NCBI GenBank assembly: GCA_951406725.2
Contig: OX597816.1
Coordinates: forward strand, 177,940,001 to 178,004,000
Source: Octopus vulgaris
Lineage: Eukaryota
DNA: 64,000 nucleotides
Reading direction: 5' to 3'
Part shown: positions 1 to 64,000 of the stretch, in pieces
How positions within the stretch are numbered: position 1 is the stretch's first letter
Layout of the letters: each line of letters starts with the position of its first letter
Translations under genes and position numbers: made by a program
The notes under the pieces: model-generated
What the model saw: the letters and a program-made list of their open reading frames with translations, nothing else
What the model was told of the DNA's origin: nothing
Database searches by the model: none

Positions 1-1980
1 CCTTAATTGGAGTATTAAAGGTAGTGCCCACTCCTATGATTTTTTGGGAAATTATGTTGATATTATCCAAATAATTTGTATTATAGTGCAATCTGATATG
101 ACCAGGAATTTATATAGACTGGATATACCATTTTATGATAAACTACTAGAAAAAGAAATAATGAAAAAATGTAAAATAGTTAATAAAAATTATTTGGATA
201 ATATCAACATAATTTACAAAAATTATTCAGCCGAGGTTACCTCTTATCTGAACTAGAAATTGAATTCACGAATATAGATGGTGCTCTTTATAGGGACGAC
301 CTACTATTTATAACTAGGAAATGTACTAATAGGTCATTAGAATGCCTTAAGAAAATGTACAAGTTTTTTAAGAATACTGGCCCAGGTACATCAATAGAGA
401 ATGAGCATTATGCAGTAAATTATCTAGACGTCAACCTTAATCTAGTCACTAATAAGATCCGTCCTTTTCATAATTGAATGAAAACCTAAAGTACATTAGT
501 TCTTCAAGTAACCATCCTAAATCAGTTAAAGAAGCCTTAATAAATAATATAGGTAAAAGAATATCCATGTTATCCTCAGATTATGACACTTTTAATAAAC
601 ATGCCCCCATATTATAATAAAGCATTAAAAGAAGCAGGATACAACTCTCATATAAAATTCTTTAATTATTATGAACACATTAATAATAATATAACAAGTA
701 TTCCTAATAAAACTAATAATAAATCTAAATGTAAAAATATGAATAATAATAATAATAATAAAGACAATATAACAAACTAAATAAAGATAAAAATAATATA
801 GTTGTTAATAATGATTATTATAATAATAGTAATAATGAGAATGAGTATATGAGCAATAGTAAGAAACATAATAAAGTATACATATAGAGATATAATATAC
901 CTAAGAACAGCTATTTAATACCGATGAGGTCTACTAATAACGATAATATAAAACATAAAAAGATATTACATGGTTAATTATTCTGTATGGGGATCAAGTT
1001 ATGACTAATATTATTAAGGAGACAGTTAAAATAGTAAAAATGGTTTGTAAAAAGGACAATAGTTATTCAAATATATTTTCCAATAAAACCATAAGAGTGA
1101 GTGGGACACTCAACATCGAGAAATGTAGTCAATATCATTTCCTCTATAAATAATAAGACATTAAATAATGATTATAATAGCAAAATAAATAATATCTCTA
1201 GCCATAATATAACCGATAATGATACAAGACTTAATCAACATATAGAAAAATGTTCATGTCGTGATAAGACTAAATGCAAGGTCTCTAATAACTGTAATAT
1301 AGATAATGTAATTTATAAATGTATAGTTAGTTCTAAGAACAATAATAATAAAATTATAAGTAAGGCTTATATTGGATCAACAGCTAATGAAATTTTAAAA
1401 AGAATTTACCAACACTACCAGACCATTAAAAATCCCAGTTTAAGTAAGTCTACAGGCTTAAGTAAATATATATGGGAATTAAAATCTAGAAAAAGAGAGT
1501 ACACCCTTAATTGGAGTATTATAGGTAGAGCTCACTCCTATAATATTGGGAATAAAATGTGTTTATTATGCATAATTGAATTTATGAAACTACCACAGTC
1601 TGGAGATAAATTACTAAACACACGTGATGATCGAGGAGTAAAATGTAGGCACCGAGGTAATTTTACATTTAGTAAAATGAAGTATTGAACCTCAAACCTC
1701 TAAACCAAATAACTACATAATTTTATTTCTAAAGCACTTGAATAGACTATATAAGTAAATAAAGATTAAATACATGAATAATGCAATAATTTAAATAAAA
1801 TAATTATATGAATTAAATATTACTAAAATTATATGACAAATTAGATATACCTCCCAATATAGGTAAATTTGAAAATAATAATAGAGGGTAATTTAAAATG
1901 AAAACTATGTATAGTGTAAATACCCCACTTGGTACTAATCACCGATAAATACCCATAATTCCTTGCTATCTTCCGCCACA
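1..1980 (+). mobile_element. Degenerate Penelope-like retroelement (RT C-terminal part plus GIY-YIG endonuclease)
   Basis: Frameshifted RT motifs read by hand: IDGALYRDDLLF (~274-310), NYLDVNLNL (~418), YISSSSNHPK (~493), KRISMLSS, PYYNKALKEAGY. These are followed by an Asn-rich linker and a GIY-YIG domain. Boundaries approximate. Confidence 0.85.
1101..1688 (+). pseudogene. GIY-YIG endonuclease domain of the Penelope-like element
   Basis: CSCRDKTKC..C..NVIYKC..YIGST..KRIYQH..STGLSKYIWELK..WSII..CLLCIIE..LLN..CRH, the typical PLE Cys-rich plus GIY-YIG arrangement. Confidence 0.85.
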
Positions 1981-2017
1981 AATCATATATATAAATATAC
2001 ACATATATATATGTATA

Positions 2018-2428
2018 CTCTTTTACTCTTTTACTCTTTTACTTGTTTCAGTCATTTGACTGCGGCCATGCTGGAGCACCGCCTTTAGTCGAGCAAATCG
2101 ACCCCGAGACTTATTTTTTGTAAGCCCAGTACTTATTATATCGGTCTCTTTGCCGAACCGCTAAGTGACGGGGACGTAAACACACACCAGCATCGGTTGT
2201 CAAGCAATGCTAGGGACAAACACAGACACACAAACACACACACACATACATTTATATATATATATATACGACAGGCTTCTTTCAGTTTCCGTCTACCAAA
2301 TCCACTCACAAGGCATTGGTCAGCCCGGGGCTATAGCAGAAGACACTTGCCCAAGATGCCACGCAGTGGATTGAACCCAGAACCATGTGGTTGGTTAAAG
2401 CTACTACCACACAGCCACTCCTGCGCCT
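2018..2428 (-). mobile_element. tRNA-derived SINE, family A (full length)
   Basis: Minus strand reads AGGCGCAGGAGTGGCTGTGTGGTA (A-box-like), GGTTCAATCC (B box), CTTGGGCAAGTGTCTT, an internal TA/TG microsatellite, and the tail GCTCCAGCATGGCCGCAGTCAAATGACTGAAAC(AAGTAAAAGAG)n. Near-identical copies at 31463 and 42142. Confidence 0.9.
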
Positions 2429-2451
2429 ATATATATATATGTATATATATA

Positions 2452-2549
<98 letters not shown>

Positions 2550-2575
2550 TATAAATATATAAATATGTACATATA

Positions 2576-2639
<64 letters not shown>
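2429..2639. repeat. (TA)n microsatellite
   Basis: Direct reading. Confidence 0.95.
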
Positions 2640-2642
<3 letters not shown>

Positions 2643-4181
2643 TTGCGGCCAAAATGTTCAGAACGACATTGTTTTCGTCAGAAACGTAGGTGTAAGTTTT
2701 TATCAAAGTTGTTTTATATTCTATAATTTTCACAGACAATAAATACGATATTATTTGTTATTGTCTGAGATTTTGGTGTAATTTGAGAGGACAATACAAA
2801 AGTTATGGATGATTTAGTGATTTACTGCAAAACACATGGCGGCCAAAAGGATCAGAACGGTTACTTTTACTCCGTGTTTTAGTATATTTAACCGGCGAAC
2901 TCTAATGTTTTGAATTTGTTACATGACGGTTCGTTTACTAAACATTAGTAAGAATATCTGCAGTGTACTTTGCTAATATAATGCCACTTACTCCGTTACC
3001 AATTCGTCAGCAGATTATTAAGCTTCGAAAGAAGGATAATTTAAGTATTGGGTCTTTTGCAAAGATTGGTAACAAGTCAAAAAGTGTTGTTAACGGTATT
3101 CTTATATTGTGGTTCGTGTGAAGCTAGAAAGTCTACATGTAGGCCAAGAAAAACGACCAAGAGAGAAGATCGTGCTATGATAAAGTTGGTTAAAAAGGGA
3201 AATGAGCATTGTACTGAAGAAAACTTTATCTCGAAAAACTGTGTCTCGTCGTTTAGTTGAACATGACCTACAAGTAAGAGCACCTGCAGTGAAGCCACTG
3301 ATCAGCTCCAAGAATAAAAAGTGTTGTCTTACCTTTGCAACCGAACATGTGTTGTGGTCTCAAGAAAAATGGCAAACGTTGCATTTCAGTGATGAATCTA
3401 AGTTTATGTTATTTTTCGTCGAAAAATAAGGTGAAAAATTGTCGCCTAAATGCCTTAAGACTAGTGTTAAATTCGGTGGAAGAAGTGTCATGGTTTGGCG
3501 GATGATATCTGGAAATTGTGTGGGCCTTTTGGTGCGATTACATGGAAAGGTAAATGCAGGAGTTTATAAACAACTTGTAAAAGATCATGTCTTGCTTGTG
3601 CTGAGAAATTTAACCAAGCGACCACCCATATTCATGCAGGACAATGCCCCATGTCACAAGGCTAAGGTGGTCATGAACTTCCTCAAGGCTGAAAAGGTTA
3701 TTGTTATGGATTGGCCTGCTCAAAGCCCAGATCTCAATCCTATTGAAAATATGTGGAATATTCTAGGAGAAAGCCAGAAATCCTAAAACAACCGAGCAAT
3801 TATGGGATGCCCTTCAGGAAGAATGGAATAAGATCACCCAGCAAGAAACGAAAAAATTTAATTTCCTCATGCAGTCGAAGATGTCAAAGTGTGATTGAAG
3901 CTAAAGGGCTTCACACTAAATATTAAATAATTCCAGTATTCTCTGTCATTTTTGATTATTTTGTTATTTTTTCAACCGTTCTGATCATTTTGGCCGCCAT
4001 GGGTTATGCAGTAAATCACTAAATCATTCATAACTTTTGTATTATCCTCTTAAATTACACCAAAATCTCAGACAATAACAATTAATATTGTATTTATTGT
4101 CTATGAAAACAACTTTGATAAAAACTTATCCCTACTTTTCTGACGAAAACAATGCCGTTCTGAATATTTTGGCCGCAACTG
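2640..4181 (+). mobile_element. Tc1-family (DD34E) DNA transposon, defective, with IR/DR-type ends
   Basis: ~220-bp imperfect TIRs starting CAGTTGCGGCCAAAA and ending TTTTGGCCGCAACTG, flanked by TA. Inner repeats at ~2838-2860 and ~3976-3998. Transposase fragments FSDESKF, QDNAPCH and SPDLNPIE, with 34 residues between D and E. Contains frameshifts and stops. Confidence 0.95.
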
Positions 4182-4185
4182 TATA

Positions 4186-4257
<72 letters not shown>

Positions 4258-4849
4258 TAGTTATATAAATAAAAGTATGATATATACTTCCGGTTTCGTT
4301 GAAGAAAGACGTGTTTTTTCGTTCTCCTGAAACAACCAAATGGGTTGCGTAAATCGACAAAATAATCTACTAGAACTGACAAAAACGTACAACTTCAAAA
4401 CAGTCTACTAAAATATATTAATTAAAAACCGTAATATATTTCGCTACAAGCTGAATAGAGTTTTCGTCGAAAAGCACGTGGTTGCAAGTCGTACTTTTAT
4501 TTCCAGCCGAATGTAAGAAGCAAAAATAATTGTTTTCCTTCTTTTGAAAGAAAACTTCTTCGTACAAGAAGAAAGATTTGTAATTTCACCTCTCGCGAAT
4601 AAGTATCCTTTTCATTCGTTTATTTTCCTTTAGCTGAAGGTAACATCTGAGTTGCGACTTCATCTTTGTCTACTTCCTGAGAAGAACTATCGCTATAATT
4701 TTCCTTCAACTTCTATTACAGCGTCCACTTCGCTTTCAAGCTATTAGAAAACTAGAAATCACGAAACCCCTTTCTTTACACTATCGTTCCCTTTTTTCAC
4801 TTTATCTCTTTAAAATTATTTAGAATTAATCGTATTTAGAATTATATAT

Positions 4850-5460
4850 TGTTTTTCGTTTCCCTACACATTTTGGTACCTACTCCCACTGTCTTCATAT
4901 CTACCTCTTCCTCTCTCCTCCCTTACATATATTCCTCCCTTTCCTGCTCCTCGCTCCCCCCTTATCTCTCTTTACGCCTATTCTTTCCCTCTCTCTTGCA
5001 TATCTTACTCTTTTTCTCATCTCTCTCCCTACCTTTCATATCCTCCTCTTTTCTCACTTCCCTTTCCTTTCCTTTGCATCTCACGTCTACCTCTCCTCTC
5101 CCTCATATATTTCTCATTTGCCCATTTTTCTCACTCCGTTTCGTCCTCTCTCACACATCCTTCATCCTTTCCAGTCTCTCCCTCACTCTGTCTCTCTTGC
5201 TCTTCCCATCCTTCCCCTCCCTCTATCTCTCTTTCTCTTCCTATCCTCTCCTTCACTCCGTCTCTCTTTCTATTCCCCTCCTCTCCCTCGCTCTGTCTCT
5301 CTTTCTCTTCCCTTCCTCTACCTTCCTCTGTCTCTTTAACATGCCACACCCCCTTGCTTTCCTCATATCACCCTCTCTATTTCTTTCATAGCACCTCTCT
5401 CCCTTTCCTTCATATCTACCTCCCCTATCTCTCATTACCTCTCTAGCCTCTACTCCCCCT
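4850..5460 (+). repeat. CT-rich low-complexity tract, probably the 5' UTR of the downstream LINE
   Basis: Polypyrimidine tract ending just before the LINE ORF1 ATG at 5479. Confidence 0.6.
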
Positions 5461-5478
5461 CTGGACTTAAAAACGAAG

Positions 5479-8400
5479 ATGGCACCAAAGTGGGAAAAGA
5501 AAGAATTAAATCTTCTGCTGCGAGCATGGGTGATTGCTAGTGGCGATCCGCCAAACAACATCATCACTGCTGCACTAAAGAACAATGGCTTTCACAGAAC
5601 CATTGACCAGATAGAGCGGAAGAAGAGTGAATTATCCGGTCTTATATGCTTATAAGACCACACATTAACACCTTGGATAACATAATCGAAAACTATTGTG
5701 GCAAGGCTAATAAGGATGGAGAAGACGAAAAAGAAAAGGAAAAAACCCGGAAGTCTTTGTAATCCAGAGGTTCCTCAAGAGAATGGATCACCCGCCCCGG
5801 TGAACGACCAGGCAGAAAAGGATAGGGGAGTAAAGGAAGCAGTAACTGGAAGTCCGCCCTGTGCCAGTGGTCCTACAAAGGAACGGAGCCCTCACCCCAT
5901 TAAAAAAAAACAGAAGAAAAAGTTCCCATCACAAGAAAAGGAAGGACGGAAAACAAAAGTAAAGAAGGAAAGGAAGAAAATGGAAAATGCAAAACAACCA
6001 AAACCGAAATCCCAACCCACCAAACAACCAATAGAAATACCCGTGGAGGATTTAATGCCACCCAAAACCCTACAGGAAAGAAGAAATCTGGAAGGCGCCC
6101 AAGAACCTGCAAATTTTACCTGCAAGACAAATGGGGAGGACGGCAAAAACTGCCCGTTTGCTCACCCGACACCCCGCCAGAACTACAGGGGCCTTAAAGA
6201 GAAAACATTCACTGAGGAAAGACATATGTCTCCAAGAAAAACATTGAGAAAAGAAGTGTGCTCCTCAGATGTTCTGCGCAACGCAGCAGCTGAGAAAGAG
6301 TCTTTTTTATGTATAGCGCAAAGGATTGTACAACAGCTAACCTGGCTACACAAAGCACAAAGAAGGAACCTTGCCTACCACTATGCAAGACCACCACAGT
6401 CAACAGTCAACAGACACGAGATGGCCTCCCCTAACGCCTGCACAGTCGTCATCCCAATACTTTTACTAAATATTGGGGGCCTGTCACATCAAAATAAAAA
6501 CAAACTTTCTTTCCTGAGAGATTTTTACTGATTGCAATCAAGCCCTATGCATAGCACTTGTGGAAACTCACCTCAACCCTGAAACGATGCCATACTGCGA
6601 ACAGACAGAAGAGAAAGGAGCCATGGAGGAGTTGTTGTATACATCCGAGATGACCTCACACCCCAGGTCTCAATGACATACTCAAATTCGGTATGTGACA
6701 CTTTAATTGTATACATAAGACAACATAATATAGTCATATGCAATACATATTGCCCATCGGATGCTCCAAACCACATAGGCAAGTTTGAAGGTTACCTCAC
6801 AAGAATTAAAGAAATCCTCATAAATCTGGAACACCACGTGACCATATTTCTTATAGGTGATTTCAACTTCCCCAACGTCATTGCAAGCAAGCACAGGTGG
6901 AGTCCCTGCTCAACCTCACCAATGCCTTATTCATGGAGCAAGTTGTACTCAAATCAACTAGGGCGATTAACATTCTGGATCTCTGCTTCACGAACAATAT
7001 GGACATCATTCATGATGTGAAAGTGACACCGACATTAGTCTCGGATCACAACATAATAGAGCTGTCTATGTTTGGGCCGAAAGTAACCAGAGACATACAG
7101 CCTAAAGGAAGCACCCGAAATCTCTCCAATCTGAACTTCCACAAAGCAGATTGGAAATCAATCCAAAAAGAGATCCTCAGAGAGTACTGGCCGAAATGTC
7201 TCTCCACACCAGACATTGACATGAAACTAGTATGTTTCATGTCTTCTGTCCAAGCCATATGCCAGAAATATGTCCCAGAGCACAAGGCCAAAACAAACAG
7301 GAGCAAGATTCCAAGGGAGAGGAAGATCCTCATGAGACGACGGACGAAGGATGCAAATCGACTCAACCAACATCCCAAAAGTAGCGAAACGTCCCGCCTA
7401 AAAACAACACTGGTGGAGATCGAAAAAAGGCTGCAACAATCCTATGTGAGGGAGAAAGCAAACAAAGTAGCCTGGGTTATAAAAAACATTAAGTCAAACC
7501 CAAAGGCCTTCTTTCATTATGCGAAAGAAACAGCCTCAGTGCACTGCAAGATAGGACCCCTCCTCCAAAAGAATGGCTCCCTCACAGACAGTCCAACTAA
7601 GATCAGTGAGATACTGAAAGACCAGTTCAAAAGTGTCTTTACTACCCCGTTGGAACACAGACAAGTGAACGAACCAGTGGACTTCTTTGGCGCCTCACCT
7701 ATAACCAGTGAGGCAGCTACAATGGGATACATTGACATTAGCGAAGAAGATATCCTACTAGCCATAGATGAAGTGAACACAAACTCAACTGCTGGTCCTG
7801 ATGGTTTCCCAGCAATCCTCCTCAAATCGCGTAAGCATGCCCTGGTAAAACCCCTCCAGATTCTGTTCCAGAGCTTTCTTACAAATGGCAAACCGCCAAG
7901 CAAGCTGAAGGAGGGAATAATATGCCCAATACATAAAGGGGGAAGTAGAGCAGATGCCAAAAACTATAGGCCTATCTCTCTGACTTCACGCATCAGCAAA
8001 GTCATGGAACGGATAGTCAAAGGGAAACTTGAAGAAAATAACTTGCTGAGTGATACCCAGCATGGTTTTCGACCAGGTAAGGAGCTGCCTGACCCAGCTC
8101 TTACAACATTATGACTGGGTGTTGAGGCAGTTACTCAACAAATCAAATGTGGACGTAATATACCTTGATTTTGAAAAAGCTTTTGACAAGGTGGATCATG
8201 GTATAATATGCCACAAATTGCGTGACCTTCGCATAGCTGGAAAACTTGGAGAGTGGTTACATGACTTCCTGAAAGATAGGAGTCAGGCAGTAGTGGCTAA
8301 TGGAGCCACTTCTATGAACACACAAATAGTGAGGGGTGTTCCACAGGGCGCTGTCTTGAGACCACTTCTTTTTATAGTGGCCCTCTCAGATATGCCCTCA

Positions 8401-9402
8401 AATGCCCGGATAGCCACCCTTGCAAGCTATACAGATAATACTAAAGTCTCGCAGAAAATACAGAACCCCGGCGATGTTGCACACCTGCAGCAGGAGTTGG
8501 ACTCAATTTACAGATGGGCTGAGGATAAGAATATGTAGTTTAATGCTGAAAAATTCCAGGCCCTGCGCTACCAGCATCCAAAACTGAATATTAAACTTAC
8601 AGGATACACCGGTCCACAGGGAATTTCAATCCCAGAGCCTAAGACTGTGAGGGACCTGGGTATCGACATGAGTGATGATACCTCTTTCCAAGTGCACATT
8701 ACCAGGATGGCGACAAAGTGCAGACGACTGGCAGGATGGATCCTAAGAACATTCAGAACCAGAGATAAGGAAACCATGATGGTCCTCTGACGGACATTCG
8801 TCCTCAGCCGCTTGGATTACTGCTCACAGCTGTGGTCACCCACCAGTGTGAAATTAATAGCGGACCTTGAAGCAATGCAGAGAAGATTCACAAAGAAGAT
8901 CGTCTCTTTGCAACAGCTCAGCTACTGAGAAAGGTTGAAACAGCTAAGTCTCTACACCCTGGACAGAAGACGGGAGAGGTATGCAGTAATATATATCTGG
9001 AAGATCCTGGAAGGAATTGTGCCAAATGTTGGCATTGAAAGGTACACTAATGCCAGAAAGGGACGACACTGAAAAGTGCCATAGATCCCAGCAATGCCAT
9101 TGTGCTCCAGGACCAGTCTCTGCAACAGCCTGGGTTTCAAGGGCCCGCAGCTTTTTAATATTCTCCCAAAGAGTCTGAGGAACTTGCACAAAGTAGATGT
9201 AGGAGTTTTCAAATCAAAACTGGACCTCTTTTTGTTGAGAGTTCCAGATAAATCTACCTCACTGCAAGAGGTGCAAATGAGGGTAGCTATATCAAACTCC
9301 ATGATTCACCAAGTGCCACATATTAGAGGAGGCTATTAGTGCCACATATGTAGCAAAACGGCGGTGCATCAGCATGGCCACAGCTCTGAGCTGAAACTAG
9401 AG
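5479..9402 (+). mobile_element. CR1-group non-LTR retrotransposon (ORF1 plus APE-EN/RT ORF2), near full length but frameshifted
   Basis: EN motifs LLNIGGL, ETHL, GGVVVYI, IGDFNFP, LDLCF, SDH. RT motifs AGPDG, YRPISLTS, QHGFR, DFEKAFDKVDH, GVPQG, degenerate YxDD (YTDN). C-terminal LDYCSQLWSP. 3' end CAGCATGGCCACAGCTCTGAGCTGAAAC. Confidence 0.9.
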
Positions 9403-9426
9403 AATATACATACATATATATATATA

Positions 9427-9569
9427 TACGACGGGCTTCTTTCAGTTTCCGTTTGCCAAATCCACTCACAAGGCTTTGGTCGGCCCGAGGCTATAGTAGA
9501 AGGCACTTGCCTAAGGTGCCACGCAGTGGCAATGAACCCGGAACAATATGGTTGGTAAGCAAGCTACTT
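9427..9569 (-). mobile_element. SINE family A, body portion left of the Tx1 array
   Basis: Matches family A from CGACGGGCTTCTTTCAG to GGTAAGCAAGCTACTT, then stops abruptly. Confidence 0.9.
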
Positions 9570-12105
9570 TATTTCATAAATATTTGCCATGAAGGCATTA
9601 CAAAGAGGGGACAAACAAGAAGAGACAAACAAAAGCTGTAGCGATTAAATATTTACAATTTAAAAATACAATAATTTAATGAAAATGTTTATAATTTTTG
9701 ACTTAAGCGTTGCTCATTACAAATGAAATTTGTAATGGCTTCTCTGAAGGATAGGCATCCGACCACCAGGGTAGACCCCTTGCTTTTTCTTTCCTGTTTT
9801 TGGCTTCCACTTACCTGGTGCCAAACACTTCCAGCTTCCTCGCCACAGGCTTCCATCTTCGCATGAATCTGTCTCTTGACAGGTACCTTTTCTACAGTTA
9901 ACCAACCCCTGGCCGGATACAAAGGTACCCGACACTATGCCTCTCACACGCGTCTTCCATACTGTTTCTTTCAGTATGGCTACTACGCAGAAAAGCAAGC
10001 CTTCGGACTTAACCTCCACTAACCGGCTATAGAAATCTGCGGTGGAACTCCTATTGCCGGCATTACCCGCCCGAGAGAGTAGCTGAAGTGCCTGGCAGCA
10101 CTCCAATTGCCAGTCCCCAAGCCTAGGTCTCTGCTTGATCCAATTACAAATGTCCGTTAAGGACGTGCGGCGACCACACCTGCTCTCCATCCAGGTAAAG
10201 CCAAGGGTGCCTCAACCTTAACGCGAATTTTTGCATCCTCAACCAAGACATCCCTAGCCCACCCTTTAGCGGTTTCTGGCAACAGACAGAGCGCTTTCCA
10301 ACAGGCTTTCCTCCTTTCCACAAAAAGCGGAAAAGGATTCTCTCCAACTTGTTCAGTCACAAATCGGGGCAAGGCACCACGGTCAGATGGTAGGTGATAA
10401 CCGATGCTATAAACATCTGCACCACCTCCGCCTTTCCTAGCAAAGATAACGCCCACCCGGACCAGGTCTGGGTTAGAGCAGTCACCCTGCCGGCCACCTC
10501 ACTCCAATTTTTCTCTATCTAGAAGTCCGGTCCTAGCCACACTCCGAGCAGCTTAACAGGAGCTTCCGTTCAACGCCCCACAGCGTTATTGTACGGCATT
10601 GGCTTGCCCCTCCAGGTGCCGAGCTGCAAACCAATTGACTTGTCCTTGTTAACCTTTGCTCCTGCCACCGCCTCGTAACTTTTGATAGCCTCTTCCACCA
10701 CTGGAAGCGGTCCTCATCCGCCACAATGATGGAGATGTCAACGCATACGCTGTAGCTCCTCTTCCATCCATAGATCATGCGGTGCGCCCCCTAGTGCCTC
10801 CAACTTCTGCAATAATGGCTCAACAGCCAGTACATACAAAACCGGGGACAGGGGACACCCGTGACGCACTGAGCGCTCGATCCTGAATGGCTTCGAAAGG
10901 AAACCATTCACTTTTACGACGGACTCGATGTCTCTATACAACGCAGCAATCCAACCGCGGAAGGTCGGGCCCAAGCCAGCCTTCTCGAGGACCGCCGCCA
11001 AGTACCGATGGTCGACCCTATCAAATGCCTTTGACTGGTCTAAATGTACCAGTACCCGCCATGTGCCAGAAAGCGTTCCCACCCTCTCTAAGGAGTAGCG
11101 TACAAGGTGGAGATTGTCGTGGATCGTCCTGCCCGGGATAGCGCACGTTTGCATTCCCCGACAAGTTTGTCCACGACCCGCGCCAACCTTTTCGCTAACA
11201 CCTTGGCCAAAATCTTTAACTCTGTGTTCAGCAGAGTTATGGGCCTGAAGTTACATATCTCGCCCACCTTGCTTGGGTCCTTCTTGATCAACGTCACCAC
11301 TTCCCGGCTCGCAGACTTAGGAATTCTCACATTCTGCTACCAATTGGCGTAGACGCTGGCCAGCAGGTGCCCGAACAAGTCTGGCATACTTTTGTAAAAT
11401 TCGTAAGGCAGACCATCGAGACCCAGTGACATCTCCCCGGGACATTCGCCCAGTACTTCGATCATCTCCTCGGCCGTGATTGACCCTTCGCAGCACTCAG
11501 CCTCTCATGCCGAGAGACGCGGGCCACCAGACAGGAAGTCCCTCAGGACCTCGCCATGATCCAGCGCCCCGCCACTCCCAAACAACTCCTGGTCGGATAC
11601 AAAGGTACCCGACACTATGCCTCTACTAAGTGCTTGTGAATCGTCTCACACATCTCGTCCCGTCCATCGACCCATTGTCATCCACGAGAGACCTAATTGT
11701 GGTATCATTGCCACGCTGGGTTTCTATCGTAAGGGCCCATCTGGCCCAATGCGCGCACTTTAGCCCAAACTCTGCACCCTCATGTTTGGCTTTGAGGTAA
11801 CGGTCCAAGGCCGTTTTCGCTGCCAAAATGTGAGATGCAGAGCCCAACATCAACGCCTCCTCTAGGTCCTTAACTAGTTGCTCTTCTGTTCTGGCCTTAT
11901 CTAGTCTTAGCTGACGGCTAAACCTAATAGACTCAAAACGAATGGCTCCCTTGAGGGCGAATCACTATCGGTTATTAATCACCGCACCGGTTAACGCCCT
12001 CTGTACTAATTCCTCAATCCGGCTACAGTATGCCTCGCAAGTCAAAATAGACTTATTCAGCTTCCAGTAGCCGGATCCTCTCTTAACTGTACTATCTATG
12101 TCCAG

Positions 12106-12783
12106 TCAACACTTAACCATTCTATGGTCAGTGTAAGCTACTTGGACATGCTGTGGACAGCTAAAACTAGACTTATCTCCAGTTCTTATCACTATCCTAT
12201 CTAAATAGGACTTGAACCTTCCGTCGCCACTCATCCAGGTCCACTCTGGGACGTTCGGATGGTCAAGTCTGTAACGATCAGCCAGCTGAAAACGCTTGAG
12301 CAGATTTATGAGACGTGAGTTTACTTTCCTATAGATCGAGCCAACGCTATCGATGCACGCATCAACAATAGCATTATAGTCTCCTAACACCACTAATGTC
12401 TTTGACGTCCCGAGAAAGTTCTCTAGGCGCCGATAAAAATCAGTTTGAAATCCTCTAGCACAAGGTGCGTAGATCCCGATCAACCTGAAGGCCTTACTGC
12501 TGTATGTCACATCAAGGACAACCAGCCCACCTTCTGGGTCTACATAGACTGTATTTGTCTGCAGAGCCAAGCCTTTTCGAACCAGTACTACTACACCCCC
12601 TAGCCCTCCAGTCGAGCTAGGCGACATGATTTCCTCATAGTCATTCAGGAGGGGCGAGAGGGCTTGTAGACTGTCCAGCTTGGTCTCTGTAGCAACCATC
12701 ACATGCATATCGTGAAAACAAGCTTGCTTCCACTTCAAGCTCAGACCACGCACATTCAAACACCCAAGGTTAAGTGCAGTCAT
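12106..12783 (-). pseudogene. APE-type endonuclease domain of Tx1 unit A ORF2
   Basis: 225-aa open frame with the APE motifs listed above. Its ATG lies 26 nt after the ORF1 stop at 12809. Confidence 0.88.
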
Positions 12784-13878
12784 TTAAAACAAAAGCAAAG
12801 CAAGGGTTCTACTTACTCTTTGACTTTTCTTTAATTGGTGATGCTGGGGCTGACCTCACCACACGTGAGGCAGTCCTTTCCTCCTGCTCCTTCAAATACC
12901 GTGGAAGGTCCGGGATGTTCGTGATGGCTCTCGGATGCCTACCCTTCATTTCATTATACAGTTTTTCTGGTATCCAGGCACATCTCTCTTCCGTGCCTTC
13001 AGACTGCTGCAACAGCTCCACGGTGTGATGTTTCTTTAATGTGTCCATGATTTATTTATCCCTGGTATCAAATTTTACCAGGGTTTTCCGTCTTTGTTCT
13101 GTTTTATTTTCTCTTCTGAGACAGTGGAGCGGGATCTTTTTTTTTTTCTGTGGTGTGCTGTTTTTCTTCTTTTTTCTTTGTGGGGGATATGATTAGGGAA
13201 GGTGCACGTGTTCTCTTTTTCTGGGTGTCTTGAACTCCCCTTCGGTCACCTCCATGGTGTCTTCCAGAGGAGTTGTTACTTCAGAGGGGGTGGGTGCATT
13301 TGTTTCGGTCGGCACCAGTGTGTGCATGGCCTGGGATTTTTGGGTGTTTTATTTGGGAGTGGGTGCCACAGATGGTGGGGTGGGAGTATTTGTTTCTGTA
13401 GGGGTTAATTTGTGTGCGGGTTTGGGGTCTTTTTCTGTAGTTGGAGGGCCTGATGTCTGCGCACTTATTATTTTTTTCCATATTTCACAGTCTACGCAAA
13501 TGTTGCCTTTTTGCCACATTCGAAACACGTGGGTTTTTTGCCCTCTACTCGAACCTTGAGGGCAATATCTTCCCCCAAGAGCATTCTTTCTGGCAGCATT
13601 TCGATGTCTTCTTGTGTTCCCCGAATAATCGCAGTGATGCTCTGCCCTTGCCAATTTTGTGGGGCAGTGCATGTGATTTGGAGGAAGGTGATTTTGTCCG
13701 TTCTGTTATACAACAGGGCGGCTATCACCTCCCTTGCCTCAATTTCTGGTGGTACTTCATTTATTCTGACGCGTGCTGTTTTCCTTCCCGTGTATGCTGG
13801 GAGCAGCATCATCTCCTTCGTTTTCAGAGGACTCACTGAGTGCTCTTGGGCTTTTTCAGTCATCTCAAATCTGGCCTC

Positions 13879-14318
13879 GGATCTTTTCGGTTTGAACGGC
13901 AGTTTTTAACACAATTTCTCGGTAACTAAAAAATTTTAAACTTCGTATACTGGTAGAATGTGTTTATAAAACATCTTTTTCTCTTGGCTTTATTGAGAAA
14001 ATTTTATAGTTTATAAGCTATTTGCTGTTTTTTTTCTTCAATTTCTGAAATTTCAACCAATCGATGACGTTAAAAAACATTCTGTGCCGTATGAATATGT
14101 CCCTCATTTAAGAAACAGATTAGGTTTATTTACATTTGTGAAGAAAAAAAGATACCCTTCCCCCCACCCCTAACCCTAACCCTAGCCCTAACTAACCCTA
14201 ACTAACCCTAAGCCTAAAACAGATTGAAATGCAATAGATCGATACTAGGGTCATAATTATGGGTGACAATTTCATATGACACCGCTAGAAAAAACTGCCG
14301 TTCAAACCGAAAAGATCC
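13879..14318. mobile_element. Non-autonomous DNA transposon (MITE) inserted in unit A ORF1
   Basis: ~29-bp TIRs GGATCTTTTCGGTTTGAACGGCAGTTTTT. 8-bp TSD CTGGCCTC (13871-13878) and CTGGCTTC (14319-14326). Internal (CCCTAA)n-like tract at ~14168-14215. Confidence 0.88.
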
Positions 14319-15317
14319 CTGGCTTCTATTGTTCCGTATGCTCGGCCCCTCGCTATGTATTTTATATATTTCTATATGGGGGCCAGGCATTTTTCTGTTT
14401 CGCACTTTTCGAAGTGCTTGAATTTTTTCGATGAAAGACAGTACATTAAGTAAACGAATGTCCTTTTCTTCATATTTTCAATACTAAGGGAGGGTGAGAT
14501 CTTTATATTCCACCCTCCTCTTTCATTCTCTCAAAAAGCTCGGAGAGCTTCTCCGTTTCTATTACAACATTTTTACACTAAACAGCGGCTACTGCCGCGA
14601 ACATTTTTGCTGGCTCATGCAGCTGGTTTGTTTCTTGAATTATTTCGACCGACATATATCGTTCGAAATAAATTATACACAATTTAATCCCATAAAATGG
14701 GAAACCTGTAATTTTTTACTTTTATCTTCTCTCAACGAGGACAACAGTTCCAATCCCACCCCTGTTGGGGGGACGAGACGTAGCAACAAAGCCTACAACG
14801 TTCGAATTTTTTTTCACACAATAATAAAAATACAGAATCAAAAAAAAAACGGGAAACCTATAATATTTTTTCCCCCTCACATCGAGGACAACAGTTCAAA
14901 TCTCGCCCACGCTAGGGGTGGATGCCACAATAGAGCCTACAACGGCTGAAATTTAATTTTTCACGCAATAATAAATTGCTTATCCCAAAAAACGGAAAAC
15001 CTATAATATGTTTTCCTCTTAATGAGGATAACAGTTCAAATCCCACCCCCGATGGGGGGGGGGGGGGCAATAAAGCCTACAACAGCTTTAATAAGTTCAA
15101 TATTAATAATATTAATAATTTCAATATTTGAACAATTACTTTCTCCCGTCACCGGGGAAAAGCACAAATATTTTCAAAGTTCAACAATGTTCAACAGTTC
15201 AAAAATATTCAACAATAAACAACAATTCCAATAGAAAAATTATTCAACGCTCAACAAAACGTTTGACTCACCGCCAAAAAACACGTCTATCCACGACAGA
15301 GGTAAGCGAGCTACTTT

Positions 15318-18300
15318 ACAAACATATAGGTGAAGCAGCTTAAAACGTTTTAAAAATTAATATGATGGGTACAAATTTCAATGAAAGTTTACAAATTTAA
15401 TGTTACATAGTAGGGCAAGGAACTCATCCATCTGGGTAGAACCTTTACTTCTTGATCTGGCCACGCATACTTGGTGCCAAACATACCCAGCTTACAAGTT
15501 ACAGGCTTCCATCTTTTCACAAACATATCTTGTGACAGACACCTCTTCTCCAGCCTGATCTTACTACCGAGATGGTAACTAAAAAAGTTAACCAACCCCT
15601 GGCCGGATATAAAGGTACCTGTCACTATACCTTTCGGACGCATCTTCCATACTGTTTCTTTCAGTATGGCAACTACGCAGGAAAATCAAGCCTTTCTTTC
15701 CCCGCTGAGGAAAGCAGGTGGCATAATCTCGACGATAGACTCTGCTAATAGCTGTACTCTTCCACTCACTGACAACAGTTGTTCGGCAAAAGCAATCAGT
15801 CCCGATAACTCCGGGCACTCCACGAATGCGTGCAAGACGATTTCCCTATACCGCACACATCGCGGACATGTCGGCGAGACGGCACTTCCGTGCCTTGACA
15901 GCTTGTCGCGAACAGGTAACGCCGCACGGAAACACTGCCAGGCCAGGGATTTCTGGTAATTAACGTTCTCGGAACAGGTTGACCAACCGATTTTCATCGT
16001 AGCCCAGGGTCTCCCCCAAGACGTCTTCTGATATAAATTTCACTAACCGGCTATAGAAATCCGCGGTAGAACTCCTGTTTAGGTCTCCGCTTGATCCATG
16101 CACCGGTGTCCGTGAAGGATGTTAACTGGGGAAGGTAGAACCGAACGTGCGGTGACCACACCTGCTCTCCATCCAGGTAAAACTAGAGGTGCCTCAACCT
16201 TAATGCGAGTTTTCGCATCTTCAGCCAAGGCATCCCTAGCCCACCCTTTAGCGGTTTCTGGCAACTGACAGAGCGCTTTCCAACTGGCTTTCCTCCTTTC
16301 CACAAAAAGCGGAAAAGGATTCTCTCCAATTTGTTCAGCTACAAATCGGCGCAAGGCACCACAGTCAGACGGTAGGTGATTACTGATGCTATGAACATCT
16401 GCACCACCTCCATCTTCCCTAGCAGGGATAACGTCCGTCCAGCCCAGGTCTGGGTTAGAGCAGTCACCCTGCCGGCCACCTCATTCCAATGTTTCTCTAT
16501 CTGGAGGTCTGGACCAATCCAGACTCCGAGCAGCTTAACAGGACCTTATGTCCAACGCGACGTTATTGGACGGCATCGGCTTGCCCCTCCAGGTGCCGGG
16601 TTGCAAACCGACCGACTTGTCCTTGTGAGCCTTTGCTCCTGCCACCGCCTCGTAACTCTTGATGGCCTCTTCCACCACTGAAAGCTGGCCTTCATCTGCC
16701 ACGATGATGGAGATGTCAACGCGTACGCCGTAGCTCCTCTTACATACAGAAGCGGGGACAGGGGACACCCCTGGCGAACTGAACGCTCGATCCTGAACGG
16801 CTTCGAAAAGAGCCCGTTCACGTTGACAACAGACTCGATCCAACCGCGTAAGGTCGGGCCCAGACCATCCTCCCCGAGGACCGCCGCCAAGTACCGATGG
16901 TCGACCCTACCAAATGCTTTAGACTGGTCTAAATGCACCAGTGCACAATTTTGCGCCTCCCCGACAAGTTTGTCTATGACCCGCGCCAACCTTTTTGCCA
17001 ACACCTTGGCCAAAATCTTTAACTCTGTGTTTAACAGAGTTATGGGCCTAAAGTTACCTATCCCGTCCCCCTTGCGCGTTAATTCTTTATGTTGAATATA
17101 AAGTTTTGTCATCTGACGTGTCACAATAGCTTCGTTGGTGTATCGTTCCGTAGTGTCGTCTTCGACAAGCTTTTCCTCTTTTTCTTCCGGGGCCGTTGGG
17201 CGGGATTTATTTTTTATTGTTTTTTGTGTATTGTTTTGGTTTTTACTCTCTCGGGCGGTGATGTGGATGGGGAAGGTTTTCGTTTTCGAGGTGTTGCAAA
17301 TCCACCCTCTGATACCTCCATGGTATCGTCTGAGAGGTCAACGTCTGTGGGGGCAACACTTTTTGGAGCAGTCGGTGCCACAGCTTACAAGGGGATGGGT
17401 GTTTTTATATTTGTAGGGGCTTGTGCGTGCAGGGGCTGGGTCTTTTTTGTCGTTTGTTTCGGGGCTAGCACCACAACAGGGGGACTGGGAATTTTTTGTC
17501 TGTGGGGATTGGTGTGTTTGCGGGGGTGGTTTTGTTTTGTTATTTGAGTGGCCTGGTGTTTGCGACAACTTTTTTTTTGTTCACAGTCCGCTCGATTGTG
17601 GCCCTTTTTTCCGCATTGGTAACAGGTGGGTTTACGGCCTTCCACCTGTACCCTAAGGGACACATTTTCCCCAAAAGGCACTCTCTCTGGTAGGACCTGA
17701 AGGTCCTCCTGTGTCCCCTGAATCAGGACCGTAATGCTTCGCCCGAGTCAATTCTGGGGGTTGGAGCATGTTATTTGTAAGATTTTTATTTGGTCCGCCA
17801 TATCAAACAACAGGGAGGCCAGCATTTCTCTTGGGCCTATTCAAGCGGTACTTCATTTATTCTTACACTAGATGTTCTTTTCCCCATATACATGAGTAGA
17901 ATTACCACCTCATTTGACTTTAGGGAACACGCGGCGTGCCCACGGGCCACCTCTTCGTCTGCGAAGCGAACCTCGACTGAGCCATATATCCTTCCCATTG
18001 TAATGTACATTATGTCCCTCCGTGTCGGGGACAGGCATTTCTCTATTTTCACTTCTTCGAAGTGTTTAAACCTTCTGTCTTTTGGGCTGAAGGTTTTGAA
18101 CACTACGGTCCGCTTTTCAGTTTCCACCACAGTTGAAGAAGGTGATATTATCACATCACCTCCTTCTTTTTTCATACGTTTAAAATATCCCTGTAGCATA
18201 CCTACAGGCATATCAATGTTTTCGGTTGCCACTGCGGCAACCTCCGAAAACTTTTTTCCATTGTTGACATGACTGCCGACATCATCATTGCTCTTTATAA

Positions 18301-18750
18301 GAGCACACATTTCGTGTATAATTTCAACTGACATGGTTGAAATTAATAACACAAGTAATTAAATTGGTTTCCCACAAACTGGGAAACCTATAAAAATTTT
18401 TTCCTATCAAAGAGGATAGTAATTTTTTTTAATTATGTAATACAGTTCAAATCCCACCCCCATTAGGGGGAGGGCACAGAAAGTCTAAAAGACTGTTACA
18501 ATTCAAAAATGTTATTCACACACGAAGAAAAAAAGCCACAATTGCCAGAGTTCAGAATTTTTGAGAAAGTGTTGAATTATTAAATTATTCCCCGGAAAGA
18601 CCAGGGAATAAAACAGTCCAAAATCGTTCAAATGTAATTCCTTGTTTCAAAGGTAACAAATCCAAAAAGTAATTACAACAAAACAGCAACAATGAAACAA
18701 TAACAACAGCAAAAACTCTTACCACGAGGAAAGACATGTTAACTCTTGTA
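15318..18750 (-). mobile_element. Tx1/L1-clade unit B (ORF1 joined to a partial RT; EN region deleted)
   Basis: ORF1 pieces at 17385-18352 with CYQCGKKGHNRADC. RT pieces FRPITLLN, LDQSKAF, QGCPLSP. C-terminal CPRC..H..C finger (15686-15997). No EN motifs between ~17070 and 17130. Confidence 0.87.
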
Positions 18751-18767
18751 AGGTAAGCGAGCTACTT

Positions 18768-19676
18768 TATTTTATTAAAATTGCCACAAGGGCTGGACAC
18801 AGACAGTAATGGGATGAATGATAATGATACAAGGATGATAAGGGTGGGAGAAGAGAAAAGCGCCCGCCGACTTTCACTTCTCTGAAACATTTTTCCTTTT
18901 TCTTTTTAAATCACATAATGAGGCTATAAACCTCTTACACAGTTCAGTAAATCGACACACACGAGGCAATAATCCCCTTACTTTTTATATAAAAAAACAA
19001 AGTTTTTTTGAGGTAATACACCTCTTACAAAAATGTCCATCAATTCAACTCTTCTGTCCGACCAGGCTACTCGCTTCATTGAAGCACCTGGTCCGTTTCA
19101 AACTTGAACATTTCATCATATATCTGAAGGAGTCCGCCGGGAAGGAGTTCATTATCCTGCACAGATCGGTCTCCCACATGACCTCCGCAGCCACCTGCGA
19201 AGGCCACTCAGGGTCCTCCGTGCAGGACAGAAGCCCCTCCCATCGGCCCTTCCTTTCAATTTTGCCAATTACACTCTGCAATGTCCCTCCCTTTGTGAAA
19301 GAGGACCACAAATTCTTCCTCCAGCGGCACACCTGCCGAAGGAACATGGGGACACGCCGGCAGCGTGTCACAAACCGCCGGCAATGTCCTGTTTTTCTTT
19401 TTTCTTTTACCCTTGGACCGCGGGTAAAAGACAAGAGCGCCCGCCGACCCTCGCTTCTCTAAGACATTGTTCCTTTTTTTTTCAAAATTTCACAAAAATT
19501 TCAAATTTTCTTTTTCAATACAATATAATGTTCAATAAGTCTATGTTACCCGGCCGACCAGCGCTCTTGCCTCAACGAGGCAATCATCGCTGGTCAGGTC
19601 GTGGTCTAGAGGTATAATTTGAAATGGGTCCATCGGGAAGGAATGCTGCCAAAAAACACGTCCGAACACGTCAGAG
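18768..19676 (-). mobile_element. Short non-autonomous Tx1-related unit C
   Basis: Shares the 3' end (TTGCCACA-GGG.., GCGCCCGCCGAC) and the 19120-19250 segment with unit D. Bounded by the junction motif on both sides. Internally duplicated. Confidence 0.75.
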
Positions 19677-19690
19677 GTTAGCGAGCTACT

Positions 19691-21727
19691 TTATTTAATT
19701 TAATTTGCCACAGGGGCAGTACACAGATAGTAGCTACGGTCTGGACATAGACATTAATGAATGATGGTAATGGAATGAAGATGGTGATGGGAGAAGACGA
19801 AAGCGCCCGCCGACTTCCGCTTCTCTAAGACATTGTTCTTTTTTCAATAATTTCACAAAATTTCCAAAATTTCACAAAAATTCCAAATTTTACAAATTAC
19901 AAATTACAAATTCAAAAATTTTTCCAGAGGCAATAAACCTCTATCTCAATATAATACAAAAACAGGTTCACGTTACCCGGCTGATGAACGTTCTTGCTTT
20001 ATTGACGCAATCGTTCTTCGTCAGGCCCCCGCATACAGGTATCAATTGAAAGAGGTCCTCCGGGAAAGAATTCTCGATCCTGCACAGATCTTTATCCAAT
20101 AGGACCTCCGCAGCCAACTGCGAAGGCCACTCGGGATCCTCCATGCAGGACCGAAGACCCTCCCATTAGTTTCTCTTCCTCATTTTACCTATTTCATTTT
20201 CTAATATTCCTCCTTTGTAGAAGAGGATTACATAATATTTCTCCGGCCCCTCAACCGCCGAAGGAGACATGGGAGACGCCGTCTGCGTGTTACAATCCGC
20301 TGGCGGCGTTCCGTTTCTCTTCTTTCTTTTTTTCTTTTTACCGTGGGCCACGGGAGGTTGAGGTTCCGGTGTTGCACACGCCGGGTCCACTCTTTCTCCC
20401 GTAGCTTCCGGGTCTTTTAGTGGGTCACAATTGTTCCCCACTTTTCGTTTTCTCGTTGAGGAAGTCACCGCTTCCTCGTTCTGTTTCTCTCCCTCCATTT
20501 GGGGGGCAGGGAGAGGTTCCGATATCAACTTCTCCAGGATCCTACTTTGGTTCCTGGGGCAGTTCTTCTTAATGTGGCCGGTCTCCAGACACAGGTGACA
20601 CTTGGGGGGGGGGCGTCCCTCAAGCATCACCGGATACCTGGACCCGGCCATCCTCAAAAAGTCCGGAAAAACCAGACTTTTGGCTGACTGGGTCCATAGG
20701 GTCAAAACAGCTGTTGACCCCTCCCAATCAGCCGCAGGCTGTACTTTTACGTTCAGTAGCTTGGAACTGCTACCATCCAAGCCCCGGCGGATAGAGTCCT
20801 CTATCCACTCGGGCTCAACGCCTGGTGGTAAGCCGCAGATCCAAGCTCTCAAAAATTTTGTCCCTTGTAATTAGGGAGGAACAATATGTGTTTGCCCTCA
20901 ATGGGCTGGCTTGCAAATTCGCAAGCTGCTTTAGGGGAGTCAAATAGCAACCAAACCGTTGCGTATCTAACTCCCCGTGCGATATATTTAACGGCTGGCA
21001 TGTAGTCTGCCAGCTCGTTAACAATAGTAGCCTTTGGAAAGACTGCTATGGTGTCGAGCGACTTCGAGTATGTCCTCAGCACCACGGTCTTTTCCTCGAG
21101 CTCATTGAAATATTTTTTGGGAGGTGTCAATTCCCACACAGTGAATTTCTTTGCCATAACGTAAGGTTCAAAAACAGTTCAAAATGTGATAAAATAAGAC
21201 ACAGAAAGGAGAATGAAAAATACAACAGAGGGGAAGAAATGAAATTAGAAATAGCAGTTCAAAAACAGTTCTTTTTTTAAAAAAATAAATGATAGACGGA
21301 GAAAGAGAGTTCAAATCCAGGCAAAGGAATTAATTTTTTCTTTTTTTTTTTTTCACTTTTTTCGGCCAAAACATTGTATTCTAGGCCAAATGTACAACTG
21401 GTAAAACTTCTTGATAAAATAATCCTTGGCACTCCCTGGTAATTCCCGTGGATAACACAAAGACAATTTCAAAAACAATTTTTGCAGAGGAACTACGCCT
21501 CTTCAAAAACACAATTCTCACTGCAAAGTGAGTCTTTACACTCGACAACAGGCAGGAAAAAATGTCTGGAGCAAAGTGTAATCTATTACTTGCTAAAAAT
21601 TATTAAATGCAAAGCAATAAACTTCACTAGGCCCCTAAATAAAATTCAACAAATGCCTACCTGTAGTCGAGTCTCAAAAATTCAACATTTCACGTCGAAG
21701 CACGTGACAACCGGCAGCTGCCAAAAA
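19691..21727 (-). mobile_element. ORF1-only Tx1-related unit D (HAL1-like)
   Basis: ORF1 in two frames (20849-21157 and 20166-20852) with CHLCLETGHIKKNC. Its N-terminus resembles unit A/B ORF1 (EKTVVLRTYS; LFLPNYKG). No EN or RT before the 3' end. Confidence 0.8.
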
Positions 21728-21750
21728 ACCACACAGCCACTCCTGTACCT
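21728..21750 (-). mobile_element. SINE family A 5' head, continuation of the copy broken at 9569
   Basis: ACCACACAGCCACTCCTGTACCT is the sequence that follows GCTACTT in intact copies (compare 31852-31881). Confidence 0.85.
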
Positions 21751-21779
21751 GACTAGGCGGATGAATTCTGAGAACCTTC

Positions 21780-22368
21780 CAAACAATGGACCAGGATACT
21801 ATCTATGCTGGTTCTATGGAGCACATTTATACTGAACTCTCTGGACCACTCTGAATTATGGTCACCCTACAGTGTCAAATTAATCGCAAAACTTGAGGCA
21901 GTTCAGCTGCGTTACACCAGGAAGCTTATGTTAATAGCACAGCTGAGTTACTGTGAGAGAAGAAAGAGTGGTATAAGCATGGAATATCCTTGACGGGCTG
22001 GCTGACACCTCGGTTTGGAATCGAGAGCTACACCAGTCCCTGAACTGGACTTTCTGCCCGATTCCAACGGTCCCATTTGTCCCGTCTAATGTGAGGACCA
22101 TGAACTGTAAGAGCCAACAACTCTGTACTCCCTTGCCAATACATCTGAGTGATCTTCATGGAGTAGCAGTAGATGTTTTCAAGAAACAACTTAACCTCCT
22201 GCTACACAAGATCGGAGATATATCAAGATCTAAGCAGGAGACTCAAAAGAGGGCAGCAGTGTCGAACTCCCTCCTTCACCAAAAGCCAATTACATAAATC
22301 GGCCAAAGGGTGATTGCATTGGTGTTGCACCAGTATGGCCATGCCTTGGGCTGAAACATGTAACAGAA
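21780..22368 (+). mobile_element. Diverged CR1-group 3' fragment
   Basis: LDHSELWSP..KLEAVQLRYTRK and VDVFKKQLNLLL are homologous to 8800-9300. Ends in CAGTATGGCCATGCCTTGGGCTGAAAC. Confidence 0.8.
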
Positions 22369-22387
22369 TACACACACACATACACAT

Positions 22388-23084
22388 ATCTTCAGGTTTT
22401 CACGAAGGTCCGATTTCCATACAGATCTTAAATTGTGGCATGCCGCTCAGGCTTTTCTCCTCCTCTCAACTATATCACCCTCTGTGTTCTCAATCTTTGC
22501 TCCCAGATACAGGAAGTCCTCAACCAACTCTAGTGGCTTCCCTCCTACATTCATAATCTTCTCTCGCTTCCTAGCGTTCTCTACCAAATACTTTGTCTTC
22601 GTTTCATTCCTTTTTAACTCCACACTCACCGGCACAGTCTCCACCTCTTTTACCGCTGTTGTACAGGTCTGAGACTTGGATACTGACCAAGAAACTACCT
22701 CAGATGGTGAATAGGTGCTACACGAAAATGCTGAGGATGGCTTTAAATACTAATCAGTACACACCGAGGATGAAGAACTCAGAGCTGTACAAGAGCCTCC
22801 CAATAGTAAGCTCTAAAATAACAGAGGAAACTGAGGTTAGCTGGACATGTTCGTCGTCACTCAGTGCTCATGTGGGAGCTCCTACACGTACACACTAGAA
22901 GAGGGAGACCGAGGATGACATATGTTGATGCCCTAAGGACAGGCACTGGTGTCTGGGAGACACAGAACATGGCAGCGATGATGAGGAACAAAGACCGCTG
23001 GAGAGAATTCGTCCATGGATCTCGGAAATTTTACCTGCATTATTTTATTTTTAACATTTCAATGCTGTTGCCCTGAAGAAGAAG
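22388..23084. mobile_element. RTE-clade 3' fragment with an inverted 5' portion
   Basis: Minus 22388-22648: KTKYL..VEDFLYLG..RRRKA. Plus 22650-23030: LLYRSETW..CYTKMLRMALN..RGRPRMTYVD..W. (GAA)n tail. Confidence 0.8.
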
Positions 23085-24860
23085 TATAAATAATCCGAGT
23101 TATGAAATATTAACTTTGTTAACGAAATGAGAAGTTCAATCTGAATTTTCTAATCAGCGACGAACTATATTCTTTTGCACCAGGTGTCAAAACATCCATT
23201 TCGCATTTAAAATGTGCCCGGTGTCGAAAATACGCTATCATTTTGTAAATAAAACAAAAGTTAGCTTTCATTAAACTTCTAAGAATACTTAAATCTGTCT
23301 GACGTCTTTAATTGACTCAGTCTGCAGCATTTAAATAACTTCCAATCTTTGTCGAAATCTATTTAAATATTCGTTCATTCGTTATGACAATATTAATGGT
23401 GGATTATTATGATATAGTTATAAATGCTATTAAAGGATTTGTAACGTATTAATTCAAAGTGAAGTAAGTATTAAAACAAAAACAAATAAAATTATCCTAT
23501 TTTCCCTTCAAATGCGAATATCAAAGACTGTTAGCTTCACAAGAATATTTATATGAAAGTGTCGATATATTTTTGTTAGTTTACACAGTCCCGGAGAGTC
23601 GAATGCGAAAGTGAAGTAAGTAGAACTTAGCCACAAAATGCGCTACTGAATGTTTGAGTTGGTTTATTGTGAATCTGAGTGAATTGTTGATGTAAATATT
23701 AAAACATTTTTCATCTCTAGAAATGGGGCAAAAAGTAAAAATAACAGTAACGTATCATTAGCCACATTAAATTATCTACTCCGGTGTTACACTGTCTTGC
23801 CCATCTCTTTTCTGATGGTTCTATAAAAAATCCCAAAGCAAAAATGTTAATCGATACCTTTAAATAGCATTTGTACCGTGGAATGATTCTTAATCTAGAG
23901 CTTTATAAATAAGTTTATAACCATGATCAAAACTTATCACTTCACTTGATAAAGTGTTTAAGTATGACAATGAATATGCATTGGATAGAGAAATCATTGA
24001 TACAGTGTAAAGAAAAACCAGCAGTGTCGTTAAATACTGAAAAGAGAAAGAAAATAGTTTTGATGAATGACATCAATGACCGAGGGAAAAATTGAGAGAT
24101 CAATAAAATAAATGGATGGCATGACACGTAAAAGTGTTTGTGCTACAACGAACAATAACTGGAATATGTTAATCTTGGACGGAATCGAATGATTAGCATA
24201 TTGGGTTTTGTTGTTTTCTCAAGAAGCATGTAATTTATTAACCCGACAACATCGACATCGTTGACAATGATTTAATGTTTTCTTCTAAGCAGAATGTTGT
24301 GTTTCGTACGGAACTTTCTTTGCCGTGACAGCAACTGTAGAAAAGTATACAGTGGAATGGCTTTCTATAACACCTACGAAGAACGATATTAAAATAGAGC
24401 GGAAGTGGAAGGGATAATAGAGGTGAAGTGAAATGGCTACAATCAGAAAGCGAAGCCATATTGTATTGAGTAGACATGACAATGTTTTATGTAGTGGTCG
24501 TTTACTGGGCATTATTCATGGTGAGATTTACACCTTTTGTTTTTTGCAAACACTTTTTCGATGCCCCTCACAACGTAATCCATATACGTAATATCAAAGC
24601 AGAGCAATTTAGTTCCATACTATAGTCTAGTGCAAGTGGCAACTTACCACATCAACCCCTTACTGTTAGTGGTTATTTGACACTTGATTTTCATTGACTG
24701 ACCTAACCTTCAGAACGTGGTTTCTTAGTACTTCATTATGTGCCAGCGAAGTTACTAGTTGAAATATTTACTATTCCGATATATCAGTCGTTATTGTGAT
24801 TGTGGCTAACAATCAGTTTATCATAATACTTTAAAAACGTTAATATCTTAATAGAAGATC

Positions 24861-25057
24861 GGCGGCGAGTTGGCAAAATCGTTAGCACGCTGGGCAAAAT
24901 GCTTAGCGAAATTTCGTCCGCCTTCACGTTCCAAGTTCAAATTCAGCCGAGTCGACTCTGCTTTTCATCCCTTCGGAGTCCATAAGAAGTACCAGTTGTA
25001 ATCAGGTTGCCCCCTCTCTCAAAATTGCTGGCCTTGTGCCAAAATTTGAAACAAATA
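24861..25057 (+). mobile_element. tRNA-derived SINE family B (Meta-domain-like core)
   Basis: GGCGGCGAGTTGGCA head, GTTCAAATT B box, and a diverged GCCTTTCATCCTTTCGGGGTCGATAA..GTACC-type core. Confidence 0.75.
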
Positions 25058-25419
25058 TTTTAATAGATCAAGACATCAAAGACTATACACGATCTGTAGC
25101 TACTCTCGATTCCCAGTAGCCATACGAAATTTTCCACTGCATCAACAACATTGGGAGGCAGAGCCGTCCACTTCGAGAAGCACTGAACATGTCCACTTCG
25201 AGAAGACTGTCCATTCATTCCGCCAGTACCAATACGCACACGGTTAAATGTGACTTTAAAGCATTCCAAAGTTACTCATTGGTTTGCAAATAAGTTTAGG
25301 AGAAACGGTGTAGCCTGAGCGCCTTTCAGTATTCGCTTCCACCAATTGACTTCCTTAAATCCAAATAGGTTATAGCTCGACTTCGTTTTGCAGCCTTCGG
25401 AGGTGGTAGGAATATAGTG

Positions 25420-25600
25420 GTTTCAAATTTTGGTGAGGACCAGCAATTTTTAGGGAGGATGAGGTATTTATTTTATCGCTCCTGAAAGGATAAAAGGCAA
25501 AGTGGATCTCAACAGCATTTGAATTCAGGACGTGAAAGCTTAAGAAATGTTACTAAGCATTTTGTCCGGGGTGCTAACGATTCTGCCAGATCGCCGCCTT
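25420..25600 (-). mobile_element. SINE family B, diverged copy
   Basis: Reverse-complement similarity to 24861-25057 and 43915-44133. Confidence 0.7.
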
Positions 25601-25878
25601 TGGGATGCAGAAAACTATGAAATCGACCATAATCATACACCCACCTTCAAATAAAATATGGATTTGCATTAACACACACTGATTTGTTCCATATTCGGTA
25701 GATATTTATTTAGGGGTTGCCAAAATGGAAATAATGTTTCAGAAACCCATAATGTAAGATGTGAGAAACATTTTCCTAATTTAAAAATAAAACCTTTAGT
25801 ATGCTCAACAAGGGCAGGAATAAGCTAACATACACTGAACACCTATGTAAAAGGTGATATCTTAGTTATATACTAAAA

Positions 25879-26391
25879 CTAGCAGTATCGCCCGGCGTTG
25901 CTCGGGTTTGTAAGGGAAATAACTATATAAGCATTTTTAGAGAGTTACTTCCCTTATAGATGCCAATTCGGACTTTCTTAGCCATTTCTGTTTTGGTGTC
26001 TTCAAGCCATGAAGTCGTTGTTCTAAAAGAACGCTGGTCTCCTTGACAACGCATTACGACGTTGATTTCCTTACACTCCCTTCCCCACAGCTTCACGAGG
26101 GAGGGAAGAAGGGGAAGAAGCAAACACAGGTGCAGGTGTGACCATGGACGCCAACTCCACCGCCATCGACACACGAAAAATTATGCATTAAAATGGAATA
26201 AAAAATGATGTTAAATTATTTTTAAAATCGTAGACTCATCGTAGACGCGCGCTAATAGCCAGACGGGCTCAATATGAATCACGACTATAAGATACCCGAA
26301 TTTGGTTAAACTGCACCGCAAAATGTGGGAGTAGTTAGGAATCTAAATCGAAGGGGACAGACACTCACAACTAGAGTTTTATATATATAGA
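25879..26391 (-). mobile_element. Non-autonomous Helitron
   Basis: Minus strand begins TC(TATATATA) and ends CTAG, preceded by a GC-rich hairpin (CCCGAGCAACGCCGGG). Inserted between A and T with no TSD. Confidence 0.8.
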
Positions 26392-27312
26392 TATTAGAAG
26401 AAAATTATTTCCATATTACAAAATACTTTACTCTTAGCTCAAGCTGTACTAGACCAACATTTAGAAAATAAGGATGCACTGAAAACAAATAGGTGAATGT
26501 GAATAATATTTTCTTTACGTCCAGTTGGATTCCAAAACATTAGTTTTAGAAACTCGGAGTTTAGAAACCATTTGCAATGTTTGAGTAATGGAGATTCAAG
26601 TGAATGTTAATTTCCTCATTCTTATGAAGTAGCAAGCCTATATCGAACGTGGTGGCGGTTAAATGCAAAAATGGTAGAGTTTCCAAAAATCCTTTCGTTA
26701 CGAAATAAGATCATTTGGAGGCTCAAATATGTGTGTATTAATACGAAGTTCGTACAGATAATATTCGGTGAAATACTGAAATTTAAGGCCTTGATTTAAA
26801 AAAGAAATCCTAAAAGATTTTGAAGAGTAAAATATTTTCAGTCCCAAGTGTTGCAGTGTCTTCTGAAAGATGCGATTAATTAATGGTTTTAAAAATAAGA
26901 AAAAAAAAATGCCACAAATCATTTCAAAATCTATTTGAAATTTTAAAAAAATATTCCAAGTATTTTGCTGAACCAGGGTTAACTTTATTTCAATTCCACA
27001 ATGCAGCTGTGTAACTTATGTAAACGGAAACAATTTTTAACCTCCCTCAGAAAGGAGATTTCGAAAGTTAATCGGCTGAAATGAATTCGTTATGTGGGTA
27101 ATAAATTAGACAAAGTAATTTTATTTTCATTTCATTGATTAAAATCTGCTTATTAAAACAAATGGAAATGCACGGCGAATACAGAAAATTATATTCGCTT
27201 ACGTTTTGACTCGAGCAATATTTACAGTTTTCTTTCATTTTTATACGTTATGAGGATTCATTTTAGAAATTGCGAAACACATCTCGTTTTATTAATTCTT
27301 TTATCCAGTTAT

Positions 27313-28359
27313 TTAAATGCTGGCAACAGGATGAAACATTTCATTAACTTTTTTTGCTTTGTGCGAGGAATACTTAAAATAAATATGGTTGTCAGGAAGA
27401 GAAACAGGAGATAAATTGTAGGTTTGCTGCGCCACAGAAGGGATCGATAACATTTTGGGAAATACAGAAGCAGTTACGGGCGACAAGAAAGGGGTAGAAA
27501 TTCTGCAAGAATTATTGAATAGCGACATGCCAGATAAGTCCCCAATTTGAGAAGCATCATTAAAAGTAGAATTTCCAGAATTTGAGCAATTTTCGCTGTC
27601 AGAGTTATTTCCGTGTGAAAGTTTTTGAGTAAAAACAGGATCAGGAATTGCCAGAATAGGCGTTACTGGCGATTTGTTAATACCAATTGTTTCTAGACTA
27701 TTGCCAGAACATGTCCGTTGCAAACTGATCCTGGGTTTTGGAGATACATTTACGATTGGTAAAATGTCATTATTCAATTTATTCAAGTAGTTTCGAAATT
27801 TTATTTGACAAGCTGTAATGATCATTTTAAAGCTTTGTTCATTTTGCTTTAAATCCTCAAGCATATTAACTAAATCACAACGAACGTCCTCAAGTATTTC
27901 TGTACAAGAATCTTCTAGAAAATGTGCGAATATTTTAAAAAGGCTATCCTGTAAAAAGAAGTACTCAGTGCTTTCAAGACGGTTGCGTAACACTGGTAAT
28001 TTTTCCACTGTAGCTATGGAGCCGATATCAATTATACCAAGCCATTGTTCCACTCGCCCCTTACAAGCAAACTTTCCTCCTTGCGGTATATCTCTCTCCA
28101 GAATAGTGAGTAACTGAAGCCGGTCAATAGCAAATACATCAGATCTCAAAAGACTGAACAATATCAGATCGCGTGTACAATACTGACAGTGATTAAACGT
28201 GTGAAATCGTGACCGTGACTTACGTATTATTTCTATTTTCTCTAATAATGGTATACGGAACGCCAACATATAAGAATTGCCTGGTAAGAATGGCGGTGAA
28301 GTAATGCACAAAGAATGAGGATTTGTCCGATAAAAGCCATTTGGTGATAAAGAATCCAT
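27313..28359 (-). CDS. Uncharacterised 348-aa protein, single uninterrupted ORF
   Basis: 1047-bp ATG-to-TAA ORF in non-repetitive AT-rich DNA. Normal-complexity helical-looking N-terminal part and Ser/Pro/Asn-rich C-terminal part. AATAAA ~20 nt after the stop. No transposon motifs recognised. Confidence 0.65.
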   Translation of the reverse strand: MDSLSPNGFYRTNPHSLCITSPPFLPGNSYMLAFRIPLLEKIEIIRKSRSRFHTFNHCQYCTRDLILFSLLRSDVFAIDRLQLLTILERDIPQGGKFACKGRVEQWLGIIDIGSIATVEKLPVLRNRLESTEYFFLQDSLFKIFAHFLEDSCTEILEDVRCDLVNMLEDLKQNEQSFKMIITACQIKFRNYLNKLNNDILPIVNVSPKPRISLQRTCSGNSLETIGINKSPVTPILAIPDPVFTQKLSHGNNSDSENCSNSGNSTFNDASQIGDLSGMSLFNNSCRISTPFLSPVTASVFPKMLSIPSVAQQTYNLSPVSLPDNHIYFKYSSHKAKKVNEMFHPVASI

Positions 28360-29822
28360 GCAGGAAATATTACTGGTTCGCTATTTCAAGTTTTCTTTTG
28401 CATTCCCGTCCACTTATGTATAAATCACTTTAAATAAAGAAATTCCTTATTTGCTACACATTTATTAGAGGGGTCTGCAGTGTCAAAGTTTGGTTCATCC
28501 CAATCCCATGTCTATTTGTTTTAGACTAAATTAAATTTTCTATTTAATTGTACCAAGTCTACGGTGCGATTTCGATTCCAAGTTAAAACTATTTACCTTT
28601 GTATAACATTGCAAATGTTTTTGAGCTTCGTCAAAACAAAAAAAAACCCCAATATATTTACCGTATGACAAAACTAGTTCGCCGTCGATTTCCATTTAAA
28701 GCCTTTTAGCAATAAAGTCCATTGTACAATCATGACTACCACAAATGCCATTCACTTTCCTCTTGAAATACCTTGCTTTACACTTTACTGTTTCAATATG
28801 AATAGTTGATTTGATGCTTTCCGATCAAGTACAGAGCGATAGAAATTTATTTAGAATGGAGGGTGACTGTTTTTCTTTGATATAGTGAATAGGATCTCAG
28901 ATACAAAATGGATTGGGACGAAATATTCTGACACCTTTCAATGGTCTGTACTGAACAAAGGGTTTAATTTGCTTAACCAAAACCCGATACTTAATTTTGG
29001 AGTTAGTGCAATGGGTACTGAATTCTTTCTCAAAGGTGCACTCTCTATACAAATAAGGTTATTGTTTTTTGGGGGAGCTGTTTTGATTGTTGTTGTTTTT
29101 TTTTTGTCTTTTTTCATAATTTCATATAAATGCAGTGAGTCGTGGGTTGAAACATAATATTATTGGGTTAAAATATATTCCGAGGAAACTAGTGTTGGTC
29201 TGTATCGAAAACAAGAGCAGTATAATGATAATACATCTAAAGTGTGTTGAATTCATGTGCCATAAAGTGAAAGGAGTTCAGCGTTTCGACCAATGATCTT
29301 CCTCCTAAAAATGGAGTATGGTGTCTTTAAAAGAAATGACTTTACTGTTTCTACACTCTCTCCAATTTACAGAGTACTGTCCTGCCAGAAGCGTTCAAAA
29401 CTCACTTCCCCTCTTCTCTCGGCATATGATGGATGCACCCACCCCCATTCCCTTCCCAGTTCATAACAGGTACTTTTTCATCGGTCTTTGTCAAATGTGT
29501 AGCGTCGACAGTATCTGAACTCAGAATGCAGAGAGACGAAATTAAGCACGTTTAAACCGGCACTGTAAAGCACCGGACTTGACGAAATTGTTTCAATATC
29601 TGCACACTGACGCATTTTTAGTTTTTTCGAGATATATAATCACTGGGATCGATCTCAGTACCTAACTATTCGAAAGTGAGATAATGACAGATCTTCCGAA
29701 GGATCACTCGAGCTGTTAGAGTTATCATATATATAAGAAAAATCGTTTTATATATATATATATATGTGTGTGTGTGCGTGTGTGTGTGTGTGTGTTTATG
29801 TATGTATGTATGTATATATATG

Positions 29823-29854
<32 letters not shown>

Positions 29855-30039
29855 TATATTTATATATATGTATTATATTATATATACCTATTATATACAT
29901 TATATTATTCTTGTAATTTACTTAATCTTTACTTTTTAATTGTTATTTTAATTTTAACTTTTCTATTATATGTAATTTTCTAGATGGTATAATTTAATTT
30001 TTCATTTTGAATTGATAAAAGGTGTTTGTTTTCTAATAT

Positions 30040-30132
<93 letters not shown>

Positions 30133-30134
<2 letters not shown>

Positions 30135-30431
30135 CCCTGCCTTATTTAACATTGTCCCGAGGGAGATCAAAGAGGAAAAGGATCCCATCAACTTTAAACA
30201 GAGTCTGGATAGATTCCTTCAAAGAATACCAGATAAGCCACCCATAATTGGATACAACTCACCCAACAAGAACTCACTACTTGAACAAAACTTGATACAA
30301 CTCACCCAACAAGAACTCACTACTTGAACAAAACTTGACTTAAACAGGATCCGAATAATCCTATCAGCTGGTGCTATTAAGTTAGACATGGCCTGGACCA
30401 ATCTCTGGTCGAAACATATCTAAGTTATCTA

Positions 30432-30435
<4 letters not shown>
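30133..30435 (+). mobile_element. CR1-group extreme 3' fragment between (TA)n tracts
   Basis: GPALFNIVP..FKQSLDRFLQRIPDKP is homologous to the C-terminus at 9140-9260. Ends CATGGCC..GAAAC plus (TATCTAAGT)2. Contains a ~43-bp tandem duplication. Confidence 0.75.
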
Positions 30436-30484
<49 letters not shown>

Positions 30485-30735
30485 GTATGTATGTATATGT
30501 ATGTATGTATATGTATGTATATATATATATGTATGTATGTATGTATATATATATATATGTATGTATGTATATATATGTATGTATGTATATATATGTATGT
30601 ATGTATATATATATGTATGTATGTATATATATATATGTATGTATATATATATATATGTATGTATGTATGTATATATATATATATATATGTATGTATATAT
30701 ATATATATGTATGTATGTATGTATATATATATATG

Positions 30736-30767
<32 letters not shown>

Positions 30768-30787
30768 TATGTATATATATATATATG

Positions 30788-30819
<32 letters not shown>

Positions 30820-30823
30820 TATG

Positions 30824-30900
<77 letters not shown>

Positions 30901-31000
30901 ATAATCAAATAGGGCAATAAAACAAATTATTATTACCAGTGGCCTAGCACAAAAGACGAATTAGTCATTAGACTATATATTTTTTCGTATATATATATAT

Positions 31001-31058
<58 letters not shown>
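30436..31058. repeat. (TA)n/(TATG)n compound microsatellite
   Basis: Direct reading. Confidence 0.9.
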
Positions 31059-31062
<4 letters not shown>

Positions 31063-31228
31063 TAACATTTTTTGCCACTATAACATGTAACATGGCTGTT
31101 CTTTAAAGAACAATGTTACTACTTTTTAACTCCAGGAAAACGTTTTTTCGAATTGGTTAGCGACACACAACTTGTGTCCGATATATTGTGAGTAAGGGAG
31201 CGAACTACTCCCCACCAGCTTGGCAAGA

Positions 31229-31273
31229 CCAGTAGACCATGATTTCTGGGTCTTTACCCTTCATCGGTACTGG
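31229..31273 (-). ncRNA. Minimal type-I hammerhead ribozyme-like motif
   Basis: Minus strand: CCAGTA, CCGATGA, AGGGT-AAAG-ACCCA, GAAA, TCATGG, TC, TACTGG. Stems I and II pair. Core carries a U4C change. Confidence 0.55.
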
Positions 31274-31462
31274 ACAGCTGCCTACTCCCAATATGTAAAC
31301 AGAGAAGCGGTAGACAGCCGCTGTTCTCGCAACGAGCAAAATAGCTAGTTCTAAAATCTCTAAACGAGATATAAGAAGTAACAATACTAGACGTAACGTC
31401 TTTCTGCCATTATAACACTATACCCATGGTCTACTGGTCTTGCCAAGCTGGAGGCGAGTAAT

Positions 31463-31881
31463 TTACTCTTTACTCTTACTCTTTTACTTGTTTCAGTCAT
31501 TTGACTGCGGCCATGCTGGAGCACCGCCTTTAATCGAGCAACTCGACCCCGGGACTTATTCTTTTGTAAGCCCAGTACTTATTCTATCGGTCTCTTTTGC
31601 CGAACTGCTAAGTAACGTGGACATAAACACACCAGCATCGGTTGTCAAGCAATGCTAGGGGAACAAACACATACACACAAACACACACACGCATATATAT
31701 ATATATACATATACATACGACGGGCTTCTTTCAGTTTCCGTCTACCAAATCCACTCACAAGGCTTTGGTCGGCCCGAGGCTATAGTAGAAGACACTTGCC
31801 CAAGATGCCACGCAGTGGGACTGAACCCGGAACCATGTGGTTGGTAAACAAGCTACTTACCACACAGCCACTCCTGCGCCT
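31463..31881 (-). mobile_element. SINE family A, full length
   Basis: Near-identical to 2018-2428. Confidence 0.92.
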
Positions 31882-32788
31882 ATTTGCTCCCTTATTCACA
31901 ATATATCGGACACAGGTTGTATGTCATTAACCAGCTGGAAAATACGTTGTTCTTTATAGAACAGCCATGTTATAGTGATAAAAAAAAAACGTTATGTTTA
32001 GTTTTTTATTACTTTATATCAATTAGAGATTTTAGAACTAGCTATTTTGCTCGTGTGTGTATGCATGAGGTCACTCTCGAGTGCCACTGGTAACATGTAA
32101 CCCAGTACAGCGTGTCACTTGGTCGAGTCGTCGGCGACTAAACTATAACCATATCAAGCTTTCCCGGCGAGGAGGGTAATTATTCGACACCCTACGAAAT
32201 GAGAATGAAAAAGCAAGATACGGCGAAAGGTGGAGCAGCTCATGAGAGTCAATGGCCATCCAACTGAGGTCTGCTGTTCTTCAGTCTCATAGCATACTTG
32301 CATCAACTGTTGTTATCAGCAATACCAAAAGTGTGAATAGTCCCATACAAGCCATTAACATGTTAAACAAATCACTGTGTGTGTTGTCCAAGCGATTTGC
32401 CTACTCCATCCTTTATCAGGACCATCCTGAAACAGAAAAATAAAAGATGGGAAAATGTAGATTGTTTGGCCTTCATGCGTCAAATACGAGAAGAGAGATT
32501 ATCATATGTATATGTGTGCCTCTGCGCGCGCACACACACACACACATATATATTTATATATAATAGAAATATTAAAATACGTACATATGTATGTAGAGTA
32601 AATGCATAAAAAAACACAGGTAATAACTATTGAACAACAAACTCAGTGCATGTACGGGGAGTACCCAAAATATTTTAATATTTTAATATTTCTATTATTG
32701 AAAACAAGTGGATGTATTCCACTGAAACTAGGTAAATATAAGCCTTCGAACAGAGACGTCAGTGGCGACACCTGCGGGGTCTGACTGC

Positions 32789-32830
32789 GCTACATTGACA
32801 AGGGGCAATACCCCGAAACGCGTCTGTAGC
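32789..32830 (+). ncRNA. Minimal type-I hammerhead ribozyme-like motif (U3-A8 core)
   Basis: GCTACA, TTGACAA, GGGG-CAATA-CCCC, GAAA, CGCG, TC, TGTAGC. Perfect stems I and II, palindromic stem III. Confidence 0.7.
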
Positions 32831-32995
32831 TGTCGGACTGGCAGTGTGAAGCGGCTGACCTCCCTTGTTCGAAGGTTATAATGGATACAGATCGTGTATC
32901 AATAGCTATCTTGATGGCGGTGGCCTCATGGAGCTGACCATGGCAGCGATTATTCTTATATCTATAAGAATGCCATATTAATATGGCGATAACAA

Positions 32996-33084
<89 letters not shown>

Positions 33085-33186
33085 TACATATGTACCTATG
33101 TATTATGTATGTACGTACATATGTATGTAGAGTAAATGCATAAAACCACAGGTAATAACTATTGAACAATAAACTCAGTGCATGTA

Positions 33187-34846
33187 CGAGGAGTACCCAA
33201 AAGTAACCGGAAGCCTTTTCCGTAGTAGTTCAGGCTTCTACCGCTAGAAGCCACTTGATGCGAGCCTCGAGTATTAGTCTGCCGACAGGCGTCCTCGGGA
33301 TAAGGTCATGACTTTGTTTTGCAGTGCTTTTCCCTGTTCGTTGATTTTTGCGATTGCTGAAACGAAAGAACAGCGTGCTTCCGTGAAATTCTGTTTTCTA
33401 CCGGTAAAACGACAGCTGAAACAATTGTCATACTTCAAACAGCTTACAAGGACGCAAAACACAAGTTTACGAGAGGTTTTCACGCTTTGGGAACGGTCAC
33501 TTGTCGCTTGAACACCAACCTCGTTCAGGGGACCGTCGACCTCTCGAACGAATGAAAACATCACAAAAATTCATGAATTGATCTTGGAAGACAGTCACCG
33601 AACAATGGACGAACTTGTTGTCATGACTGTTGTGTCATGGAACTCCAGCCAAAGAATTTTAAACGAGAAATTGCGAATGAAAAGAGATGCAGCAAAATTT
33701 ATGTCTCTCTTGCTCAAGGAAATCACAACTGAACGCGTGTCGTGAACTGAAAGAACAGTTGGCAGTTGATCCGGGCCTTTTTTCGAAGGTCATCACTGGT
33801 GACGAAAGCTGGTGCTACGAAAGCATTCGATGTCACCACGCCCCTAAAAAAGTGCGTCAAGTGGAGTCCAATGTCAAAACGATGCTGATTTGTTTCATCG
33901 ATGTGGAAGGAATTATCCACACAGAATTTGTTCCTCCTGGACAAACTGTTTACCAGACATTTTATTTAGCAGTTCCGAAGCATTTGCGAGACGCGATGAG
34001 TCGAGAATGCCCCGACTTGTGAAAAAGTGTGGAGAGTGATGGTTTTATTACGACAAAGTGCCTCCACACACCATCTTGAGTGTAAGACAGTTTTTGACCA
34101 AAAATGGCATGGCCCCGCTTACCCGTCTTAAACTTGCTCCCAGTATCTTTTTTTTTTCCCCGAATAAAAATATTGTAACAGGATGGGGTCACCAATTGTA
34201 ACAGGATGGGTTATCGATTCACTGAAAGGGTGTCGATCCGATCCAGTCACATACAATTTTTGTAAGACAATACAGACGAAGTCAGGTTGTGGGTAAAAGA
34301 CAGCAGTTCGTTTATTTGTTGCGATGGCGTACGTGTGTCTGATGGGAGAAGGACAGCCTCTGATGTACAGCTTCTTGTTAGTTTGTTGAAGAGGTTCGAT
34401 GGTTGTTGGCGGCTAAGTCGGTGAGTTTTTCAGAGCCTGCGAAATGTACGTCCGATCGCGTTGGCTGACTTGCCAGACAGAAGGATTTGAGTTTGGCGGG
34501 CCTAAGAGAACGTTTCCCGCACATGCGCATGGGGAAGACTTCCGGTGGCCACCCGGAAGTAGTCCCATTCTGCGCATGCGCGGTGAACCCTACACAGTAG
34601 CATCACTACAATATCTTTAAAGGAAAACTTTTTGCAGATGTGAAAGAGGTGAAGAAAAACATGACGGAGGTGTTAAAAAGCATCACTTCGCAAGCGTTCC
34701 AGGATTGCTTTGAATAGTGGAAGATGTGTGTGGACCGATGCATTGCTTCAAACGGAGGATATTTAGAAGGCGGTTAAAGTGTAAACATGTAAAACTAAGT
34801 GAATGATATAAAAGTGCAAAATTCCGGTTTCGTTTGGGCACCCTCG
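33187..34846 (+). mobile_element. Mariner-family DNA transposon, decayed
   Basis: TA-flanked imperfect TIRs CGAGGAGTACCCAAAAGTAACCGGAA and TTCCGGTTTCGTTTGGGCACCCTCG. Transposase remnants EQRASVKFCF, VITGDESWC, KTMLICF, FVPPGQTV. Confidence 0.88.
34174..34610 (-). mobile_element. LTR-retrotransposon remnant (near-solo LTR) nested in the mariner
   Basis: TGT...ACA termini with 4-bp TSD ATAT (34170-34173 and 34611-34614). AATAAA on the minus strand. PBS-like TGGTGACCCC. Confidence 0.8.
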
Positions 34847-35463
34847 TATAGTGTCTATACTATTATTATTATAATGAAGTCGACAGTTAACAGTTTCCTA
34901 CTGAAACTGTAAACAAAACTCAGAAGCAAATTAATAGTAGGGTATATATGTACGGCTGAAAGCTAAGAAGGGGATAGAACTGGTCTAAATGAGAGGAAGT
35001 CAAAGGCTGGGAAGAGGTGATGACAGTGGGGAAAGAAGACTTAATACTAAGATAGAGTTGCGAGTTGTTACAGAAATGGTTTAAGTTTAAAGAAGAGGCA
35101 CACGCAGAGAAGATGCTTAAGTTGGAATAGTGGCGTTCAGAGAGAAATAACAGACATAATCTGAAAATTTGTACAGTACATTGTTTGTTGTGAATTGAAA
35201 ATGAACTGCACCGTTCTAATGCCTTCTTAGGAATACATTTAAGATTAAGACTGAAATAAAAATTTAGAACTGCATTTTTATTAGCTTATTCGGAGAATGC
35301 GTTACAGCAACATTCTTCTTTGTACTTCTCTATTACGTTATCAATTTTGATTTGTTTTACATACACACACACACACACATACATACATACATACACATAC
35401 ACACACATACATACATACATACATACATACATACATACATACATACATACATACATACATACA

Positions 35464-35499
<36 letters not shown>

Positions 35500-37396
35500 T
35501 ATATATAACCCCTTCTAATATGTTAGAAGAACTGATAATTGCAGACAGAAAGCGCTTGCATAAAAATCTTCTTCATATCTTAAAGTCAATAACAGCTTCC
35601 ACGACTCCACCAGAACTCTCACCTACGAAGACAAGGAGTCCAGAAACAAGCAGCGGCACGTCTGGCTTCGCAGTGAGGCTGGTGTTATTTCGAAATGTTC
35701 TTCTAGTAGATCTCTTACTCCAGCTTTTGGATAACTGTTGACTCCAGCCGTGGCCTTCCCATCTCACCTTTTCGTTTATATAAGACTGCATTAGTCAATG
35801 TATTCTTCTTTTTATGATTGTAACATATGATCAGAGAAAATTTGGCCACTTTTTCAAGCAGGACAAGCAAGTGCATGATGGCTCTTTCGGTGATTCGGCA
35901 GTGGATCTTATTTATTTTATTTTATTATATTGTATTTATTTATCTGTTGCAGTCTCTCAGATTACAGTCAGAAAGAGATACAACTTCTAAGAAAAGTTAC
36001 CTACAACAAACTATTGTAGGTAACTTCACTTGATAAATACTATTGTATTTATCAAGGGAAGTTTTAATCTGGATAGAACAACTACTAGCATTGTCACTGA
36101 TACCCCGTATAACTTTCCCTGGCTCCTGACAAACCGAATAGTTGTAAGTAGTGGCTAAAAGACAAGTATACCACACATCCATACCATTCTGCATGATAAA
36201 TCAAGTGTTTCCTTTTTTAATGTAAAGAACCAATATTGGATCAAAATATTGAGGAAAATCAAGACATTGATATATTTTATAAAACAGAACATGTTATTTG
36301 CAAATATATCGTCTATCAAACTTATACACTAAGGTTTGCCAATATTCGATGTTAATTTTACATGATTTTTTTCTTCCTCGGTGCACAGCATGTTCACTGA
36401 TTAAACTACATCTGCCCCACATATTGACATCGCTTGCATAAAAAAATACCTAAAGTTCTGTAATAACTTTTCGTATAATCTTTTCGAAATAAAAAATAGA
36501 AAATGTTCTACGGAATTGCTTTTAGAAAAGAATATTAGTTTGTTTTTTTTCTGACTTTAAGAGGAGAGCTCTAGAAGATCTCAGTAGCTGCAAAACAAAA
36601 GAATTCTTTATTTGAGGATACAGGTGAAGTAAATTGAGACAAATAATAAAGACTGTATTTTTTATCTGTCAAAATGGTAGGCAGGGATGAAGGTGATCGA
36701 ATTAATTGTTTACAGACCGACGTAGACATCCAATATAAAAATACTTAACTCTCAATTACTTTCCAACAAGATAAAAACATTAGCCGTACGTGGGTGGGAC
36801 ATACACATCACGGCAACATGTACAGGATAACTGCATAAATTATGAATATTTGGTAGCTTGCAATTATTATTTATAATCTTGTCTTGGATTGGATATCAAT
36901 CCATTCTATTCCAAACGAGAGATCAAGTTATATGTCTGATTAGAAGAAAATTAATCTTTACAAGGGCATATGGCAGTAAATAGAGAAAATGTATATGGAA
37001 TCGATAATATCAACTAAAAGGAGATTAAGCTCTTTAGATATTAGGATAGAGGTAGTTTGCGTTGTGGCATATGTGACTTTCTGAAATGCATTAAGAAGAG
37101 GAATAAAATGGATGCAACCAGAAACGAAAATTCTCCCCGGGAATCAGTTGATCTCCACATAGCACTATTACCCCTGCCAGAAGTAAAGTGTGTGTGTGTG
37201 TGAGGACTGCTGCATTCCCAAAATCTGGTTCTGAGTATGCTTATGTCATATTCCTTGTAATAACACATTTCTAGCAATAGTAATTATTGACATCTCAATA
37301 ATAATAATTCGCTGTTGACATATTCCTAAAACTCTTCTGTGGTAATTTCATGCAAACTCCAGTTTAACAACAGTTACACTCTACGGTACACACAAA

Positions 37397-37495
<99 letters not shown>

Positions 37496-37813
37496 CGATT
37501 TCGGGTTATTTGTGTCCATCATCAATGGCCACTAACAAACTATACTGAGAGGTAATGTTTATCACCACACCAATATGGCTACTCGACGTTGCTACTGTTT
37601 TTAACCCCTAAGAATAGCCTCCTCCACAAATAGCCCGAAACGGTTCGGTCTAGTGATCCCGTTGTCTACTGGAAGTAGGTAGGGGTTCGCTCCCCTGCTT
37701 GCAATATATACCGGGTGTAGATTGCATCCCTAACCAGCTGGAGGAAACTCTTTCTGGGATTAAAAAAGGGTAGTAACGTCGAACAGCCACATATGATGCG
37801 GTGATAAGCATTA

Positions 37814-37859
<46 letters not shown>

Positions 37860-37896
37860 TTGAGTTGTGGGGTATCGCACGAGTGGGATTATATAA

Positions 37897-38509
37897 GAAA
37901 AAAGGTTTGAAAATGCAATTTAAACGATGTTTATTTACTTAACCGGTTTCACTCTTTGGTAAAAGATTGTCAAAAGTTACATTTAAGGAAACATTGAATA
38001 ATATGGGTTCAAAAAAGTTTTTTACATAATTGTCACATTGAATATTATGCATTCAAAAAAGTTTTTTACATAATTGTCACATTGGATATTATGAATTCAA
38101 AAATGTTTTTTTATACATAATTGTCACATTATTTGGGAAAATTTGGCAGAAAAGGATAAAACAAATATATTATTGGGAATTGGTTGCGTTAATTATTGGT
38201 TGTCGCAAATTGTCACATTACATGTATATATATACAATCTTTGGTATATATATACAGCGTTTTGACAGCAAAAATTAAAATGGATTTTTTGTACATCTCA
38301 GAATATTTTAAGTATGTTTTTACTGACCTGTCAGTATTAGCAGAAATGCTGAACTGAGAGAACAGAAGAAGTAGCCAATGTGGTGTATACTTCCCCTTTA
38401 TGCATGAATAATTTTGGGGTTATCAGGAGGTTAGTATGCGGGTGTGAATAGATGTGTCCGTGCCTGCTGGTCAGACAGCGTCTGTTTGTCACACACATAT
38501 ATATACACA

Positions 38510-38577
<68 letters not shown>

Positions 38578-38702
38578 ACATACAAACAACACACACACAC
38601 ACAGAACACACACACCCACACACAACGCACCCACATATATCACATATACACACAGCACACAAATATAACATGTATCTATATATAACATACACAGATATAT
38701 AA

Positions 38703-38758
<56 letters not shown>

Positions 38759-39304
38759 TACATACATAATATAAATATCACACAAATACACCTAGCATAT
38801 ATATACACACATACAATACACACATACAGCATGTAAGTAATATACATACACAATATATGCATGCAATATACATACGCAATACATACATATAATATATATA
38901 TATATAGACAATGCATATACATATATACACATATACATATAAATAGTGTTTACATACACATACATAGATGTACCACATATACACACAACACACATACATA
39001 CAATGCATACACATACACGTACGCATACATATAATATATATATACACACACACACACATAACATACATACACACACAATGCATACATATATATACACGCA
39101 ATGCATATACATGTATTCATGCATATATAGCACACCTACAATATACATATATACAGTGCACACATACACACAAATATATACACTTAATTGTACAGTACAT
39201 ATACAATACACATACATACAATATACATATACACAATGCGCATGCAAATAATGTACATGTTTATACACACATAAACATGCAAATAAATATACACACACAC
39301 ACAT

Positions 39305-39341
<37 letters not shown>

Positions 39342-39468
39342 AAAAACAGATACATATGTAAATACATACACACGTACACAATGCTCACACACACACACAT
39401 ACACACATGTGTGTATGTGTGTGTGTGTGAGCATTGTGTACGTGTGTATGTATTTACATATGTATCTG

Positions 39469-39525
<57 letters not shown>

Positions 39526-40314
39526 ATATGCATGGTATGTGTGTATATGTTAGTACTTTGTTTGTGTGTGTGTGCGGCATGTAGAGATATATTTGAGTGT
39601 GTACGCTATAGGTTTGTAATTTGTGTGTGTGGGGGGTGGTGAATTTTTTATATATATATATGTGTGTGTATGTGTGTGAAAAAATATATGTATGTGCATG
39701 TATGTATGTATGTATGTATGTGTGTATATATATATATATATATGTGTATATATATGTGTGTGTGTGTATGTGTGTGTGTGTATATTTATTTGCATGTTTA
39801 TGTGTGTATAAACATGTACATTATTTGCATGCGCATTGTGTATATGTATATTGTATGTATGTGTATTGTATATGTACGTGTACAATTAAGTGTATATATT
39901 TGTGTGTATGTGTGCACTGTATATATGTATATTGTAGGTGTGCTATATATGCATGAATACATGTATATGCATTGCGTGTATATATATGTATGCATTGTGT
40001 GTGTATGTATGTTATGTGTGTGTGTGTGTATATATATATTATATGTATGCGTACGTGTATGTGTATGCATTGTATGTATGTGTGTTGTGTGTATATGTGG
40101 TACATCTATGTATGTGTATGTAAACACTATTTATATGTATATGTGTATATATGTATATGCATTGTCTATATATATATATATTATATGTATGTATTGCGTA
40201 TGTATATTGCATGCATATATTGTGTATGTATATTACTTACATGCTGTATGTGTGTATTGTATGTGTGTATATATATGCTAGGTGTATTTGTGTGATATTT
40301 ATATTATGTATGTA

Positions 40315-40360
<46 letters not shown>

Positions 40361-41191
40361 GTGTGTGTATGTGTGTTATATATCTGTGTATGTTATATAT
40401 AGATACATGTTATATTTGTGTGCTGTGTGTATATGTGATATATGTGGGTGCGTTGTGTGTGGGTGTGTGTGTTCTGTGTGTGTGTGTGTTGTTTGTATGT
40501 GGTGTGTGTTTGTATACTATGTGTGTGTGTGTGTGTGTTGTTGTTGTGTGTGTGTGTTGTTGTGTGTGTGTGTGTTTGTGTGTATATATATGTGTGTGAC
40601 AAACAGACGCTGTCTGACCAGCAGGCACGGACACATCTATTCACACCCGCATACTAACCTCCTGATAACCCCAAAATCATTCATGCATAAAGGGGAAGTA
40701 TACACCACATTGGCTACTTCTTCTGTTCTCTCAGTTCAGCCTTTCTGCTAATACTGACAGGTCAGTAAAAACATACTTAAAATATTCTGAGATGTACAAA
40801 AAATCCATTTTAATTTTTGCTGTCAAAACGCTGTATATATATACCAAAGATTGTATATATATACATGTAATGTGACAATTTGCGACAACCAATAATTAAC
40901 GCAACCAATTCCCAATAATATATTTGTTTTATCTTTTTCTGCCAAATTTTCCCAAATAATGTGACAATTATGTATAAAAAAACATTTTTGAATTCATAAT
41001 ATCCAATGTGACAATTATGTAAAAAACTTTTTTGAATGCATAATATTCAATGTGACAATTATGTAAAAAACTTTTTTTGAACCCATATTATTCAATGTTT
41101 CCTTAAATGTAACTTTTGACAATCTTTTACCAAAGAGTGAAACCGGTTAAGTAAATAAACATCGTTTAAATTGCATTTTCAAACCTTTTTT
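37897..41191. repeat. ~3.3-kb near-perfect palindrome (inverted duplication)
   Basis: 37897-38500 is the reverse complement of ~40590-41191 with few mismatches. The inner CA/TG-rich arms also mirror each other. Centre at CACACATGTGTG (~39402-39413). Confidence 0.93.
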
Positions 41192-41193
41192 TT

Positions 41194-41254
<61 letters not shown>

Positions 41255-41411
41255 AAATATCGACGAAATCACTGACACTGGTCAAGCATTTCGATTAAGA
41301 AAATATAAGATTTTTATCAAGCCCTAAGCGGAACCCAACACATTATAGGTAGATACAACAGACTGTAGGTGTAATTATCTGTAATAACAAAGTATCGATT
41401 GATAAATAACT

Positions 41412-41962
<551 letters not shown>

Positions 41963-42141
41963 GAATTGTATATGAGTTTTTCTATAAGCTGTGATTTCTC
42001 TAACTCGCACCAACACCCGAGAGCATCAATGATAAACTGGTTTATAGTGTTGAGACTGAGTAGAAGTTCGTTTGTGGCTATCATTAAGTTCTTCGTTGGA
42101 AATGTGAGTTGCGATCAACAGATGATTTGAGAATATCTTAC

Positions 42142-42560
42142 ATGCGCAGGAGTGGCTGTGTGGTAAGTAGCTTGCTAGCCAACCACATGGTTGCGGGTTC
42201 AGTCCCACTGCGTGGCATCTTGGGCAAGTGTCTTCTGCTATAGCCCCGGGCCGACCAATGCCTTGTGAGTGGATTTGGTAGACGGAAACTGAAAGAAGCC
42301 TGTCGTATATATGTATATATATATATATGTGTGTGTGTGTGTTTGTGTGTCTGTGTTTGTCCCCCTAGCATTGCTTGACAACCGATGCTGGTGTGTCTAC
42401 GTCCCCGCCACTTAGCGGTTCGGCAAAAGAGACCGATAGAATAAGTACTGGGCTTACAAAGAATAAGTTCCGGGGTTGATCTGATCGACTAAAGGCGGTG
42501 CTCCAGCATGGCCGCAGTCAAATGACTGAAACAAGTAAATGAGTAAAAGAGTAAAAGAGA
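42142..42560 (+). mobile_element. SINE family A, full length
   Basis: Near-identical to the reverse complement of 2018-2428. Confidence 0.92.
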
Positions 42561-43204
42561 GTATGTCATAATGACTTGTAACACATTCTTTTGAAAGACT
42601 TCTGAAGAAAGATTAATTCCTATTCCCTTCACCATGCGTTCGAATACCGCCGAGGCCAGCTTTACCTTTCAGCCTTTCAGGATTGATAAACAAAAGTACC
42701 AATTCAAAACCATAAATTGCTAGAACTTAGAGAATATCAGACTGCATACCTAGTGGGTATTTGTTCTTTGCGTTCTGAGTTCAAATACCGCAATGGTCTA
42801 CTTGTATGATAGATTAGTTCAAATACTGCAATGGTCTACTTGTATGATAGATTTAATATGAAGCCAGGTATCTTGGGCTACTTCAGTGGAATCCACATTG
42901 TTCCAACCACTCAGGCCAAGTTTTTGGTTTGACGATTCCGACTGTCAGCGTCGGTGGCCTTCACGCCAGGCTTTAAAAGAAAGTAAGAAAGAAATACTAT
43001 TTGAAGAGGTATTCTTCAGCACTGAATAATCAGCAGTAAATCAAACGAACGTTTAGTCTTCATTCTGTGTAACGGACTTCGATGCACGCGAAATTTAATC
43101 ATTGGGTGTACTCGATGTCTAATCATTAACAAACATCTATTGAATAACAGAATTATTCTTTCAAAATTAAGCACGCGACCAGCCAATACCATCGACACCA
43201 ATAC

Positions 43205-43540
43205 GAGGCTGGTACTTTATTTTACCGAAATGGTGAACGGCGGAATTTGAATTGAGAATGTACAGGTGGAACAGATACTTATTTCTTTACTACCCACAAG
43301 GGGCTAAACACAGAGAGGACAAACAAGGACAGACAAACGGATTAAGTCGTTTATATCGACCCCAGTGCGTAACTGGTACTTATTTAATCGACCCCGAAAG
43401 GATGAAAGGTAAAGTGGACCTCGGCGGAATTTGAACGTAGCGGCAGACGAAATACGGCTACGCATTTCGCCCGGTGTGCTAACGTTTCTGCCAGCTCAGG
43501 CATTTTTCTCGACGCTCTCACGATTTTGCCAATTCACCGC
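43205..43540 (-). mobile_element. SINE family B, young copy nested in an older copy
   Basis: Young copy ~43278-43498 (GAGCTGGCAGAAACGTTAGCAC head; GTTTGTCTGTCCTTGTTTGTCC tail), flanked by diverged halves of the same family. Confidence 0.8.
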
Positions 43541-43914
43541 CATATAATGGGTTATAGACTAATAAATTACCATGAGCACACAAAAATAAACGAGATTAAA
43601 ATTAAAAATTAACATTTATTTTAAATCTAGCGCTTGTCCGTTGCCAAGGCGATATCATGCAGCAACAAATAAATATAAGATTAAAAAAAAAGACTCCCTT
43701 TAAAAGCGTATACGTTTTAATTACATTTTACAAGCATTGATAGATCCAATCTTAACCATGTTTTTTCCTGTCAATTAAATTCTGCTTACAAGATATTGGT
43801 CAACTTAATCTTGTGGTGGAACACACATTACCAATATGCTGCGCTGATATATTGATCCCGGATCTACGCGGTTTCGATATCAACTTTTTATTAACCATAC
43901 AACCACGTCTGTAA

Positions 43915-44133
43915 TATTGATTTCAAATTTTAGCACAAGGCCAGCAATTTCAGGGAAGGAGTTAAGTCGATAACATCGACCCCCAAAGTTAAACTAGTAC
44001 TAATTTTTTCGACCCCGAAAGGATGAAAGGCAAAGTCGACTTAGGTGGAATTTGAACTCAAATAGTAGAGATGGATGAAATACCGTTAGGCGTTTTACCC
44101 GGGGTGCTAACGATTCTGCCAGCCCGCTGCCTT
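43915..44133 (-). mobile_element. SINE family B
   Basis: CGACCCCGAAAGGATGAAAGGCAAAGTCGAC core and GCTAACGATTCTGCCAGC head (reverse). Confidence 0.82.
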
Positions 44134-46479
44134 AAACCCACATCTCTAATATTCCAACAAGAAACTTGCTTTTTCAGGATATCAATAACTTATCAAGAAT
44201 TCCACCAAGTCAGAACACCGCCCTTTATCCAATAAACGTTTTCCATTCCTTTTACAAATATATCACATCCATATTTGTATGCACTGATTTATATGCACGT
44301 CGTAATACTGAAAGAAATGAAATAATTCGACGATAATTACAGTGCTTGCAAGAAGAATGTCACAAAAGAATTGTCACATGTTTATTAATCCTTTGTAATT
44401 TTCAAATTCGTTTATTGGAAGCGAGCAAGTCAGAAAATATTTACAAAGCTTCGATGAGTTTGTTTAGTTACAAAATTCAATAAATCAATACAAGTGTTTC
44501 CTTTTTCCCCTGCGTCGTCCAATGCATAATGTATTTTATTGCTTTACTTTAGTTCCGCCTTTTCTAGCTCTTCTGGAGAACTTCGAGTGAAACTCAGCTA
44601 CTTTTATTCACTAAAAAATCCTCGATGAAGCAGTGACAAGCTGACAGGAAATAGGAAATATAATTTTAAGAACAAAAGTCTCCAAACAATGCAGTATACT
44701 TTCTGAAAACTATATAAACTTTCTTTGTGTGTGTGTATGCTTGTATTTGTTGTAGCTGGCCTAATCGATATGTTTCATAGACAAACGCGTCGTAATTTAT
44801 TACGTTGCACAGTACCAAATAAAGCCAAGCGACAGTCTTTAGAGCATCATGCAAAATACTTTGTAATATTTGTTCCGATTCTCTGTGTTTTGAGTTCAAA
44901 TACCGCCAAGGTCGTCTGTCATCTATTTGAATCGATAAAGATGTATGAATCCAAGCCAATAGATTGGCAGGAATCTAAGAACGTCGAATTGGATATCATG
45001 TATTTGTACTGGCTTTTTGTGTTCTAAGATCAGCCTTGCTATCGCCTACTTGAGTGGTATAATTAACTAGGTGCCCATTTTGACACCGCCACTCGGTATC
45101 TTGTGTGTTTTAACAGAGTCCACTCTGTTGCAGATATTAGAGCCAAGTTTCTTATTTAAGGATACTTTCCTCCCTTCCTACCGACCTATCTCAGAGACCC
45201 TGTAACAGGTCATGAGCAAAACCTTCTATCTATACAAAAAAAAAAGACATTTTACTCTCAACCAACCTAACAGCATTTTATAATCAGAAGATATATCATA
45301 TAAATAGATGAGTTTTTCCTTCGAAAGTCGTATCCTTGTTGGCATTTGCCCCGTCTAAATTCTTCAGTTTCGTTTCTGCTTCGCAAACCTTTCGATTCCA
45401 ACCTATCAAATACTAACACAACGGTGTTATAACTGATGATTTTCTTGAACAATGATCGTAAATTACAAAATCTTTTCTCACCTTAAATCTCTTCATTTCT
45501 TCGTTGACCGTCAATACATATTCTGTGGAAACAACATTATTGTTCTCAATAAAAGCTTCGAATGTATCCTCGACTGTTTTACTTCGTACTAAATATACTC
45601 ACCTTTGCACATCTATGTATCATGCATGGTAATCTTCTTAAAACGCTTACTTTACAATCGTAGGATTTTGAATTCGATGCCAAAGCTTTACACCTTAACC
45701 AAGTGTTTATAAGAGTCTCATGTGACCGAAATCTTGTAAATGAAATTGAATAAAGAAAAGCTGCGAAGAAGTCCAACGGATAGACAGTGTTTGTTTGCTG
45801 CAGATCTAGCCTATCGTTTTGTTTAATACCTCAATCTTGCCCCCCCTGCCCCAAATGGCTTTAGCAGAATCTACTCACATGCAAACATATAGGCCAAAAC
45901 CTCGGATACCACGATTCCTTTGGGGCGTTGCTTCCCACGGTAGAAACGCATGAGTCGTGATTTCTTTGACCATTATTTCAGCAGTCTTAGTGGGCTTGCA
46001 AAAATGTAATGGATGCTACTGTTACTTTGACTAAACCATTAAAAAATATGCATTTTTCTTAATAGAATTTTCAATAGTTTAAATCTAGGATTTCGGTAGA
46101 ACAATTTTGTAGAATCAGTTCCTCTTTATTTTCTAAAATTAACTCACAAGAAAGAAAACTAAGATGCAATATATTTCTTATACATTATTTTTCTTTTCTT
46201 TAACATTTTAAGATCAATCGCACATTTTTAGTTTGGAATATCTGCATGTTTCAATGATCCACTACCTCAATCAATAAACTCAACTAAAAAAATCTGATAC
46301 ATTGCTCGAAACGCTAGATTTTTCTCATCTTTTCTGAAGTCATATTAACTTTACCTATCCATGTTTATCGCCATTAGTCTCCGTCGATTCTACAGCTTAA
46401 TTTCGAATTTGCACAAGACTCGATCATCGTTCAGATGTCTTTTTCCAAAACAATTTCATTGGCTAATTAAAAATTAACT

Positions 46480-47940
46480 TAGTTCACTGAATCCACCCAA
46501 CTATACGGTTATTATATCAGCCAATGTACACCTGTCTCGGTGCCATCCACTTGACCCGCGAACAGCTCAATTTCTTAATCGCTTTCGTCAACTTTTAAAC
46601 ATTTTACCCAAGGTCTCACATTGACCATTACCACTACTTGTGCTAACTTCCTGGACATCATCTATATTGGTCATGCTAACCTCTCGGCTTCTGTTTTTCA
46701 CAATCACACCAACTCCCACCCATATTACTATTTCACTGCATCCCTTCCCACTCATACCAAATCTCTTATCCACTGCCTGCATTTCCTTCACCTTCATCGC
46801 CTTTGTAATTATGACTTCGAATTTGAAATCTGCTTGCATCCACTGCTTATCACAGTACTTCCCCATCCTCGATCAGCCGTTACTAATTTCTGACACCATT
46901 CCCTCATAGTTGACCACGTCTCTGCACTCATGCACCACGTTACAACTGATCACCTTCCATGTCTCACCTACTATCCCGCCACATACCCTATCCGGTGTAC
47001 CATTTTACCGCACTTCCACCGCCTCCACTCTGACCCTTTTACTTGTCACATCATCCGGAACACCTCCTTTATTTCTGACACGATCGCCGTCTGCATTTAG
47101 TCTCTCATCACTCTTTACTCTGCTGCCACACTTTTCCTTTCATCCAGAACATCATTACACTGCTGGACGAACATCTTCGATTTTGCTGACTGTTTCACTT
47201 TTTATAGCAAGAACATTATTTAATGCATAAAATACAAGTTTTGAGGTGGCGTGTTCAGTGTTGGACAAACACGTTGCACTTGAATTCATATTAGAGAGTA
47301 CCTTTTAGATGCTTGTTGTAACACTTCAATTTTCCTACCCACACCTCCCTACAGGCTGCTGTCTGTGGGGTTGTTTTACACTATGGCTCTCCTATTCACA
47401 CTTGCACCGTAAACAACTAAATTTTCACCTTAACACAGCCAAGACAACAGCGATAAGTAATAACCTTGTTCCCTTTAAGACGCCACCCACCAGATTAACA
47501 CAACATTTGCGCTAAACACTACATGCACATACACATACGCACAACACACACACATACACAACTTGGTCCCACATATTTCCTTACACTCACATACATGCTT
47601 CCCCACACACGCACACATACTCACACAACTTGATTGCACTCACCCTCTCGGACATCTTCACGCGCACGAGGGCACACAAAAACACACGTAAGTACATACA
47701 TGCATTAAAGATCCATAAACATCGATCTCCACGGCATCACTCTGTTGGTTGAAGCACATCGTGCTGCCTCCTCTCAACCATCCACTTCTGTTGTTTGTTT
47801 ACCATGGTCGGTGACAAAGAAACATGTCTTCTCTGCCTGTTTTTTCTTCTTTAATGCACTCGACGGAGCACAAGTGACGAAAGCATTGAACATTCCTCTA
47901 TTTATTTCTGAAAGAATAAACTGATTTACCTTCATCTCTC
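46480..47940 (+). mobile_element. Highly decayed Penelope-like element, second family
   Basis: 46621-46893 reads FLDI..NSHPYY.FTASLPTHTKSLI..HFLHLHRLC, which resembles the PLE RT C-terminal consensus. GIY-YIG-like tail QLNFHLNT near 47410. Boundaries approximate. Confidence 0.6.
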
Positions 47941-47985
<45 letters not shown>

Positions 47986-47988
<3 letters not shown>

Positions 47989-48072
47989 TTGAGCAGTTTT
48001 ATTTCAAGATTTCTTACCAATAGAGAAAGAGTCGGTTTCTAACCTAGTTCCAAGGCTCCTTCACTGGAATTT

Positions 48073-48126
<54 letters not shown>

Positions 48127-49000
48127 TTGAGCAGTTTTATTTCAAGATTTCTTACCAATAGAGAAAGAGTCGGTTTCTAACCTAGATCCAAGGCTCCTTC
48201 ACTGGAATTTCAACATCAGCAGGGTATTTTCTATGTATGTATGTATGTATACGTGCAGATTTTTATGTTTTCTTTTATGAATGTATTCTCATGCATATGC
48301 TTGCATAACTAAGCATGCTCATATATACTTAAATGATGAACTTCTGGAAAGTTTGCACATTTTTACTGTTCCAGTGATGGATTGGATCTATAGCTTTCGA
48401 ATCAGCTTTCTTCTTTCTGGTTTTGAGAAGCCTAATTTCTCAAGATTGTGCTTGGGTAGCGTGTTACATATCTCAGTGCCCCAACAATTACAGGTATAAG
48501 CCTGAACTTGTAATCTGGACAGAGTAACTGTAAATTCCTCAATAGTTCAGCGTAGCTATTTTCCTTTTCGCTGATCTTTAATTCTACATTAACATCCGCA
48601 GGCTAGTTCATTTCCACAACTGTACAGTTTCTCTTCTCTATCTCAAATCACTATATCAAGTCCATTATGTTTATATTTCATTGATTTTTTCACTGGGACA
48701 TTCCGCTAGTACTCCTTTTTATTATGAGTGGCTATGACTTCTACCATACTATGAGTTCTTATTTCTTTGGCCTCGGGGTTATCCTTTCCACGGATCTCAT
48801 TTTATAGTGTCTTCACTACTACAGCATGTTTCATTGGTAAATAAAACCGTGATAACATTTTCGGACAACTGTTTATGATGTGGGTGAAATCTTCGGTGTC
48901 AACTCCACAAAGACTGCATCGGTTATCACATTTTATTGCTTTTCCGGCGTCTCAGTCTCTTTTGTGCATCAGGTATTTGGTTGATATTTCCTGTTCTTGA
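47986..49000 (-). mobile_element. 3' fragment of an RLE-type non-LTR element (R4/Dong-like)
   Basis: Minus strand: CSLCGVDTEDFTHIINSC finger (~48866-48918), HNGLDIVI (degenerate RPD), EKENSYAELLRNLQ, IPVIVGAL. The ~90-bp 3' end is duplicated (47986-48078 and 48124-48215) and separated by (TA)n. Confidence 0.75.
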
Positions 49001-49559
49001 ATTATGTATGTATGTATAGTTTTTTTTTTTCTTTCTGAAACACATTATAATACTTTCCATTAGCGTATGCTGAAGCAATCTTCTGGATTACCGTTGGATT
49101 TATTAACAATATCCTTTTATAGCAAAACTATTTCGAAATAACTGAAAGTTCGTTGAAACTGAGCAGTAACTAATTGACAAGAGTGATCTATATTTTATGT
49201 ATTTGAAGAAATAATTGTGACTGCACTTCAACAGATAATCATCCAGCGATAAAGCCTTTACGTGGTCACTCGAACTGATAGAAATAAGCAAAAGTCCCTG
49301 AAATCACAGTCTACCATCTCAAAAACAGAAGAATTTGTTGGATAATATAGTCCTGTAGATACAAAAGATAGCGTGTTCTATATTGAAAATAACGTAAAGT
49401 TGATTTTGATATATTTTGTACAAGAAATATTCAGCAATTGAAGGTTTTCTATTATAGTAAACAAGTAAATCACATGTAATGTTTAATATATAACGTCGCA
49501 TTTTTAGAAGTTTTCACTTTAATTTCCTTATTCTAATTTAATATAAGCAAACAGCTGCT

Positions 49560-49745
49560 CTACACTCGGGAAGTGAAAAAGTCTTTAACGTTTCGAACCT
49601 ACGCTCTTCCACAGAAAGAAACAAGGAGAGAAAATGAAGAATGTGTAGTGGCTAGCGATCTATCATGGCGAATGCCGGACAGAAGGATCATACGGGAGAG
49701 CTAGGGAGAAGGGGAGATAATAAAGTAGTGGTGATCTTAAAACGG
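49560..49745 (-). mobile_element. Penelope-terminus-like repeat with hammerhead-like remnant
   Basis: Reverse of CTGTGGAAGAGCGTAGGTTCGAAACGTTAAAGAC. A related copy lies at 52604-52730 (+). Confidence 0.5.
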
Positions 49746-50230
49746 TGCATGTGTATAAGAGAGTTTGTATGTGCGTATGGAAGAGGGCTGGTGATCTTGA
49801 CGTTTGTGTGTGTGTATGTGTAGGTGTGAAAATGTGGGTTTGGGAAGAGGTCAGTGCTGGTGTGTGCGTGGTCGTGTGTGGTGTGGTTGTGTGTGGTGTG
49901 GTTTGATGGTGTTGGAAGGTGGGGGAGGCAAGAGTGGGGAAAGCAGGGGTGGGGTGTGGGTTAGGCTGAGTGTGGGGGGTAGAGTTGGGGTGTGTGGGAG
50001 TGGATGTAAGGGATGGGGTAGAGTGGGATGGGGAAGGATAGGGAAGGTAGGGTGGAATGTGTAGGGGTGGGGTGAGCTTAAGAGGGAGGGGTGACGATGA
50101 AGGGGGAAGGAGAAGGTGGGTAGGAGTGAAGAGAAGAAAGAATGAGAGTAGGAGTGAAGAGGAGAAGTAGGAGTCGGAGCAAGTTCGCAATTTAGAACCG
50201 AAAGGCAACAAGTATAATCCACGCTAAATT

Positions 50231-50499
50231 GACGGAGAGTGCTAGTAAGCACCAGCATTGCTAGAAATAACAGTCAAATCAACTCTTAGTCACGTGAAAG
50301 CAATTTTCTAACGACGGAGTAATGGGTCACTGAAGAAGCTTAACCGAATCTGAAATCAGCGCTGATATTAGTCCATCTCGCTTGTCGTAGGAAGGGAGCC
50401 TGTCTCCCTTGTCAGTCATTAGAAAAGTGTTCTCACGTGGCTATGAGTTGTTTTGACTCTTATTTCTAGCAATGCTGATGCTTACTAGCACCCTCCGTC
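50231..50499. repeat. Short foldback / MITE-like inverted repeat
   Basis: GACGGAGAGTGCTAGTAAGCACCAGCATTGCTAGAAATAA pairs with TTATTTCTAGCAATGCTGATGCTTACTAGCACCCTCCGTC. Confidence 0.8.
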
Positions 50500-50518
50500 A
50501 TCTTTAGAGACGACTATA

Positions 50519-50617
<99 letters not shown>

Positions 50618-50648
50618 TCACACACACACGCATACATACATACATACA

Positions 50649-50711
<63 letters not shown>

Positions 50712-50754
50712 TTATGTATACATATGAATATATAAATATATATAATCGCATATA

Positions 50755-51265
50755 CAGGGTGACCCTACCAAAAAACAGAATCCATAAAAATTTAATTAAA
50801 TCCTACAGAGGTCCAGCAAATTTCAAGAAACTTCGGTCTCTGTACGATCATTCCCTCTGCATGTAAGTCATATTCTTTTCAAAATATGCTCCAAATGGCA
50901 TACGTCATGCAAACACTTGCATACATCGCACAAAATTGTCAATTACTCGAACACATTTTTCTTTGGGGATTTCCTTGATTTCTGCTGTGATTGCTGCCTT
51001 CAGTTCTCCAATCGTTCTGGTAAAAATCTGGAAAGGGGAGAATCAAGTCCGGTGAATGCGGTGCCCACTTAACGTCATACTTCCTGCTGACCAATCTTTC
51101 CTGAAATCGCTCTCTCAGCCAGGTTAGGGACTCATTTGATGCCTGGTGGCTAGCCCCGTTTTGCTGGAACCACTGTTCATTTCGATCTCTCCCTCTGCAT
51201 CGTTTTATTCAAACAGTTTTATTGAAAGATTTGTGGGGTTTTTTGGTGGGGGGGGGGTCACCCTG
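50755..51265 (-). mobile_element. Internally deleted Tc1/mariner element
   Basis: Short TIRs CAGGGTGACCC and GGGTCACCCTG. Minus-strand remnants QWFQQNGASH and KWAPHSPDL. Confidence 0.75.
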
Positions 51266-52095
51266 TTTTATACGTATATATAAATATATAGATACATATA
51301 TATAAATATGTATGTGTACTTATATCTTTTTTTTTTAACACCATCCAGTACATTAGACCTTGGAAGACATTGTGCGGCTGCGTTTTAAAGATAGACACTT
51401 ATTTGTATTAACTCTCTCTACTTGGTGATATTTCACAAGATTATTATTCTTTTATTCTTTTATTTGTTTTAGTCATTTGACTGCGACCATACTGGTTTTA
51501 GTCGAACAAATCGACTCCAGAACTTTTTTTTTTAATTTTTAGAAGCCTAGTACTTATCCTCGTAACTTTTTTGCAAGTTACGGGGACATAAACACACCAA
51601 CACCGGTTGTCAAGCGGTAATTGGGAAACAAAGATACACACTCACACGCACACACGCACGTATACCCCCACACACAATAAATATATATGCATTCATATAT
51701 AAATATATATATACATATATACATGTGTGTGAGCGTCTTCTGGTGTGTATGTGAAAGTATGTTTGTGTATGAATATACGTTTAAGTACTTAATGTTTCTT
51801 TATGCAGGACGATAAATAAGAACTTCATTTAACATTTTCTTACAGTTTAGATATTTTATATATTTGTAATTCTATCGTTGCTCTTTTATCTTAAATATCT
51901 TTGACATACGTGTGAGTATGTGTGTGCGTGTGTATGTAGGTGTGCCTGCGCGCGTGTTGAACACACATATTAGCCATTCAAATACAATTCAGTGGAATTG
52001 TTTCAGTGACCAGGTACTACTAAAATTGTGACACCAAATAATAAATGTTGAAGTGAAAATAACAGTCTTTGAACGTTTTCGAATGACTATGTTTT

Positions 52096-52140
<45 letters not shown>

Positions 52141-52158
52141 GAGAGAGAGAGAGGTAGG

Positions 52159-52256
<98 letters not shown>

Positions 52257-52290
52257 CAGTCATATATATATGTGTGTGTGTTTGTATACG

Positions 52291-52333
<43 letters not shown>

Positions 52334-52385
52334 AAAAGTCGAACGACGAGAATGAGTGCTCAACACCGCATTGGTGGATAACATT

Positions 52386-52592
52386 TATTTGCGTATTAAG
52401 GCTACAATTAGTTTCATGTTAAGAAGCATATCTTAAATATCTTAACAATTTTCAAGCCCATACATGGGGGAATGGTGTTCGTCTCCAAAATGAAGATAAA
52501 CACCATTCCTCCATGTGATCGGTTTGAAATATTTTAAAGACATTTTAGATATATTTCTTAACATGAAACCAGTGGTAGCCTTAATACACAAA
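52386..52592. repeat. Imperfect ~200-bp palindrome
   Basis: GTATTAAGGCTAC..TTTCATGTTAAGAA mirrored by TTCTTAACATGAAA..GTAGCCTTAATAC. Confidence 0.78.
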
Positions 52593-53181
52593 TATATATA
52601 TATTCCTTTCTGTTGAAGAGCGTAGGCTCAAAACGTAAAAGACTTTCTCACTTCCCCGAGCGTCAAACTAATGCACCTGTTTGTTGTTCATACAGCTGTC
52701 TTCGTCGTTTGTTTTTCTGTAAATTTCAACTATATATATATACATACATAGACAGCCACTCCTACCAAAATTCTTACTATAAATTCTTCCGATTGACCCT
52801 AAAAGACACTAAGTGCAATCACACAAATACATAAACAGCCACAACCACACACACACACACACACACAAGCACATACACGTGTTATCATTACACACTCACA
52901 CACAGACCCGCGCGCCCGCACATACCTCCTCTTGCACTCTCCTGTCTTTGAAAGAACTTTTTCTTCACAGATACCCTTCCGGTCATTTCAATAAGTGACG
53001 GCGTCGGTATCGTTGGTGATTTTCTTTCTCCGTCTTCCCTTCTTTGGACTTTTTCTATATTTCTGATGAAGAGCTCGGTACGAAACGTGAAATCCTCTTT
53101 CTTTTCCTGAGGCCCAATAACACTCTACAGATTCCACGTCCTCGCGTTGTTGTTTTTTCTTGCTTGTTCATGTTTGGATTG

Positions 53182-53279
<98 letters not shown>

Positions 53280-53469
53280 TGTGTGTGAGTGTGTGTGTGT
53301 GAGTGTGTGTGTGTGAGTGTGTGTGTGTGTGCGTGTGTGTGTGTGTGTGAGTATACATATATACAAAAATTCTATAATAAAATTTTTGTATAAGTTTACC
53401 GATAATGGTTATTTTAACATACCGAACTATTTGGTAAAATTATTAGTCATTAATTAATTAATTTTACCC

Positions 53470-53520
<51 letters not shown>

Positions 53521-53574
53521 CGTTTATATATTTGTTGTGCAAGATTTTTTATGTGAAGTCGTGTGTTGAAACAG

Positions 53575-53850
53575 ATATTGTTATATTTTGGAATGGTCAT
53601 TTTGCCAGTTTAGCCAATAAAAACACACGCACTATATATTTGGTGTTATTTTGCTTCAGTGTTATTTATTTTTTACATTAATCTTAATCTTATTTCGGTC
53701 ACAGGAGTGTGACGAAAGAACTCTGGCCGAAATAAGATTAAGATTAATGTAAAAAATAAATAACACTGAAGCAAAGTAACACCAAATATATAGTGCGTGT
53801 GATTTTATTGGCTAAACTGGCAAAAATGACCATTCCGAAAAATATCAATA
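53575..53850. repeat. Near-perfect ~275-bp hairpin (foldback element)
   Basis: ~125-bp arms (53575-53700 and 53726-53850) with a short spacer, adjacent to (TA)n. Confidence 0.88.
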
Positions 53851-54259
53851 TATATATATATATATATATAATGTATGTAATTTTATGAATCGGCCATAAT
53901 GTACATTATGATTATGCATATACATATTTGTTAATATATACCCAACATAACTTTACTACTACAACGTTTGTCCATTCAAGAATATCGGTTGAATATCTTT
54001 TTATACGTATAATGTTTTATTATTTTTTACAAGGACCTCCGTCATTAATGCCCAAAATCACATCATGCAACAGATATGTCATAAGATTTCTGATATAAGG
54101 TAGTAACAACGTTAATTTATTAACAAAACCGTATTAAACTAGAATTAACTTCCGTATGGACATTTTAATAGAAAAATAAACTCAAATATACGAAGCCCCT
54201 TAACACATACTCAACTTAAATATCAATAAGTATTTTAGTACACTCTGCACCAGGATTTG

Positions 54260-54357
54260 TGTTTATATACATACATATAAATGTCTGTGTATGTATTATG
54301 TATGTATGTATGCGTATCTATATATGTATGTATGTATATATGTATGTATGTATATAC

Positions 54358-54392
<35 letters not shown>

Positions 54393-54505
54393 CATATATA
54401 TATACATATATATATATGTGTATATTTATATATATGTGTATATATATATGTGTATATATATATATACATATATATACATATATATATATATATACATATA
54501 TATAT

Positions 54506-54552
<47 letters not shown>

Positions 54553-54903
54553 TATACATATACATATATATATATATACATATATGTATATATATATACA
54601 TATATATACATATACATATATATATATATACATATATATACATATACATATATATATATACATATACATATATACATATATATATATATACATATATATA
54701 TACATATATATACATATATATATATATACATATATATATATACATATATATATATACATATATATATATACATACATACATATATGTATACATGTGTGTG
54801 CAAACATATACTTATACATTGATATACTATTATACATAAATATATATACATATACACACACACACATATATATATACACACATGTACATATATATATGTA
54901 AAT

Positions 54904-54983
<80 letters not shown>

Positions 54984-54985
54984 GT
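54260..54985. repeat. (TA)/(TACA) compound microsatellite
   Basis: Direct reading. Confidence 0.9.
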
Positions 54986-55969
54986 ATATTTAAATATATA
55001 CGAAGAGAACTCAAAAATTATCCACACTTTCGCCATAGCATATCTTTGTTATTGTCACACTGTCTTCTGCGCATGCGTGTTTATAGTTGGTACTATTGTG
55101 GTCACGTGATCGAAGTTTGAGTCTGATCACGCCATTTTTCGTGCGGATAAGTTTTGACTTCCCCTCGTATATATATATATATATTTATTTATATGTATAT
55201 ATGTGTATGTGTGTGTATATATATGTATGTATATATATATATATATGTGTGTGCATGTGTGTGTGTGTGTGTGTGTGCATACGAATATAGGTGCATGTGC
55301 AAACGCACAAGTGTTAATACATTTGTGTGTACATATATGTTTAATTAGATGCACGTATGTGAATGTATATATACATAAATTATATAGATTGTAACATAAT
55401 GATTTTGCTTCTTAATTTCATTTTGTCCTTTTCTTCATATCGTTGATTACAAACTTGTTAAATTATTAATTTGGACACTTTCCCTTCTGCGACACATCTC
55501 TGTTAGAGTTTTCCTTTTATTCATAGACATTTCTCTCCTGTTTCAAGAACTTTTAGTTAAATTTCTAAGCATTACTGAGACATTCTCGTCATCACAGTTA
55601 TGTTTTATACACTTTCTATGGCTGGTTGCTTGACTGAGTGCAATAAAGGCTACCACAATGTTGATGCTCTTATGAAATTCTTTATATAGTTATATTTCGT
55701 TATTGTTCCAAATTTAGATGAATTTTTCATCGATTGAAGTCGACAAAACAAAACTTTTCTTTCAAGAGTCCGGATTTTCGATAGGTACTACCTACTAACG
55801 AATGAGAAATAGAAATAAGCTATAGATAAAGTACGAAGGCGATATAAAAACATAGTTTTAGAAATAATGACAATATTTTAACATTTATGAGAAGTAAAAT
55901 GAAAAGATAGATGATATTAATAACAACAGTAAGAGAAAGTATAACAACAACAACAGCAGCAACAACAAA

Positions 55970-56555
55970 CATTTCAAATTTTGCGAAAAGAGCAGGGGAT
56001 TAAGTCGAAAGGAGGAAAGGCAAAGTCGACCTCGGAGGAATTTGAACTCAGAACGTAGCAGCAGACGAAATACTTGTTTCTTTATTACCCACAAGGGGCT
56101 AAACATAGAGGGGACAAACAAGGACAGACAAACGGATTAAGTCGACTACATCGACCCCAGTGCGTAACTGGTACTTAATTTATCGACCCCGAAAGGATGA
56201 AAGGCAAAGTCGACCTCGGCGGAATTTGAACTCAGAACGTAACGGCAGACGAAATACCTCTAAGCATTTCGCCCGAGGTGCTAACGTTTCTGCCTGCTCG
56301 CCGCCTTATTATATATAACAATAATAATAACTATTATTATTATTTCAAATTTTTTCCACAAGAGCAGCTTGAGGGAGGTGGAGATGAATCGATTACAACG
56401 CCCCCAGTGTTCGACTGGTACTTATTTAATCGACACCGAAAAGATGAAAGGCAAAGTCGACCTCGGCGGAATTTGAACTCAGAACGTAGCGACAGGCGAA
56501 ATACCGCTAAGCATTCCGTCCAGCGCGGTAAAGGTTCTCCCAGCTCTCTGCCTTA
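55970..56555 (-). mobile_element. Cluster of nested/tandem SINE family B copies
   Basis: Three occurrences of GGCAAAGTCGACCTCGG.GGAATTTGAACTCAGAACGTA, plus (TAA)n tracts. Confidence 0.85.
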
Positions 56556-56598
<43 letters not shown>

Positions 56599-56711
56599 CA
56601 TAATAATAATAATTTCCTTCCATTTCGTGCCGAGTGTCTTCTTTGCCCTAGGAGTCGGGAAGACACTCGGCAAGAAATGGAAGCAAATTTGAAAGAAGAA
56701 GAAAAAAAAAG

Positions 56712-56765
<54 letters not shown>

Positions 56766-56909
56766 TGCCCTGATACAATACCAGGGATTGGCTCTCATGG
56801 CTTCTGATCCTATCTGAAAGTGTTATCATGTATGTGTTTTGTTTTGGTGTAAAACATGTAAGGGTAACATACCTAGTATTTTTGCTGTTCTAACGGCAAT
56901 TCTGCGTTC

Positions 56910-56968
<59 letters not shown>

Positions 56969-57155
56969 ATATATTTTAAATTACACACACGCACACATCC
57001 AAAATCTAACGCGAGCGACCGTTTGAATTTTTAAAAATGTAAAAAATCCACAATAGTGAAGTAGTGTGTAACTATTTTTATAGGACTGGGATCAGTCATT
57101 TTACTGTTCCGAATATCGTGATTCACTAGCAAGCACTTGAGAAACTGGTTGTATA

Positions 57156-57198
<43 letters not shown>

Positions 57199-57469
57199 CG
57201 CGAGCGTGCGTTGCGAGCGTGCGAGCGTTGCGAGCGTGCGAGCGTTGCGAGCGTGCGAACGTGCCTTGCGAGCGTGCGAACGTGCACTGCGAGCGTGCGT
57301 GCGTTGCGCACGTGTGTATGTATGTATATATGTATGTATATGTGTATAAATATTATTAATTCGTATAATATATATTTATATTGATATATATTATATATAC
57401 TTTAAGTGCATTGTATCTATCAATGCACAAAAGTCACAAATTTAAGAATGTAAAACATTGTAATAACAC

Positions 57470-57599
57470 TCACCTATTATTCACAAGTGTAAGAAATTCC
57501 TCACGAGATTTAGGATCCTCTCGTAATACACCTAACATAGTACTTGTAACTGTCTTGCTGTTGAGTTTCTGGACCCCTCGCATGACCATACACATGTGC
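57470..57599 (-). CDS. GCH1: GTP cyclohydrolase I, 3' coding exon
   Basis: [38 protein letters not shown] closely matches the animal GCH1 C-terminus, including the Zn-ligand HMC motif. Preceded by a polypyrimidine tract and AG acceptor (57600-57601), phase 2. Upstream exons not found in this window. Confidence 0.93.
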
Positions 57600-58189
57600 C
57601 TATAAGGATAAAGAAAAAGAGGTGAGTCGATATCAAATGTAAAACGATGGTGCTGACATACATATTTAAATGGCATGAAATATGATGGAACTGCTAAAAT
57701 ATGGTAAATAATTTCCTTAAATCGGAAGGCGGCTATCTGGCAGAACCGTTAAAACACTGGGCTAAATGCTTAGCAGTATTCCGTCCGTCTTTATGTTTGA
57801 AGTTAAAATTCCAAGGTGGCCCACTTTGCATTTTATCTTGTTAAAGTAATCGATTTGATCCGAACTTGCGGGCCTTGTGGTTATCGCCAAGTGGAGAAAT
57901 AGAACGGCCGGTGGCAGGCTCGAATTTGAACTAAATTTAATTACGTCTATTTAAGTATTCTTTCTTTGAATTTCATACTATTAGTTCGTGGGTCAATAAA
58001 TAAATGTTGCAATATGGGGGTAGATTTAATCAATTAACTGCCTCCCTTACTCCAAGATCAACCCTTTAATTACTGGCTCCATCCAAATATTTAAAAAGTT
58101 AGTATTTGTAGGGAGGGGAAAGAGCTGTCGGTGGCAGAGAGAGAAGTGTTTCACAAAATTCTTTGTCGTACTTAATATACAATAATAAA

Positions 58190-58512
58190 GGCGCATGCCT
58201 AAGCGGTTATGGTATTCAGCTCGCGATAGTAAGGTCGCAAGGTTCAATTCCTAACGACGAGTTGTGTCCTTCAGCAAGACACTCTATTTCACGTTGCTTC
58301 AGTCCACTCGGCTGGCAAAAATGATTAGTGCCTGTAATTCAAAGGGCCAGCCCTTATCACACTCTGTGTGACGCTGAGTTTCCCTGAGAACTACGTGAAG
58401 GGTACACGTGCTTGTGAAGTGCTCAGCCACTTGCACATTATTTTTCCGAGTGGATCTGTTCCGTTGATCGAATCAACTGGAACCCTCGTCGTCGCAACCG
58501 ACGGAGTGCCAA
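58190..58512 (+). mobile_element. tRNA-derived SINE family C
   Basis: GGCGCATGCCTAAGCGGTTA (A-box-like), GGTTCAATTCC (B box), then GTGTCCTTCAGCAAGACAC core. Confidence 0.7.
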
Positions 58513-60671
58513 TAATTTAGTATACATTGTTAAAACCTCGCTGGTGTCGATTTTGCCTCTCAACTTTATAAACTCAAGTTTATCACCTATACTTCCCAAC
58601 ACACACACATCATAACCAGCAAATAAATAAAATATATGACCATCTGCTAATGCTAGAAAGAAAGAAATATTTAGTAGAACTAACTACTCATGAAATGTAC
58701 TTTGATAATGATAGAATTTTGCATGTTGTTCATGATGAAAGAATTAATGAGAAAATAAAGATGAAGACAAACAGGTCTGATGCAGCAAGTATTGAGAGAA
58801 GATGCACACAGCTTCATTGACTTGGTGAGCTGAATACAGTCGATATTAGAAAATCATATGAAAGAAACATCGAAGGAACGACGTATATGTTTTTCGTAGA
58901 AATATATCTCTTGTAGAAATATATCTCTATTACTTGTTTCAGTTATAGCACTAGCGCCATGGTGGGGCACATCGTTGAAGGATGTTTAGCCAGTCATATC
59001 GACTCTTACACTTATTTTTCATACTTGGGTTATCGATATCCACTTGTCGCAACGCTAGACACGACACATAAACACAAACACCGTTTTGCTAGAAGCATCA
59101 GTAGAAAATAAAGACTGACACTCACACACTTTTTCTTTATTACCCACTAGGGGCGAAATGACACTCACACACATGCGCATACACACATGCGCGTACACAC
59201 ACGCGTGCGCACTGAAGAAATTAATCCATGAAGACGATCTACCCGATGGGTACGGGTACTACGGACTACACTGCAATTATCCCAGGAATACGGACAGTGA
59301 TCTTAAGAGACATGTGCTTTGTGGAAACGTGCGTAGCAATGCACTAAAATATTCATGAATTCCATCCAGGGATTATTGCTATTATTGCTATATTTATCCT
59401 ACAATGTATCGGCACAGCTTGGTGCAACCTAAAAAAGCTGGTTCATCACTCAGCATCGTTTGACTGTAGCCGGCATAATGGATTAAGAGATATATATATA
59501 TATACATATTCACTCCCACACACACATGCACACATATACATATATGTACCCAATACATACATGTGTGCGCATACGACAGGCTTTTGCACAGTTTCCGACT
59601 ACCAATTCCACTCGCTCGACGCGAGGCTGTAAGACCTTTTTACCAAAATTGCACACATTGGGGCCGAACCTGTGACCACTTCTTAATGAAGCTAACTTTT
59701 TAATCACAGAAACATGCCTTCGTCTCTCTATATTCTCTTAATGTATCTATTTGATGTTGTCAGTTACCAGTTTACTGAATGTACATACACGTTATATATG
59801 CACTTGAAATCACAATTATCAACTCATATTTGAGTAGCTCTTCAAGTGGTGACACACATTACTAACTTAGTATTTGTTGTAGTCTCTTGAAGTTGCAACT
59901 AAGTCCTCACCCTGTATCATGCTCTGTTGTCTTAAAAAGTAAAGAAAACATTGAATGATTTAGTCTGGGATACAATGTACCTCAAAAATAAACAAAAGCC
60001 GGGAAGTCATGACTAATTCCTTTTAACATAGATTTCCTTCGGGATTGATTCTGAACTAAGCAGAACCAAATAAAAAGAGATGTAGCACATCTATCCCCGT
60101 TTATCACTAATTTAGTAATCACTGATCCGAAATAACACAGTCCGCTCAGTTATGAACCATATTACGCTTATCATGAATTGATCTGTGATAACACGAATCG
60201 GCCATGTCAATGATTCTGCTTGATATGATATTTTTCAGTTATATTTCTATAATTTATTGATCGTATGTTATTAAATTTTACTTTAAATATTTTTACTAGC
60301 CTGAAACAATATCATGATGTGCTCCAAACCATTTGGAAATGTTATTTGGGTAAGTTGGGGGATCATCTTCGGATCTCGGAACGAAACTTATTTTCCCCAT
60401 ATGTTCTATTATTCATTTATCGCCGATTCATTTAACGCGCTTTTTTTTTTACCAGATACCCGTGATAAGCGAGTACATACGTATTAAGATTATAATTTCT
60501 GGACTATACTCTACTTTAGAATATACATTTACTATAGTTACATCAACATTACAGTTCTATCACCGCTCCATCACAAGTTTTTCCTTGACGTGTACATGAT
60601 CAGAAGCCAGTTGCGAAGTAAGACTATTTCCAAACTAAGAGCAATCGTGTTCTTATATACTAAACTACAGC

Positions 60672-60738
<67 letters not shown>

Positions 60739-61049
60739 GTTGTTGAATCATGGGAAATTGGTGAAAAGTTGACTCGACTGATGGAGAAAATGCAAGTGAA
60801 AGGTGTTGACCGCCTAAAACAACTAAAACAATAGACACAAACAAAAAGTTTTGATAAGATATTATTTCAAATTAGTGTAGGTGTTTCATTAAAAACATTT
60901 TAAAACATTTACACATTCCCATTGAGAAATTGTTTTTTATCATTTATGTGCGTGTGTATTTTATATATGTGCGTGTGAGTATGTGTGTTTAGTGTATGTA
61001 TGTATGTATGTATGTATGTATGTATGTATGTATGTATGTATGTATGCAT

Positions 61050-61160
61050 ATCATTATTAAGTTTTATTTCAAGATTTCAGGCCAACAGAGAAAGAGCCGA
61101 TTTATAACCGCTATCCAAGGTTCCTTCATTAGAATTTCAACATCAGTAACGGTATTCTTG
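61050..61160 (-). mobile_element. R4/Dong-like 3'-end copy within (TATG)n
   Basis: Homologous to 48124-48230. A further piece at 61860-62000 matches 48255-48395. Confidence 0.7.
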
Positions 61161-61208
61161 TATGTATGTATGTATGTATGTATGTATGTATGTATGTATG
61201 TATGTATG

Positions 61209-61246
<38 letters not shown>

Positions 61247-61261
61247 ATGTCAGGTCAATTT

Positions 61262-61819
61262 CGAATGCTACTGGTAACATGAAACCCAGTACAACCTGTT
61301 GCATGGTCGAGTCGTCAGCGACTAAACCGGCAACCCCACCAAGCTTGCTTGGTGAGGAGGGTGTTTATTGGATACACTGCGGGATGAAAAACAAAACCCG
61401 ACAAAGGGCGGAGGAACTCTTGAGAGTCAACGGCCATCCAATAAATGTGTAATTTTTTTTCTTAAGGCTTAAGGCTGTATCATACACTGGGACATAGAAA
61501 TAATCAGACTGAATACCCGATCGCGCGGTTAAACCATTGGGAGTGAAGGACTCCTAGCCTTTGTTAGGGCATCCTTCTAGGAGAAGGTAACTCAGGTAAC
61601 TGGGATAACTCCGACATAAAACCTGCGGCTCAGTGGTTACCGATGATGTTGACTTGTTCTTCTTTTCGGATTATGGCTGCTGTTGCTTAGTGAGTGGGAT
61701 TGACTCAGTGCACAGCCTTTCCTCACTTTAAAAAAAATCTTCTTGCACAGGCATTGCACGATAACAACATTGATTACGCTTCGTGCAATGGCCATACTCG
61801 ATAACGAGGGGCAGCCACC

Positions 61820-61820
<1 letters not shown>
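61262..61820 (+). mobile_element. Interspersed repeat resembling an RTE 5' region
   Basis: Homologous to 32080-32262. Contains GGGCATCCTTCTAGGAGAAGGTAACTC, similar to RTE 5' UTR motifs. Embedded in (TATC)n. Confidence 0.5.
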
Positions 61821-61853
<33 letters not shown>

Positions 61854-62499
61854 TTATCCTGGCAGATTTGTATATTTTGTTCTATGTATGTATTCTCACG
61901 CATATACATGCATATCTAGACATGCTCATATATACTTAAATGATAAACTTCTGGAAAGTTTTACACATTTTTACAGTTCCAGTGATAGATGTATCTGTAG
62001 TATGTATGTATGTATGTATGTATGTATGTATGTATGTATGTATGTATGTATGTATGTATGTATGTATGTATATGTATTTACATACATATGTATTTGTATG
62101 TATTTGTAATTATATGTATTTGTAATTACCAATTTATGATTGGAAATATCAAACTCACAGGCAGATACCAAACAATTTATTTATTGCTTACGGAGTAAAC
62201 ATGCTACCAGTTACACTAATTTCCTCTCACTCGATTTCACCTTACATTTTTGCTGGCTTTCTTTGAATTTTCAGCTTCTACAACGAATACTGACTCCCTA
62301 CAAAGTGTAATGATTCTGATTTTATGAATTAGGTAGCTCACAGTGACCGCTACTTTACAACTTGTTAAACCTAAACATAATTTCTTAAAGTTAAAAATTA
62401 ATTAGTCTAAGAATAAAAATAATCGTGATTTGATATCTAAAAGTTTGAAATATTATTAAAGTTTAAGTATATTTTGTTTATTATCATTTTCAGTGGGTT

Positions 62500-62650
62500 A
62501 CGTTCTGATTTCAAATTTCGTCGAAGTCGACTTTACCTTTCATCCTTTCGGGATCGATAAACTAAACACCAGTTGAGCACTGGGGTCGATGTAATCGACT
62601 TACTCCTTCCCCGAAATTACTGGCCTCGTACCAAAATTTGGAATCAATAT
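62500..62650 (+). mobile_element. SINE family B, partial
   Basis: GTCGACTTTACCTTTCATCCTTTCGGGATCGATAAA core. Confidence 0.78.
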
Positions 62651-63637
62651 TTTTCAGTGGGTCTAAATGTTTACTTAAAGTTAAAGCAAATCAGTTTCCT
62701 TCACAGGACCACTATTCATTCTCAGCTTTCATTTCAGCAAAGTGAAGCCGTGACGCCGTCAGAGTAGATAGAAAAGGACATATTATCAAAGGTGGGGGGG
62801 ACGCCTTAGTGGGTGCAGAATATATATTACAGAGATAGGAATTTGTCTTCTTTCGAATTTCTTCTTACACGCCCTATAAAAATATTCATTATGTAAAAAA
62901 AAAAAAGAAAAAAACAGTGAAAACAAAGTAAATATGATGCCTGTGTGCATTCCAGGTGAAGGCCGTACTGTTTTTGTTAACTTTTACAAAACAGCAGTCA
63001 GTTCTCATCAATGAGGTTTCTTTCATGACAGTAATGACCAAGATTTCTAGATAGTGTTTATTTGACGTATAGTAAAGTCTTTAACCATTTGAATGTCATA
63101 CATAGAATATTAAACTCCGCCCACGCTACAGCACCGGTTCGACTCTCGGTTAAGCAATTTTATATCATTTATCTTTCACATGTGCCATTTTTAGCTGTAG
63201 TTAAGGTCCTAAAGAAGGGAGGAACTCGATATCCAACAATTAATGCGAAATCTTCGACATTAAACCAGCAATCTACAGAAAGTTTGCTAACTGTCTTGGG
63301 TCTATGTAGACATAGATACTCACTCGACCTTCCCACTCATTGACTCAACAGAACAGTATGTGACGGCTGAAGGAAGAAATGGTCGCAGCATAGAAATACG
63401 ATGGTCTTCTGCTTAGTTTTCCTCTGTCAGATGCTATTCACTGGGGAGTAGTTAACCTGAGGTTACGAAGCTACAGTGTTAACAAGCGCACTTGTTAACC
63501 AATTGGTTATGTGTACAAATAAATAACTACCCACTCACGCATACATAAATATACATACATATACATGCATTCATATATATATACATGAATGTATCCAAAT
63601 ATATATCTATAAATATACATATACTTATATAAATACA

Positions 63638-63697
<60 letters not shown>

Positions 63698-63905
63698 TAA
63701 ATGAAAGAATGGAGTCGAACGACGATTTAACAAAATTCCTTTATTCTCGACATATGTTTCGAAGACTGCATATTCTTAATTCCGATAATCCTAGTATTAT
63801 CCATACTAGGATAATTCATTCAACTACTTATATATATATATGCATATATAGATAGATAGATAGATAGATAGATATATACAAGTATATATATATGTATGCA
63901 TATAA

Positions 63906-63978
<73 letters not shown>

Positions 63979-64000
63979 CATACATTCATATATATATATA

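What the first reader, a model, noticed from the sequence alone, without database searches (positions are those of the whole stretch)
9427..21750. SINE-targeted retrotransposon array: at least four Tx1-like elements stacked at one site in a tRNA-derived SINE head
Seen: a family A SINE is split exactly between GGTAAGCAAGCTACTT (ends 9569) and ACCACACAGCCACTCCTG (starts 21728). The 12.2 kb between are four same-orientation Tx1-related units. Every internal junction repeats the target: GGTAAGCGAGCTACTT at 15301 and 18752, GGTTAGCGAGCTACTT at 19676. Established: Tx1-clade APE endonucleases are often sequence-specific for multicopy targets such as snRNA, tRNA and 5S genes. Inference: these clearly diverged elements share an endonuclease specificity for a ~16-nt site between the A and B boxes of a very abundant SINE. 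They would use another transposon as a renewable safe-harbour target and pile up in tandem. I do not know of a described family with this target.
Basis: partly seen in the sequence, partly recalled or inferred. Interest (0 to 1): 0.9.

Follow-up and report, generated by a model that had tools for sequence, protein, structure and literature searches.

The report
SINE-targeting LINEs that rebuild their target
In this large animal genome (likely an octopus), over a thousand copies of a jumping gene and its shortened dependants sit at one exact spot inside another, far more common jumping gene, often stacked in chains; most full-length copies leave a fresh copy of that spot in front of them, and their tails carry a complement of it that likely helps their RNA lock onto the target.

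Summary
Confirmed and extended. Four L1/Tx1-like units lie head-to-tail in a split SINE, with the SINE's 16-bp site at each internal junction. Targeting holds genome-wide: 702 of 803 element 3' ends found without regard to the target run into it. So do 30 of 30 5' ends and 17 of 17 young 5.45-kb autonomous copies.

Corrections: units C and D are ORF1-only (HAL1-like) and encode no endonuclease; B has lost it. The junction 16-mer is not a plain target-site duplication. Its distal half travels with the element: in 12 units whose recipient SINE has T13, the 5' copy never does.

New: the 3' UTR holds the reverse complement of the target, and it switches with the SINE subfamily (AGCTAC with AAGTAGC 522:47; AGCTTC with AAGAAGC 122:14). 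Lineage-independent tests of this were underpowered.

Tx1 elements that target other transposons are known. I found no SINE-targeting family in 10 literature searches. Clade placement rests on weak references, and there is no biochemistry or RNA-end data.

The parts
9404..9553 (-). 3' part (B-box-like motif and body) of the split ~415-bp SINE
   Evidence: 88-92% identical to intact copies at 2246, 31693 and 42165; head 23-mer occurs 77,379 times exactly
9554..9569 (-). 16-bp target, recipient-SINE copy (AAGTAGCTTGCTTACC)
9570..15300 (-). Unit A: near full-length autonomous-type LINE (ORF1 + EN-RT-zf ORF2), frameshifted
   Evidence: Pfam Exo_endo_phos 12109-12783 and RVT_1; 70-85% aa identity to intact ORF2 of L187
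9585..9597 (-). 3'-terminal TGCC-N5-GGCA hairpin of unit A, shared by autonomous and ORF1-only tails
   Evidence: 93 of 125 scored tails TGCC/GGCA, compensatory TGTC/GACA 7 and CGCC/GGCG 4
9638..9642 (-). Eroded 5-nt remnant (GCTAC) of the anti-target motif in unit A
   Evidence: read from sequence; intact relatives carry AAGCTACTT
13874..14323 (.). 450-bp element with 34-bp terminal inverted repeats and telomere-like CCCTAA repeats, inserted in ORF1 of unit A
   Evidence: ORF1 alignment breaks at 14318/13878
15301..15316 (-). Target copy at the B/A junction (C9, T13 variant)
15317..18751 (-). Unit B: autonomous-type LINE with internal deletions (EN and first half of ORF2 absent) and a shortened 3' end
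15333..15341 (-). Anti-target motif of unit B (AAGCTGCTT; complement of target 1-9 with one G-U pair)
   Evidence: read from sequence
18752..18767 (-). Target copy at the C/B junction (C9, T13 variant)
18768..19675 (-). Unit C: internally deleted ORF1-only element with an intact 5' end
   Evidence: 95% to a unit in L160; matches only the ORF1-only protein
19676..19691 (-). Target copy at the D/C junction (C9, A13 variant)
19692..21727 (-). Unit D: ~2-kb ORF1-only (HAL1-like) element, first ~20 nt missing; ORF1 at 21157-19971 with zinc knuckle
   Evidence: 88% over full length to L152, which has an intact 395-aa ORF
19729..19735 (-). Anti-target motif of unit D (AGCTACT)
   Evidence: read from sequence
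21728..21749 (-). 5' head (A-box-like motif) of the split SINE

Best explanation
A young two-ORF LINE of the L1/Tx1 kind and many ORF1-only dependants sit at one fixed 16-bp site in the head of a very abundant SINE, likely inserted by target-primed reverse transcription with the LINE's endonuclease acting in trans for the dependants, and chains likely grow because each full-length insertion leaves a usable copy of the site.

Shown: precise 3' junctions without a poly(A) tail; target copies on both sides; a shared 3' hairpin; the distal half of the 5' target copy following the element lineage; a 3' UTR complement of the target that tracks the SINE subfamily.

Inferred steps. (1) ORF2p nicks the bottom strand at GGT^AAG[T/A]AGC. 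(2) The RNA reads through into the target, whose first two As complete the AATAAA signal, and this read-through anneals to the nicked strand. (3) The 3' UTR complement most likely folds against that read-through and encloses the hairpin. (4) A top-strand cut up to ~16 nt away is trimmed variably. (5) The RNA 5' end carries at least target positions 9-16, so joining rebuilds the 16-mer.
For: Target-blind 3' ends: 702 of 803 followed by AAGWA; 10 of 10 among 30 inspected hits of a looser pattern. Target-blind 5' ends: 30 of 30 inspected, of 40 found. Protein-picked young autonomous copies: 17 of 17 at the 3' end and 16 of 17 at the 5' end, with a 467-aa CCHC ORF1 and a 1133-aa EN-RT-zf ORF2 and 0.2-1.2% divergence among 13 copies. 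Mixed-family arrays of 2-10 units at many loci.

The 3' copy follows the recipient SINE subfamily (A13 with body T 29:6, T13 with body C 23:3). The 5' copy does not: of 43 units, 12 have T13 at the 3' copy and their 5' copy has A in 11 and C in 1. Positions 8-10 are non-canonical in 24 of 46 5' copies against 5 of 48 3' copies (p 1.4e-5). The C9 variant is 0.5% of SINEs (366 against 77,379) but clusters on the element tree (3 changes for 9 rows, 0 of 500 shuffles as low).

Truncated copies keep 0-17 nt of target, 8 of 15 at 7-11 nt. UTR/target table 522, 47, 14, 122. Predicted UTR-to-target pairing 0.65 against 0.24 for shuffled targets.
Against: No nicking assay and no RNA ends: only contigs of guessed type were served. 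Some 5' copies are true duplications beyond position 9 (L132 shares a private G11 in all three copies; L131 shares a private left-half change), so the hybrid boundary varies. The +T junction variant does not cluster on the tree. About 30 of the 47 discordant cases are one subfamily with AGCTAC that sits in AAGAAGC SINEs, so a perfect match is not required. Lineage-independent tests gave only 3-4 supported pairs and were not significant. Some families lack the UTR motif (35 of 193 junctions). The direction of array growth is unresolved (3 against 8).
Confidence: 0.78

Rival explanations
1. The element RNA reads the target DNA directly: after the nick, the 3' UTR complement pairs with the freed top strand while the read-through pairs with the bottom strand, so RNA co-selects the SINE subfamily.
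For: UTR base and target base covary (522/47/14/122). By tail cluster the counts are 23 T-T, 10 A-A, 3 T-A and 0 A-T. It is seen in autonomous tails (motif ~70 nt upstream) and ORF1-only tails (30-40 nt upstream).
Against: Folding inside the read-through RNA explains the same covariation. One subfamily of ~30 copies mismatches its target. Independent pairs were not significant.
Confidence: 0.2
2. Position is set by tethering to the Pol III machinery (TFIIIC on the B box) and not by reading the 16-mer, as recalled for Dictyostelium TRE elements and yeast Ty3.
For: The site lies between A-box-like and B-box-like motifs. In several young arrays the 3'-most unit, next to the B box, is closest to its relatives.
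Against: Junctions are single-nucleotide exact. Families discriminate SINE subfamilies by target sequence. In the window and in C19 divergence is highest in the 3'-most unit, and in C7 it tends to rise towards the 3' end, which points to insertion away from the B box. No junction with a true tRNA gene was seen among those read.
Confidence: 0.07
3. The arrays are local tandem duplications or unequal crossovers, not repeated insertions.
For: Homogeneous runs exist: seven 3' ends at ~2.0-kb spacing at G000:C1:223.69-223.71 Mb, three like units at C1:29.27 Mb.
Against: The window's four units belong to four different families and two structural classes. Arrays elsewhere mix families in varying orders.
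Confidence: 0.04
4. SINE head, LINE and SINE body are one composite element that moves as a unit, so there is no targeting.
For: The 5' target copy is partly element-borne, and two sister copies also share an A at position 0.
Against: One family sits in different SINE subfamilies, and the 3' copy follows the body. 5'-truncated copies are also joined to a SINE head, with 0-17 nt of target. A composite unit does not explain arrays.
Confidence: 0.02

Closest known systems
Tx1L of Xenopus laevis (inserts into the DNA transposon Tx1D)
   Same: APE-type two-ORF LINE that inserts into another transposon (PMC4494074 and PMC1919474, passages)
   Different: Target here is a SINE head. Tx1L EN is reported to read ~10 bp at the bottom-strand cut. 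The primary paper PMC85248 was not held.
Tx1-Mar, Tx1-9_AMi and SINEU-3 of crocodilians
   Same: Tx1 families that prefer Mariner-N4, LTR or Harbinger elements; a non-autonomous passenger shares the target (SINEU-3 90% flanked) and forms tandem insertions around a TSD (PMC4494074, passages and section 15)
   Different: The passages seen list transposon, microsatellite, satellite, U2, U5 and 5S targets and name no SINE (figure and supplements not seen). Passengers here are ORF1-coding. No element-borne 5' target or 3' UTR complement is described in what I read.
HAL1 (half-L1)
   Same: Non-autonomous L1 derivative encoding only ORF1p (PMC5753468, passages)
   Different: Here many ORF1-only families exist, their ORF1 is only 27% identical to the partner's over 195 aa, and they are site-specific.
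R2Bm, R1Bm and SART1Bm
   Same: R2 RNA is believed to carry upstream target sequence that lets the cDNA pair with the top strand (PMC6895275, passages). R1Bm needs downstream target sequence for accurate priming, and SART1 3' UTR sequence may anneal to the bottom strand (PMC7265360, passages).
   Different: Different clades and targets. The motifs described there are target-sense; the motif here is antisense to the target top strand and covaries with it.

Membership tests
L1-group APE non-LTR retrotransposon | Two ORFs; ORF2 with APE endonuclease, RT and C-terminal zinc motif | tested here: met
   Pfam Exo_endo_phos, RVT_1 and zf-RVT on the 1133-aa ORF2; best PDB hit human L1 ORF2p, E 8e-67, against R2 at 6e-20
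Tx1 clade | RT phylogeny groups with curated Tx1 references (Tx1L, Keno, Kibi, Dewa) | tested here: inconclusive
   No curated references available. The tree of 44 rows has no L1 outgroup and puts the protein among fish, amphibian, turtle and coral proteins, only one of them auto-named 'Transposon TX1 149 kDa protein' (36% identity), on weak deep branches
Tx1 clade | ORF1 with a gag-like CCHC zinc knuckle (recalled as typical of Tx1) | tested here: met
   zf-CCHC at residues 228-243, 20.7 bits against a cut-off of 20.8
Target-specific non-LTR element (Kojima criterion) | More than 20% of flanks are one repeat type | tested here: met
   Criterion from PMC4494074; here 87% (702 of 803) and 17 of 17
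Target-specific non-LTR element | Endonuclease nicks the target sequence-specifically in vitro | not testable with these tools
   Needs biochemistry
Target-specific non-LTR element | Fixed-length target-site duplication | tested here: not met
   Only 18 of 43 pairs are identical and the differences are directional; truncated copies keep 0-17 nt
HAL1-like ORF1-only element (units C, D) | Encodes ORF1 only, with intact ends and no ORF2 sequence | tested here: met
   ~2.0-2.5-kb units, several with a single ~400-aa ORF; no ORF2 match in C or D
HAL1-like ORF1-only element (units C, D) | Mobilised in trans by the autonomous partner | not testable with these tools
   Inferred from the shared 3' hairpin and shared target
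tRNA-derived SINE (the target) | Short, high-copy, tRNA-related head with Pol III boxes | tested here: inconclusive
   ~415 bp, at least 86,000 exact head copies, box-like motifs read by eye; no tRNA hit by ARAGORN or Rfam; octopus tRNA-SINE identity recalled

The most novel reading that the evidence does not exclude
An APE-type LINE whose RNA helps choose its DNA target by base pairing. It carries the target in sense at both ends and in antisense in the 3' UTR, could exchange strands with both target strands after the nick, and co-evolves base for base with its host SINE's subfamilies. Changing a few RNA bases would retarget insertion.
Probability: 0.2. Interest if true: 0.93.

Novelty: new variant of a known kind. 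Interest (0 to 1): 0.78.

Why it matters
It adds a SINE to the targets of site-specific LINEs and shows a whole set of elements, one young autonomous family and many ORF1-only dependants, living on that target. Hundreds of dated natural insertions record which junction bases come from RNA and which from DNA, which makes the open question of 5'-end joining in APE LINEs directly testable. The covarying 3' UTR complement is a candidate RNA contribution to target choice. If it pairs with DNA, it would matter for retrotransposon-based gene insertion. Intact, nearly identical ORF2 copies exist for biochemistry.

Tried and rejected
- RNA evidence: no RNA holder on record. Only contigs were laid, and they cannot show starts or ends, so there is no inference on expression.
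- A first loose 3'-end pattern gave 3,349 hits, but 16 of 30 inspected were a different SINE-like repeat and 2 were unrelated. It was replaced by a tighter pattern.
- Idea that the AAGAAGC SINE subfamily escapes insertion: rejected, 254 junctions against 8,641 heads.
- Idea that the window's array is duplicated at C3:176.9 Mb: rejected, it is a separate ~90%-identical element.
- Idea that the +T junction variant is inherited: not supported.
- Direction of array growth by nearest-relative distance: 3 against 8, sampling-dependent, unresolved.
- Independent-pairs tests of UTR/target covariation: underpowered. One search used a sample that I had enriched for discordant cases; one search gave 3 supported pairs, 2.8 concordant, 0 opposite, p 0.25.
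- L089 as evidence of read-through RNA: dropped, it is a palindromic locus.
- Curated Tx1 references could not be obtained.
- ARAGORN and Rfam did not detect the tRNA origin.
- Earlier scan notes: three look-ups returned nothing.
- PMC85248 was not held. Supplements of PMC4494074 were unreadable; they list Tx1 targets and could bear on novelty. Repbase and Dfam could not be searched.
Full report
Setting. The window is G000:C3:177,940,001-178,004,000 in a 2.8-Gb genome of 227 contigs. The SINE resembles an octopus tRNA-derived SINE; that label is recalled and comes from no call.

Observation. The junction motif occurs exactly at 9554, 15301, 18752 and 19676; 6 hits with up to 2 mismatches against 0.26 by chance. 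The two extra hits are intact SINEs. On the minus strand the order is SINE head, D, target, C, target, B, target, A, target, SINE body. A is a frameshifted ORF1+ORF2 element with a 450-bp TIR insert. B has lost ORF2 residues 1-508. C and D match only an ORF1-only protein. The four units are different families, so local duplication cannot explain this array.

Targeting is genome-wide. The internal motif has 32 exact hits; 25 of 30 inspected follow an element 3' end, 4 a SINE head and 1 another flank. A 3'-end pattern that ignores the target gives 803 hits, and 702 of them continue into AAGWA within 6-16 nt. A 5'-end pattern gives 40 hits; all 30 inspected follow the target, 22 after a SINE head and 8 after another unit. 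From 151 endonuclease matches I fetched 17 with long open frames and 3 distant ones. All 17 end in the target and 16 begin with it. Two distant relatives (63-64% identity) end in non-SINE flanks, and the third is truncated. Exact 3' junctions number 836 for the AAGTAGC SINE form (77,379 heads) and 254 for the AAGAAGC form (8,641 heads). Arrays of 2-10 mixed units recur. A contig from a run with another species label bridges the same head-to-element 5' junction by 36 letters (record 16).

The elements. The autonomous family is 5.45 kb with a 467-aa CCHC ORF1 and a 1133-aa EN-RT-zf ORF2. Thirteen copies differ by 0.2-1.2% from their nearest relative. Most units are 2.0-2.5 kb with one ~400-aa ORF1, 27% identical to the autonomous ORF1 over 195 aa. 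Both classes share a terminal hairpin with compensatory changes (93 TGCC/GGCA, 7 TGTC/GACA and 4 CGCC/GGCG of 125 scored among 148). The junctions read show no poly(A) tail; the AATAAA signal is completed by the first bases of the target. Mobilisation in trans and read-through transcription are inferred from this.

The junction is a hybrid. The 3' copy follows the subfamily of the SINE body behind it. The 5' copy does not. In 43 units with a SINE body at the 3' side, only 18 pairs are identical; where the 3' copy has T13 (12 cases) the 5' copy has A in 11 and C in 1. Positions 8-10 are non-canonical in 24 of 46 5' copies, 5 of 48 3' copies and 6 of 47 intact SINEs. The C9 variant is 0.5% of SINE heads, yet 8 of its 9 carriers fall in one supported branch of 12 rows of the element tree, 0 of 500 shuffles as low. 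Against a strict rule: L132 and L131 share private target changes on both sides, and the +T variant does not cluster. For truncated copies, one search printed 31 rows. I dropped 5 false head matches, 9 with intact 5' ends, 1 palindrome and 1 duplicate. The 15 left keep 0-17 nt of target, 8 of them 7-11 nt, several with short microhomology. The best reading is a top-strand cut up to ~16 nt away, variable trimming, and an RNA leader that supplies at least positions 9-16. This resembles what is proposed for R2 (PMC6895275, passages).

An antisense copy of the target in the 3' UTR. Most tails carry AGCTAC 30-70 nt before the end, the reverse complement of target positions 3-8, often extending to 7-10 bp (117 of 199 junction rows reach 7 or more, against about 2.5% for shuffled targets; the rows include some false junctions). 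Elements in AAGAAGC SINEs carry AGCTTC instead. Genome-wide, AGCTAC goes with AAGTAGC 522 times and with AAGAAGC 47; AGCTTC goes with AAGAAGC 122 times and with AAGTAGC 14. Non-element look-alikes were 10 of 100 listed, 1 of 14 and 4 of 47. About 30 of the 47 are one mismatched subfamily. In sets picked by target only, 87 tails give 53 T-T, 12 A-A, 3 T-A, 1 A-T and 18 uncalled; 50 tail clusters give 23, 10, 3, 0 and 14 uncalled. Kin are not independent, and supported independent pairs were too few (3 pairs, p 0.25; 4 pairs, p 1, on a sample enriched for discordant cases). The switch appears in both autonomous and ORF1-only tails, whose motifs lie at different distances. Folding predicts UTR-to-read-through pairing of 0.65, against 0.46 with position 4 swapped and 0.24 shuffled. 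I favour folding within the read-through RNA; direct pairing with target DNA is the bolder reading.

Array growth. Nearest-relative distances favour the 5' unit in 3 pairs and the 3' unit in 8; in the window and C19 the 3'-most unit is the most diverged. This is unresolved, and both directions may occur.

Comparison with what is known. ORF2 is L1-group. Tx1 placement is likely but untested against curated references. Tx1L into Tx1D, Tx1-Mar into Mariner-N4 and tandem SINEU-3 copies are described (PMC4494074, passages and section 15). PMC4640811 (passages) lists transposons among targets in general. HAL1 is the precedent for ORF1-only elements (PMC5753468, passages). An octopus repeat annotation lists 421 recent L1-Tx1 insertions covering 2,288,644 bp, a mean of 5.4 kb by my division, and its main text has no occurrence of 'target' or 'nested' (PMC13282606, passages); whether these are the same families was not tested. 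PMC3706591, PMC8869645, PMC8967140 and PMC4758252 (passages) name no SINE-targeting LINE in what I saw. Ten searches listed none. Subscription papers, Repbase entries and the supplements of PMC4494074 were not seen.

Verdict. It is a new variant of target-specific Tx1-like LINEs, with three unusual traits: a SINE target, ORF1-only dependants, and target sequence carried in the element at both ends. Interest 0.78.

Noticed in passing
L031-L057 (16 of 30 loci), e.g. G000:C1:325532: A second abundant SINE-like repeat ends in the same TGCC-N5-GGCA hairpin followed by (ATT)n and is not inserted in the SINE target; it may be mobilised by a related Tx1-like family.
   Followed up: no
L052, L056: Related LINE tails followed by (ATC)n or (ATA)n microsatellites, possibly microsatellite-targeting sister families.
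   Followed up: no
L198, L199: Relatives with 63-64% endonuclease identity end in non-SINE flanks; useful outgroups for the origin of SINE specificity.
   Followed up: partly
window 13874-14323: 450-bp element with 34-bp terminal inverted repeats and internal CCCTAA telomere-like repeats, inserted in unit A.
   Followed up: partly
window ~6583-9400 (+) and ~21750-22370 (+): Fragments of another LINE type (RT and EN Pfam hits on the left; CR1-like by recall) flank the SINE; the left piece is 91% identical to a stretch of L137.
   Followed up: partly
G000:C1:223694785-223715224: Seven like ORF1-only 3' ends at ~2.0-kb spacing upstream of a young autonomous copy, plus one on the opposite strand; may include local amplification.
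   Followed up: no
L089 (G000:C1:111116883): Palindromic locus: SINE head and element tail mirrored around the target; fold-back product or assembly artefact.
   Followed up: partly
window 18768-19675, L073, L079, L133: Many copies keep both ends but have large internal deletions, unusual for LINEs that are normally 5'-truncated.
   Followed up: no
window 11580-11624: 45-bp piece duplicated from 9900-9944 inside ORF2 of unit A.
   Followed up: no

What the first reader, a model, noticed from the sequence alone, without database searches (positions are those of the whole stretch)
15269..19692. Junction motif differs from the host SINE by the same base at all three junctions: serial TSDs or an element-carried target copy
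Seen: the three internal junctions read GCGAGC while the flanking SINE reads GCAAGC (9559-9564), as do the other family A copies here. Two junctions are preceded by a conserved GCCAAAAAACACGTC..CACG.CAGA block. The outermost 5' junction (21721-21728) stops within GCCAAAAAAC and lacks the motif. Inference: either the motif is a ~15-bp TSD from an ancestral CpG-bearing SINE, or the elements encode a mimic of their own target at their 5' end, so each full-length insertion creates a landing site for the next. The second option would be a self-propagating array mechanism.
Basis: partly seen in the sequence, partly recalled or inferred. Interest (0 to 1): 0.75.

Follow-up and report, generated by a model that had tools for sequence, protein, structure and literature searches.

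The report
LINEs carrying half their target site
A family of jumping genes that lands at one spot in a very common short repeat brings 6-7 letters of that spot at its own front end, so each full-length insertion rebuilds a 16-letter landing pad that likely both guides the joining step and lets further copies stack up.

Summary
Four L1/Tx1-like elements sit head to tail in a SINE. This scan reported the SINE-targeting family before on other DNA. The junction anatomy is what is added here.

The 16-bp motif is a chimera. In a young family, 22 of 23 insertions whose target differed in positions 1-7 still start GGTTAG at the 5' junction, so these bases come with the element. Rare target variants at positions 9-10 sit on both sides, so that part is true TSD.

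G occurs in 261 of 64,509 intact SINEs but in 13 of 32 full-length 5' junctions. It is not invariant, and 37 of 99 young junctions carry an extra base there. A CpG-bearing ancestral SINE is rejected. G is likely an untemplated nucleotide added once and then copied outward as TSD; inheritance through RNA is not excluded.

Precedents exist in R2 (earwig) and R1. I found none for an L1/Tx1-type element in six searches. Verdict: new variant of a known kind.

The parts
9404..9569 (-). Host SINE, 3' remainder, ending in the target-side copy of the 16-mer
9554..9569 (+). Target-side 16-mer, A at position 8
9570..15300 (-). Element A: decayed autonomous L1/Tx1-like LINE (ORF1 remnant, APE endonuclease 12106-12783, RT 10738-11250)
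   Evidence: PF03372 E 2e-9, PF00078 E 5e-12; 87% to nearest fetched relatives, 78% to family F
15301..15316 (+). Junction 1: GGTAAGC (A-family 5' end) + G + AGCTACTT
15317..18751 (-). Element B: internally deleted LINE (ORF1 with CCHC knuckle, RT 16546-17337, zf-RVT 15686-16039)
   Evidence: ends related to L139 and L152
18752..18767 (+). Junction 2: GGTAAGC + G + AGCTACTT after a B-family 5' end
   Evidence: the same 5' end occurs with G in L139 and with A in L152
18768..19675 (-). Element C: 0.9-kb internally deleted relative of the ORF1-only elements
   Evidence: 72-85% matches to D and internal repeats
19676..19691 (+). Junction 3: GGTTAGC (C/D-family allele, T at position 4) + G + AGCTACTT
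19692..21728 (-). Element D: 2-kb ORF1-only non-autonomous element, 5'-truncated by about 26 nt, no TSD
   Evidence: (weak CCHC hit); 88-92% to L124/L029
21729..21752 (-). Host SINE 5' end (A-box-like motif), displaced by 12.2 kb

Best explanation
The 16-bp junction motif is a chimera of 6-7 target-like bases that come with the element and 8-10 bases of true target duplication, and the differing base sits at the seam, where reverse transcriptase likely adds an untemplated A or G. Inferred mechanism: the RNA would start at the G of GCT(A/T)ACC. The bottom strand is nicked at a fixed base in the SINE head and the top strand up to about 16 nt away. The cDNA ends in GGT(A/T)AG(C) plus a purine, pairs in register with the far end of the overhang and primes second-strand joining. 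Later elements likely insert into the rebuilt 5' copy and duplicate its right half. One G made at element A's junction was therefore probably copied to junctions 2 and 3, while position 4 was rewritten by each newcomer's family allele.
For: Family F, 53 paired insertions: where the target differs from GGTTAGC, the 5' copy has the element base in 21 of 21 at position 4, 9 of 9 at position 1, 4 of 4 at position 2 and 6 of 7 at position 6. L309 has GGTTAGCA joined to the SINE head with no TSD. L316 is an off-SINE insertion that brings GGTAAGGA plus a 15-bp TSD of foreign sequence. True TSD on the right: shared rare variants at position 9 (L343), 10 (L225/L334), 14 (L298, between two 5' copies). 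Seam heterogeneity: 27 of 99 read GGTTAGC-A-AAGC, 9 read GGTTAG-A-CAAGC and 1 is another +1 form (hand count); A, G or T substitutions at position 7 appear. Junctions are seamless in 21 of 30 matched targets and 8 of 23 mismatched (Fisher p 0.014). G is scattered over the D tree (10 changes vs 12.3 shuffled, p 0.10) and the poorly resolved A tree. Neighbouring junctions share state in 29 arrays (hand labels, first pair only: G 5/5 vs 4/24, p 0.001; extra A 6/7 vs 1/22, p 1e-4). Of 50 non-SINE-side 3'-end motif hits, 47 keep a recognisable motif; the other three are two internal repeats and the off-target L316. Truncated copies have TSDs of 0-15 bp.
Against: No transcript 5' end was seen; the RNA start is inferred. 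G frequency differs by family (2 of 99 in F vs 14 of 36 in D), which also fits inheritance. A-family 5' copies carry T at position 14 in 7 of 27 vs 5 of 94 intact SINEs (p 0.005), discordant with the target in 3 of 3 checked. Two D-type copies on different contigs share GGTTGG.GAGTT. The TSD in L316 begins with AGCTA. These suggest some RNAs carry 11-14 nt. Three F pairs have A at position 10 in the target only. On direction: within F-era arrays the extra-A correlation is not significant (7/10 vs 1/6, p 0.12), and nearest-neighbour identity makes SINE-proximal F copies look younger (mostly 98-99.7%) than their outer neighbours (95-99%) (sampling uneven). L145 has G in the target and A in the 5' copy, so G is not always copied.
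Confidence: 0.72

Rival explanations
1. The RNA carries most or all of the 16-mer, G is a heritable element allele, and heteroduplex repair at each insertion picks the element or the target base.
For: G in 9 of 46 5' copies whose target has A. Family-specific G rates. G in 4 of 7 rows of one D clade and 1 of 14 in its sister rows. Position-14 T excess in the A family. Shared GGTTGG.GAGTT variant. AGCTA overlap in L316.
Against: No significant clustering of G on trees. G occurs in many distant families although targets are 99.6% A, and an inherited G would be lost to target alleles. GGTTAG-A-CAAGC needs an untemplated base. Rare target variants at positions 9-10 are copied to both sides.
Confidence: 0.2
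2. All junctions are plain 16-bp TSDs from an ancestral CpG-bearing SINE whose SINE-side copy later decayed.
For: Many singles have identical copies on both sides (21 of 30 F insertions with a matched target). A truncated copy can make a 15-bp TSD (L058).
Against: G is 0.40% in SINEs and at most 10 sites against 625 SINE-side junctions (patterns differ slightly). Neighbouring CpGs are 77-86% retained. 22 of 23 mismatched targets are overwritten on the 5' side.
Confidence: 0.02
3. The junctions were homogenised after insertion by gene conversion or by tandem duplication within the array.
For: One array holds three F copies about 5.45 kb apart with the same +A junction (C9:2.67 Mb).
Against: The four window elements belong to different families with different 5' and 3' ends. 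Junction 3 keeps its own position-4 allele. Solo insertions show the same asymmetry.
Confidence: 0.06

Closest known systems
R2 elements whose RNA keeps 28S sequence at its 5' end; earwig R2 in particular (PMC3774820, passages read)
   Same: Target sequence on the RNA 5' end is proposed to anneal to the target and prime the second strand. All earwig junctions carry a 22-bp copy of downstream 28S with three substitutions.
   Different: R2 uses a restriction-like endonuclease, an rDNA co-transcript and an HDV-like ribozyme. Here the enzyme is APE-type, the carried piece is 6-7 nt, there is no Rfam ribozyme hit in the array, and the target is a polymorphic SINE.
Drosophila R1: tandem arrays and melanogaster-type R1A (PMC2718515, section 11 read whole)
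   Same: APE-type site-specific LINE. Arrays are separated by one 14-bp TSD and attributed to insertion into the 5' TSD. Untemplated bases occur at the 5' seam. R1A carries 28S sequence at its 5' end.
   Different: R1A carries upstream target sequence and makes a 9-bp deletion with few arrays. Here the carried bases are the far half of the duplicated site and rebuild a landing pad shared by many families.
Tx1-clade transposon-targeting LINEs: Tx1 in Tx1D, Tx1-Mar and SINEU-3 in Mariner-N4_AMi (PMC4494074, passages and section 15 read; supplements not read)
   Same: Specific insertion in another repeat. Tandem SINEU-3 copies sandwich a 16-bp TSD.
   Different: The targets are DNA transposons. 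An element-borne part of the TSD is not described in the passages I saw.

Membership tests
L1/Tx1 group non-LTR retrotransposon | ORF2 with N-terminal APE endonuclease, RT and C-terminal zinc motif | tested here: met
   Intact relative L141: 1133 aa with PF03372, PF00078, PF13966; remnants in A and B
L1/Tx1 group non-LTR retrotransposon | Separate ORF1 with CCHC knuckle | tested here: met
   467-aa ORF1, zf-CCHC 20.7 bits vs cut-off 20.8; weak hits in B and D
L1/Tx1 group non-LTR retrotransposon | RT closer to L1 than to R2 | tested here: met
   PDB: human L1 ORF2p E 8e-67 vs R2 E 6e-20
Tx1 clade proper | RT groups with Tx1L/Keno/Kibi/Koshi in a tree | not tested
Best hit with a family name is 'Transposon TX1 uncharacterized 149 kDa protein' (coral), 32% identity, E 4e-87, which is only a lead
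Tx1 clade proper | Sequence-specific insertion | tested here: met
   625 exact SINE/3'-end junctions at one base, control 0; one off-target among 161 3'-end motif hits in fetched loci (loci were chosen by junction patterns)
Plain TSD | 5' and 3' copies identical to the pre-insertion allele over the whole motif | tested here: not met
   22 of 23 mismatched targets overwritten in positions 1-7
R2-type carried target sequence | Target-like bases present on the RNA 5' end | not testable with these tools
   Only assembled contigs of guessed RNA runs were available; inferred from DNA junctions
R2-type carried target sequence | 5' HDV-like ribozyme defines the RNA end | tested here: not met
   No relevant Rfam hit in 9300-22000; no shared fold in five 5' ends, one z -2.5 and four near 0. 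A novel ribozyme is not excluded

The most novel reading that the evidence does not exclude
A whole clade of L1/Tx1-type LINEs and their ORF1-only passengers keeps a heritable, family-specific copy of the target site at the RNA 5' end. It acts as a built-in splint for second-strand priming and rewrites any worn SINE site into a fresh consensus landing pad, so arrays propagate themselves independently of SINE decay.
Probability: 0.4. Interest if true: 0.7.

Novelty: new variant of a known kind. Interest (0 to 1): 0.5.

Why it matters
How L1-type elements join their 5' end and prime the second strand is poorly understood (stated in the abstract start of PMC6895275, search listing only). Here many independent insertions into naturally polymorphic copies of one target act as a ready-made marker experiment: they show base by base what comes from the element, from the target and from the enzyme. 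A 7-nt match between RNA end and target goes with seamless junctions (70% vs 35%). That gives a direct design for an assay and bears on making retrotransposon-based insertion precise. The parts of the idea have precedents in R1 and R2, which limits the surprise.

Tried and rejected
CpG-decay model: rejected.

Apparent strict matching of T-allele families to T-allele SINEs was partly an artefact of searching for perfect 16-mers. The unbiased list still gives 63 T of 86 F 3' ends vs about 50 of the first 100 intact SINE rows (hand counts, includes internal junctions).

Cap-templated base: rejected, because a copied cap would put G on the sense strand and the variant is C there (reasoning from recalled mechanism).

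Tree tests for inheritance of G, position-14 T, position-10 A and position-4 T: none significant. The D tree used 40 of 64 candidate rows; the A tree was unsettled.

Age ordering in arrays by nearest neighbour: confounded by sampling.

RNA: no RNA holder listed on record. Contigs of four guessed-RNA runs cover the F 5' end but cannot show a start.

ARAGORN found no tRNA gene in the window. Rfam and folding gave no ribozyme.

Six short fetches (L338-L342, L344) missed the 3' junction, so those pairs stay unresolved, including the second G-bearing F copy. 3' ends were not recovered for about half of the 20 A-type loci (deleted or interrupted). One search undercounted pairs (47) through a faulty duplicate filter; (53) replaces it. 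Notes and miscounted as 14 G; the count is 13 (11 of 30 without this window, p 2e-19).
Full report
ANATOMY. Between 9570 and 21728 four elements lie head to tail on the minus strand inside one SINE, whose two parts are at 9404-9569 and from 21729. A (5.7 kb) has APE and RT remnants; B (3.4 kb) has ORF1, RT and zf-RVT; C (0.9 kb) and D (2.0 kb) are ORF1-only types. An intact relative (family F, L141) encodes a 467-aa ORF1 and a 1133-aa APE-RT-zf ORF2 closest to human L1 ORF2p among solved structures. The host is octopus-like: the SINE was recognised from recall, named homologues come from cephalopods, and earlier notes say the same. The motif is written here on the + strand, which is the cDNA sense, as positions 1-16: GGT(A/T)AGC(A/G)AGCTACTT.

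OBSERVATION. Confirmed as written. Junction 3 also differs at position 4. The exact SINE/3'-end junction occurs 625 times in the genome, control 0, so this is a site-specific family. The scan had already reported it on other DNA; a word search and a sequence search of earlier notes for the junction question returned nothing.

THE G IS NOT FROM THE SINE. Intact SINE sites have G in 261 of 64,509. A looser pattern finds 10 SINE-side junctions with G. Full-length 5' junctions ending in CAGA have G in 13 of 32. In 46 paired non-F insertions the target has A in all 46 and the 5' copy has G in 9; in one of the nine the script skipped an inner element whose junction also has G. Three other CpGs in 143 flanking SINE bodies are kept in 90 of 105, 80 of 104 and 69 of 87 readable cases, so decay of an ancestral CpG cannot explain this.

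THE LEFT HALF COMES WITH THE ELEMENT. For family F (median pairwise identity 98%) I listed 5' ends without regard to the motif: 106 matches, 100 shown. I fetched the first 61 listed except one chance match, plus C19:70687305, and paired 53 including two found earlier. Where the target differs from GGTTAGC, the 5' copy shows the element's base in 21 of 21 at position 4, 9 of 9 at position 1, 4 of 4 at position 2 and 6 of 7 at position 6. The A family carries GGTAAGC in the same way, with two GGTTAGC exceptions. L309 has the 7-mer plus A against the SINE head with no duplication. L316 carries it into non-SINE DNA beside a 15-bp TSD. At least ten distinct 5' end types show such a 7-mer.

THE RIGHT HALF IS TSD. 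Rare variants are shared by both copies at position 9 (L343) and 10 (L225/L334), and by neighbouring 5' copies at position 14 (L298) and once at position 6 (L226/L335). Truncated copies have duplications of 0, 0, 1, 1, 3, 7, 8 and 10 bp, 15 bp, and 12 and 4 bp. Six F pairs differ in positions 9-16 with none shared in that set, roughly what about 1% divergence per copy would give; four are at position 10, three of them target-only.

THE SEAM. Variation concentrates at positions 7-9: 37 of 99 F junctions have one extra base, in two registers, and 2 of 99 have G (hand count). D-type junctions have G at position 8 in 14 of 36 and also show G at 7 and +A forms. Seamless junctions are commoner when the target matches the 7-mer: 21 of 30 vs 8 of 23, p 0.014. 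This fits a cDNA that ends at position 6 or 7, gains one or two untemplated purines and pairs in register with the target overhang. Untemplated bases at 5' junctions are documented for R1 and R2 (PMC2718515, PMC3774820). G does not cluster significantly on a 40-row D tree (p 0.10) or a weak 27-row A tree. Against this reading, G rates differ by family and some variants recur as far as positions 11-14. Some RNAs may therefore start further upstream. I put untemplated origin of G at about 60% and inheritance at about 35%.

ARRAY GROWTH. Neighbouring 5' copies share G or extra-A states far more than chance over 29 arrays (labels by hand). An F copy has the rare G exactly where its inner neighbour has G (L136). 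Internal junctions keep the motif (47 of 47 true ones), while truncated copies were recognised at outer positions (window D, L131, L321). All this points to insertion into the 5' copy, as proposed for R1. The extra-A signal is not significant within F-era arrays and the identity-based ages lean the other way, so I give it about 70%. For this window, A likely came first and gained G at its seam; B and C then copied the G as TSD; D arrived truncated without the 7-mer and closed that end.

LITERATURE. Read: PMC2718515 (outline and section 11 whole), PMC3774820 (passages), PMC4494074 (passages and section 15), PMC4640811 (passages), PMC13282606 (passages). No supplements were read; the junction figures in the supplements of PMC4494074 could bear on novelty. 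Searches returned no report of an element-borne half-TSD in an L1/Tx1-type element or of this SINE-targeting family. The library lacks most subscription papers and Repbase.

VERDICT. New variant of a known kind. Interest 0.5.

Noticed in passing
intact SINE sites, e.g. matched rows; window 42165-42190: The target is an inverted repeat: TGGTAAG and CTTACCA flank a 7-nt loop, and the insertion point lies in one arm. The carried 7-mer is therefore also nearly complementary to the bases at the nick.
   Followed up: no
window 15273-15300 and 19648-19675: A 30-nt block with ACACGTC repeats is shared by the 5' ends of the autonomous A family and the ORF1-only C/D elements; candidate internal promoter or packaging signal.
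   Followed up: partly
G000:C7:13.45-13.48 Mb (L130, L105, L129): An array of at least 12 elements of several families over more than 20 kb, mostly with G junctions; neither end was reached.
   Followed up: partly
G000:C9:2.66-2.68 Mb (L308): Three family F copies in tandem at about 5.45-kb spacing with identical +A junctions; serial insertion or duplication.
   Followed up: no
L131:-:8057-8303: A different 230-bp SINE-like repeat is inserted at the same target base with a 10-bp duplication, so other passengers use the site.
   Followed up: partly
A-family 5' junctions: T at position 14 in 7 of 27 copies, not matching the target where checked; unexplained.
   Followed up: partly
L129, L136, L230: The junction GGTGAGAAAGCTACTT recurs after three different 5' ends.
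   Followed up: no
window 14167-14215 and 13879-13907/14290-14318: Inside element A: a short CCCTAA-type telomere-like run, and a perfect 29-bp inverted repeat pair that suggests a local inversion or insertion.
   Followed up: no
window 14687-15087: Three 71-73% identical subrepeats of about 150 bp in the 5' UTR of element A, like the monomers of some L1 promoters.
   Followed up: no
L141, L269, L293, L295: Several family F copies keep an ORF2-length open frame (1140-1150 codons stop to stop), so the family may be recently active.
   Followed up: partly
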